Shown here: in pieces, positions 1-64,000 of the stretch | Layout of the letters: every line of letters starts with the position of its first letter | How positions within the stretch are numbered: position 1 is the first letter of the stretch | Assembly: GCF_006345805.1 (NCBI RefSeq) | Contig: NC_043010.1 | Location: 29,264,001 to 29,328,000 of the forward strand | Reading direction: 5' to 3' | DNA length: 64,000 nucleotides | Source of the DNA: Octopus sinensis | Lineage: Eukaryota | Program-made: the position numbers and the translations under genes | Notes under the pieces: generated by a model | Database searches by the model: none | What the model saw: the letters and a program-made list of their open reading frames with translations, nothing else | Told to the model about the DNA's origin: nothing

Positions 1-168
1 CTGCTTGAGAGCCCTCGTCGAATCTTCAGCTGCTGATTGAGGGTCAGCATAAATCTTAGTGCAGCTACTGAAATCATATTGTTGTTGTTGTTGCTGCTGC
101 TGCTGCTGTTGTTGCTGTTGCTGTGGGTTTCCTACTGAGGCATATACACCGGAATGAGCAGCATACAT
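1..168 (-). CDS. N-terminal 56 codons of a protein-coding exon running off the window edge; polyQ(15); product unknown, possibly another zinc-finger gene
   Basis: The reverse strand from ATG at 168 reads open to the edge: MYAAHSGVYASVGNP-Q15-YDFSSCTKIYADPQSAAEDSTRALKQ, with mixed CAA/CAG codons. It is absent from the ORF track. A candidate acceptor lies upstream at about 1073. Confidence 0.65.
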   Translation of the reverse strand, partial: MYAAHSGVYASVGNPQQQQQQQQQQQQQQQYDFSSCTKIYADPQSAAEDSTRALKQ

Positions 169-1072
169 TCTTGTTTTGTTATTGTTTTATGTTCTTATAA
201 ACTGTTTCCTAATAAAATTGTTTCGAACATTTGTACATTTGTAGTTACAATGTCTAACTATACCAAAGTGTGCTTTTATCATAAAAGTGCACAAATATAA
301 ATATAAAGGTAAACACAAACTTAAATATTTATAGACATGTATGTTTGTGTATGTGTGTGCATGCATGTATGTTTATGCAGAGTATATACATATGATGTGT
401 TCAGATATTCTCTAAACCTACACGCTTTGTATGTATGTATAATTACAATACTGAAACCCAGATCCAAGCAAATCAAAATAAGTTTCTGGAATTCTAGATA
501 AATGTCATCAATCAGTCTATCAGAGGTTCTGGTTCCTACCAGTTGTGTTCTGGTGTATATAAAGCAAAAAATAATTTATCTTTATCCAATATACTTTTAG
601 TAAAAAAACGTTATATTTGAGCAAAAGTTTGGATGAAAATATAATGTAATAGTTTCTGCTCTAAAAATATTCTGTAGGGTCTATGAAACAATGAAGCATT
701 AGATGGATGAGGTGGTGATGAAAAAGGGATTGGTAAAAAAGGTGAAACAGAGAAAGAGAGATGGGGTAGAAAATGAAAACAAAAGTATAATAATGGAATG
801 TCACCAAAAGGTAAGAAGCCCCAAAGAACAAAATATGAAAATATTTAGTTATGTTTTCCGTGCCATTATTTTGAACGAATTTGTTATTTACATGTGGCAA
901 GGTGGTGGTGAGGAGGAGGAGGCTGTTCTGTTACACTGGAAGCATTTGTCTTTGAGTATACACTCAAGTCATTACAATTTTTGCACACAACAGGAATACT
1001 CTGGAGACTTCTGGGCTGGAGTAGTTTCTTAGGAGTAGCAAAGACTGGGTTTTCATCTTGTGTCAGCCATGT

Positions 1073-1092
1073 CTGTTAAAAGGAAAGAAAAT
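1073..1092 (-). promoter_or_regulatory. Candidate 3' splice site for the long 5'UTR+CDS exon of the polyQ gene
   Basis: The minus strand reads TTTTCTTTCCTTTTAACAG|AC (polypyrimidine tract plus CAG). Confidence 0.5.
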
Positions 1093-2477
1093 GTGTGATA
1101 ATAAATATTTCCATAAAAATATACTGCCTTTCTTTCATATGACTTGTTCCATCAACTGCCTACATGCACCATAGATGATGATGATGTTGGTAGTGGTGGT
1201 TTTAGTGATAACATAGTGAAGGAATACACAAAATGAGAGATGACTAATCTCAACACTTGCTATGGTATCTCAGCTCAACATCCACCACTGTTCTTTGTTA
1301 CATCAACCGACCCACTATGGATGTTTCTCACCTGACACACATAACACCAGGGGAACAAAAATTATACATATTTATTATGTTTACTAAAACTAAAAGATAT
1401 CTAGATCTTAAATTTTCATTTCTCAATTACCACAATCTATTGTCAAACTCAGCATCATTAAAAAAGACTTTTCTATAAAGAAACAATAAATATAAGGACA
1501 TTTTTTTTTTAAATGGTATTCCCAAGGGTTCTGTAAGAATAAAAATTGTCCCTTTGGTAAAGCAAGTTATTTCCACATGCCTAAAGTTTTGTGCAGTTTA
1601 TTAATATGAAATAATCTGGTTTATGAAACTTGCAATTATAAGACATAACACACTTCTAATGCATTGAGCACTTAGTGATTTCACATGAAAACACAAGAAT
1701 GGCTGTGGAGATACTACGATATATCTTGGGCAAGTATCCTCTGCTATACCTCTAAGTTAATCAATACCTTATCAGTAAAATTATGGAAAAATGTGTGGGT
1801 GTTCATATATATGTCTGTGAATGCATACATTTTGTACTGTGTTGACATTCCTTATGAACAAATCACTATGAAGCTCTATGCCTCCAAAGACAAGTGGAAT
1901 AAAAACAAATCTTACTTGAGAAACAGTATATATATAAAACAACAGAAAGTTCATTCAACTGTAAAATACTGCCCCAAGAATAATTCTGCCCAATCCATGG
2001 TACATAGAAAAAAATGTACAGTAAAGAAACATGTTTTATGCATACACATATATATGATGTAATGATGGCAATTTCTTTACATCCGAAGAACACGAGGAAG
2101 AGTGACATGTCCTCAAATAGCAATGTAAAGCAATCTTTGATATCACAAGGCTTTTCTTCCTGCCTGCACTGAGCAGTTTCGAAACTGAGTCAGTCAGCAC
2201 AATTCAATCTCATTCTTTAGAACTAAAGATATGATCACAATGACTCAGTGGGCTGAGATGGCTGCAGTAACACTGGAGTGGCTTTCTAGGTGAAAGCTCA
2301 TCTTATCCTGGAGTTGCTGGAAGGACAGCAAAGAAGACACTAGATATCGAACAGACCCTACTCCTTGATATACCTTCAAGGTTGACTCCCTAAACTTTTC
2401 TTTTCCTAAGGCACTCATAAGGCAATGAGGGTTTGTGCTTGGAGTTTCCAGAGCATATATATATTGAGCGAAAACTT

Positions 2478-2680
2478 TATTGTTTATTGAGCGAAAACAC
2501 CTAAAACTCCATGAGGCTCAGGTAGAGGGTGGTGATCCCTGCTGTACTCTCCGTCACTCTTTCTTCTGTTGGCCTGCTCGCTTAGCCACCGGGGTGGCGT
2601 CATTCGAAGGCTAAAACAATGCGAACGCATTGTGACCAGCGATGTGTAGCAACATTTGATGGTCTGGTCGGTCATGTGAT
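2478..2680 (+). mobile_element. 5'-truncated SINE, family C
   Basis: Matches the body of the copies at 11725-12012 and 46755-47027 (ccctgctgtactc...ggcgtcattcgaaggctaaaacaatgcgaa...gtcacgtgat). A TA tract follows. Confidence 0.75.
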
Positions 2681-2690
2681 ATATATATAC

Positions 2691-2741
<51 letters not shown>

Positions 2742-3092
2742 TATGTATGTGTGTGTATATGTTTGTATGTAGGACAGTTGTGTAAAGAAGTATGTCGGTA
2801 GATGGAAACTCAAAGAAGCCTGTCATATATATGTTTGTGTGTGTGTATGAATTTGTATTGACATTGCATGATGGTTGTAAATGAGCATCACCCTCATACC
2901 AATAATGTCATTCATTTCCGTGAAAAGCACGTCAGAAAATGGGGAAATATTAACTTGCTTGGAAACAAGTGAGAGTTGGCAACAGAAAGGGTGTTAGGTA
3001 AAAAAAAAATCTGCCTTGAATTCCATCTCTCCCATACAAGCATCAAAAAGTGAATATGAAAACAATGATGACACACACACATATATTATATA

Positions 3093-3270
3093 ATAGGGAG
3101 AGTTTACGAAAAAAACAAAAGACGAAGACAGGTGGTGTACAAAACAAACAGATGTATTAGTATAACACTCAGGAATAGAAAAAGTCTTTTATGTTTCGAG
3201 CCTATGCTCTTCTACAGAAAGGGACACAGAAAAAACAAGGAGAGAAACAAAATGTGTGTAGTGGCTATCA
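3093..3270 (-). mobile_element. Penelope-like terminal repeat fragment with a variant hammerhead-like motif (3186-3221)
   Basis: Near-identical to 27510-27702 in the opposite orientation. Contains CTTT-CTGTAGA-A-GAGC-ATAG-GCTC-GAAA-CA-TA-AAAG. Confidence 0.6.
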
Positions 3271-4679
3271 TGGCGACTGACTTCGGACAGAAGGGTCACA
3301 CACGAAAGGGAAGAAATAGGGGAGATAACAAAGTAAGGATGACCCCCCAACATGAAGGTGCGTGTGTTTATAAGAGAGTATGTATGAGCGTGTGAAAGAG
3401 GGCTGGTGGTCTGGACGTATGCGTGTATGTATGTGTAGGTGTGAAAAAATATATATATATAATCAAACCTGCTTGTACTTGATATACTCTACAATCAGCC
3501 TCTCTCTTTTGAGCCACTGATTATTGATGTCCACCACTCTTTCCTCCCTTGTACTACCTCCCACCCCCCGTCACATCCTTTCTACACTTATACTCTTTCC
3601 CTTCACTTATCCATCCTGGTTTTTTCTTTGGTCAACCCTCATGCTTCTACTCTGCATCCTGCTCTGTCATCTTGCCTTCAGTGAACAAATGTATTAGAAA
3701 GCAACTGAGGTTTCTTTAATTCTATGAGATACAAGATAACACCATTGGTGTATGTGTGTATATTTAACAGCATTCTGTACATCTTACTTAACATGGATAT
3801 ACTATAGAAAGCCACAAAACTGTAGTTTTGCTGGCAAACTAAATAAACTTTTGTTAACAGCAGCTTCCAGGTAGGGCATCCATCTGTAAAATAATGCTGC
3901 TATGGGAAAATCATCATCATCATTGTTTAATGTCCACTTTCCATGCTGGCATGGGTTGGATGGTTTGACAGGAGCCTGCACCAGACTTCTGTGTCTGTTT
4001 TGGCAGGGTTTTTACAGCTGGATGCCCTTCCTAACACCAATCACCCAGCAAAGTGAACTAAAAAAAATGGACATAAAACACACACACACACATATACATA
4101 TATATACACACACACACATTATTTATATTAAATTGGGTTGTTTCCCTTACCACCACATTTAATTTCCTAGCGTTCCCATCTATTTGAGTTTCTTTATTCT
4201 GTTTAAAGTTATTATGCTTCAAATTCAGTGTGCTATTCTGGTTGTAATTGCTTTTTTGAAATTTCGATATTATTTTAACATGATATGCTGCCACAATTTG
4301 TGCAATATTACGGCTAAGACAATACCTGATCTAATTTTATGTCAATTAAAAATTTTGTAATATTTGTGGTTTCTTGGAAAATATTTTTGAATGGATATAT
4401 TAAACAATTGTAATTTACCTGTTTACCAAATGGAACGATTAGCCATAAAGTATTCTTCAAGTTAAGATCATAATTTTGATGCTTATACCTGGTTTTTGAA
4501 GGAGTAAGTATTCTCTGATTTCGATCCATTTTAAAGTTAAAGAACTTTATTGGATTTATATGTTAACTGTTGAATAACATATTTTGAATACTTAACTGAG
4601 AGCAAACTGGTAATCGTTTTGGAGTTATCCCTTACTTTTTACAAATATTTTGCCATCCCAATCACGAACTCCAGTCTCC

Positions 4680-5700
4680 TGAAATCAGGTTTCAGCATCT
4701 CTTCCTATGGTTTCACTTTCATACATTCCTCTCACTTGAATCATTCAAAACGTTTTTACACAACTGTCCTTCTCCATATATGTTACATGTTTATACTAGC
4801 TCAGCCTTCTCTTTTGTGCACTACATCTAATTCTTACACTCCATTTTTGCTCAACTAATTTGCGCCGCACCATTATTGCATATTAACATTACACAATCTC
4901 CCCGAATTTCTTTCCAGCACTTACATATCCTCTGCATTCAATGCCCATGTTTTGCAGCATTGCATTCGCATGCATGTATCATACAATATGCTTTTCACCC
5001 TTTGTCGCCTGTAAAGGTAGTAGTATTCTAAACATTCCCTACTATTCTTTCTCTGGATACTTCGCCTTCCAGACACCCTCCTCAACTGTGCATAAGGTCA
5101 CCTAAACAATATAAGCTACCAGCTATGACTAAGGAGCCCCTAAACATTTCAAAACATCTATATTATCAGTGCTCTAACTTTTAACTCCTGCACATGTGCT
5201 ACATTTAATGTCCATTTCTGTCAGCTTGCCTCTCATCTCACTGCAGTATATGCATAGTCTACATTGGATACACTGTCTACTTAGGCTGTCTTTATAGGCA
5301 AAGCAATGCTGGTTAACACAGCATACATAAATTAGCATTATGCTCTACCCCTAAAAGGTGTGGAGACCCCAAGCAAGAACTCATGCCCATAAGCTATTGA
5401 ATTATCAGTCATCAGCTCTACTTCATTAAGGATATCGAGTCAGGAAAAACTCATACTCTTTTCCTGTAAATCAAGCATGGCCATTGTACAGACAATACTT
5501 TAGTCCTGTTATGCTTCCATGCTACCCAATACTCTTATCTTTGCTTACATGTTTAGCATTTCTTCTCTAATTCTTTAATAGATTTAGCTATGAGAACTAA
5601 GTCATTGGTATACAGAAGCTGCGTCAGATAGCTGGTCTTAAACTCCTATTATTGCATGGAAGAGACTGAAAACCAAGCTCCGATGGACATCTACTTGCAT
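4680..5700 (-). pseudogene. Decayed RTE-type LINE reverse transcriptase/thumb fragment
   Basis: Minus-strand remnants TKVL..WPC..RK and QCIQCRLC..GKLT resemble the RTE ORF at 62852-63892. Many stops and frameshifts. Confidence 0.6.
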
Positions 5701-6937
5701 GCATAGCTTCCCCCATCCATCGACACCACCTTTTATCAGTAGCCCTCAGACAACGGAATATGCTTATTTTATTCCAAATTAGTTACATCATAATTATTTC
5801 TTCTATTTTAGTTTGATCCACCAGTTTGATAACTCTGTAGCTGTTTATTCCTAGAGCACCGCCTTTGCCTTATTAACTATTAACGAACCTTTTTTCAAGT
5901 ACCTGCGTGTGTGTAACTCGTGGGCAGCATCATGAAGACGACCCCTGATGGTCTGGTTGTTTTTCCTGACTCGATATCCTTAATGAAGTAGAGCTGATGA
6001 CTGATAATTCAATAGCTGGTCCTGTCGGGTCTCCGAAACAGTTTTCTCGTAGTAGCATTGTCATATCCTTTTCTACTCCGTATCAGCAAAGGTGGGTGCT
6101 CTGTTATTATTATGTACACATTTTCCCCAAACATTGTCCCAATTCCCACTAACACACTGCTCGTCAATTGAGAACACCTCGTTGTAGTACCTCCCAGCTA
6201 AGAAGAGTTAGGCGCTATTAAGCGTTGTGTATAAATGACGTTTGCTATGGGATAATATATAGACTTGTTCCACAGCGATGGCATGTAGCTACCTCCACGC
6301 TTTAATTATGATAGGTAACCCTAGTACTAAGCTAGTATTTGCTATACTGGGAGCTGTTTTTCTTTTTAATTGTCAGACTACTTTTTCAACACATCTTTAT
6401 TTTATATTGATAGTGCCCTTATTTACATAGTTTTCGTAGTTATGGCTCCAGCAAGTTAGTTCATACTCTCGGATGATACAAAACACACCTTACACTGTTT
6501 TCATTCTTTTAATATTCATTAATTTCTCTTCACCATCATAGTGAATCCTTTTCTCCCTTTTCATCTCTCTAAAGGATACTTCAACTATTACTATAATAAC
6601 CCCTATCCATGTTTTTATCGTAATTAAAATGCTGGCAGCGCTAAGTATTTTTGAAACGAAGAAAAAGATAGAGGGAAATAGCAAAGAATTACAAACACAA
6701 AGAAAGAAAGAAAGAAAATGGTAAAAAATAAAACCAATAGTGAGGAGGGGGGGTAAATACAACCATCTCCTGTAAACGGCCGATACAGAGACAGGTCATT
6801 TTTTTCTCCAGCACCTTTCTTCTTCTCGCTTACTTTCGTTAGTGGTTCATAATGTTTCATGTCTGTTAATCAGTCACGATTGTGTAATGGAAGTTAAACG
6901 AGGAAATTTTTTGTAAAGAAAACAGTTATAAAAAAAG

Positions 6938-7095
6938 ACTTACCTTGATGAAATAGAGAGAGAAGGAGAGAGAGAAAGAGTCTGCACAGGTTGAAAGTAT
7001 GAGGTGGTGGTGATGGTGAGAGGGACAGATGTGAATGGAGCAAGGGCAGATAATCTCGTAAACATCACGTAGAGGATCTAATTTCATTATCGATA
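6938..7095 (-). promoter_or_regulatory. Candidate non-coding first exon and promoter of the polyQ gene
   Basis: Consensus donor CAAG|GTAAGT (exon end 6944), a pyrimidine-rich exon body, local CpG retention and a TATCGATA palindrome at 7088-7095. Confidence 0.4.
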
Positions 7096-7618
7096 TTTTG
7101 TGCTTAATTTTATTTTTGCTTTCAAAAAATAGTCGTTTTGAAGATTGATATGATTTTGTTGTAACTTAGCTTCATCTGCAACGCTGTAATTAAATCAAAT
7201 ACATTCAAATGAAACAATTAAGAAAACAAAGAATATTAGCTATATAATCGTGCCGGAATATTTTTATGCTATTTACTGTGAGGTAAATCACCGGTGAAAG
7301 CGGTCATCCCATTGTTCTTATCCTGAACAAAGAAAAATAAAAACATGAAACACTTTTATGGTCTTTCGTTGTTTTGAACCCCCACTTTTTCTGTGTATAT
7401 TTCAACACGCAATCTCGGTGTGTGTGTCTGTATGTTAGTATATATAATACATACATACATATACACACACATATATATATGCATGTATGTATATAGTCAA
7501 TAAAACATAACAGAAAAGAAGCACACTAAAGAATAGAGCATGTGGCTTTGGTGGATGCGAAACCTTTGGTAACTCTATGACTAGAATTTAATTTATATAT
7601 ATATATATATATATATTT

Positions 7619-7675
7619 TGGTGCTATTAAGTTAGACATGGCCTGGGCCATCACTGGCCAAAACCTTTCTAAGTT
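7619..7675 (+). mobile_element. Extreme 3' fragment of the LINE family at 41791-43522
   Basis: ggtgctattaagttagacatggcctgggcca..actggccaaaacctttctaag matches about 43458-43511. It sits in a TA tract. Confidence 0.8.
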
Positions 7676-9679
7676 TATATATATATATATGTGTGTGTGT
7701 GTGTGCACATCTGCATGTATGTGCTTCCATGTAATATGTACTATAATACATATTTACAATACGTACTGAAAGACAAAATAATTAGAATCTAAGTTGTGTG
7801 TACGTAAAATCACCTTAGTATGCATGAAATAAATCATGCTGAATGGTTCAAAATCGATATTAAAATCGCTTTTTATGTGTCCATGTAGTTTGATAATACT
7901 TAGGAGTTATACCTGTATCTGTGTTTCAGTGTATTATGTTAGAGGATATTTGGCTTGGCCAAATAATTAACATGACTACGATTTGATATCCCATGAAGCA
8001 TTCTTTAAGAATACATGCATACACATTCACTGATTCAATGACTGGTCATCAGTTGCTCTAAGGCACTCCCAGGAATGGCTTTTGAAACTGATCCTATTGA
8101 CCCCAGTATTTGTTTTTAAGTTTTGTATTTATTTTAGCATTCGCTAAGGGACTGGAGACAAGTGCCATACTTGTCGACCACCGACAGATTCCAAAAAGAA
8201 CATACAAGCATATACAGAGAGAGAGAGTGGGGGGGGGGATCTTCCTGCAGTTTTACTTACAAGACATTGGTCTACCTGATGCTAAAAGACATACACTTGC
8301 CTAAGACGACATGTAAGAGCAAACCAAAACCATATAATTGCAAAATGAACTTATTAACTACACAGCCATGTGTGCTTCTTCACACACACACACACACGTG
8401 CTTTATGCTTCTTATAGTGTTGTAGGCTCCTTACAGAAACCTATCTCATTCACACACATTTAACTGAATGAAGAGATACAGGAAGTCACAAAGCACTACA
8501 TGGGCATAACAGCTACTGACTTCAATGGAAAGTACACACAGTGTATGCACACACTTCGATGCAGGCATCTAAGTGAGTGCATACAACGTGTGTAGAGAGA
8601 ATTCCACTTCTTTGCCTCATTTCCCATGGTGACTCTGTGGTCTCTGGAATGAAACCCCCAACATTGAATGGACCATCATTGACAGGGCTTCAGCAGACTC
8701 ATCAAGCGCCCACAGTTACCAACTCTGCCTCCACAAAAGACTGCTCATTCTTCACCAATCTGCAATGTCTAACAACAGGATATACGAAATCATTTGCTGC
8801 CACCAAAGGTATGCCTTCCTTGTGAATATAAAAACCTGCCACTGATACTCCAGATATACCAACTTAACATTGGTTGCACCTCTGCACTGGCTGCTCCACT
8901 ACAGAGGACAGGGTTCCTAACCATCGAAGCCTATGCAGACCTACACAAGCTGACCTCCCAACCTTGCGTATCCTGTGTGACCCCCACCTTTGCCTCCTTA
9001 GACGTAGATGTGCATACGCACATCTACGTCTATGTCCATGTAATTTTATTTTTCATCCTCCTCAACACACCAACAAATCTCAGTCCAATGCCAATTGTCT
9101 CCCACCACTAGGAATGCTGTTGCGACTACACTACTATACATCTGTCATGCCCGCATACATAAATACCAGAAGCACAAAAGTATGTATATATATATTTGTA
9201 CATACACATGCATATATGTTCTTCCAGACAAACATGGATACATTCATATGTTCACATATAAATACAAGAATGTATATACTCATGTTCACCAAGCATCAAT
9301 ACACATAGATACCCATATACATATACAGCAGGCACTGACACACAAGAATTCACATATATACACACACATACACATGCATAAACAACCAATAATGCATTCA
9401 GCTGATATACACAGTTGACATGTACTCCTTCAGATTTGTGCACGCTAGTACTCACACACAGCTGACACACAACTGCATCCATATGTACATACACCCCCAC
9501 ACATCAATGAGCTAATACTCTCAGCCCTCACTTGTATGCCAGCTTACACAGACACACACCTCCCCCACCATTGTACACATGCATAGCTGACATGCATATA
9601 GATATCAGGCATCCACAGCCATGCATTCATACATCTGGTATATGCAAATTGAGCAGATAAGGAGGTAACTATGTGGACA

Positions 9680-10322
9680 AACAAATTAAATATAACAGCT
9701 TGGGTTTGATATACAAAATATATATGTATGTATACATGCAAAATGAGAGAAAGCAAAGACTGTAGACAATCAGATGATGAATATTTAAGTATAGCTATTA
9801 TGTAGATATTTATATCAATAGATCAAACTTACACTGAGTAGAAGCAACATAGAAAATTAAAGGCGAGGAAGTAGGGTGTTATAAGCCCAACAACTGTTTC
9901 CAGGGGTTTTGGAGATCCATCACAATTTTGGTAGATGTAGTTCTTCACAATATGCAGGCCATAATGGAAGCGATCAATTCAATAAATTAGGCTTGATTTA
10001 TCCAATGTTGATTGTTTCTACTATGGCCTGCATATTGTGAAGAATTACATCTACCAACATTATGATGGATCTCTGAACCCCTGGAAACAGCTGTTGGACT
10101 TATAACACTTTACTTCCTCCTCTTTAATTTTCTATGTCGCTTGTACTCAGTGTAAGTTTGATCTATTAATATAAATATCTATATAATATTTATACTTAAA
10201 AATTCATCGTCTGAATGTCTTTGCTGTCTCTCATTTTGCATGTATTTCACCACTTCAAGAGCACACACACACACATATACATATTTTGCATATCAAACCC
10301 AATCTGTTATATTTAATTTGTT
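9680..10322. repeat. Imperfect fold-back with arms of about 300 bp and a loop of about 30 nt; probably a Penelope-like inverted terminal repeat
   Basis: The arms are reverse complements (e.g. aatagatcaaacttacactgagta / tactcagtgtaagtttgatctatt). Each carries GAAACAG(C/T)TGT. Confidence 0.8.
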
Positions 10323-10329
10323 CTTGATT

Positions 10330-10490
10330 GGCTCTTCGTTTCCACTTGTGGATGGACTGCCTGAGTATGCCTCGCTCTCTGCTGTGTTTGAAACAGTTGT
10401 ACCACTCCTTGAGCTGAATTTTGCCCATAGTATCATCGCCAAAGGTTTGCTGAATCTTCTGGATGGTTTGAACTTTTAGCAAAACTTGAT
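10330..10490 (-). pseudogene. Mariner transposase N-terminal HTH fragment
   Basis: Translation TIQKIQQTFGDDTMGKIQLKEWYNCFK resembles the mariner HTH region. Confidence 0.6.
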
Positions 10491-10739
10491 ACGTTCAGTG
10501 AAAACGAATCCTCCTACCGAAAATATTTGGCTCATGCGGCTATAGTTTCGGTCGCAATCTGATGACTGAAAAAAATAATAGTACCACTAAATTCCTTAGT
10601 AAAACTTTAAGCTAAGGGAGCTAACTCTTGTTCACCTATCATAGTAATCTGGCATTGAAACTTTTTGGTTGCTTACCTGCTAGAAATAGCAACTCAATTG
10701 CTTTAAAATCAGATCTTAATGCAGAATGTTCAAGAACCA

Positions 10740-10855
10740 AATGAAGGGCAGATTTTCACTGCCAAGATCATCCCAATCCAAAACAGGTATAATATGTCTA
10801 TGAGATACAGGGATCCCAGATGGACAGACAGGATTTCACTTTTATTAATATAGAT
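10740..10855 (-). mobile_element. Helitron-like 5' end fragment
   Basis: The minus strand starts A|TCTATATTAATAAAA followed by ctgtctgtcc, the same style as the element at 45921-46709. Confidence 0.4.
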
Positions 10856-11552
10856 AACAGTAATTTGAGAGAGATTTGGCTACTATTTCTAACAGGTTGA
10901 GCAACTATGTAGAAAATCCCTCGTAGATTTGTTACTGATAGAAATTAAATCAGTTTTGTCATTTATACAGGCTGTAATTAAAAATGATGAAATCATATTG
11001 ACACGGAGACATTATAATAAAATTACCATCACAGGAGAAAATAGAAGACGTTAAAAAAAGCAATCTCAAAGTTACATCGTTTATTAAAAGAGATGAAAAT
11101 GAAGATAAAAGTTGTGGGTATGGAACATCTGAAAAATATATAAGATATTTTCAAACATCCAATTTAATTAAATTTAGTAGTCTGCATGAAAATGAGAAAA
11201 TGTAGGTATGTTAAATTATTTTATCTATTTAGTTTTGATATTGTAATTAATGAACAATTGCATCATTAGTCACATGTTCCCTGATGAGTCAATCACTGGT
11301 TCACTGCAATTATGGTAGTGAGAGAGAAAAGGGAGTGTATGTAATTCAGTGCAGAACAAATACCGCAAGGGACTTTACTCAAAGTGCACTGCTTTATTTT
11401 CTTGCTGATATTCATATGCATCATTGATAAACATCAGTTAAGGTTAATTTGATAGACAGAACCTGCACAAAGCATATCATGTACATACAAATGTGAACAC
11501 ACACACACACATATATATAGTAAATGAAAGACGGAAGATATGAGAATTTTTA

Positions 11553-11660
11553 TTCATCATTATAATTGTTTCGACACATCTGGCATCAATCCCTAATGAG
11601 TGGGATGCTTAACCAATTCAGGAGTATCTAATGCTGCAGATGTGTCTCTTCAGGTGATAA
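11553..11660 (-). ncRNA. Type I hammerhead ribozyme fold, slightly decayed, with extended stem II
   Basis: TTATCAC-CTGAAGA-GACACATCTG[54 nt]CAGATGTGTC-GAAA-CAATTA-TA-ATGATGA. Stem II is a perfect 10 bp, stem III is near-palindromic, and the closing pair of stem I is mismatched. Confidence 0.7.
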
Positions 11661-11724
11661 ACAGATATAACTTGTTAAAATAACAGTTCCACAATGTATT
11701 TTCTCATTTTGTGTAAAGAAAAGT

Positions 11725-12012
11725 GGAGGCGCAATGGCCCAGTGGTTAGGGCAGCGGACATGCGGTCGTAGGATCATGGTTTCAATTCCTAGACTGGGCG
11801 TTGTGTGTGTTTAATGAGTGAAAAGACCTTAAAGCTCCACGAGGTTTCGGCAGGGGGTGGTGGCAATCCCTGCTGTACTCTTTCGCCGCAACTTTCTCCT
11901 GTTGGCCTGCTCACTTAGCCAGCGGAGTGGCGTCATTTGAAGGCTAAATCAATGTGAAGCACACTGTGACTAGCAATGTGTAGTAACATCTGATAGCCTG
12001 GTCAGTCACATT
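11725..12012 (+). mobile_element. tRNA-derived SINE, family C, full length
   Basis: Head GGAGGCGCAATGGCCCAGTGGTTAGG with A box and GGTTTCAATTCC B-box-like motif; other copies occur in the window. Confidence 0.8.
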
Positions 12013-13207
12013 ATCATATATATATAAATACACATATACACCACACAAATGTATACACTAACATCAGACAGTGAGAATGAGTGGTCAATACCACATGGGT
12101 GAATATTCTTTATTTCTGGGTTAACAAAGCTACCATTGGTTTCATGCAGAGAATTCTCAGCAATTATCAAACCTGCCACATTGGGTGTTGGTACTCATCT
12201 GTATCTTGGACAAAATATATATGTATGTGTGTGTGTATATATATATATATTTTTTTTTTAACAGCCAGATACCCTTCCTAATGCTAACGCTTACCTGTTT
12301 TCCAAGCAAGGGCTCTCTTATTCCATGCAGCTTCAAAGGCACAAAGCAGATGATTTATTGATAGAAGTACCAACATCAGCATTTGAACATTATGATCTTT
12401 GAATAAGAATAAATGCACATCACAGACATGTGTATGTACACAAACACATATATGTATGTTTGTTTACATACAAAAGGCCTCTTACCAGTTTCTGTCAAAT
12501 TAACTTAGAAGGCTTTGGTTGACCTGGAGAGCTAGTAGAAGTCACTTACCCAAGGTTTCTGTGCACGGGTACTAAACCTGAAATCATATGATTGGGCAGT
12601 TGACTTCTTAATACATACATATATGTGTATAACTGCTCACATTGTGCTTTGCATGAAAATGCACTGAACTATGGAAAATGATTTTGTTGACATTTTCCTC
12701 TCAACAAATTTTCTGCTAGCTCTACATATTGAAAGTTAAGTGGAATGAAAACTTCTTTACTTGAGAAACAGTTCAGTGTTAGCAATACAGACTTGTCTAC
12801 CATGATAGCATGGAAATATGGATTAAAGCAAATGAATGAATTCCATGTGAGATAAACTGGAGCCAGAAAGTTAAATAAAATAATAATTTTTTACTGTGAT
12901 GGTATTTGTTTCTTGTTTAGAGATTAAATACCTACAAATTTTTTTCTCTTGAGATTATTTTTTATTGCTTAGCCAGAAAAGAAAAAAAAATAGTGATCAT
13001 TCTCTTCTTTACTCCTTCTGAGACTAGGGGGTGGGGAAAGAAGAGAAGAAGTTATCCATAGATTAGAGAACCAGCAAGAAAGTCAACTCCACCAAAGGCA
13101 CACATGGATCAGCTAGTGGTGTTAAACTGGGTGAAAGATTTAGTTTACCACAGTTTACATAGACAGGAACCTAAACAAACCAATAAATATGCATAGTCTT
13201 CATGGTA

Positions 13208-14272
13208 TTATTTAGTGACATAAATGTGTGGTGAGGGAATACTGAGAGGTGCTGCACTTGTATACATTTGTAGGGCAGGGAAAATCGCTGGAGTCATTTG
13301 AACAGTTGTTGGGAATACTGGCAATACAGATGCCACTTGACCAGAATTAGCCAGAATAACAGGCATTTTGGTGTTCTCTTCTGATACAAGGATTTCACTT
13401 AATTGGGTTGGCAATGAGTTTTGATTGATTGAAAGATTTGTTGACTGGTTCTCAACTATTTCTTGTTGTGGTAGCTCACATTGGTTGTTGTTGGCTTGGT
13501 GAGCATTAGTGCTTCCTTGTTTACAATTTGATGTTGAAGAGTCCAGAAAGACATATGCTGTCTCTTTGTGCGTTTTATCAGATGGATCACTGTCATTGCT
13601 ACTATTCCTTTGGGGTTGTTGATGGCACTGAGGCAGTGATGGTATTGCAGGGTTTAAATTTACTATTAACTGATCGCTTACACTCATTTCAATGTTATCT
13701 GACTCAGTTAATTCTTTAGTTTGAGCAGTAAAAGTAGGTGGGACACAACTGAGCTTTCTTTTACCCTTGCTCAACTGATTGTGCTTTACTAATCTGTCAC
13801 GCCTACTGAATGCGAAACCACATATCTGGCATTTGAATGGACGTTCACCTGTATGTATCCTGCGATGTACTTTGAGATGGTCGCTACGAGACAGTGCTTT
13901 GCCACAGATATCACATTTGAATCTCTTCTCACTCAAATGTGATCCCATGTGCCGCATGAGGTGATGGTTCCTAGAAAACGTGCAGCCACAAGTCTCACAC
14001 CTATATGGTCGGACACCAGTGTGAATTGTTTTGTGTAGTTTCAAGTGATCTCTTCGTGACAGCATTTTGCCACAAATGTCACATGTAAATGAATGAGGAT
14101 TGCTATGAGACAATCCAACAGATGATGATGATGAGGAGGATATTGATGATGATGCAATGGCAACCTGTGGAGTGACCAATATTCCATTGTGAAAGTCATT
14201 TTCAGACATTCTATCTGTATTTATGTTTGATTTGTCAATACATAACATGTCTGCATGAAGTTCATCTTTCAT
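13208..14272 (-). CDS. C2H2 zinc-finger transcription factor, 354 aa, 4 fingers (4th lacks the last His), single coding exon
   Basis: Uninterrupted ORF with CxxC-x12-HxxxH repeats and TGVRPY/TGERPF linkers, plus Ser-rich and Gln/Pro-rich flanks. An in-frame stop lies upstream of the ATG. Confidence 0.92.
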   Translation of the reverse strand: MKDELHADMLCIDKSNINTDRMSENDFHNGILVTPQVAIASSSISSSSSSSVGLSHSNPHSFTCDICGKMLSRRDHLKLHKTIHTGVRPYRCETCGCTFSRNHHLMRHMGSHLSEKRFKCDICGKALSRSDHLKVHRRIHTGERPFKCQICGFAFSRRDRLVKHNQLSKGKRKLSCVPPTFTAQTKELTESDNIEMSVSDQLIVNLNPAIPSLPQCHQQPQRNSSNDSDPSDKTHKETAYVFLDSSTSNCKQGSTNAHQANNNQCELPQQEIVENQSTNLSINQNSLPTQLSEILVSEENTKMPVILANSGQVASVLPVFPTTVQMTPAIFPALQMYTSAAPLSIPSPHIYVTK

Positions 14273-14568
14273 CGCTGAGTTATTGGAAGAAATGTCACCA
14301 GAAAGTGAAAGATAGATATGATGAGAAGTCTTTTGAGAGTTGTCAGGTAAATTAGTATGATACTGGGTTTGATTTCAAATGTATTGATGCTATTGGTGGT
14401 TGTATTAGTGCTATCGTTGTGAATATGGATGTTGCAACAGAGTCAGGGTTTGTTATAGTACAAAAACGTCTTGGTTCATGATGTCTTTTCATTGAGGTAA
14501 CTTTGTCTTTGAGATGGATGAACTTGTCAGACAGCAAAGAGGATTATACATCTTGTGCTTGCTTAAGA

Positions 14569-14585
14569 CTGAAATGAAACATAAA
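14569..14585 (-). promoter_or_regulatory. Candidate 3' splice site of the ZNF coding exon (exon starts 14568)
   Basis: The minus strand reads TTTATGTTTCATTTCAG|TC, about 300 nt upstream of the ATG. Confidence 0.55.
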
Positions 14586-16468
14586 AGCTCAATTAAATCA
14601 ATTAAATACGAAAACATTGTCATGCAGCTATCTAGAAATAAGATTTTATTAAAGATTATAAGCACAGTTCACAAATATTGGCATAAAGTTTTGTACATCT
14701 ACCAGCCAGTAAGGAAGCCTTTTAATAGTCACTCAACATAATAGTAACAGTAAACAAATTTCCTTCAAATTACACTGTCACCTTAAAAAGAAATTCCAGA
14801 TTGTTTTGACTGGAACATTTGTGATTATAGGGCAGTTGCATCAAGGCTGACCAAGGACTAAAAAACATTAGCACCTACATAGGTAACACAATGGCATGTA
14901 GCATTATAACTCATGTAGACAGCCACACTTGCATCATTACCTACCACAACATATAGCTCATATGTTAACACCCACAACTGAAGTAACACTTCAAACAGCT
15001 CATAGTAATGTTGTCACCTCATATGCAATTTGCTGTAGCTAATCTCTCTGAAGGAAATCACTAGGCACAGATTGTATATCTGATCATTTTCTATCCCAGT
15101 TTTCACAAAAGGGAATAAGTCACTTGTATTACATTACCATCTGATATTCCTTACCTCTCATATCATTAAATTATTTGAGATGACCTTTTTCCTTAAGTCC
15201 TTTGCTCCTTATAGGCCATCAACAACTTTTCTCCACTGTTCTTGACTTTGGGATGTTTTTGCTGCTCCTCTCCAGTTTGATTCTCACTTTTCCTTTTTGG
15301 ACTTTGCTGGATCACACCATGCTGAGAAGGTCTTCTCTCATATTTTGCTGATTCTGAATTGTCATCAATGCTTCTGTATTTTTAATTTTTTTTCTAGGTA
15401 GGGATGTTGACCTGATGCAAACTCATTTTTACTTCTGGGAAGAGTTGGTCCATATTAATCTGGCCTCAATTCTTTAACCTGTACAGCATTGGAGGCTATA
15501 CCAGGAGCTTGTGCTCTGCTGGACATAGCTCTCAGGGCCACTGAGACACACAAGCCATCACAAAGCAACAAGGACTGGACCTTCTTTATCGGGGATTTGA
15601 GGTGTTAGTAAGATAAACAATAACTGAGTTTCTAGAGGTCAATAAACTTCTAAATCCCAACCAGCATTGTTTTCACAAGGGCAGAGGCTTTCATACATAT
15701 CTGCAGCACTTTGATAACATTTTTAAATGCTTAGGAAGAGGGTTCCAAATCATTGCTTCAGTAACACCTTCAACAGACAAAGGTGACCACAACATTCTAT
15801 GCGAAAGCTATCTAACATCAGAGTTAAGAGAAAGCTACTGCAGTGGATTAACCAAACATGTGATCAACTGAATTAGATATTTAAAAGGAAAAATGTGACA
15901 AGTCAGTCAGTCACCGGCTGACAATACATCGAAGAGGCCAGGGAACAGAAGAAAGAAGACATGCACCCAACACCAGAGCTGAAGACACCTCTGAAAGTGG
16001 GGCCCCGCCACGTCAAAACGGTAGAGGAGTAGGGGCCGAAACCGGACGTGGTTCCTCCTGATGATGTCTTGAGCTAACTGGATCCTATAAAGGAGCTGTT
16101 GTGGTAGCAGATGACGAAACACAGTTGTAATTCCTCAGAGGTATCACCTAAGGCCAATGGTTCTCAAAATGCCAAATACCAGTCTTTCCACTAAATATTA
16201 GTGAAAAATTTTGCCACTACCACTTTATTAACGAGAAGATCAAATAGTTTGCATCCTGATATTCTTCTTTATAATAGTGTTGGACAAGTTTAAAACAATC
16301 TCAATTTTAATCTTTTTACTCCCTTTTCAGCTAGGCCCACATGTCTTCATTATATACATGAGATCATAAATTCATCAGACACAGTAAAATAAAATTTTTT
16401 ACAGAAGTCTAAGCCCCAGAAAATCATCAATGGATTAAATGACTCAACAGAACTCCCATCTGACTTAG

Positions 16469-16590
16469 ATGATATTATTTAATTGATGGAGGGAGTGGAA
16501 TCTCCAGCATGTTACTATAGAAAGAAAAATGATATTATTTAATTGATGGAGGGAGTGGAATCTCCAGCATGTTACTATAGAAAGAAAAAT
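16469..16590. repeat. Perfect 60-bp tandem duplication
   Basis: atgatattatttaattgatggagggagtggaatctccagcatgttactatagaaagaaaa occurs twice head-to-tail, with 2-nt AT microhomology. Confidence 0.95.
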
Positions 16591-18115
16591 TTGAGTTCAT
16601 CTCCTTTGGAAAAGTGGATTTACTTAAACAACATTATCTTCTCTTGAGAGAGCCTCATATGGTAACAAATAATATCAGTCTTAAGTGTATTGCCAACAAT
16701 AACAACGAAGTCAATAAGATTTGTTGATGTTACTCTTGGATCCTTAGTAGGGTGATAAGAGGAGAGTTGTGCAAGGAGGTAATCTAAGACTTATAAAGGT
16801 TGAATGAGGACAGAATTTTCGCTTTAAGGATCCTGATATACTTTTTCTCACTATATTTCCCTGATATCACCATGAATACCGTTACCAACTGCGAGCAAAA
16901 CATGAGAATTGAAGCACTCGAGAGACCAATTATCAAAAGATATGTATATATTAAGGCATTTATATGAATACATATTTAAATATAAAGTATATTCAATTAA
17001 TGGTATGTGGTTTTAAAATACCTGAAAATAATAAACATTGAATAAATGTGTAGAATCTGATATACAACATATTTTGTTCAAACTGATTTCGATGTTTTGC
17101 CAATCGTGGTTCATCCAAATAATTTGAACAAGCGGCAGTTGGATAAAATCATAATGCATACATACTTGTGCGTGTATGTATATGTATTTATGTATATACA
17201 CACACACGCCTCAGTTCTCAACCGCGGCTCTCAGGGCCGCATGCGACCCTAGAAATTGTATAAAAAATTTAAATATTTTGTGTTTTGTAGAAGTATAGCC
17301 AATTCATTCCAAATAGAATTTAACAATAAAATTTTATATGGACCTCACCCAAGGAGTGGGGAGGTTCACTGAGTTAAAAGATACATAGACAAACAGTGAT
17401 AATTAATAGATTGATTTGAAAATATGTTTACCTCTAAGTTAATCAACCGACGTGTTGAAACAAGCTTTACATGCCTATCGCATCTAAAAAGAAGGTTTCC
17501 TGCAAAATCGTCCATGCTTTGTAATTCCATACACAATTCACTGACTAATGGATACTAGTCATATTATATATAAATATATATATAGTTTTTTTTTTCTATT
17601 AACAGCAGTCGCTTGAAAGTTGCTACAACAGCTCAATGAAAATCTGAAAGGTAAAAGATATATTAAATCAGGGAATACAATATAGCATGCAAAAATCAGT
17701 TTGTTTGTTTGTTGCATTGACACATACCAAAGACATGTACTATAATTAGGTACTAGTACCCTATAGGTAATCTGGGAGAGGACGAGAAACAAGGAAGGTG
17801 CGGCATTCATGCCTTGTCCAAAGAGCAATTAGAGAATCAAAACAAAACAAGAATGAAAAGAGGGCGGGGAAACAAAGTAAGATGCGTATGTATGTATGTA
17901 CGTGCACGCTTATGTTTGTATGTATGCATGAATGTGTATGTGTGTATGTATACGAGTATGAGTGTGCGCGCTCGAGTGTATATGTGCACGTGTGTGTGTG
18001 TGCGTGTATGTGTTTACGCTCGTGTGTGTGTGTGTCTATAACCACTACGGAAAAAAATAAAGTTAAAGTATTTTTTTTAAATGTTATGATAAAGAAATAA
18101 TCAACTGAAATCAAA

Positions 18116-18293
18116 GATTACTTTTAGGTGGTCTCACGACTTTTCATGTGTTGGCGCTTTTTAGTTAGTGAAAACATTCGTATTATACATCAACGCGTAC
18201 TAATAATGGTGAGACTTGTAAACATAAAAATCGCATGAAAAACAACTCCAACAAATACAGAAAAAAACACGTCTAAGGGAGATAAGATGGCGG
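18116..18293 (-). promoter_or_regulatory. Candidate promoter/first exon of the minus-strand ZNF gene
   Basis: YY1-type motif AAGATGGCGG at 18284-18293, CpG retention and a possible donor AAA|GTAATC near 18121. Confidence 0.35.
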
Positions 18294-18639
18294 ATTTTTT
18301 GTCTAGAACAGTAAATCTAATTCATTAATTAAAAAAAATTAATAGAGTAATGCTGCCGTTCGATTTTATTAAAACAGTTAACGATGAAGACAAATTAAAA
18401 TTCGGGTGATGAAAGTTAAAATATTCCAATAATTTTTTTTTATGACAACTGCAGAGGCAGTCGGGTTGTTGTTGTGGAGGTTGTTTAGCCCCTGGTCAGG
18501 CGTTGTGACCATTCCGACTTTTCTTTTCTCAGTTAAGTATCATCCACTGTATCCATCGTTTTTATTAAGATTATAAGACTCCGTCTTGGATGATATTCAA
18601 ATGTTGAATGAGTACAGAGCACAAGGAAACTATCCTTTC

Positions 18640-18845
18640 TACTACAGGCACACGGTTAGGAATTTGGAGGGAGAGGGTTAGTCGATTATATCGACCCCAG
18701 TGCATAATTAATATTTATTTCATGGACTTCGACAGGATGAAAGGTAAAATCGGCCTCGGCGGAATTTGAGCTCAGAACACGTAGACAGACGAAATGCTGC
18801 GAAGCATTTTTCACGACATGCTAACAATTCTGCCAGTTCGCCGTC
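18640..18845 (-). mobile_element. tRNA-derived SINE, family B
   Basis: Reverse complement of the family B head (GGCGAACTGGCAGAATTGTTAGC...TCAAATTCCGCCGAGG) and its CTTTCATCC core. Confidence 0.75.
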
Positions 18846-18991
18846 TTCAAGCACCAGGAAAACTATGACGAAGGGGATAATTAATGAGTGAAACAAAAAT
18901 AGACCATATTCATATCTCAGTCATTGATTTTAATGTACCTCCACGTACAAAGATAAAGGCGAAACCAAAATCTTCTGGCTTTTGCAAAATG

Positions 18992-19398
18992 TGATCTTTT
19001 CGGTTTGAACGGCAGTTCTTTTAAATAATTTCCACGTAACTAAACACATTTAAACTTCGTATACTGGTAGAATGTGTTTATAAAACATCTTTTTCTCTTG
19101 GCTTTATTGAGAAAATTCTATAGTTTGTGAGATATTTATTGTTGTTTTTCTGCAATTTCAACCAATCAATGACGTCTATTGAGGTGAAAAGCATTCTGTG
19201 CCGTATGAATATGTCCCTCGTTTAAGAAACAGATTGGGTTTATTTACATTTCTGAAGAAAAAAAGATACCCTTCCCCCACTCCAACCCTAACCCAAAAAC
19301 AGATTGAAATGCAATAGATCGATACTAGGGTCATGATTATGGGTGACAATTTCATATGACACCCCTAGAAAAAACTGCCGTTCAAACCGAAAAGATCC
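18992..19398. mobile_element. MITE, Merlin-like (about 25-bp TIR, 8-bp TSD)
   Basis: TIR GATCTTTTCGGTTTGAACGGCAGTT at both ends and direct repeat GCAAAATG on both flanks. Internal CCAACCCTAACCC. Confidence 0.8.
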
Positions 19399-20734
19399 GC
19401 AAAATGTATTGTGTCAAAAGCTGACGACAAACGATTGCACTTTAGTTATCAAAATGTAAAGCAATGATGCTATCAAGGTAAGGTTGCCAGATTAGAAAAT
19501 TAGAAATACGGGACACTCTTAAAATCTCTCTATATGTAAATTTATACATGTCTACGCACTTTGACAATATATTATATAAAAGTAGAGACATAAGTTGAAA
19601 ATATAAAGCAATTATTTTAATGGGTTATAAGAAAAACAAAAGTAAAATCATTTCAAAATTATTTAATACAAGCTAAAAAATAATAAATTCTGTTAAAGTG
19701 AAATAATTTGAAAATATTTCTTTAATACAGAAACAGAGAAATAAAAAAATCTGTTATATCGAAATAATTGTAATTTTTTTTATTTAATGGCAAGTAGAGA
19801 CAATGTAGAAAAAATCTTTTAGCGTTAAAACATTTGAATATTATTTTTTAAGATAGGCAATAACTAAAAGAAATACTGAGAAAGTGAAATGGATTCCACA
19901 TTTCTGTCTTACCAGCAACTCGCTACGGTATTCTACGCCTGGTGCCTGTCTGAAAGTAATTTTTGTAGTTTGAATTCCTCCTATTTTCTACTGTCATCGT
20001 GGAACATGACAAGATGTTCAGAACCTTTTACTTCAACCCCAGATAACTTTATTGAACATTGTGTACTCATAGTATGAATTTGTTTGTTACGCATCTGAAT
20101 AAAACTTTGGACACGAAGTTGTTCACGCATGGACACGAATGTTGTCACTGCACCAGAGGCATTTCACAGCCGTTGGATTAATGATTTAGTCCAGTCATTA
20201 AAGTGTCGATATCTTCATTAGTGACTTCCCTCGCTAAAAGGTGAAGAAGTCATCATCCCTTGTTCTACACTTTTGAACATAAACATAGATAGTAGTGCTG
20301 GTGTGGTTAAACTTGCTTCTACTATATGTAACATATTTTCACAGAGGCGTAGTGTGTAGTCAAGGTGAGCAGCAAAGGAAGAGATAATAGTTGCAAAGTC
20401 TAAGGACAAAGCATTCTGGAGTATAACTATAGTCGCAAACTATAGTCAATAAACTTACAGCAATTCGAAAGAAGGTTCTTTGGATCATTGCACTCAATAG
20501 AGCTGGTGTTATCGATAAATTTGCTATCAACTGCTTAAAACCCTCGCTAAAGCTCACATAAACGACAATCCACCAGAACACAAAGCAGTACTACCGCTGC
20601 AATGTCTGAACAAACTCAAGTCTACGTACTCTGGAAAGGAGCTTTTTGGATTAGAACAAAATTCCAGAAATTGTTACACTAAAAGTAATCTCTAGGTGTG
20701 GGCTAACAGAAGTAGGAAAATCTAATAATGATTT

Positions 20735-20910
20735 CATATTCTGGCATAAGGCCAGCAATTTTAGAGAGGGAATGATCGATGACATCGATTCCAATACTCA
20801 ACTGGTACCTATTTTTTATCGACTCCGAAAGGATTAAAGGTAAAGTTGACCTCAACGGAATTTGGACTCAGAACTTAAAGAGTTGGAATTAACATCACGA
20901 AGCATTTTGT
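20735..20910 (-). mobile_element. Decayed SINE, family B
   Basis: actggtacct..ttttatcgactccgaaagga..aaaggtaaagttgacctc is the reverse complement of the family B core. Confidence 0.65.
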
Positions 20911-21035
20911 TCTTCGGAAAACTTAATAATAGCGATGCTAACGTGGTTTTATGAATATATATAACTGGAAAAAAAAAGCACCTCTTCCGTTTCAGTAAGT
21001 TAAGATTAACACCGACTCAAAAGGCGGTATATGAC

Positions 21036-21158
<123 letters not shown>

Positions 21159-21415
21159 CCTGCCTGCCTGCATGCATGCATGCATGTATGTATATATATC
21201 GAAACTGCAAAGATGATCTGGAACTCGAATGAGGACAGGTAGCTCCGAATGACCCGTTCTTGTTTTTTCCTGTCCTTTTTCGTATAGTCTACCTGTCCGA
21301 ATGTTTTGTCGCATGTTACGTTCTTGTTCCATATTTTTTAATATATTCATATATCTGGCCTCCTGTATGTAAGTACACACACACACACACACCATAATAG
21401 GGTAGACCAGTTTAT

Positions 21416-21460
21416 GGAGTTACACTGTGTTTTTTGCTCATACGGCATATCTTCAGACTC
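21416..21460 (-). ncRNA. Hammerhead fold, probably inactive (GAAA to AAAA)
   Basis: GAGT-CTGAAGA-tatgccgtatgagcaa-AAAA-CACAGTG-TA-ACTC. Confidence 0.6.
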
Positions 21461-22298
21461 AAAACACTGCTGGCCTGGAACCTCTTTAAAATATGGAAGG
21501 GGAAAAGCCTCGTTCTTGAGGTGGCAATCTCCCTTTGCGATTGTCCATCGAAATACCAACGGGAGATAATCACCTAGGGTTTTATGCTGTTTGAGAGAGT
21601 TCTCAGTACACTCCACGTACTTCTGTGGGTGCGTGATGTCGTTGCGCCTGTTGCTGCTGTCGTTATACTTGTTGGTGTTGTAGGTGCTGCTGTTGTTAAA
21701 GGGTGGGCTATGTGACTGACTTGGGTGCGTATGGAGCCGTGTAGGCATTGGTGCCATGTTCAATTCCCAGTGGTTCGGCCCGTCTTTTTTTAAAACAAGA
21801 GCACCTACAACGACATCACGCGTCCACAGAAGTACGTGGGTGCACTGGGAACTCTCTCAAACAGCGTATTTCCAATCATCTGTCCTCCTTCAAAGTTCCG
21901 GAAAGAAGATACGTGACATCACTGGCCAGCCATATCTGGCAATTACGAGACGAAGAGATTCCATACTCGATTGCATGGAAAATACTCAAGAACCCAGGCC
22001 CCTACGTCAACGGGACGAAACGGTGCAAGTTATGCATTGCCGAACGCATGAGGATCCTTAAAGACTTGCTCGTGCCAGGGAAAATCCTGAACTCCAGGAC
22101 GGAGATTTTCGGACCATGCCTGCTGTTTAGAAAATGTCTGCTGGCTTTTTGGAATCCGCATGGCGGGACTACAGCTGGAACCAATGGCCAAGGCCGAAGG
22201 AAGACAATCGTATGCTTTCGTGGTGCTTTGGTGATCACAAGATGGCAGCGCGGCCGAAGATCGATATGTTTTAAAGAGGTCTCAAGCCAGCAGTTTTT

Positions 22299-22359
22299 GG
22301 AGTCTGAAGATACGCCATAAGGCTAAATCCCTTTTGAGCGAGAAACTCAGAGTAACCCC
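22299..22359 (+). ncRNA. Minimal type I hammerhead fold with intact core
   Basis: GGAGT-CTGAAGA-stem II-GAAA-CTCAGAG-TA-ACCCC. Predicted GUA cleavage after 22354; one stem I mismatch. Confidence 0.7.
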
Positions 22360-23777
22360 ATAAACCGGCTTGGTTCTGTGGAATCTTTAGCAGAGATAAC
22401 GCTGTTATAAGCATTTAAGTCGGTCTCCTGTTTTTGGCTGCCTTCATCCCTTGCTACCTCTAGTTTTGGAGGCATTGAAAAAGACTATGGTAGTTTTTAA
22501 TAGAATAAATAAATAATTAACTAAAATGAAGGAAATATCTGTAATGCCTAAAGTGAAAGGAACTCTATGTATTGTTTTTGATAACAGACGTTAAAAATGG
22601 TTAAATAAAACCCTAAAGGCTGTCAACTTCAACTGAACGGGAAAAGTAGGGAAAAATAATACCTCCAATGGTAGCGGTTAATATAAGGGAGAAGGCGATG
22701 GAAGTGGTATATGAGTCAGAAATGCAGTGGTCTTTGGAAATATTTAACACTTGCGCACGAGGAAGGTAAAATGGAAAGGAATTGAGCGTTTTCCCCCCAC
22801 CCCTTTCTTTAAAATTTTATTTTCAATATTTCTCTGAATTACGATCCCGAAAGAATTTTCTTTTTCCAAAAATTTCAATGAAAAAAAAATTTTCTCGTGA
22901 CCTCTTTTCCTTTCCCATACGGTAGTGAAAGCTTTTCCGAAACTCTGCATGATTTGTTCTATTTGTAACAAATTATTTCCAAAAAGCTTTTTATTTGATT
23001 GAGGACAGCTAGAATGCGAAGAATGTTGAAAAAAAAAATCAAGCGTCGAGATTTTAACTTTTAAACTGACTTAAAGCTATCTTGTTATTCTCATATTTTA
23101 AAAAGATATTCGTATTTTTGAGAAACAGGCATTAAGAATAACTATCTTCATTATTTGAGAAAAAGAACTAAGAAACGAAATACAGTATAAAATATTAAAG
23201 TCGTTACAGAAACTGACATTTTTTTTTTTTGCTCTACATCCAATTAAGGAAGTTGTCACGTTTATAATTTTGCATAACAATAGCTGTATTTGTTGGTAAA
23301 TAAATGTAAATTTTAATATTATTGCAATTTCAGCGTAAGCAATTTTCAGTGTTTAGATTTAGCTCAATATTTAGCACATGTACATAAAACCATTCATTTA
23401 TTCATCCAAAGACATACACACACACACATACGCACACAGTCTCACTCATTATATTTACACATCTATTTACGAATAAGGCAATACCAAGATTATTGTGTTT
23501 TGTATTATGACTAGTAAAACAATGATTCTGCAAAAAGGTTTAGGTTTATTAAGGTTGTCTATCGCTCACATAGTGACTATCAATTCAGATTTTCGAATAA
23601 CCGTTCATTCAACTAAAATTCTACGTTTTAAAATATTGAAGTACAATAAATAAAATTGTTTACCGAATCATTTGTAAGTGTTATATCTTTAAATAAAATC
23701 AATAATTGACGAAAGAAATCCTAACAAACAAATAATATATGTATAAATAGCTTAACATTCGATATCTCAGCGCGTAA

Positions 23778-23871
23778 GCCCGCATAGCTCAGTCGGTAGA
23801 GCATCAGACTTTTATGACTGAATCTTAACAGAGTCATCTGAGGGTCGTGGGTTCAAGTCCCCCTGCGGGCG
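23778..23871 (+). tRNA. tRNA-Lys-TTT: tRNA-Lys(TTT) with a 21-nt intron (23815-23835) at the canonical 37/38 position
   Basis: Perfect 7-bp acceptor stem GCCCGCA/TGCGGGC, D arm GCTC/GAGC, anticodon stem TCAGA/TCTGA with loop CTTTTAA after splicing, and T loop TTCAAGT. One T:C mismatch in the T stem. Mature length 73 nt. Confidence 0.93.
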
Positions 23872-23880
23872 AAGCATTTG

Positions 23881-23888
23881 TTTTTTTT
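23881..23888 (+). terminator. RNA polymerase III terminator
   Basis: T8 run 10 nt after the tRNA discriminator base. Confidence 0.8.
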
Positions 23889-24699
23889 GTTCCGCGAATA
23901 TGAATGAACTGTTTGACGTCTTTCATTCAAACCTACTTTGTTTTCGTTTTGCTTATTGTTATTTTACATAATGTCTTTAGATATTGTTATTGTGTCGTAC
24001 TTTCCCTACTTGTGAAGAATAGTTCCGTTGATATAAGCTGTGATTTAGATTATGACTATGTAAATGGAACAAAGAAAGCCTACAAATTCGTGAGAGGAAC
24101 AAGATTTGTACGCATGAATATATCATATATATCAATATATTAGTAATGTAACACACACACACGCACGCACGTACCACCACCACCACAACACGGACACACG
24201 CACCCACACTACTAACACTATCACCACCGTCGCCACCCACCACCACCGCCACCACCACCACCGCCACCACCACCACCACCATCATCATCATCATGATGTG
24301 ACGTGTTACAACTTCCTAACCACTACCCTTGTGTTAAGCATCGCCCATCTGAACGTTCCTTTATCATCTCCTCCAGGAGACGTACCTTCAGATCAGCCTT
24401 TACCTCTTCGTCTCAAGTTTTCCTTGGTCTTTCACATACTCCCAATCCATCCATCCATCCATCCATCCATCCATCCATACATACATACATACATACATAC
24501 ATACATACATACATACATCCATCCACGTGAAGTGGGAAGGAGTGTGCGTTTGTGTAGGGGTATGTATATACTGCAAGGGAATAACGGTGTATGTGGTGCG
24601 GGTACTGAGTATAAACGGTGTAGAGAAGATGTATGGGCAGTAGAGAAGGAGAGGTAGTGGAAGGTGAGAGATGTGTGGTTTGTGTAAATATGTGAGAGG

Positions 24700-25009
24700 A
24701 GGTGGGTCTTGATGAAGACAGGTGACAAATTATGACTATGAGAGGCTGAGGAATGGAGAAGAGAAAATAAATTCCTGCTCTCGACGGGGGCGGGAGTCCG
24801 GGTGGTCTCCGTGCAAGGCCAGTCCGAACATTGACAGATGAAGCGAATGACCGGTCGAATGGATGTGGCGCGCGACCGGAGTGTCATTGCCGAGTTTGAT
24901 GTTCTAGAGATGTCCCGGAGATGTTCAAAAACTGGTTAGCAACGTACCGGCAAGTTTGCCTGATGTACAAGGGAATGAGAGAGGGAGAAAGAGAGAGAGA
25001 GCGCGGGAG

Positions 25010-25062
<53 letters not shown>

Positions 25063-26372
25063 AGAGAAAGAGCAGAAGATTGAATTGTTGGAGGTGAAGG
25101 TGAAGGTGAATGAATCGGTGATGTGGTAGGGGCAGTAGTGGGTACCAGTGAGGATGGTGGTGATGGAGAGTGAGAGGCAGTGTGGGCGAGAGCAAGGGAA
25201 AGAGCTAGGTAGAATATAAGGGGAAGGGAGGAAGCTAAGGACCAAAAGGTCACGCAGGTTATGGGTACGTTTGAAGGCGGGGAGGATCAGTTGAGGAAGA
25301 TGTAGGAAATGGAAGGGAAGATTGGAGTCAGCGGAAGGCCGGAAGAATGACGCAGTGGGGGGGGGGCAGGTGAGGGGGAGGAAAGGGAGGTGGGTAAGGA
25401 TGGTGGGGGGGAGCGGGTTGAGAGAGCGGATGCACCGTCAAAAGATCAGGCACGGGTGAGGGCGGTTTGGATAACGGTATGGAGTATCTCCGTTTGGTGG
25501 AGTGGCGAGCCATGAGTTGAGACTATATCAAAGTAATGGTCGTCACTACAGAGCCGGCGGAGACGGAATGAACTGAGTACGGGATGCACAATCTGGAGTG
25601 AGTAAGGTGGGAGGAGGAGGTTGAATGAAGAGTGTACGTCTGTAGGTTTACAGGGAATGGGCTGGTAAGGTGGCGAGCTGGCAGAAACGTTAGCGCGCCG
25701 GGCGAAATGCTTGGAGGTATTTCGTCTGCCGTTACGTTCTGAGTTCAAATTCCGCCGAGCTCGACTTTGCCTTTCATCCTTTCGGGGTCGATAAATTAAG
25801 TACCAGTCATGCACTGGGATCGATATAATCGATTTAATCCGTTTGTCTGTCCTTGTTTATCCCCTCTATGTTTAGCCCCTTGTGGGCAATATAGAAATAA
25901 GAGAGGAGTGGTGGATGGTAACAGAAATGTTAAGAAAGTTGACAGAGGTGTTGGCGATAGAACAGGAATTCGAGGGCAGGATGGAAGAGAGGAAGGAGTC
26001 AAGTTGTTTACAGGAGAGTGAAGTCGCACCGATACAGACGTCAATGTAACGAGAGTTGGACCGATTAACTGAGAGAATATTTAGGCCTCAAAATAGCCAG
26101 CAAACAGGTTCGCACAGTTGGGCCCATTCTCGTTCTATGGCCACTCCTGATGATAAACTTAACGAGTGAACAACGAGAAGTAATGTAGAGAAAGGACAAG
26201 TTCAGCCAAACTGAGGAAGCTAGAGGTGTCACGTTGAGGATCAGGACGAAATTTGAGGAAATATCTTAAAGCAAGGAGGTTTTCGTTGTGAGGGATAACA
26301 GTGTATAAGGATTTTATGTCAAGGGTGAACAGGAGACTGGAAGGGGCGGTAGGAAGGGAGACAAAAGTTTCG
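24700..26372 (-). pseudogene. Decayed Penelope-like (Neptune-type) RT plus GIY-YIG ORF
   Basis: Motifs in the expected order: LFTLDIKSLYTVIPH...LAELVL (RT), RLRRLCSDD (thumb), FPCSRPHC (Cys linker), FTFTSNNSIFC and LYIRQT (GIY-YIG). Interrupted by a SINE and a (GA)n tract. Confidence 0.8.
25667..25902 (+). mobile_element. tRNA-derived SINE, family B, full length, nested in the PLE
   Basis: GGCGAGCTGGCAGAAACGTTAGC head, GAGTTCAAATTCC B box, core CTTTCATCCTTTCGGGGTCGATAAATTAAGTACCAG. Confidence 0.85.
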
Positions 26373-26439
26373 AAATGTCGATATTTATGTGTGTGTGTGT
26401 ACATGTATATGTGTGTATACACACACACACAAACATATA

Positions 26440-26637
26440 TGCTTTTATTTGGATGTCATTTAATTGCGGCCATGCTGGAGCATGACCTTTAGTCGAGCAT
26501 ATCACCCCAGGACTTATTCTTTGTAAGCCTAGTACTTATTCTATCGGTCTATTGCCTAACCGCTAAATTACGGGGACGTAAACGCACCAGCATCGGTTCT
26601 CAAGCGATCTTGTGGGGACAAACACAAACACACAAAC

Positions 26638-26700
<63 letters not shown>

Positions 26701-26861
26701 GACGGGCCTCTTTCAGTTTCCGTCTACCAAATCCACTCACAAAGCTTTGGTCGGCTCGAGGCAATTATAAAAGACACTTGACCAAGGTGCCACGCAGTGG
26801 GACTGAACTCGGAACCATGTGGTTGGTAAGCAAGCTACTTACCACATAGCCACTCCTGCGC
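26440..26861 (-). mobile_element. tRNA-derived SINE, family A, with internal TA microsatellite
   Basis: Reverse complement of the copy at 35196-35667. Confidence 0.85.
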
Positions 26862-27368
26862 GGATTTGGTTGTGTGTTGAAGCATATTTTATTGTGTCTG
26901 GGGAGAGTCATTCTCTTTTAGTGCTTTGTTATTTAAAACACTGGTTCGGCTTCCACTCATTTACTTGCTTATTTTTTCTAAAATTTTCGTTGCGTCTTGC
27001 AACCTTTTATATCGAGGGTATGAGAGGTATTGGTGTCAAGACGACCCAAAGGTGTCAGATAATGCCGAGTAAGTGCTTCGGACAGACTATAGTTAAGTTC
27101 CAGGTTCGATGATGATACGAATGAGAAGTCCAACGTATAAAAATTAACAGAATGACATACAAAACTCCAAGGCTGTGAAAATTTTCAGAACATTTATAAA
27201 GAAGTCTTACACAAGGTACAGGAAACTTATAGATACACTATTCTGCTTAAATAATGGAACTGCAGATACAATATACTTACGTATCTTACGTCTGTTTTCA
27301 TTCCTCCACTTCACTCTGTATTTCATATCTTCTCTAGAAAAACTATTACTTAATCATTTTCTCGCACC

Positions 27369-27416
27369 GTCTGTGATGAAGGGATATATAAAATATCCCG
27401 GAAACAGCTGTAAGAC
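27369..27416 (+). ncRNA. Hammerhead fold with core mutation (GTGATGA)
   Basis: GTCT-GTGATGA-AGGGATAT.ATAAA.ATATCCCG-GAAA-CAGCTG-TA-AGAC; stem III is the palindrome ACAGCTGT. Confidence 0.6.
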
Positions 27417-27509
27417 TTCTTTATAAATGTTTTAAAACCTTTCACACCCTTGGATGTTTTTTTTTTTATCTCATTCTGTTAATTTATATATATATGCCAT
27501 GATAGATCG

Positions 27510-27702
27510 TTAGCCACTACACACATTTTTTTTTCTCTCCTTGTTTCTCCTTGTTTTTTCTGTGTCCCTTTCTGTAGAAGAGCGTAGGCTCCAAACGTAA
27601 AAGACTTTTTCTATTCCTGTGCGTTATACTAATACATCTGTTTGTTTTGTACACCACCTGTCTTCGTCTTTTGTTTTTTTTTTGTATTTTCGTAAACTCC
27701 CT
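27510..27702 (+). mobile_element. Penelope-like terminal repeat fragment (same family as 3093-3270)
   Basis: Near-identical to 3093-3270. Hammerhead-like motif at 27568-27603 with GAAA mutated to CAAA. Confidence 0.6.
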
Positions 27703-27703
27703 T

Positions 27704-27746
<43 letters not shown>

Positions 27747-27830
27747 TTATATATATATATATCAGAATTTTTTGCCTAATAAGATAAAAAACCAAGGGTG
27801 TATATATATTAGAGCATTTATAGTTAGAAG

Positions 27831-27882
27831 GTCTTACAGCTGTTTCTAGGATATTAATTAATAATATCCCTTCATTGGAGAC
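27831..27882 (-). ncRNA. Hammerhead fold, decayed core (CCAATGA); same family as 27369-27416
   Basis: GTCT-CCAATGA-AGGGATATT..AATATCCTA-GAAA-CAGCTG-TA-AGAC. Confidence 0.55.
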
Positions 27883-28096
27883 GATGTGAGAGGAAAAATT
27901 AAGTCATAGTTAGTTTTGATGTGATACAAAATAGAGAGTGAGGTGGAGGAAAGAAAATAGATGCAAGATATGCATGGGTATTGAATTTGTAAATCCGTTT
28001 TATAGACATAGTGGTATATATGCAATATTCCAATATCCTTTGATATCTATCTATCTATTATCTATCTATCTATATCTATCTATCTATCTATCTATC

Positions 28097-28148
<52 letters not shown>

Positions 28149-28157
28149 ATATATATA

Positions 28158-28218
<61 letters not shown>

Positions 28219-29271
28219 CTACGGGTACTGGAGTATAACTACCTACTACGTATATTTCCAATTTAGTACTGGGGGTGTTGCATTTATGAGGACGTACTTC
28301 TGTATTTGCTTGAGTCTCTCGGGTCCTTCGGGTGCCTAGATAAAATGCAGATGTCAAATTGACCCAGTGTGACGAAAAGGAATCTTTCTGCTCATTTCCT
28401 TCCTGAAGACAACACGTGCTTATACCTGTCTCCTCTCATAAGCTCGTCTTCCTAGCGTTCATAATAATTTTTCTATCGTCTTGGCTTAACAACCCCCACC
28501 GCTTGTTTTTACTGTCTTGTTCTCACTGTCCTGTTCTTGTTACCACTTCCACTCTCCGCAAAAAATCCAAAATTTTATTTAATTTTCTTTGCGGTTAGGA
28601 TTGTTTCAATGAAGTCGCGTATTGTCCTTGCCTTCGAATGCGGACTAGATGAAATAGGGCCAACTGATGAAGGGGAATATTCTTTATGTTGCATGTCTCG
28701 TTTCTCTGTTTGTTTCTTCGTTGTTCGAAAAAAGTTCGTTTTCTATGTTTTCGTTTCTCATTGTGTTCAACGTTTTTTTTTATGTCCTGTACCCATATAT
28801 GCATGTATATATACATATATATGTAGGTATGTACATATATGTATGTATATATGCATATATTTATATATTATTTATATTATATATACATGTATGTATGTAT
28901 GTATGTATGTATGTATGCATGCATGTATGTATGTATGTATGTATGTATGTATATGCATATGTATGTAGGTAAATGGATATAAATGTAAAAAGATAGACAT
29001 ACAGATAAATAGATACATAGGTAATATGGACAGACAAGCACACACACGCACACATACATACGAGAATGAAGACTGAAACACATGACCATATACGCACACA
29101 CACGAACACACAAACACATGAATATGCAGAATACATACATACAAACGTACACACATGCATACACACACACACATACACACACACACATATATATATCTGT
29201 ATCAGATAAATTCCTCTATTTACATACTATCGCGGTCTCTTTCTTTGTTTTGTTGTCTTACCATTTTTTAT

Positions 29272-29302
<31 letters not shown>

Positions 29303-29383
29303 ACACAGTGGAGTTGTGGGGTACCGCACGAGTGGAATTATATACGAAAGAAGGTTTGAAAATGCAATTTAAAAGATGTTTAT

Positions 29384-29428
29384 TTACTTTACCGGTTTCA
29401 CTCTTTGGAAAAAGATTGTCAAAAGTAA
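29384..29428 (-). ncRNA. Minimal hammerhead fold with U3:A8 core variant
   Basis: TTACTT-TTGACAA-TCTTT.TTCC.AAAGA.GT-GAAA-CCGG-TA-AAGTAA. Stem I is a perfect 6 bp and stem III is the palindrome ACCGGT. Confidence 0.6.
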
Positions 29429-29520
29429 CATGTAGAAGTTTGGTTGCGTTAATTATTGGTTGTTGCAAATTGCTACATTACATATATACAGTCTTTGGTA
29501 ACAGGGACATGTTAAGGACA

Positions 29521-29860
29521 TAAAAAAGTTCAACAAGTTCCTTAAAATATTGGGCACAAAAGATTACTACATAAATAATCGTTCTCAAGGACATGCTTAA
29601 GATAGTTTCCATAAGGAATTGATATTGGTATAGTATCTGTATATTCAAACATGCACAGAATATTGGTTGACACAGAGTACTATAATCCATATAAATATAC
29701 ATTCTTTGGTGACGAGAGTATGTTGAGAATATAAAAAAGTTTAACAAGCTCATTGAAATAATGGGCACAAAAGATTACAACAAATATATTATACATCTCA
29801 AGATAATTTCCAGGAGCAATTATGAAAAAAGTTCAGTATACACGTACAGAATATTATGAG
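29521..29860. repeat. Diverged tandem duplication, unit about 210 bp
   Basis: taaaaaagtt(c/t)aacaag..tgggcacaaaagattac..aagata(g/a)tttcca occurs at about 29521 and about 29732. Confidence 0.7.
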
Positions 29861-30001
29861 TTCAAAAAGATTTACATTATAATATATATATATATATATA
29901 TATATCATTTCGTTCCTGTCGAATTTTATCCCTAATTTTTGTGGTTATAGAACCTAGCTGTTCTTTCTAGCGTGTTGAATTCTTATAAGTGGATTCCTTA
30001 T

Positions 30002-30062
<61 letters not shown>

Positions 30063-30064
<2 letters not shown>

Positions 30065-30330
30065 AAAAGTAACATGTGACAATTATTCGGTAGCCATGAT
30101 AAAACTCCGAAGTGGAAATCTACGCTGCTATCTCTTCAGTTATCCGGCCATCGGAAAAATGCTGATGGCCGGATAACTGAAGAGATGGCGGCGTGGATTT
30201 CCACCACGGCATCCGAAACTCGGAGTTTTATCATGGCTACCGAATAATTGTCACATATTACTTTTACAGATAAATTCCTCTATTTACATAATATCGAGGC
30301 CTCTTTCTTTCTTTTGTTGTCTTACCATTC
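30063..30330. mobile_element. Fold-back Penelope-like module next to a TA tract
   Basis: Arms at about 30063-30153 and 30162-30268 are reverse complements around a short loop. The 3' tail also occurs at 29202-29265. Confidence 0.8.
30172..30232 (+). ncRNA. Type I hammerhead ribozyme, canonical core
   Basis: GATAA-CTGAAGA-GATG..GTGG.ATTT.CCAC..CATCC-GAAA-CTCGGAG-TT-TTATC. Stem I is a perfect 5 bp; predicted GUU cleavage after 30227. Confidence 0.8.
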
Positions 30331-31697
30331 GACTTTACCTTTCATCCTCTCGGGGTCGATTAAATAAGTACCAGTTACGCACTGGGATCGATATAATCGA
30401 TTTAATGCGTTTGTCTGTCCTTGTTTGTCCTCTCTGTGTTCAGCCCCATGTTGGTAGTAAAGAAATAAGTTAATTGTTAATCACAACTGTCATTCGTGTT
30501 TTACTGATCTTCGGAAGCTTATCTGACAGTCCAATGGACATGGTCTGTATCCTAACCTGAGTAGTGACTTCGTTTGATCTCTTGATGTCTTTAGTGTAGT
30601 TATTACCATCCATGATGCAGGTTACTTTGTACTCTAATCTCTTTACACCCACTGAGGCAGGCGGACTGCGGTTGGACAGTATTTTGTTGGTTGTGGTCTG
30701 CCCAGTTTGAAGAGGGGAGCAGCTGTCCGTTGAGAAACAATGGCTATCACTCAATCTAAATCTATCCCTGCCACCTGGCGCCGCACCAGTTTGAATACAT
30801 GTTTATAATCGGAATACAACTGCTTTCCGTGGTGATTTTGGAGTGCCCTTTCCAGGGCGCAGGCAAGGATAGTGTTAGTATGAGAGCCCAGCAGTAGTTC
30901 ATGTAACAAGTTTCCCATCTCAAGCTACTGATGTTTTCCAAAGGAAGCAAGGGTGAGTAAAATTTGACACCAATGTTATCGCAGAAGTTGCCAGAACAAT
31001 GCTGGAAACAACGTAAGACTTTCTCATGGACTTCATCTCCGGATTTTTCTTCAGGATTTACTCCTGAAGCCTTTGCCAATGGCTGGGTATGGCAGCAATG
31101 CAGCAAGGATTCTTCTTGTTTTAGATGAACTGCCTTTCCAGGCTAATAACTCCCCTTTACTCGAAGTATTGGTTTTAAGGCACTAGCTCTTGCCTTTACA
31201 CTTCTTTTCCTCTCAGTAGAAGCAGTCCCACTGAATTTCGAGACTAAGTCGCCCAAATAAGTTATGGGTTGGACTTGATGTTATTCCCACTACCATTTTT
31301 CGGCCTGATTATCTTGGAACCATGAATATGTTATTAACATATCTGATTGCTGTGTGGTTATGTTTGAGAACGACTTTGTTTTCCACGTTAGTCACGTTGA
31401 GACTGTGAATGTTGATCTGAGCTGGCAGTCCATAGGCACCCCGAACTAAGAAACTTCAGCTACGCAAGTCAACAAACTTTTCCATGTTGTTTCTTGGTAT
31501 CGCAAATGGTGTTTATAACCTGATGTATGTAGAGTTTAGCCCACTCTATAGACTGGAACGTTGACGAAAAAGTTTTTGACGAATAAGGAAATTTTGTCTA
31601 ATTTGGATCGTTTGCATTTCTGTTTTTTGCGCATGTTTAATACAAAACATTGGATATCTTTGGATTAAGTTCAAAGTCGCATTTTGTTGGAGAAATA

Positions 31698-32510
31698 TGT
31701 AATCGATAGTTTTCTATTACTAATACTAAGTTCAATAACGTGGACGAGAAGCCAACTTGTTGATTGTAATAAACCAAATTATTAGATGTTGATGGGTGGG
31801 TCGATCCGAGAGCAGGACAGCGGGTATAGCCACGTGGGACTCACCAACTTCGTCCGACGGCATTCAGCGACCTCCATCTCCGTCGCACCCATTCGTCTTA
31901 ACGTCTACATCTCTACGTACTCGCCCAGGTTACAACACTGCACTGTTCGTGAACTACTTCACCATGGATCAACAGCGAATATACAGCCTGTGAGAACTCT
32001 TGTACAAAGTGACCTAGGTAGCAGCATCACAGCTACAACTTCACGTACGACATGTACCGCAACTGGCTCTGCATCGTCGCCGCAACTTCTTGATAAAGTA
32101 TCTCAACTATCGTGTACAATTGACTACGAACTGGTGTTTATCATTCTTGTATCTATGAACTTACTCCTCACTTCGATGGCTATAAACTCTTCCACTGTCT
32201 CTTCTTCTTCGCCATCTTTGTATGTTCTTAACGTGCATATATATATGCCTACATACATACGCATACATCTTATTCTTATGACGGTCTGTCTATTATTCTG
32301 TATATATGACGCACACACAATCACACATGTTAACATATCAATAAATCTTCTCTTAAATATTCTACCCGGTTGAGTCTCTTATTTCCCTCTGGCACATGTA
32401 TGCATTGTTCTATTTATATTTATTGTATCAACCGTGTGATGTACTAAGGAGCCAAAATCATCACCGCTTCGCACGGACATCGCAACTCGTTCCAACTCCT
32501 TGAAACTACA
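31698..32510 (+). mobile_element. Probable solo LTR (813 bp)
   Basis: TGTA...TACA termini, flanks AAATA/AAACA (5-bp TSD with one mismatch), CpG-rich body, TATAAA at about 32181 and AATAAA at about 32340. Confidence 0.5.
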
Positions 32511-32522
32511 AAACAATTATAA

Positions 32523-34740
32523 CACTGGTCAACAAAATGAAACTTTTTTTAATCATTAGAGTTGCTGATTGACTTTACTGGGTTAATTTTTGATGCCGAT
32601 AACAAATCTGAAGTCTGATTTCCTCTATCAGGTCACATTTTCATGTTTATGATGCCTGCTGTTTTAACTTATAGGATACGTAAAGCATGTCTATATAAAG
32701 TATATTGAATGCAAGATACGATAATTTCATGGCTTTTTATTGTACAAAATTAAAATTATTGTTAGAATACACTCAAATGTATAACAACTTAAAATCTTTG
32801 GGATTTAGACTTTCCATAGTGTTTTATCTCAGGTTCATCCCTGTATAACATCCAACAATAGCCAGCTAACATCCCTGCATTCCAAAATCCTTGTTCCATC
32901 GATGCAATATCTTGATGAAGGCATTCCCCTTGCTCATCGGACACTGCTCCAAGTTTCTCTGCAAAAAAGTCCAGATGTGAATCAAGGAAATGGACTTTTA
33001 ATGACATCCGACAGCCCTTTGCAGCGTAGGAGTCTAGAAGACATTTCACTCCATTTCTAAACTCTAGAGATCTCTTGTCACCCAGGAAATTTTCAAAGAG
33101 CCATTTGAAGGATTCCCAGGCTTTAAGCTCAATCTCATCCAGTGCTGTGAGGAAGTGGTTGTCCTTCAGGAGTTCTTTTATCTGCGGACCTATGAATACG
33201 CCCTCCATCAGTTTTGCCTCTGTGATTTTTGGAAATTTGGCCATCACATACTCAAAGCCTTTTGAGTTTTCCCTGGCAAGTGTCTTCACGAATTGTTTTA
33301 TGAGGCCAAGCTTTATGTGAAGAGGGGGAAGAAGAATATTTTCTGGTTTTAAAAGTGGCTTACTCCGGACGCTAGAAACTCCCGGCTCATATGATTTTCG
33401 CAAAGGCCACTCTAATTGCACATAGTACTTGTTAGTTGCACGACTGTTCCATAGGCTTAAAAAGCAACAATATTTCGTGAACCCAGATTGCATTCCCATC
33501 AACATTCCAGTCACCTCCAAGTCTCCACATATTTTCCAGCTGTAGTTTGTATACTTTATGGCATTGAGGTGTACTTGCATGTTTTCATAACATTCCTTCA
33601 TGTACACTGAATGTCCTATGGAAATGGATGGTTTCTTATTGTGTAGTAGTAGTGCCTCGAGGCTTCTCTTAGATGAATCATTGAATAAGCGCCATTCAGC
33701 TGGAACATGCTCTTGGAACAAACAGCGAAATAATTCATCAATGTTACTACTGAAACTAAGTGGTCCATCAACAGAGAAGCAGATCCCTATTTCTCTTCCT
33801 GAAATGAGTAATACAAGCATTTTTCTTAAGCAGACACTTTTCTTGTAGGCGAGATGCTAATAGTTCAGCTTTATCCTTCAACAATGACAAGTCTCTAACT
33901 AAATCATTTAACTCTCCTTGAGAAAATTTCTGAGGTACGTCTTCATTTTCAATTGTGAAATCTGCATCCACTTCGGTATCTTCCTCAGCAGTAGTATTTT
34001 CTTCAGGAAATACATCTTCAAAAGACATCTGAAGGCCATTTTCTGGTGGTATTAAAATAGGAAGATCATCATCGTTGAGTGGTACTGGTCTTCTTGCTGA
34101 TTCCAAGCTGGGATACACAATCTTATGCTTGGTCTTTACAGTAAACCCACATACATTAACGTTGCAGAAATAACAGTCCATGAAGTGATCCTTTGGTTCT
34201 CTCCATATCATAGGTATTGCAAACGGCATTGCTCTCTTCCTCTTATTTAGCCAATCCCCAAGTCCATTTGAAGAAGCTGAGCAGATGATGTACAGGGCCC
34301 AACTCTTATCTTGATCCCCGAGAGAGCAGCCAAAGTATAACTGGTAGATCTTCTTGATTTCACTTGTGATGGCACGTTGCTAAGCTTTGGTGGTAAATGA
34401 ACCACAGACACTGACAAAATATATCAGGACTGTTCTTGCAATGCCTTGACATCCTGTGTAGAATTTGATGTTGACGATGATTTGGCACTTTAAACAGAAA
34501 GTAAAATTTATGAAAAGAAAAGGTTATGAAAACATAAATTTACAAAATGAATACAAATAGTTATAAAACAGAAGTCAGACGTTTACGTGTAGCGATACTG
34601 TTGATGAGAGTTATATACCTCTCTTATCAGAAAAACTGTGCCTGATAGAAGGAAACCAATTACATTTTTGAAATCCACGGACAAAACTACATATAAAACA
34701 CCATATAATATCCCTGATGAAAATTTGCTGTTGACCAGTG
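32523..34740 (-). mobile_element. Chapaev3-type (CMC) DNA transposon with both ends, 2218 bp
   Basis: 12-bp TIR CACTGGTCAACA / TGTTGACCAGTG, TAA duplicated on both sides, subterminal inverted motif tctatcagg/cctgataga, and an internal transposase. Confidence 0.88.
32789..34452 (-). pseudogene. Frameshifted Chapaev-type transposase
   Basis: Starts MSRHCKNSPDIFC. Motifs WREPKDH..CYFC, ICGDLEV, LLPPLHIKLGL and SLKVHFLDSHLDFF..LGAVSDEQGE are split over at least three frames. Confidence 0.85.
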
Positions 34741-35195
34741 TAATGGGAGAAGGAGATACTCCACAAATATCTAAACCTTCTTGCCCATTATATACTAAAC
34801 ACTATCGATTCAATCTACACTCTGTTTCACAACTGGAAGGAAACAGTATTTATATGAAATTCTTAATAAGTTCTTGATATTGTTGAAATCAACATACTTG
34901 GTTAGCCGCAACAGCTCAATATTGTTGAGTTAATGACAAATATTGCTTTTCCCTGGCGGCATAATTATTACTTGTTTCAAAATTAGATTATCTTTGCATT
35001 AAATACGTTAATCCTAATACAACAATTTTCTGAATAGTTTAGTCACGTAGAAGGGGTTGCGCATATGATTTTTTGTAGACTTTCCAAAACTAGTGAGGGT
35101 GATGCGCTTGATAATCACCTTGACCATTTACAAGAAATAAGAACTAGATTTGCTTCAGATCACATCCTGCTAATTTAGAAAAGGACACATACATA

Positions 35196-35367
35196 GGCGC
35201 AGGAGTGGCTGTGCGGTAAGTAGCTTGCTAACCAACCACATGGTTCCGGGTTCAGTCCCACTGCGTGACATCTTGGGCAAGTGTCTTCTACTATAGCCCC
35301 GGGCCGACCAATGCCTTGTGAGTGGATTTGGTAGATGGAAACTGAAAGAAGCCTGTCGCATATATAT

Positions 35368-35415
<48 letters not shown>

Positions 35416-35667
35416 TATATATATATATGTACATGTGTGTGTATATGTTTGTGTGTCTGTGTTTGTCCCTCTAGCATTGCTTGACAACCGATGCTGGTGT
35501 GTTTACGTCCCCGTCACTTAGCGGTTCGGCAAAAGAGAGACCGATAGAATAAATACTGGGCTTACAAAGTATAAGTCCCGGGGTCGAGTTGCTCGACTAA
35601 AGGCGGTGCTCCAGCATGGCCGCAGTCAAATGACTGAAACAAGTAAAAGAGTAGAATAAAAGAGTAG
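35196..35667 (+). mobile_element. tRNA-derived SINE, family A, full length
   Basis: GGCGCAGGAGTGGCTGTGCGGTAAG head, GGTTCAGTCCC B box, internal TA tract and AAAAGAGTA tail repeats. Confidence 0.85.
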
Positions 35668-36557
35668 ATTAATATGATTTTAAATGCATTTTTGTGCGGT
35701 TGAGGAAGGGAAACAAGTTGATGGCTGTTGGAACACATTTATAGACCTGAAGCAGTAGGGCGGACCTGGTGCTAAACAACATAAATTTGTTCTCTCGATA
35801 ACAGATTTATTCTGTAAGGTATTTTATTGATCAAGTCGCCTTAAATGAGGATATAGCAGCTCATTGTTTATCTCAAATCAAAACCGTAATAACTGCCGCC
35901 TCGACTCATCTGAAATTATTAACCGAACATTTCTTTCGATTAAATCATTTAAATGTAATCATTTCTAAAAGTGTCTGAGTTCCATACTCAACATTAAACA
36001 TTTTATCACACTCTACCCGCTCTTCGATGTAACTGGAAACACAGGGAGATTAGATAATAATTCTTGCGTAATTGGCAAAAACATTTGTAAAATGTCCGTC
36101 CGATATTACGATCACTTTAACCACTTAAGTTCATATAGAAATAACAGAGAAAAGACGGCGATAGAATTTGTTAGATGACGACTTCCCAGCTTACTCTAGC
36201 TACAGTCGATTCTCGCTATCTGTCGCAAGCGGTGGACATTTTGTACAGACGGCTTATTCTTTAACCATACACCGTTTTCACCTCACTGTGTATGTTTGTG
36301 AGTACTTGACTCTTGTTATCATCATCATCATTACTGTCGTTATAATGGTCTTAGGCAAGGAATGAACTCCACTATGTTTCATTCTCGTTCTTCTAAAAAT
36401 TTAGTGCTTTTAACCTATGTAAGCAACAATTATTCTAATTTTTATTGTGGTTATTGTTGTCGAAGTTAAATGTAAAATTGTTTTTCCTTTCATTTGACAT
36501 TCCTCAAACTGAGCATTTAAGATCCCCCATTCACACACATAAATACATACACATATT

Positions 36558-36612
<55 letters not shown>

Positions 36613-37524
36613 ATGTATCTTTCTCTATCTTTTGTATATATACAAAATTTAGATTCTGCATTTTCCAGTGCTCATATTCACATGTATTTTCTAATACGAT
36701 GCCATCATAACTATGTACACGCAAGATATTGTCATGTAAATGTCTTGACAATTATTTGATCTTGGCAAAATAATAAATAAACAAAAAGAAGCCGCTCCCC
36801 AGACGTAGGCGTGTTCATGCTCATAGCATCGTAATTACTATAGACTCTTCAACTTAAACTGTTAATGTTGTTATATATATAATCAAGTTGTTCAAAATAC
36901 ACACATACATAAACACTCTCTGTATACGTATTTCATATAAGTAGTTTTTTTTATAGCTCTACGACTGTTTGTTTTGTAAATATTTGACTTCATGTTTATA
37001 GTTTACATTTGAGTCATATAAATGCAATTAACGTTGTTATGGAGCTAAACAATTATTAATATGTTCGTATATGTATAAACTTCATCATTTCATGTCTTAC
37101 ATCGCATGTCTTATCCATTCGTTCACTGACAAATCTTTTATCCTCTGTTAAATTGCCAGGTAATTCACTCGCGAACATTTAATCATGTATACAGCATTGT
37201 TTCCGACTTAGACACAAGGCCTGGAATTTGCTGCTAAGGGTATACTCGATTAAATTAACTCTTGTACTTAAGTGGAACTTTATTTTATTGACTCCGAAAA
37301 GATAAAAAGCAAATTGTCCTCGACAAGATTTGAACATTCTCCCCGATGCTACCAATCTTATCAGAAGTATAGATATCCTTTGTCTTGTGTCCGGTCCACC
37401 CGTGATTTTATTTTTATATATGTATATATATATAAATAAAAAAACAATTGCAGCATGGAAGGTGTTTATAAGCAATTTAAAAACACACGTAAACCATTAG
37501 ATTCACTTCAACATTATAATTTAA

Positions 37525-37575
37525 ATCTCCAAAATATTTTCGTCGCTTTGAGACCGCGACCTGTTCACTGACAAA
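37525..37575 (-). ncRNA. Hammerhead fold with G3:C8 core variant
   Basis: TTTGTCA-GTGAACA-G.GTCGC.GGTCTCAAA.GCGAC-GAAA-ATAT-TT-TGG. Stem II is a perfect 5 bp, stem III is palindromic AATATT, and stem I is partly decayed. Confidence 0.55.
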
Positions 37576-37642
37576 ATCCCAAACGGGAACGTGAAACTCC
37601 GAGTAACAGATTTTGTTATATTTCTGCTGCTTTTAAATAAAG

Positions 37643-37700
<58 letters not shown>

Positions 37701-39434
37701 ACTAGTTCTCGGACGTTTTTTTTTTTTTACATGCTGACCACTGGTTCAAACTGGTATTATTCAGTATTAATTTCTACCCTTATTATACACACACATATAT
37801 ATTTATATATATACACAAAATTCAGTAGGTATTCAAATGTATGTGTGTGTGAAGCTCCTGTAGCTTTCATACCAACATTGATTGTGAACTTAACCCAGCC
37901 TTTTGTTTATTATTGTTTTGTTCTTCGCCATATGTTTATGTGTTTGCAAGCTCTAAGTCTTAAAAAACACTTCGTATTTTTGTCGAGATGACATTTACAC
38001 CTGTTCTTTAAATTAGTCTAACGATGTAGTTATAATCTATTATCGCACCATACTGGACTGTTTCGTCTTTCGTCTAGTAACTAACAATTTCGCGTTTTCA
38101 CTCTCACTCTTTTTTACTCTTTACTTTCACTTGACGCCCACCTATAATAACCAAAGGGAAAGCCTTCTGTGTAGTTACTCGACCTGTCAGAAATAGGAAC
38201 TAAATCTCCAGTCACTCTTCTTTCCTGAAGTGGACGAGCATTGGCTACAAATTCTCATTGCTATAGTAAACAATGCTTCCTTCATTTTTTTGTAAAATTA
38301 TAATTACTATAAAATATTATCTTCATTTGTTTCAAGGCTTACTTCTTGAGCATTATATGATTGATATAATTCTCCTTCGCTTTTAAACTAATTTATTAGT
38401 TTCGTCTTATTTGAAATACTTTTGAAAAGAAATAGGCACTAAGGATGCGGGATTACTTGAGTTAGTCTAAGGATATTTTACTACTATTTCTAGTCGTCAA
38501 AGCGCCTGTCCTTTTCGTATTTTTCGAATCAATATCAATGGGAAATATCTTTAATTATTTTATTACTTTCGATCTTTATTAAAATGTTTATTAGTTAATT
38601 CAGTGCTTGTTTCTGCGTTTGAACTGCTTTGCTGAAAAGTGAAACTGTTATTACCTGTGATGTGAAACTGATTTTGAACTTAAATTGTTTGCGTTTTTAT
38701 TGTTCCTTAAATGTTCCAACTGTTAATAAGAATAAAAGAAGTATGGTTTAGGGGAATGAGTGTTAACACATCTAATGCATTAACAAGCTTACTAGAAATA
38801 AATATTATTTCCGTTTTGGGGAAAATCAGTTTTAATTTTCCTGGCAAATGTTGAAGATATTTTCCGACATTTGGTTTTATTCTGCCCTCATCAGCGGACC
38901 ATATGGGTAGTAGAGTAGGTGGAGTGGGGAAGGTTCAGCCCCGGACAGCTCTTTTATTGGATCGGCTTGTATAAGCTTAGTGAGGATGGGGGGAAAACCC
39001 GAGGGCTGCACCAAGCAGCACCCACTGTAGTTACACCACTTCATATTTGCTGAAGTAGCGCTAAAAAATGACGCATGCTACCTATATTTCCTTCGCTGCA
39101 CCTCGCCGAGCTGCAGATTAGCAGAATTGTATGTGTCGGACAAAATGCCTTGTGGTATTTGTTCTAGCGCTACTACATTCTGAGTTCGAATCTCATAGAA
39201 ATCAACGTTTGCCTTTCATACTTCTGGGGTTGGTTAGAAATGATGTACCAATCAAATACTGATCAAATACCGATTGTTCTCCCTCCTCATATTTTTAGCC
39301 TTATGCTTATTTAGGAAAATATATAGGTCGAGCAGTGAGTTGACAAAATTGGTACTGCAACAAGCAACATACTTTCTCAGTAACAACATTCTGACCAGGG
39401 CAGTACTTTTGGGTCTGTTGTATAAGCCTGTATA

Positions 39435-39633
39435 CAAGGGGGTGCCGAAAAGTTCTTGGCTTTGGGTAAAAGAAAATACAAGACAATCAGTTAATTATGA
39501 TTTTATTCAACGTATTCCTCTCTCAGATTCACACATTTATTGCAGTGGCCCTGTAAAAGAACTTGGAAGGTTGAGCGTTCAACCAGGTCTTTTGCAACAC
39601 CCTTAAAGCCAAGAACTTTTCAGCACTCCCTCA
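39435..39633. mobile_element. Tc1/mariner-type MITE
   Basis: About 29-bp TIR AGGG(G/A)GTGC(C/T)GAAAAGTTCTTGGCTTT with TA on both flanks. Confidence 0.8.
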
Positions 39634-39882
39634 TAGATAGGTGGTGAGGAGGGAAATGCCATGACTATCCTGGGTAGCACACACTCTAGCTATAAACACT
39701 ATTTAGTTGCAGCCCTTTATGTTCAAATACTGCCAAAGTCAACTTCCCCTTTTATCCTTTGCGGTGGGTTTTGGTAAAATAAAGGAGCTGTCAGCTACAA
39801 GTATCAGTGTGATTCACAATGTCCTTTATTCTACCATTAATAAAAAGAAAGTTCATAGCCTTGTGCCTATATGAGAAATTAA

Positions 39883-40600
39883 GGATCTTTACCTTTTGAC
39901 TGGCAGATTTAGAAAATAATTTTTTGTAAGTAAACACTTTCAAACTTCGTATACCGGTAGAATGTGTCATATAAAACATTTTTTACTCTTAGCGTTTTTG
40001 AGAAAATTTTATGTTTACAAAGTTATTTCATTTTAAAGTTGTTGTATTTCGGTAATTTCAACCAATCAATGACGGGTATTCAGCTGAATAAAATTACTGT
40101 TGTTGTTTGTCAACAACAACTTCCGGTGGTGTATGTTTCATTTGTCACTGTTATTTGACATATTTCATCTCAATTACGTTTGTATTAATAAACAAGTGTA
40201 TCTGAAGCATGGCACCACCATAATCATTTGTGCTTCGTTTTTCATTTTTTTCCGTAACTCTAACCCTAAAACCCTAACCCTAAAACCTTAAAGCTAAAAC
40301 CAATACAAACGCACGAACGATGTCATAAATAACAGTGACAAACGAAATATACACTGCCGATAGTTGTTGTTGACAAACAACACCTGTAATTTTATTCAGC
40401 TGAATACATGTCATTGATTGGTTGAAATTACTGAAAAACAAGAACTTTAACAAGAAATAACTTTGTAAACGTAAACTTTTCTTAAAAACATTAAGAGTAA
40501 AAGATGTTTTATATGACACATTCTGCCAGTATGTGAAGTTTCAAAGTGTTTACTTACAAAAGATTATTTTCTAATTCTGTAGGTCAAAAGGTAAAGATCC
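39883..40600. mobile_element. Fold-back MITE, Merlin-like, with inverted arms of about 275 bp and an 8-bp TSD
   Basis: GGATCTTTACCTTTTGAC...GTCAAAAGGTAAAGATCC with GAAATTAA on both flanks. The centre has TAACCC-type repeats. Shares internal sequence with 18992-19398. Confidence 0.88.
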
Positions 40601-40754
40601 GAAATTAATAATATTTAAGACAGGCCTTGTAGTATCAGAGGTTTGAGACTTGATTTTAGTTTCTGGTCAAAACTACTTCATTTTTACAACCTTTATTTTC
40701 CCTCTTCCCTAAATATATGGTAGCCTTACGATTATTTGTTATTTGTAAAGCACA

Positions 40755-41142
40755 TGCATGGCTGTGTGGTTAAGAAGCCTGCTTCCCAGTCATTGTGGTC
40801 TTGGAATCAGTTTCACTGTGCAGCACCCTAGGAAAGTATCTTCAATTATAGCTCCAGGCCAATCAAAAATCTTGTCAGTGGATTTGGTAGACAGAAACTG
40901 AAAGAAGCCTGCTGTGTATATGCATATGTATGTGTGTTTGTATGTACCCTTATCTTGACATCATATGTAAATGAGCATCATCATTGTACAAGCAGACAGA
41001 CCATAGGGAAATATTTCCTTGCTTAGAAACAGGTGAGGGTTGTCAACAGGAAAGGAATCTGGGTGTAGAAAATCTGTCTCAACAAATCCTGTCTCACTCA
41101 TGCAAGCATGGAAATGTGGATGTTAAATAATGGTGATGATGA
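40755..41142 (+). mobile_element. Diverged SINE, family A head with a GAT-repeat tail
   Basis: tggctgtgtggttaagaagc...gtggatttggtagacagaaactgaaagaagcc...gatgatga; similar copy at 55836-56230. Confidence 0.7.
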
Positions 41143-41677
41143 TTTGCTTTTTTTTGTTAGAGGTTTGTTAATATAAGTGACTCTCACCTCTCAGCATTTC
41201 TGACTTTGTGTCTAAGTTAGAGATATTATTACAGTCAAAAAGCAGCAGAAATTGTGAGTTAAAAAAACAAAACAAAAAACTAAATGCCTCATCTAGTACA
41301 TTCAGAATCTGAGGACGCTGGTGATAGTATGTGTTGGTAACAATTAGTTTAAAAAAGAGTTTGTAGAATAAGTTCAATTTACTGCACGGAGTGATGGTTT
41401 TACGTGTAGGTGGAGCCAGTTTTTGAGATAAAAAGATGCACATTGGGATTTTAATTTTCAAAATTTTTTGAATTTAATCAAGTTTCCATAAGGGCAAGAT
41501 TACAGGCGACATCTTGAAGTGCAAAGTTCCATAATCTGAATTTTCATAACACAGGGCTGTATGTATGTGTGTTTGTGTGTGTGTATATGTATAGTACAAA
41601 GTAAGATAGGGAACAAACCAAATTTGTTTCTCCATTTTCTTATTTGTATTATATATATATGTATGTATATATATATG

Positions 41678-41759
<82 letters not shown>

Positions 41760-41790
41760 TATATATATATGTATGTATATATATATATGA

Positions 41791-43522
41791 CTGATCTGGG
41801 CTGTATCAGTGATGTTTACTCCCCAATACACTTTATCGGACATAACATTTGGCGCTCCTGATGTCTTAGCAGCAATAAAGGAAATGAAGCATAATTCAGC
41901 AGTAGGTCCTGATAGGTTCCCTGCTTGTGTTTTGAAGATGTGTCAAAACCAACTTGCACCCCCTCTAGCCAATCTGTGGCGGAACTCACTGGATGCTGGA
42001 TATATACCAGAGGACCTTCTATCCCAGTCTGTTGTCCCAGTTTTCAAAAAAGGAAACAAATCGCTTGCCGTGAATTACCGTCCAATCTCACTCACCTCTC
42101 ATATCATCAAGGTATTTGAGAGGGTGCTGAGATCGCGTATGACTCACTTCCTTGAGAGTCATAATATGCTGAACCCCAACCAGCATGGATTCCGTAATGG
42201 GAGAGATTGCCTGACGCAGCTACTGCATCATTTTGATGACATTTTGAGAGCCTTGGGAGAAGGTTCCAACACTGATGTCATCTACCTTGATTTCAGCAAG
42301 GCCTTTGACAGGGTTGATCATAAGATCCTTCTGAGAAAGCTGTCCAATATTGGTGTCACTGGAAAGTTGCTGCAGTGGATCAAGTGCTTCCTGTCTAACA
42401 GAACCCAACATGTTGTAGTCGAAGGAGTCAAATCCAGCCCAGCCAAAGTCAGCAGTGGTGTCCCACAAGGCACTGTGTTGGGCCCACTTCTCTTCATCAT
42501 CTACATAAATGATATTAATGATACCATCAAACACAGTAACATCAGAACCTTCGCTGATGACTCCAAGCTCCAGAAGGTCATCAATGGCGTGGATGACCGA
42601 ATAAACCTTCAGTCAGACCTACTGGCTGTTGTCCAATGGGCGGAAAAGAATAACATGTTGCTAAATGAAGACAAATTTGAACTGATCCACTTTGGAAGGG
42701 AGGACGCTCTGAAACTCCCATACTCTCTTCATTCTGGAGAAATTCTCATGGCATCCAACAACATCAGAGACCTGGGAGTAACAGTGGACAACAACATAAG
42801 CTGGGCTACACATATAAGCAGCAAAGTTGACATGGCCCGCAGAATGTGTTCCTGGATTCTCAGAACCTTCCAGTCGAGAGATTCCCACACTATTATCCTT
42901 CTCTTCTCCACTTTTGCCCGACCCCACCTTGAATACTGCTGTCCGCTGTGGTCTCCCTACACAAAACAAAATATTATGAGAATTGAAGCTCCCCAAAGGT
43001 CAATCACAAAAAAGATAGATGGCATGTCAGACCTTGACTACTGGGGTAGACTAGAGAAGCTGAAATTGTATTCACTCCAACGACGCCGTGAACGCTACAT
43101 TATCTGTATGATGTGGAAAATATTCCACCCGCACTGTCCGAATGATGTTAGCATCACCTTCAAAGTGCATCCAAGGCTTGGACCACGTGCCATCCGTCCA
43201 CAACAAAAATCTAAATCGCATCACATAACGACAATACGGCACAACTATTTCACCTCAATTGGACCTGCTCTCTTCAACATTACACCAGGGCACGTCAAAA
43301 AAGAAACTGACCACACAAAATTCAAGAAGTCTTTGGACAAATTCCTTCAAACAGTACCGGACAAACCACCCACACCTGGATATGTCTCCGCAAACAATAA
43401 CTCTCTGCTCGAATGGGCCTTGGTGCCCAAATCCTGAACTGAAAGACTTCACCAGGTGGTGCTATTAAGTTAGACATGGCCTGGGCCAATACTGGCCAAA
43501 ACCTTTCTAAGTTATTCTAAGT
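41791..43522 (+). mobile_element. 5'-truncated CR1/L2-group LINE inserted in a TA-rich microsatellite
   Basis: RT ORF, short 3'UTR and TTCTAAGTTA tandem tail; (TA)n-type tracts on both sides. Confidence 0.92.
41809..43437 (+). CDS. LINE ORF2 reverse transcriptase domain and C-terminus, uninterrupted 542 aa, no endonuclease
   Basis: [55 protein letters not shown]. Confidence 0.9.
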
Positions 43523-43534
43523 TATATATGTATG

Positions 43535-43607
<73 letters not shown>

Positions 43608-43725
43608 GTCGACTTAGCCTTTTATCCTTTCGGGGTCAATAAATTAAGTACCAGTTACGCACTGGGGTTGATATACTCGACTTAATCTCTTTGTTTGTCC
43701 CCTTGTGGGCAATAAAGAAATAAGA

Positions 43726-44576
43726 AGAATTCCATGCTGCCGATTACGTCTTATATCTTGAATAGCCGTGTTGAGTCGTTCCATCTGTTTTGACTGTTTG
43801 GATCCATTCAAACAATTTGTAATGGATAATCCCTTCCCAGTCCCACCATACACACAACATCGTTTTGCATGGATGAAGATCTTGTTTAATGCATGTTACT
43901 TGTCTGCCAGGGCTAAGCCATTCCTTATGCTGCTTCATATTGATGTACAGGCACCATTTTTCTTCGTCAGCAACGAGTCAGTAAAGAAATTGTTGCTTGT
44001 GTCCATGAGTTGAGTGTTGACGAGCAAGCAAACCGGCGGAGATTATGGCTTGTTGATTTTTGTTGTTGTCACTTAAAGCATGCAGAACCCATGCTCCAAA
44101 CATCTGAACCTTTCCCATCAAGTGAAGATGCTTCTCTATAGTAGTGTGGAAGCATTCCATTTTCTCTGCCAGTTCCTTTGTCGTTTGATGAGAATTTTCA
44201 TCAAACTCAACTGGATGGCCAGAACAAAGTGCGTCTTTGAGGTCAAAATTACCATTTTTGAACTTGGCATACCAATCATGAGTGGTTCTTTCAGCTATGG
44301 CACCCTCTCCATACGCAGCTTTTGCAGCCTTAGAACCTTGATTAAAAGCAAAAAGGAGGAGGTGTTGAAAATGCTCCTTATTTTTTTAATTGACATTATA
44401 TTTTAACAATCTGAAAATAGGCAAAAATTAACTAAAATTACCTAGAAAAGAAACAAAATAGATTCCAAAATGATACAAAAATAGAATTCTTGGAAAAATA
44501 TAGATTCCAAAATTTAAAAACGCAATAAATTCCAAATTTTAAAAGAACACCAGGAACTTAGTTGCCAACCCAATAT
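43726..44576 (-). pseudogene. Mariner transposon relic, 5' part
   Basis: End TATTGGGTTGGCAACTAAGTTCC; peptides GAWVLHALS (WVPHEL motif) and MLCVWWDWEGIIHY. Confidence 0.75.
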
Positions 44577-44691
44577 ATGAATGTATGTATGTGTATGTAT
44601 ATATATGTATATAAATTAGGGTATCTACGAGATACCACCATGTTAAAATTTTATATTATATATGTATGTATGTATATATATATGTATATGT

Positions 44692-45602
44692 ATCATCATC
44701 ATCATCATCATCATTTAACGTCCGCTTTCCATGCTAGCATGGGTTGGACGGTTCAACTGGGGTCTGGGGAGCCCGAAAGCTGCACCAGTCCAGTCAGATC
44801 TGGCAGTGTTTCTACAGCTGGATGCCCTTCCTAACGCCAACCACTCCGAGAGTGTAGTGGGTGATTTTATGTGCCACCGACACAGGTGCCAGACGAGGCT
44901 GGCAAACGGCCACGCTCGGATGGTGTTTTTTATGTGCCACCGACACAGGTGCCAGACGAGGCTGGCAGACGGCCATGCTCGGATGGTGTTTTTATGTGCC
45001 ACCGACACAGGTGCCAGATGAGGCTGGCAAACGGCCACGATCAGATGGTGTTTGTTACGTGCCCACAGCACGGAGGCCAGTCGATGCGGTACTGGCTACG
45101 GCCACGTTCGGATGGTTTTCTTGTGTGCCACGTGCCACCGGCACTGGTACCACAAAGATACAAATTCCATTGATGTTCATCTATTTTGATTTGTTTTGAT
45201 TTTCACTTGCCTCAACAGGTCTTCACAAGTGTCTCAAGAAGGAAGGTATGCACAGGTGGACTGACTACGTCCCAGGTAGGGGCCACAGGTTATGGCCTGA
45301 CTAGTCTTGCCGGGTCTTCGGATGGTGTTTTTATGTGCCACTGACACAGGTGCCAGATGAGGCTGGCGAACGGCCACGATCGGATGGTGTTTGTTACGTG
45401 CCCACAGCACGGAGGCCAGTCGGTGCGGTACTGGCTACGGCCACGTTCGGATGGTTTTCTTGTGTGCCACCGGCACTGGTACCACAAAGATACAATTCCA
45501 TTAATGTTCATCTATTTTGATTTATTTGATTTGATTTGATTTGTCTTGATTTCATTTTGATTTTCACTTGCCTCAACAGGCCTTCACAAGTATCACAAGG
45601 AG
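44692..45602 (-). mobile_element. RTE-family 3'UTR derivative with about 61-bp tandem repeats and an about 270-bp internal duplication
   Basis: (CAT)n tail and aacgtccgctttcc..gctagca.gggttggacgg are shared with 62635-62830. The unit tttatgtgccaccgacacaggtgccagacgaggctggcaaacggccacgctcggatggtg is repeated. Confidence 0.75.
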
Positions 45603-45796
45603 GATGTATATATATATATGTATGTATATATATATGTATATATATGTATGTATATATGTATGTATATATATGTATTTATATGTATGTATATATATGTATA
45701 TATATATATGTATACATATATGTATATATATATGTATACATATATGTATATATATATGTATACATCTATATATGTATACATATATATATATATTAT

Positions 45797-45833
<37 letters not shown>

Positions 45834-45878
45834 GTGTATATATATGTATTTATATATGTATTATATGTGTGTGTGTAT

Positions 45879-45920
<42 letters not shown>

Positions 45921-45921
<1 letters not shown>

Positions 45922-46709
45922 TAGCAGTATTGCCCGGCTTGTGTGTTCTATGAATTAAGCTAAACTTGGATGAAGTTCAATCAAAATTCAATTATTTTGG
46001 TTTTAAAATCAAGCATTTAATGCCCTCTATTTTTGTGCTTATCTATTCCATTTCCTCAATAGGAAGTACGTAGAAGCGTTTCATAAATTTTTGTTGATCA
46101 AATAATTGCATTGTTGAATTATTCTTTTAGATCAGTATTTCTCAACGGGGATTTCAGGGGAGAGTTTCAGGGAGTCGCTGGCGATGTATTGTGATGATCA
46201 AAAATCCGGCCTGCTAAAATTTGCTTAAAGTGATTCAAACTGCAGACTCAACGCAAAATGGTCTCATTCAATTCAAAGCGTTTAAAATGTTATGAAAACA
46301 ATTGGTATGTGTTCACAAAGTCCAAACGATTAATACGAAAAAAACCCTCCAGGCTACATCCCGAAAATTCATTTCTTTGCCAAATTTCTACAATGTTTAT
46401 GGCGATTTGTTTTTATATCTTGATTTTTTATTTTTCATGCAATTTACGCATGCTTGCACGCGTGGTGAACATAGTTCACGTCAAACGACTGAGTAAAGTT
46501 CACTATTCAATGCATGGGATAAGGCCTAACAAACACATTATCGATTTTTGCACTTGCGAGATGAATTTCGGAACAGAAATAGTGCAGTTCAATTTTCATT
46601 CGCCTAAACTTTAAGTGACCCATTTTTGGTTCTACGATTTGTTGGCTAGGAGAGGATGTGCCGGGAAGTTAAACACACAGACACACAAGTTGAGTTTTAT
46701 ATATATAGA
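45921..46709 (-). mobile_element. Non-autonomous Helitron-like element
   Basis: The minus strand begins TCTATATATATAAAA and ends GCCGGGCAATACTGCTAG, between host A and T, with no TSD. Confidence 0.7.
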
Positions 46710-46754
46710 TGTGTATATATATGTATATATATGTGTAAATATATATGTATATCA

Positions 46755-47026
46755 CGTGATCATGTGACTGACCAGACCATCAGACATTGTTACATATTGC
46801 TGGTCACAATGCGTTCGCATTGTTTTAGCCTTCCATTGACGCCACCCCGCTCACTAAGTGAGCAGGCCAACAGAAGAAAGAGTGGGAGAAAGAGTGGTGA
46901 AAGAGTACAGCAGGGATCACCCCCGCTGCCGGAGCCTCGTGGAGCTTTTAAATGTTTTCGCTCAATAAACACTCACAATGCCCGGTCTGCGAGTTCGCTG
47001 CCCTAACCACTGGGCCATTGCGCCTC

Positions 47027-47027
<1 letters not shown>
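46755..47027 (-). mobile_element. tRNA-derived SINE, family C (deletion in head)
   Basis: Reverse complement of 11725-12012. Confidence 0.8.
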
Positions 47028-47085
<58 letters not shown>

Positions 47086-47152
47086 ATATATATGTATATA
47101 TATGTGTGTGTGTGTGTATATATATGTATATATATGTGTGTGTGTGTGTGTA

Positions 47153-48893
47153 TGATTGATTGATTGATTCTAGTTTCAGCTTATGAGCTGTGGCCATGCT
47201 GGGGCACCGCCATTTGGTGTTGCTACTTGGTTTCACTTCATGGAGGCTTTCTAGCAACTGCTATTTGGTGCATGAGAGAGTTCGATGCAGCTGCCCTCAT
47301 CTGCCCCTCCTGCCGTGAAGTTGGTTCATCTGGGACACCTGACAGGAAGAGATCCAGCTTCATTTTAAAGACATCTGTATCCACCCCATGCAGGTCTCTC
47401 AGGTTCTTCGGGAGGATATTGAAGAGCTGTGGGCCTCGGAAGCCCAGGCTATCACAGAATCTTGTCCTACATCTTGATGGCAGGTTTGGAGTCCTAGGCA
47501 CCACGCAGTGGCGCCCAGTTCTGGCATTTGCGTAACTCTCGATGCCAAAGTTCAGGACACTTCCCTCCAGGATCTTCCAGATGTATATTATGGCATATCT
47601 TTCCCGCCTACGCTCCAGGGAATATAATTTTAATCTCTTGAGTCTTTCCCAGTAGCTTACATTCTGCATAGAGGCTATCTTCTTTGTGTAGCTTCGTTGG
47701 GTCGCCTCAAGTTCTGTGATCAACTTGACACTGGATGGTGACCATAGCTGAGAGCAATAGTCAAAGTGGCTTAGGACAAGTGTCTTCCAGAGGACCATCA
47801 TGGTTCTTGTTCTCTTGTTCTAAAGGTTCTAAGAATCCATCCAGCCAGCCGTCTACATTTCAGTGTCAGTTTAGCAACATATACATGAAAGGTCGCGTCA
47901 TCACTCATGTGAATACCCAGGTCACGCACTGATTGTGCCTCTGGGATTGCAATCCCTCCGGGTCCAGTGTATTCATTGGGTATTGCATTCAGTTTTGCAT
48001 GCTGATAGTATAAAGCTTGAAACTTTCCAGCATTGAACTGCATGCTATTCTTTTCAGCCCACTTGTATATTTCGTCCAGCTCACATTGCAGGTGTTTAGT
48101 GTCCTCAGGGTTCTGTATTGCCTGTGAAACTTTTGTATCATCTGCATAACTTGTGATCGTGGCTCTCTGCGTGGCTGAGGGCATGTCTGAGAGGGCCATT
48201 ATGAACAGTAGTGGTCCCAGAACAGTGCCCTGCGGAACACCGCTCACTATTTGTGTGTTAATGGAGGTGGCCCCATTGGCTACTACCACCTGACTTCTAT
48301 CCTTCAGAAAGTCATGAAGCCATTCTCCCAGTTTTCCAACTATGTTGAGATCACGCAGTTTGTGACATATCATTCCATGATCGACTTTATCAAAGGCCTT
48401 TGCAAAGTCGAGATATATCACTTCCACATTTGAGTGGTTGAGCAGCCGTTTCAGCACCCAGTCATAGTGTTGTAGGAGCTGAGTTAAACAGCTTCTCCCT
48501 GGTCGGAAACCATGTTGGGTGTCGGGCAGCAAGTCATTCCTTTCAAGGAAGGTGATCAGCTTCCTTCTGACTATTCGTTCCATGACCTTGCTGATGTGTG
48601 AGGTCAGAGAGATAGGTCTATAGTTCTTGGCTTCCGCTCTGCTACCTCCTTTATGAATGGGGCATATTTTACCTTCCTTCAGTTTTCCTGGAAGTTTGCC
48701 AGCTGCAAGGAAGCTCTGAAAGAGGAACTGCAGTGGTCTTGCTAGGACTCTCTTACATGCTTTTAGGAGGATTGCCGGGAATCCATCGGGGCCAGTAGCT
48801 GAGTCTGTTTTCATTTCATCTATAGCCTTGGTTACATCTTCTTCCTTTATATCGATGTAATCTATCGTCGCCGCCTCTGATTTTATATCTGCA
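47153..48893 (-). mobile_element. 5'-truncated CR1/L2-group LINE with one frameshift (about 47800), in a TA/TG microsatellite
   Basis: [32 protein letters not shown] and YADD in one ORF; FDYCSQLWSP..LERRRERY in the next; (ATCA)n tail. Confidence 0.92.
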
Positions 48894-49326
48894 GTGTATA
48901 TATATGTGTGTGTGTATATATATATGTATATATATATGTGTGTGTGTGTATATATATGTATATATATATGTATATGTTTGTGTACATATGTGTATATATA
49001 TATGTATCTATATGTGTATATATATGTATATGTATATATATATATATTATATATATATGTATATATGTGTATATATATATATATATGTATGTATATATAT
49101 ATGTGCATGTGTATATATGTATATATATATATACATATATACATGTGCATGTGTATATATGTATATATATATGTATGTATATATATATATGTATATTTGT
49201 GTATATATATGTACATATATGTATGTATATATATGTATATATAAGTATATATATATGTTTATATATATATGTATATATGTATGTGTATATAAATATGTAT
49301 ATATATATGTATGTATATATATATGT

Positions 49327-49367
<41 letters not shown>

Positions 49368-49459
49368 TCATCATCATCATCGTTTAGCGTCCGTTTTCCA
49401 TGCTAGCATGGGTTGGACCATATATATGTATATAAATATATGTGTGTATATATATGTGT

Positions 49460-49515
<56 letters not shown>
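48894..49515. repeat. Compound (TA)n/(TG)n/(TATG)n microsatellite; similar tracts at 2680-2760, 21035-21150, 28045-28220, 41650-41790, 45605-45920, 50210-50475, 50760-51005 and 55570-55835
   Basis: Directly visible low-complexity repeats; the source of the YI/CV/HT-repeat ORFs. Confidence 0.95.
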
Positions 49516-49517
<2 letters not shown>

Positions 49518-49544
49518 GAAGGTTGAAAAGGAACACATGAGTTG

Positions 49545-50209
49545 ATATATATGGAAAAAAAATGTCAAGGTAGAAAATGCTACACTAATTTTATAAAAAA
49601 ATTTCAGTACCAGTTTCATTCATTGAGATTTTTTCAGCTGTAAGTATGGAAAACAATTAAATTTTAGAAAAATTATAAGAATATTTGCATAGTGTTCAAA
49701 TACAAGTGGTATTTTCCTTGTTTCTGCCTGTTTCTGTCTCTCTTTGTGGGAAAACCATGCATATGTCTTCAAAACCTTTCATTCTTCAGGGGGTCAGTTT
49801 CAGACCCAATCAAATATGGCAGAAGTTCGAGAATATATCTTCCAAGACAGTAGTTATCCTGGTACTCAGTTTGTTTAACCTTGTTATCAACCAGCCCAAT
49901 ATAGTGCAGGCTGCAGTTAATGCACAACCTACACCTGAGAACAAGTGCTCAACTATTAATTTTGACAATTCTTCTCATGAAGGCCGTGCTTGTTGCCAAA
50001 AGAGTAAACAAGAGAGACAGAAACAGATAGAAACAAGGAAAATGCCACTTGTATTTGAACACTATGCAAATATTCTTTTAAAAACTTTTCCTTTCATTTT
50101 TCAAAAATTTAATTGTTTTCCGTACTTATAGTCGAAAAAGTTTCAGGTACTGAAATGTTTTTTATAAAATTACTTTACCATTTTCTACCATGACTTTTTT
50201 TCCATATAT
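49545..50209. mobile_element. Inverted Penelope-like arms of about 200 bp enclosing a captured gene fragment
   Basis: 49545-49745 and 50010-50209 are reverse complements. The left arm has a hammerhead remnant (49603-49642, minus). Confidence 0.8.
49746..50003 (+). pseudogene. 258-bp copy of the 5' CDS (51820-52089) of the downstream ZNF gene
   Basis: By-eye alignment gives 9 substitutions and indels of +1, -2 and -11 nt. Confidence 0.93.
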
Positions 50210-50236
50210 GTGTATATATATATATTATATATATAT

Positions 50237-50298
<62 letters not shown>

Positions 50299-50350
50299 TG
50301 TATGTATGTATGTATGTATGTATGTATGTATGTATGTATGTATGTATGTA

Positions 50351-50443
<93 letters not shown>

Positions 50444-50756
50444 TGTGTGTGTGTGGTGTGTGTGTGTGTGTGTGTATACATAGTACAAAGTAAGATAGGA
50501 GTTATGAGGGTAACCCACTATGGGATATCAGTTATCCACAATACATAGGCAGAATGAGATGTTTTTATCTATGGGCTGAAACAGCTGTAAGGAGCAGTTT
50601 ATTTATATTATTCTTATGGTTTTATTAATTTGCATATTGATGTATATTTTTTTTGTTTGATTTTCATGTTCCTATTTATATAATTAATAAATAATATGAA
50701 ATGGTAATATCTGTAAGTTGGTGTTTGAAATGAATTTGTTTCTCCATTTTCTTATT

Positions 50757-50798
<42 letters not shown>

Positions 50799-50812
50799 AT
50801 ATATATATATAT

Positions 50813-50862
<50 letters not shown>

Positions 50863-50922
50863 CACATATATATATGTTTATGTATATATATATATATATA
50901 TACATACACATATATATATGTT

Positions 50923-50968
<46 letters not shown>

Positions 50969-50973
50969 TATAT

Positions 50974-51007
<34 letters not shown>

Positions 51008-51139
51008 CATAGTGATTGATTCAATGAACTATATTTCCTTTATTACAAATGTTTTTAGGTTTTGTGTTTATACCAAAAATCATTAATAATAATTTTAAAA
51101 AAGTAAAAGAAATAAATTTAAAATGTAATTATGACTTCT

Positions 51140-51177
51140 ATCTTTCTTTCTTTTCTTTTTTTTTATGTAATTTTCAG
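51140..51177 (+). promoter_or_regulatory. 3' splice site of the 11-finger ZNF coding exon (exon starts 51178)
   Basis: Long polypyrimidine tract ending TTTTCAG|AT, about 630 nt upstream of the ATG. Confidence 0.65.
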
Positions 51178-51806
51178 ATTTATAGCTGGTCTTGTTTAAG
51201 TGCAGTGATAACTACATGGTTGAGGTAGCATTTACCAACTGTTCATATTCGACTGCAGAAAAATCCCTGCTCTCACCCGAAACCTTAAAAAACTGGATGT
51301 AAACCCAACACAGAAAATAAAAATAAATGAAAAACCAAAATTAAACAGAAAAGGATTATTTGAAACAATATCTAAATTGCAATGGATATTTTTCCTATAC
51401 AGAGAAATCTTTGTTTTTATAACACCTTCATTTCAAACTGGAACTGAACCTTTTTTAGCAAAATTTTCTACTCCACACAATTTCTTTTGTGAAAAATGTT
51501 AATGGCTGTTTAATCTTTGGATTCCATAATATGTCAGGAAGTTGAATTGAGAGAATACGAAAACAAAGTGGTGAAAAAGCTAAGGAGAAAAAAAAAATAC
51601 CCCTTCCTTTTAAATGTCAACTATTGGAAGCTTCTAATGATGCTTTCCTTAATAGTTATAAATCATGTGGCACATCTATATATGAGTGTTTAATATCTTT
51701 GAATAGAGGAATATTTGTTTGAAGGAGGTTTATAATATGATATTCGTAAAAAAGTAACATCACAAAGTGATTTGAGAAATTAAGCCTTCATTTATCATTA
51801 TAAATA

Positions 51807-53414
51807 ATGTCACACTTGGGTGGGAAAACCATGCATATGTCTTCAAAACCTTTCGTTCCTCAGGGGTCAGAGTTTCAGACCCAATCAAATATGGCAGAAG
51901 TTCGAGAATATATCTTCCAAGACAGTAGTTATCCTGGTACTCAGTTTGTTCAACCTTGTTATCAACCAGCTGAACTAAGGCCCAATATAGTGCAGGCTGC
52001 AGTTAATGAACAGCCTACACCTGAGAACAAGAGCTCAACCATTAATTTTGACAATTCTTCCCATGAAGGCTGTGCTTGTTGCCAAAAGACATGTCAGTGC
52101 CCTAGCTGTACTGATGGTGGAAACGGTAATGGAAGTGGTGTTGGCACTAGCAATAGCAGCAATATAGGAGAACATAACATTTGCAATGTTAGTGAACAAC
52201 CTGTCACCAATATGCCAATTCAGACGACTGGAAATGGAAAAAAGCAGCTATTTTGTGAATTTTGTGGAAAGAAATTTGTCCAAGAATATGTCCTGAAGGT
52301 CCACAGGCGTAAACATACTGGGGAAAAGCCATATGAATGTGAAATCTGCTCCAAGAAATTTGCCAGAAATGATACCCTACGCAAACACAAGAGAATTCAT
52401 ACTGGACAGCCAAACGGCAGCGTTTCTAATGTTGGTATCTCTCCTAGTTTGAGTTTAATGATTGCGCAAGGTGTTGTTGCCCAGGAAAATGGTGTAACCA
52501 ATCCTGGGAACCCAGGCACTATGATGTCTTCTGTTTCTAATTCTCAGACGTCTCAGAGAAACAGTCAGAAATCATATACCTGTGACATTTGCTTGAAACC
52601 GTTTGCTCAGCGCCATTATTTACAGATCCATAAACGAACCCATACAGGTGAGCGCCCTTTTCACTGTCAGGTTTGTGAGCGAAGTTTCACCCGTAGAGAC
52701 ACACTGATTATTCATCAGCGGACTCACACTGGCGTGAAACCATTTCATTGTGAAATCTGCATGCAACAATTTGCACACAAACACAACCTCCAGATACACA
52801 AACGGAAACATACCGGGGAGAAACTGTTTCAATGTGACATCTGCGCTGAACTGTTCACACGCCGTGATTATTTACAAATTCATCGGCGGACTCATACAGG
52901 AGAGAAACCCTTCCAGTGTGATCTCTGTATCCAGAAGTTTGCCCGTCGCACCACATTGGAAATTCACAGACGAACACACACAGGGGAGAAGCCATTCCAC
53001 TGTGAGTTCTGTGGGAAACAATTTGCCAATCGAGACAAGCTTCGCATACACCAGAGAACACATGTACGCAAGAAGCCACACCAGTGCACTATATGTCTAA
53101 AGAAGTTTGCACGGAGAGATACACTTGAAATTCACAGCCGGAGACACTCTGGCCTCAAGCCATTCCATTGTGACATTTGTCTGAAGAAATTTGCACAGAA
53201 AGATTACCTTCAGATTCATAAGAACACTGTGCACTCGGGACAGAAACCTTTCCAATGTGACCTCTGCACACAGAAGTTCTCCCGCCGTGATTCTCTGCAG
53301 CGGCACAAGAAAACACACTATAAACAGGTTGATGAAGTGCAGAAGGCCACATCTAGCATCACAAATAACAATGTGGAAGAGGTGCAGCCACTGAATAAAT
53401 ACTTATGGTTGTAA
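51807..53414 (+). CDS. C2H2 zinc-finger protein, 535 aa, 11 fingers (2 + 9 array), single coding exon
   Basis: Uninterrupted ORF with 11 CxxC-x12-Hx3-4H units and TGEKPY/F-type linkers, plus an N-terminal CACCQKTCQCPSC cluster. Confidence 0.95.
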   Translation: MSHLGGKTMHMSSKPFVPQGSEFQTQSNMAEVREYIFQDSSYPGTQFVQPCYQPAELRPNIVQAAVNEQPTPENKSSTINFDNSSHEGCACCQKTCQCPSCTDGGNGNGSGVGTSNSSNIGEHNICNVSEQPVTNMPIQTTGNGKKQLFCEFCGKKFVQEYVLKVHRRKHTGEKPYECEICSKKFARNDTLRKHKRIHTGQPNGSVSNVGISPSLSLMIAQGVVAQENGVTNPGNPGTMMSSVSNSQTSQRNSQKSYTCDICLKPFAQRHYLQIHKRTHTGERPFHCQVCERSFTRRDTLIIHQRTHTGVKPFHCEICMQQFAHKHNLQIHKRKHTGEKLFQCDICAELFTRRDYLQIHRRTHTGEKPFQCDLCIQKFARRTTLEIHRRTHTGEKPFHCEFCGKQFANRDKLRIHQRTHVRKKPHQCTICLKKFARRDTLEIHSRRHSGLKPFHCDICLKKFAQKDYLQIHKNTVHSGQKPFQCDLCTQKFSRRDSLQRHKKTHYKQVDEVQKATSSITNNNVEEVQPLNKYLWL

Positions 53415-53499
53415 ATTCAAAAATCAACTCAAGATGCAGCCAGTAATGCATTTATCAGGTAATTATCATCATCATCATCATTATCATCATTAACCTCAA

Positions 53500-54015
53500 A
53501 GGCTCAACTTTACTTTTCATTCTTCTAGGGTCAATAAAGTACCAGTTAAGTAGGGAGCTCAATGGTATTGACTAACCCTTTCCTCAAATTATTATAGGGA
53601 TTGGCAAAATCGTTAGTGACAAAAAATACTTTGTTGTATTTGTTCCAGCTCTTTCATTCTGAGTTCAAATCCATCTAGCATCAACTTTACCTTTTATCCT
53701 TTCAGGGTCAATAAAATGAACCAATTGAGTACTAGGGTTGATGGTATTGAATAACCTCTTCCCTCCCAATTTGCTGGCTTTGTGCCTAAATTAGAAATCA
53801 TTATTACTTTATGCAATAAGGCAGCAAGCTACCAGAAGCATTAGCACATTTGCAGCATTCTTCTGGATCTTTACATTTGGAGTTTAAATTCTGTTGCTTT
53901 TGACTTTTCACTCCATCCTTTCGGATTGATAAAATCAATACCAGTTGAGCATTGGGGTTGATGAAATTGATTAACTCCACCCACTAAAATTACTGGTCAC
54001 CTGCCAAAATTTTAA
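53500..54015 (+). mobile_element. Three tandem decayed family B SINE copies in the probable 3'UTR
   Basis: The core (ctttt(c)atcct..ggggtcaataaa..accagtt) recurs at about 53510, 53690 and 53910. Confidence 0.65.
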
Positions 54016-55835
54016 ACCCATTTCTATTTTATGCAATTAAATCTACATTGTACATATATGTGTAAGTTTGAGTGTGTGTGTGTGTGGTGTGGAGTGTATG
54101 TCCTACTTCAACCATGTACAACAGTTGACAGTGTAACATCAGAAAATGTTATTTATTTAAATACACATATTTAATAAGAACATACATAATACGTGTGTGT
54201 GTGTGTAAATATGAATGAAAATGTTGATGTGAACAAATCATTAATATGGTTCTTGTTATTTTGAAATCTAGGTTTTCTTTGATCATGAGGATGTTGGCTG
54301 CCATGACAACAGATGAGACTTCTTCACTATTTGCAATAACCTACTTAATTCTACCAGATAATCCGTTATTGTATTCCTATCAGAAGACCTTGTTATGCAC
54401 TGTTAACAACTATACCAAGAATAAGTCTCTTTTATAGACATGTTATGTATTAACAACTGTCATAACAACTCTACCAATGGGCTTTACCTTAGCAACTCCA
54501 CCAGAAATACTCTGATATAGCAGCAGCTTTGGCTCTAAAATACCAAGAACCTAGTAATTCTGCCAAAAATACATTATTCTGCCAAATCTACTGAAGCAAC
54601 ATTACTAGTTAATTAAAAAATTAGGGGTGTGATTCCCCTGACCTGTCCACAACCATTAAGATTGCCTCATTCATCACTATTGGTATAATTAATTACAATT
54701 TCTTGGATCATTGCATCAGATTTGTTAACGCTCATGTTACTACCAAAAATATGGTCATTGGGAACTCAAATGAAAAGATATTAATGAAATTTATGTCAAA
54801 GCGACTTTTTGGGGGTTGACTAACAAAAATCAAAAAAGGAAAAAGTTAAAAAAAAACAAAAACAAAATTTTATCATAGCAGTTTTGTGAATAAAGATGAT
54901 GTCTGGTACAATCTACAGAAACCACTCACTGTAATGAAAGTTCTATCCAGAAACAGTTCTGCCATATGGACCACAAAGAATCAACCACAATAATTCAACC
55001 AAAACTAACAAACTACAAATACTCTAACCTTAGGAATTATGTCCAGAACTAATTTGTTATTACAGCAGCAGTATTCAAAACACTTTCCTGTAGCAAAAAA
55101 AAAAAAAATGGCAGTGAATAATTACAATTTTACCAAAGTTTTCCTGCACAGGCTTCCTGACAACCCCTACAGTACCGAAGCTATCCTGCTGCTGTGTGAT
55201 TTACAACAAGCTTTTCTATAATATACTCTCGAGGGCTCCCATACTTTTGTTACAGAGGTGAGTGTTAAGAAGCTATTTAATGCAAGCAAATGAACAGTTA
55301 ATTATGTATATTTGTTTCTGAGGTAAGGAATTGAAAGATAATGGTGATACGTTGTATTTGTACCTTTTAGTATTTCAGGGACCATTAACATTTGCTTTCC
55401 CTACATCATCACTATGGCAACCAGAAGCATATGTGGAGAAGGTGGTTATATTATCTGTTAATCTGTTTTTGTTAGTGTATTTTTTTTCAAAGATCTGACT
55501 GAATTAAAACAAACAACTCCCAACTTCATTATTGAGATATTTAATTAGTCAATATTCAAGGCAGCTTCGAAGTATATATATATATATATATATGTGCGCA
55601 TACATATATATGTGTGTATATATATATATATATATACACAAACACACATACATGTATATATATATATATACTATACATGTATGTGTGTGTGTATATATAT
55701 ATATATATATTATACATGTATGTGTATATACATATATAGATAGATATATATATACACATACATGAATAGTATATATATATATATTTATATTTGTATATAT
55801 ACACACATGCATGCACACACACACACACATATACA

Positions 55836-56230
55836 CAAGGTGCAGGGATGGCCATGTAGTTTAGAAGCTTGCTTCCCAAATATGTGATTTCAGGTTCAGT
55901 CCCACTGCTCTCACCTTGGGCAAATGTCTTTTTCTGTAACCCCAGGCCATCTTGTGAGTAAATTTGGTAGACAAACTGAAAGAAGCCTATATATGTATGT
56001 GTGTGTGTGTGTGTGTCCTCCATAGTCTTGACATAGTGTGATAGTCAAAAGTAAATGTAGTTTATTTCCAATATTTCATAAAAAAACATGTCTAGGCATG
56101 GGGAAGTATTACTTTGCTTGGAAACAGGTGAGGGTTGGTGACAGGAAGGGCATCCAGCCATAGAAAATGTGCTCAGTGAATTCCATCTGACCCATCCATG
56201 CATAGAAACGTTCACATTAAAATGATGAGG
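55836..56230 (+). mobile_element. Diverged SINE, family A type
   Basis: ggtgcagggatggcc..ggttcagtcccactg..ccttgggcaa..aaactgaaagaagcc. Confidence 0.7.
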
Positions 56231-57394
56231 GTACCAAAGCAACCTTTTCTTTCATTAATAACAATAAATTAATAACATTAAATTACGAAATAGTTATTAT
56301 AACGAAAGCCAATAATTCTGATGAACCTGAATAAATTCAAAATATCTATTTTAAAGGCATCCAGTGGTCACAAGTAGAAGAATCCCTATGTATTCATGCT
56401 AATTTCATAGATTTCTTCTTGGATTCAAATTAGGAGAGAAAAGAAAAGCTATCTGGAAATAATATATACTTTTTTAAAGTTCTAGTTTAACACTATGTTT
56501 TGTTGAGAACATATATATATATATATAATGTACTGCAAGTACTTATACAGTCTTTGGATGTGCAGAGTGCTTATTAATTAATGATTCATTAATTGGTTGA
56601 TTAATGAGGTGTACATTTGGCACTCTAGTTGAGCTCTCTGTTAACCAAATATTCATAATAAGCATGCGTGCTATTGAGGTGATAGCCTGGATTGGACAAA
56701 TCCTTACTATTTTACCATGCTGGTATGGGTTGGACATCACAGTCCAAGTCAGTTCTAGATCAGTGTTATTGCTTTCTTAGATGGGTTGGTAACCACAATT
56801 TGTCATATATCTAAAATTCTTACTGAAGCATATATATATTGTTTATTAAAAATGAACTATATATATATAGTCCCATGAAACTATATATTATGAAATGAAA
56901 CTGCATAGATATGTGTGTGTGTGTATGTGGTCCTTGCGAACCCTACAAGGACATTTAGAGGTAGAACTATATATTTTGGTAAGAAGTGTATATTTCCTAC
57001 CAGAAGTTGGTTCTACTTGAAAGACCCATGTCATTTAGACATATCTACAGAGGACTCTTCATGTAGAATAGTGCTCACAGAACCTTAATGAACAAACCTG
57101 TGTCATTTAGAGGTAACCCCAGTGAATCCTGCTAGAATAGACGTATGTTATTTGGGGGTAGTCCTTGTTAACTCTTCTTGAACTGACCCATTGGAAGTCA
57201 GCAATTATATTCTGACGACATGATGAAGTTCAGCTATGATCAACACACTCACACACTTATGTATGTATCTCTACATGTATACGTATACACTTAAAAGACA
57301 TGCACATACACACACACTCATACACTCACAAAACACAATGTAACTATTCCTCAACCAAATACAAGAAATAAAATAGTCTCCCTAGTATATTTAA

Positions 57395-58560
57395 TCATCA
57401 TCATCATCATTTAATGTCCCCATTCCATGCTGGCATAGGTTTGACACTTTGACAAGATCTGATGTGTCAAAGGATAGCATCATGCTCCAGTGTCTGTTTT
57501 GGCTTAGTTTCTGTCACTAGATGCCCTTCCTAATGCCAACCATTTTACAAGACTGGGGTCCTTTTTCATGCCAGCTGTACTATTGAGGCTGCTACACAAT
57601 TTGCAGAATTACAAAGCCAGGGGAATGGGACCAGCTTCATGCTAGGGAACAAGATAATTGAACTATGAGAAGTAGGGGTGGTGGCAGTGCAGGTTCTTGT
57701 AGAGGATCTGCGTGGCTTGTCACTTCTTGTAGGGGAAGTGGAAGCTGCAAGATAGAGAGAGAGATAATAGCGATGAGGTGCGTAGATGGTCCAAAAGGCT
57801 AAAGGTGTATTGAAGAATTGGTTTGCGAGATTGTATGAGAAGGAAAGACTGCCAAACTGGGTAGGGTTGAAGGGTGGATGAGCAAGGAGCCATGGGTTGG
57901 AGCAGATGGATGGATGCAGAAGAGGAGTGTGAACTGCAAGGGTAGATGTTATAGTTGTCATGGTGAGGAGGACAAGAGGGAAGGATGACATGGTTGGGTA
58001 GTCTGTAGGTTCCTGGGGATGAAGAACAGGTGAGCCTAATGCATGGGATGTGAGGGAATGAGTCACAGTAATGTAGTTGGAGAGCACAATACTTTCAGAA
58101 CTCAGTTTTGCTGACTAGGACAGGTCTTTTCAAGAACCTCATATTGTCAGAGATCCTGGTCCTTTGTCATCTCCATCAGGCTCAGATTCCTGAGGTCAAC
58201 CATAACCACTTCATCCTATGTCTTCTTGGGTCTCTCTCATCTGCAAGTTTTGACCACATTTAGTGATTGGCATTTCTTTATGTAGCTGTCATTATCCTCA
58301 TCCATCATTTGCTCACATCAGCACCGTCTTTGTTGTATACATCTGATTCCTCTTTTACCCAGTTTTTCACTCAGCACCTTTGTACTTATTCTTTCTTGCA
58401 CATTCACATTGCACATCCAACTAAGCATGTTCACTTCATTTCTTTCCAGTCTTCTTAAGTCCTCTGAATTAAAAGCCCATATGTCACTACCATGAAACAT
58501 TGCAGTTCTAATATAAGCATAGTACAGTCTGTCCTTCATCAGTTTCTCTTAGGGAAAAGG
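57395..58560 (-). pseudogene. Decayed RTE-type LINE 3' part; continues at 59930-60200 beyond the mariner
   Basis: (CAT)n tail; KDRLYYAYIRTAMFHGSDIWA..LRRLERNE; and GVYQGSVLSPFLF..LLYTEDLVL at 59950-60192. Confidence 0.75.
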
Positions 58561-58580
58561 CTATTATTGTCAGCAGTGGT

Positions 58581-59670
58581 ATGAGGGTGGTCTGATAAGT
58601 TCATAGACTGGCTGGCTATCAAGGAGTGATGTTAGAGCTGTGAAATCTTGCATTTCAACCCTTCTTATTAATAACTGCATTATTTCTTTCCAGGTAATCT
58701 GACATATGACTATTCAAAGAAGACTTCAAAAGTAGCTAGTAGTAACTTCTCTTGCAGAAAAAGGGTTTAGCCCCTCAGGGACATACATGCTAACGTGGTT
58801 GCTACCTTAGGGGATAACTCTGCAGCTTTATAAAAGGAGCTGCTGAATTTAGGAGGGGAAGGGTGAATCTTGAAGATGACCCAAGGTCTGGATATCCTGC
58901 AGCTGCTATTGCCAAGGAAAACATTTGTTGTGTTCACCACATGGTGATGGGCAATTGACTGTAAATCAAATAGCCAATGCTGTTAGCATATCCTATGAGA
59001 GAGTTGAGAATATTCGCACAGTGAATTTGGCATGATGAGGGTTTCTGCTCAGTGGATGCTGTCTTCTGACACCTGATCAAAAGTGCACCGGGCTGATCAC
59101 ATCATGGGAAAATCTGATATTGTTTGAAGAAGACCTAGTTGGTTTTCTTGAATGTTTCATAAACCAGGATGAATTTTGGGTTCATCATTTTGTGCCAGAG
59201 ACAAAGAGACAATCCATGTAGTGGAAACACTCTCCTCACCTACTCCGAAGAAGACCAAGGTCGATTGATCTACAGAGAAGGTAATGGCCTCAGTTTTTGA
59301 GATGCAAAAGGCATTGTGTTTATTGACTATCTTCAAAAGGGCCAATGAAGAGTACTATGCCAACTTGCTGAAGCATTTATATGCAAGGCTATCAAGATCA
59401 AACGCCCAGGAAAACTGACAAAAGGGGTGTTGTTCCCTCAAAACAATGCTCCAGCATACAAATCTTTGGTATCAATGGCTACTGTACTTGACTGTGGCTT
59501 TGGACTGGTTGATTACTCTCCCTATTCTCCTGATTTGACCCCATCTGACTATCATCTGTTCCCCAATATGAAACAACACTTGACTGGGAGCCAGTTTGCA
59601 GTGATGATGTCATATCTGCCGTTGATGACTTTCTGACGAACAGGATGAAAACTTCTTCATCAATGGGATC
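58581..59670 (+). pseudogene. Mariner transposon relic nested in the RTE remnant
   Basis: TA-TGAGGGTGGTCTGATAAGTT end; LEDDPRSG, QNNAPAY and YSPDLTPSDYHLFP motifs. Confidence 0.8.
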
Positions 59671-61219
59671 CATTGTAGCACTCTGGCCACTATACTTTCA
59701 GAGCAATCACCTCATTCGCTTATTACCTTTCCTAAGTAGCAAAAGCTATCAACTATTTCTAGTGAACTGTTTGGGCATTTCAGATACTCAGTTTTTCATA
59801 TGCTTGTATGAACTGCTCCAGTTCATCTACCACACCTGAAGCTTATATTTTCATATAGTCTGTCAGTAATTTGACTAGATCTCTTGTGTGTTAATAGCTT
59901 CTATCAAGTACAGTGTATGAAGTTTATTCTTACTTACTGAAACCTTAGTCTATGCTAAGTATATTTTAAGGCCTCTTAATTTCAGGTTTAGCTTCCATGT
60001 GTGGAGTTTCTTCTCTAATTCCCCTATGTATTCACTTATAAGAACTAGATCTTCAGTGTATAGGAGTTCCCATGAATAAAAATTGTTAAACTCCACTGTG
60101 ATAGCTTGTAGGACTATGATGAATAAGAAAGGACTGAGGACTGAACCTTGATAGACTCCAACTTCATCACTGAAGCCATTACCAACTCTCACTTTACTTG
60201 CTAGATGTCCTTCCTAATGCCAACCACTTTACAGTGAGTACTGGGTGTTTTTCTCATGCCACCACACTAGTGAGGTTGTCATGCAGCTCACAAGACTGAA
60301 ACCTGAGAAGAGGTGGTGGTGGCAAGGGGCAAATTTATGCTGGGAGAATAAGGCATAGAGAGGGATAAAGTATGAGAGAAAAGGGTCTGAGCAGAACAGG
60401 TTCCTTGCTGTAGAGGAGAAAAATAAAGTACTGGGGTCAGTTTAATCCACAAACTTCTCTCTTTTAAATTTCTGATCTTATATTTGTGTTAGAAAATTAT
60501 TAGAGCAGTAGATTCGCAGAACCATTGGTACATTATATAAAATGCCTTGTGGTGTTTACTTATGGGACTTGATATTCTGAGTTCAAATCTTACCAAACTT
60601 TTCCTTTTATCTTTTTGGTGTTAGCAAAACAACTGGTGTCAATTTAATCAACACCTATAAATTTCAAGCCTTATACCGATGTTAGAAATAATAATTATTA
60701 TTAATAAGTATGATAGAAATAGTAGAGCAATGGATAAAATGGCTGACATTATTTAGTTTTGGCTCTCTGTATTCTTTGTTCAATTTTGAGTTTGATTTCA
60801 CTCTTGCAGAGTTACTCAAATGTGCACCAATGGTTAATCTAGGCCTCTTACAATTGACTGTATTTCTTTCCACTTTCTACATGTACAAGTTTGCCAAATA
60901 TAAAAAAATCACTTCACCATATCATTTCATTATCATATCAACCCTGAGTAAGCAAGCATGAACATGTATTAAAAGACATTCCATCTGTGATCATCCAATC
61001 TTTTAGTCAGTATGTCTTGTGGTCTTTCCTGTTTTAAGATAGTAGATTGTGATGTGAGAGATATTTAGCTTCTATTTTTAGCTGGTTAAGTGGTAAACAT
61101 GTCGGGCTCTTGTTTGGTGATGGAGGAATAAACTGTTCAATTATTGTTGGGATAAATAACCCAGAGTATTTGACTCATTGCTTTACATCTGGGGCTCAGA
61201 TCATGCTCAGTTTTCTTTT

Positions 61220-61580
61220 AGTGTGGCTATGTGTAAGAAGCTTGTTTTCCCACCACATGCTTTTGGGTTCAGTCCTGGACAAGTGCCTTCTACTATGGTA
61301 AAGCCTTTGTGAGTGGATTTGGTAGATGGAAACTGAAATAAAACTGTCATATGTATATGTGTGTGTGTGTGTGTATTTATCTCCCCACCACCACCGCTTG
61401 ACAACTAGAGCTGGTTTATTTATATCCCTGTAACTTCAGCAAAAAGAGATTGATAGAATAAGTACCAGGCTTAAAAAGAGAGAAAATAAGCACTGGAGTC
61501 GATTCATTCAACTATAAGAGCTCTTTAAGGCCGTGCCCCAGTATTGCCGCAGTCTAATGACTGAAACAGATGAAAGGTAC
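61220..61580 (+). mobile_element. Diverged SINE, family A
   Basis: gtggctatgtgtaagaagcttg..gtggatttggtagatggaaactgaaa..gatagaataagtaccaggc..atgactgaaaca. Confidence 0.7.
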
Positions 61581-62016
61581 ATGGTAAAAGATCATGATGA
61601 TCACAAGGTCATGGTTTTCATTCCTGGACCAGATGATGCATTGAATCCTTGAGCAAATCACTAGAAATCTTACCAAAATGAACAATAGGAGTCTGGCCTG
61701 CTCCCCAGCTGACCAGCTCCGGTCAAACAATCCAACTCATGCCAGTATGGAAAGTGGACATTAAACAATGATGATGATGATTGTTATTTTGATTGTTTGT
61801 CCTTGTTTTCAGGTTAGTGGTTGTTTATGATTGAGATATAATTTTTTTAGAACACTTGTTTTTGATTTTTGATGGGTGTATTTTCTATTTTGACCAATGA
61901 AACATCCTTGTCTATAATTTCTGTTAATTCTATTCAAAGTTTTCTTTAATTATATCAACAACTTTGATGGGTGGAAATAGGTTATTTTCTTGTAGTTATG
62001 CAGCTATATTGTATTG

Positions 62017-62250
62017 GGTGGCGAGATGGCAGAATCGTTAGCACGCCAGGTTAAATGCTTAGCGGCATTTCGTCTGCCGCTACATTCTGAGTTCAAATTC
62101 CGCTGAGGTCAACTTTGCCTTTCATCCTTTCAGGGTCGATTGAATAAGTACCAGTTACACACTGGGGTCGATGTAATCGACTTAGTCCCTTAGTCTCTCA
62201 TTGTTTGTACCCTCTATGTTTAGCCCCTTGTGGGCAATAAAGAATTAAAA
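62017..62250 (+). mobile_element. Full-length family B SINE with long TSD
   Basis: atgcagctatattgtattgggtgg is repeated exactly at 61998-62021 and 62251-62274. Confidence 0.88.
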
Positions 62251-62264
62251 ATGCAGCTATATTG

Positions 62265-62490
62265 TATTGGGTGGTATCAATAAGTTCCTGGATTACTTGT
62301 GTTTAATAAAAAATAGATTATTTATCCAAGTTTTAACATCATCTCCTTCAAAATAGTCACTTTGCACAGCAGTACACCGATTGCAGTGTTCCTGCCACTT
62401 TTGGAATTTGGCCTGGAAGTCATTTTCCATAAGCGAGTCAAGGACCTTTTGGAATTTGCTCTGGAGATCAACAATGGTGTTAAAATGGCA
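62265..62490 (-). pseudogene. Mariner transposase C-terminal fragment
   Basis: FQKWQEHCNRCTAVQSDYFEGD. Confidence 0.7.
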
Positions 62491-62634
62491 ATGAGCATGC
62501 GTTGGACTGTACCCCATCTACTTCTCCCATGTGATGTCCTTCGATATTGTTTACAACCATTGACAAACTAATAATCCTGATAATGTACATACTCGCATAT
62601 CAACATACCTGTATCTCTCTCTATATATATGCAT

Positions 62635-63892
62635 GTCATCATCATCATCATCATCGTTTAACGTCCGCTTTCCGCGCTAGCACGGGTTGGACGGTTCGAC
62701 CGGGTCTGGGAAGCCAGGGGCCGCTCCAGGCTCCAGTCTGAATCTGGCAGAGTTTCTACGGCTGGATGCCCTTCCTAACGCCAACCACTCCGTGAGTGGA
62801 TTGGGTGCTTTTTACGTGCCACCTGCACAGGGGCCGGAGGGTCCGGCATCGTCACGATCGGTTCGAGCATTTTAACGTGTCAGCGGCACGGGGGCAACGA
62901 GGTCCGGGGTACTTTGGGGATCGGGGTACTTTGGGGATCCAGGTACTTTGGGGATCCGGGGTACTTAGAATGGGTAGGGGGTATGTGGAATTGCTGCAGA
63001 AAGCAGCCCGGGTCTTTGTAGTCACAGCATATCTCCAGAGATCTCGGTCCTTCGCCATTGCCTCAGTGAGGCCCAATGCTCTGAGGTCATGCTTGACCAC
63101 CTCATCCCATGTCTTCCTGGGTCTACCTCTCCCCCTGATACCTTCAACTGTTTGGGAGTGGCACTTCTTCACACATCTCTCTTCATCCATCCGCAGCACA
63201 TGACCATACCATCGCAAGCGTCGCTCTTGCACACCACATCTGATGCTTCTTATATCCAGCATTTCTCTCAGGATACTTACACTCTGTTTTGCGTGCACAC
63301 TGACACTACACATCCAGCGGATCATGCTAGCTTCATTTCTTTCAAGTCTACGCATGTCTTCTGCAGTCACAGCCCATGTTTCATTACCGTGAAGCATGGC
63401 AGTTCGCACACATGCATCATACAATCTACCTTTTGCTCTGAGGGAGAGACCTTTTGTTGCCAGTAGGGGTAGGAGCTTTCTGAACTTTGCCCAGGCTATT
63501 CGTATTCTAGTGGTGATACTCTCTGTGCATCCACCTCCGCTACTAACTTGGTCACCCAGATAGCGGAAACTATCAACTACTTCTAGTTTCTCTCCCTGGA
63601 GTGTGATGGAATCTGTTTTCTGAGTGTCTGTTGTGTCTATTGTCCCTGTGCATCTGCCGCACATGAAAGCTATCTTATCTGTTAATTTCCCTTTAATGTT
63701 GCTGCACCTCTTATGTGTCCATAACTTACATTGGGTGCATCTTATGGAGTTTCTACCTGTACCTTTCCTACAGGTTGAGCAGGGCCACCTACCCGAGGGG
63801 ATGTGTGCTGAGTACCTCTTGCTGCTTACTAATACTTTGGTCTTTGCTACATTTATTCTAAGGCCCTTTGATTCCAACCCTTGCTTCCACAC
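62635..63892 (-). mobile_element. 5'-truncated RTE-type LINE: post-RT region with PHD-like finger, 3'UTR and (ATG)n tail
   Basis: GLRINVAKTK, WPCSTC..CTQCKLWTHKRC..CGRC, FRYLG, RRLRWYGHV, GRGRPRKTW, DRDLWR; uninterrupted 346-codon frame. Confidence 0.9.
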
Positions 63893-64000
63893 CCGATATT
63901 TTTATATATATGTATATGCATATATATATATATATATCATTATCATCATCATCGTGATATATATATATATATATATAAATTTAATATATGAATTCAAGTA

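What the first reader, a model, noticed from the sequence alone, without database searches (positions are those of the whole stretch)
49545..52089. Zinc-finger gene fragment captured between inverted hammerhead-bearing arms about 2 kb upstream of its source
Seen: 49746-50003 copies 51820-52089 (9 substitutions, 3 indels, no A-to-G changes). It sits between two inverted arms of about 200 bp, and the whole module lies in TA microsatellite. The left arm reads CAG-CTGAAAA-..-GAAA-CTGG-TA-CTG outward. The right arm has TCGAAAA and a deletion, so TTGAAAA (U3:A8) is the simplest ancestral core. Established: PLE insertions often carry an inverted partial terminal repeat. Inference: a PLE reverse transcriptase switched template onto the local ZNF transcript or DNA, giving Pack-like gene capture by a retroelement. 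If the module is intronic, the pre-mRNA would form a long duplex (a potential ADAR or small-RNA substrate) with gene-homologous sequence in the loop. This could be one route for shuffling ZNF pieces.
Basis: partly seen in the sequence, partly recalled or inferred. Interest (0 to 1): 0.75.

Follow-up and report, generated by a model that had tools for sequence, protein, structure and literature searches.

The report
Penelope scar holding copied neighbouring exon
A dead, two-armed stump of a Penelope-type jumping gene holds a 258-base copy of the finger-less front end of a zinc-finger gene 2 kb away, likely copied from neighbouring DNA while the insertion was being sealed, a kind of scar already known from human LINE-1 and so far seen only once more in this element family.

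Summary
The structure is real. 49746-50003 copies 51820-52089 (9 substitutions, 3 indels) and occurs nowhere else in the genome. Contigs from two other studies match part of it exactly. The arms are not DNA-transposon TIRs. They are 3' ends of a high-copy Penelope-like retroelement (RT + C-terminal GIY-YIG, Neptune-type linker) laid head-to-head in TA repeats, with the tail on one arm only. The family hammerhead has the published U3:A8 core, but both copies here are broken. The captured piece holds no zinc finger and has not been moved on. Both seams show microhomology (5 and 4 bp), and filler and arms have similar ages. One of 47 other pairs holds a comparable filler, also from a source 2.7 kb away in the same geometry. 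Best reading: filler templated from nearby DNA during joining of the two cDNA ends (0.5). Rivals are an RT switch onto ZNF RNA (0.25) or later hairpin-break repair (0.2). Analogues are published for L1, Pack-TIRs and rotifer Penelope. This scan already noted the same scar in several other genomes. Intronic status is only hinted at.

The parts
48897..49514 (.). TA-rich microsatellite, left target flank (no TSD can be defined inside it)
49515..49551 (-). PLE 'tail' (about 30 nt plus a short TA spacer), present on this arm only; 3' end of the insertion
   Evidence: exactly one tail in 22 of 28 head-to-head pairs, none in 6, both in 0
49552..49745 (-). Left arm: 5'-truncated 3' end (pLTR) of a Neptune-type PLE, element sense on the minus strand
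49605..49640 (-). Decayed minimal type I hammerhead: U3 changed to C (C3:A8 mismatch), two stem II changes, stem III palindrome changed
   Evidence: against the family majority; no Rfam hammerhead hit at E<=10
49746..50003 (+). 258-bp filler copied from 51820-52089, same orientation as its source; 5-bp microhomology with the element at the left seam (49746-49750) and 4-bp at the right seam (50000-50003)
   Evidence: contigs of X12 and X17
50004..50204 (+). Right arm: inverted, tail-less copy of the same pLTR end
50129..50152 (+). Hammerhead remnant: U4 changed to C, and a 12-nt deletion removes stem II 3' side and GAAA
50205..50475 (.). TA/TATG/TG microsatellite, right target flank
51140..51177 (+). 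Candidate splice acceptor (pyrimidine tract plus CAG) upstream of the ZNF frame; would place the module in an upstream intron (untested)
   Evidence: read from sequence; CpG profile is an indirect hint
51820..52089 (+). Source of the filler: codons 6-96 of the ZNF frame, finger-less N-terminal part; its ends are not splice sites or a poly(A) site
51804..53414 (+). 536-codon stop-to-stop frame of a multi-finger C2H2 gene (first ATG 51807; fingers from about 52251)

Best explanation
This is a dead head-to-head insertion of a Penelope-like retroelement in a TA repeat, and the 258-bp filler at its centre was likely copied from chromosomal DNA 2 kb away while the two halves were being joined. Shown: family identity, one-sided tail, head-to-head geometry, unique local source, microhomology at both seams, similar age of filler and arms. 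Inferred: the element's enzyme cut the TA repeat and both DNA ends primed short cDNAs from the element RNA, one from the tail start and one from the inner start. The tailed cDNA ended in a 5-base word that also opens the source. It annealed to the minus strand of the ZNF exon, which would lie exposed if the opposite end was resected, and was extended about 270 nt. It then released and annealed to the other cDNA through a 4-base word. The polymerase (PLE RT working on DNA, or a host repair polymerase) is not identified. The result is a one-off, non-mobile, finger-less duplicate with no sign of function.
For: Arms continue in longer copies into RT and GIY-YIG frames. A related full-length unit has a 784-codon frame with DKG, YLDD, CX4CxxC linker and CCHH GIY-YIG, in tandem and inverted arrays (L053). 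Tail asymmetry: 22 of 28 pairs have one tail, 0 have two. PAc cuts and extends both strands at AT-rich DNA from two RT starts that define the tail (PMC11167929, text parts 1-2 of 4). The filler exists only at copy and source. Microhomology of 5 and 4 bp has a joint chance of about 3e-4 in a random-breakpoint simulation. Divergence ratio filler to arm is 0.86 (95% 0.33-2.1), Fisher p 0.83. Second case L203: a 134-bp filler whose best match among the 26 other hits (27 with itself) lies 2.7 kb away, is a frameshifted LINE fragment, and has the same geometry (tail left, source on the tail-less side, direct). It also carries a 10-base patch resembling the arm itself. Fragment ends are not splice or poly(A) sites. 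L1 precedents for DNA-templated pieces in insertions: PMC11702581 and 10.1101/2024.08.27.596794 (passages).
Against: The piece lies inside one reading frame, so it cannot tell RNA from DNA. In both cases the tail-less cDNA could equally have copied a sense RNA. The age interval is wide enough to allow later repair. In the multiple alignment the arms differ at 17 of 177 sites and are only the 37th and 20th nearest to each other of 141, so a common template is not proven. The L203 filler is 13 of 134 diverged from its source against 11 of 209 between its arms, more than equal age predicts. L1 templated insertions usually come from within 15 bp of the site, not 2 kb. The geometry rule rests on two cases.
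Confidence: 0.5

Rival explanations
1. The PLE reverse transcriptase, while making the tail-less cDNA, jumped at the 4-base word onto the nascent ZNF transcript, copied 270 nt of it and was joined to the tailed cDNA at the 5-base word.
For: Polarity fits for the tail-less arm in both cases. The source is exonic, and CpG depletion from about 47 kb onward hints that the site lies in a gene body. L1 insertions join two RNA templates (PMC11702581 passages). PLEs mobilise host sequence between pLTRs (PMC3846280 passages). An earlier unchecked note reports host mRNA pieces in PLE hairpins in this genome (e1-10345762).
Against: No splice junction, poly(A) or A>G change in the filler. The second case copies a decayed LINE piece. 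Strict locality is expected of a DNA template but only of nascent RNA. Transcription across the site was not shown.
Confidence: 0.25
2. The plain head-to-head palindrome inserted first. Its hairpin centre broke later and was patched by gap-filling from nearby DNA, as for single-copy Pack-TIRs, with no role for the element's enzyme.
For: Single copy, source under 5 kb away, microhomology, central breakpoints: the four marks of gap-filled Pack-TIRs (PMC8277862 passages). The arms form a very stable fold. With 17 of 177 arm differences the filler looks slightly younger, and one X17 contig suggests that two of its 9 differences may be polymorphic.
Against: Ages are statistically alike. Both seams fall in the zone where unfilled pairs of this family are joined. 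No empty-centre allele could be assigned to this locus in three other DNA runs (contigs show presence, not absence).
Confidence: 0.2
3. The arms are TIRs of a DNA transposon (Pack-MULE or MITE), or the module is an assembly artefact.
For: Long inverted arms, TA flanks and a captured gene piece look like a Pack-TIR at first sight.
Against: Most copies are single, directional and 5'-truncated: 81 of 99 pattern-picked loci had no head-to-head partner. Longer ones lead into RT-GIY-YIG. The tail is one-sided. Copy-specific sequence recurs in two other studies.
Confidence: 0.02

Closest known systems
EN+ Penelope-like insertions with an inverted 5'-truncated copy and a one-sided 30-40-bp tail (PMC8557442 passages; PMC3846280 passages; PMC11167929 parts 1-2 of 4)
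   Same: Head-to-head arms, tail on one arm, TA-repeat target, minimal hammerhead in the pLTR, C-terminal GIY-YIG with CX4CxxC linker and CCHH in the parent family.
   Different: Here the inversion seam holds foreign DNA with a traceable local source. In the passages read, inverted seams are direct or palindromic.
Host DNA capture by Adineta vaga Penelope (NRPS gene, Pen1 spacers, sequences between solo pLTRs; PMC3846280 passages)
   Same: Host sequence framed by PLE terminal repeats.
   Different: There the gene lies between direct pLTRs and was moved to a new site with a TSD. Here a short piece sits between inverted arms 2 kb from its source and was not moved.
L1 templated insertions (10.1101/2024.08.27.596794, 22 cases; PMC11702581, 3 cases; passages only, supplementary figures not seen)
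   Same: Non-element DNA under about 250 bp copied from near the target during integration, with microhomology at inversion seams.
   Different: Different retroelement class; L1 sources are usually within 15 bp, here 2.1 and 2.7 kb away.
Single-copy Pack-TIRs made by gap-filling (PMC8277862 passages)
   Same: Single copy, cis source under 5 kb, microhomology, filler in the middle of an inverted-repeat element.
   Different: The arms are retroelement ends, not transposase TIRs, so the unit cannot be cut and pasted; timing looks close to insertion rather than clearly later.
Minimal type I hammerheads of PLE pLTRs with U3-A8 core (Schistosoma Cercyon; PMC4209133 passages)
   Same: U3-A8 core, 4-bp stem II, short palindromic stem III in the family majority.
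   Different: Both copies at this locus are broken; cleavage was not tested.

Membership tests
EN+ Penelope-like elements | RT with C-terminal GIY-YIG endonuclease in the parent family | tested here: met
   Pfam GIY-YIG E 7e-5, above cut-off, in L003, whose arm is 92% identical to the left arm. 784-codon RT-EN frames in related units with arms 73-80% identical. RT motifs were read by eye; Pfam found no RT family in two short decayed pieces.
EN+ Penelope-like elements | pLTR in tandem and inverted arrangements, 5' truncation | tested here: met
   (L053, L055, L056), 50-52: 18 of 99 pattern-picked loci are head-to-head pairs, the rest single or tandem.
EN+ Penelope-like elements | 30-40-bp tail on one end only | tested here: met
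   one tail in 22 of 28 pairs, none in 6, two in 0.
EN+ Penelope-like elements | Hammerhead motif in the pLTR | tested here: met
   Family majority and 22 of 142 arms carry the full motif. Both window arms are decayed, and Rfam does not detect them.
Neptune clade | CX2-5CxxC linker before the endonuclease, CCHH motif, DKG motif | tested here: met
   Read from the translations against the definitions in PMC8557442. Nematis shares the linker.
Neptune clade | Placement in an RT phylogeny with reference Neptune and Nematis | not tested
   No reference PLE set was on hand.
Pack-TIR / Pack-MULE | Arms are TIRs of a DNA transposon, symmetrical, with own TSD | tested here: not met
   Asymmetric tail, directional truncated copies, RT-bearing parents.
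Pack-TIR / Pack-MULE | Captured piece of a nearby sequence with microhomology at the seams | tested here: met
Pack-TIR / Pack-MULE | Re-mobilisation of the composite unit (multicopy class) | tested here: not met
   The filler occurs at two places only, copy and source.
RNA-templated capture (retrocopy) | Loss of intron, poly(A) tail or editing marks | tested here: inconclusive
   The piece lies inside one frame; none of these marks is present.
Active hammerhead ribozyme at this locus | Intact core and stems, self-cleavage | tested here: not met
   Core and stems are broken in both arms. Cleavage itself cannot be tested with these tools.

The most novel reading that the evidence does not exclude
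Penelope integration has a sealing step in which a free cDNA end reaches kilobases into the flank on the tail-less side, or onto the nascent RNA of the gene it is entering, and copies a few hundred bases. The fixed geometry seen in both cases here (tail left, source on the tail-less side, same orientation) would then be a readable footprint of how twin-primed PLE insertions are resolved, and a steady source of local exon duplicates locked in RNA hairpins.
Probability: 0.25. Interest if true: 0.6.

Novelty: new variant of a known kind. Interest (0 to 1): 0.36.

Why it matters
How PLEs finish an insertion and form head-to-head pairs is still open (stated in PMC8557442 and PMC11167929). Fillers with a traceable source record which strand was free, which side was exposed and whether RNA or DNA was copied. 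A family with thousands of copies makes that countable. This single copy is dead, finger-less and not re-mobilised, so it is a mechanistic footprint rather than a new gene or a ZNF-shuffling engine.

Tried and rejected
Rfam scan of 49400-50400 at E<=10 gave no hammerhead hit; the motif was established from the family alignment instead. DNA-transposon reading rejected. Protein searches with the finger-less N-terminus found no relative (none of 119 candidates at E<=1e-3; two weak low-complexity hits), and four start variants of the ZNF protein were not in the collection, so no upstream exon could be mapped that way. No RNA-based exon map was obtained, which leaves intronic status open. In one search run X3 and the probable RNA run X9 gave no cover over the filler although both hold the source; these are holes, not absence. 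X3 has a 97-nt exact match to the left arm. An X3 joint that skips 258 bases (depth 2.8, 21 bases on one side) could not be assigned to this locus and is likely another family copy. No genome-wide count of long-spaced pairs was obtained; the survey rests on 99 pattern-picked loci plus top hits of three DNA searches. Dropped from the pair count: L092, L139, L154 (microsatellite false hits), L027 (complex), L200 and L223 (tail-to-tail), second pairs off the sampled site in L120 and L157, and duplicates of loci already counted. L186's seam was seen only in part. Literature searches found no paper on locally copied fillers in PLE inversion seams. Only open-access text was searched, and supplements (L1 Fig. 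S10, Supplementary Fig. 4d, PLE supplementary files) were not seen.

Full report
Observation. The module is as described. 49746-50003 aligns to 51820-52089 with 9 substitutions and 3 indels; none is A>G on the + strand. The arms 49552-49745 and 50004-50204 are inverted (169 matches, 15 mismatches, 4 gaps) and sit in TA-rich microsatellite. A search of the own genome with the filler returned two places only, copy and source. Contigs from runs X12 and X17, of two other studies, match 49846-50025 without a difference, including the copy-specific 11-bp deletion and the first 22 bases of the right arm. That falls short of the tool's 31-base rule for a bridge, and no listed contig bridges the left seam. 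Still, an assembly duplication would not carry private mutations that recur elsewhere. The source is codons 6-96 of a 536-codon C2H2 frame; fingers begin near codon 150, so no finger was captured. That the genome is an octopus-like cephalopod is my inference from its repeats and from earlier notes; no call named it.

What the arms are. The left arm found 1,853 candidates, of which 40 were scored, giving 47 matches. An exact 18-mer occurs 466 times against 0 for the reversed control. Copies are directional and truncated at variable points. Longer ones run into decayed RT and endonuclease frames; Pfam calls GIY-YIG above cut-off in L003. The endonuclease found 18,332 candidates. Related units with arms 73-80% identical carry 784-codon frames with DKG, YLDD, a CX4CxxC linker and a CCHH GIY-YIG, in tandem and inverted arrays. 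By the definitions in PMC8557442 (passages) this is a C-terminal EN+ PLE of Neptune type; no tree was built. The left arm carries a tail (49515-49551) that the right arm lacks. Among 28 head-to-head pairs including this one, 22 have one tail, 6 none and 0 two. This is the published PLE signature, and the tail marks two RT start sites in vitro (PMC11167929, parts 1-2 of 4). The DNA-transposon alternative fails.

Hammerhead. Of 142 aligned arms, the core could be read in 89; 78 read TTGAAAA, and 22 of 142 keep the full motif with a 4-bp stem II and a palindromic stem III. The U3-A8 variant is published for Schistosoma PLEs (PMC4209133 passages). Here the left copy has C3:A8 and a damaged stem II, and the right copy has lost GAAA. 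Both are predicted dead, and Rfam sees neither.

Seams and age. The family sequence just inside the arm shares 5 bases with the start of the source and, on the other strand, 4 bases with its end. The left seam also needs a 9-base loss in the arm, or an imperfect 10-base match to the source flank. In 200,000 random joins, P(>=4) was 0.024, P(>=5) 0.008, jointly about 3e-4. Filler divergence (9 of 256) and per-arm divergence (15 over 2x184) do not differ: ratio 0.86, 95% 0.33-2.1. In the multiple alignment the arms differ at 17 of 177 and rank 37th and 20th to each other of 141. One X17 contig carries two of the copy's letters together with a source-type insertion, so some differences may be polymorphic. 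Capture at insertion fits, and later capture is not excluded.

How common. I fetched 10 kb around the first 100 listed 18-mer sites (99 loci). Eighteen are head-to-head pairs, and none holds a foreign filler over 45 bp. Seams are direct, overlapping, or patched with a few bases, an (ATT)n run or nearby element sequence. Top hits of three DNA searches added 9 pairs and 20 pairs; one query favours unfilled pairs. One of these 47 other pairs, L203, holds a 134-bp foreign filler plus a 10-base patch. Its best match among 26 other genome hits lies 2.7 kb away on the same contig (90%) and is a frameshifted LINE fragment. The geometry equals ours: tail left, source on the tail-less side, same orientation. 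Its filler is more diverged (13 of 134) than its arms (11 of 209).

Mechanism. The tailed arm's cDNA grows as + strand, so it can only copy the minus strand of the ZNF exon, that is DNA. The tail-less arm's cDNA grows as minus strand and could copy either DNA or the sense RNA. Both routes give the same product. I favour DNA copied during sealing (0.5) because both sources are strictly local, the second is a dead repeat, the ends ignore splice and poly(A) sites, and resection of the tail-less end would expose exactly the strand needed (inference). An RT switch to nascent RNA (0.25) and later repair of a broken hairpin (0.2) stay open. L1 shows both DNA-templated pieces and two-RNA joins (PMC11702581 and 10.1101/2024.08.27.596794, passages). 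Single-copy Pack-TIRs arise by local gap-filling (PMC8277862 passages). Rotifer Penelope frames host genes between direct pLTRs (PMC3846280 passages).

Consequences. As RNA the module is predicted to fold into a long duplex (-269.6 kcal/mol, z -31). Whether it is transcribed is open. There is a candidate acceptor at 51140-51177, and CpG o/e falls from about 0.9 at 45-47 kb to 0.15-0.55 over 47-56 kb, which hints at a gene body. The probable RNA run X9 had no contig at 99% or better on the module, but it held family arm pieces with 8 of 8 and 7 of 7 differences of the A>G type; these come from other copies. Nothing suggests function for the filler.

Verdict. It is a rare sealing scar, not shown to be RT-made, not mobile and not finger-bearing. 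My searches found no paper describing local fillers in PLE inversion seams, but close analogues are in print, and unchecked notes of this scan report the same scar in several other genomes. New variant of a known kind; interest 0.36.

Noticed in passing
window 49757-50131 (+): The filler's three indels sum to -12, so a stop-free frame of 124 codons runs from the copied ATG, out of and back into the ZNF frame, and on into the right arm. Likely chance; no evidence of expression.
   Followed up: no
run X9 contigs laid on window 49516-50210: Family arm pieces from other copies show dense A>G changes on the element's sense strand right across the hammerhead core (8 of 8 and 7 of 7 differences), as expected from ADAR hyper-editing; the run is RNA by guess only.
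   Followed up: partly
L203 = G000:C11421:3961-4094, source C11421:6666-6799: Second head-to-head pair of this family with a locally copied filler (LINE RT fragment) in the same geometry.
   Followed up: yes
L053-L057, L059 (G000:C3, C1, C10): A young related subfamily with near-identical tandem and inverted units of about 4.4 kb; L053 shows a 437-codon frame that starts across the tail, followed by a 784-codon RT-endonuclease frame.
   Followed up: partly
window 47238-48900 (-) and 41791-43437 (-): Two non-LTR retrotransposon RT frames; the first ends in the same TA microsatellite that holds the module.
   Followed up: no
window 49370-49419; L091 right flank: A short (CAT)n-headed repeat fragment sits in the TA run near the tail; the same fragment flanks another copy's tail.
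   Followed up: no
window 13208-14374 (-), L061: Further C2H2 frames nearby; the locus is part of a zinc-finger gene cluster.
   Followed up: no
window 21745-22320 (+): A 191-codon frame that looks by eye like the end of another PLE endonuclease; no Pfam hit.
   Followed up: partly
window 32789-34379 (-): Two long overlapping frames that look like a decayed DNA transposase; label recalled, not tested.
   Followed up: no
L220 and L221 (G000:C2, 450 kb apart); L098: Two mirror-identical PLE pairs 450 kb apart, and a 1.2-kb exact tandem duplication containing an arm; recent duplications or assembly duplicates.
   Followed up: no
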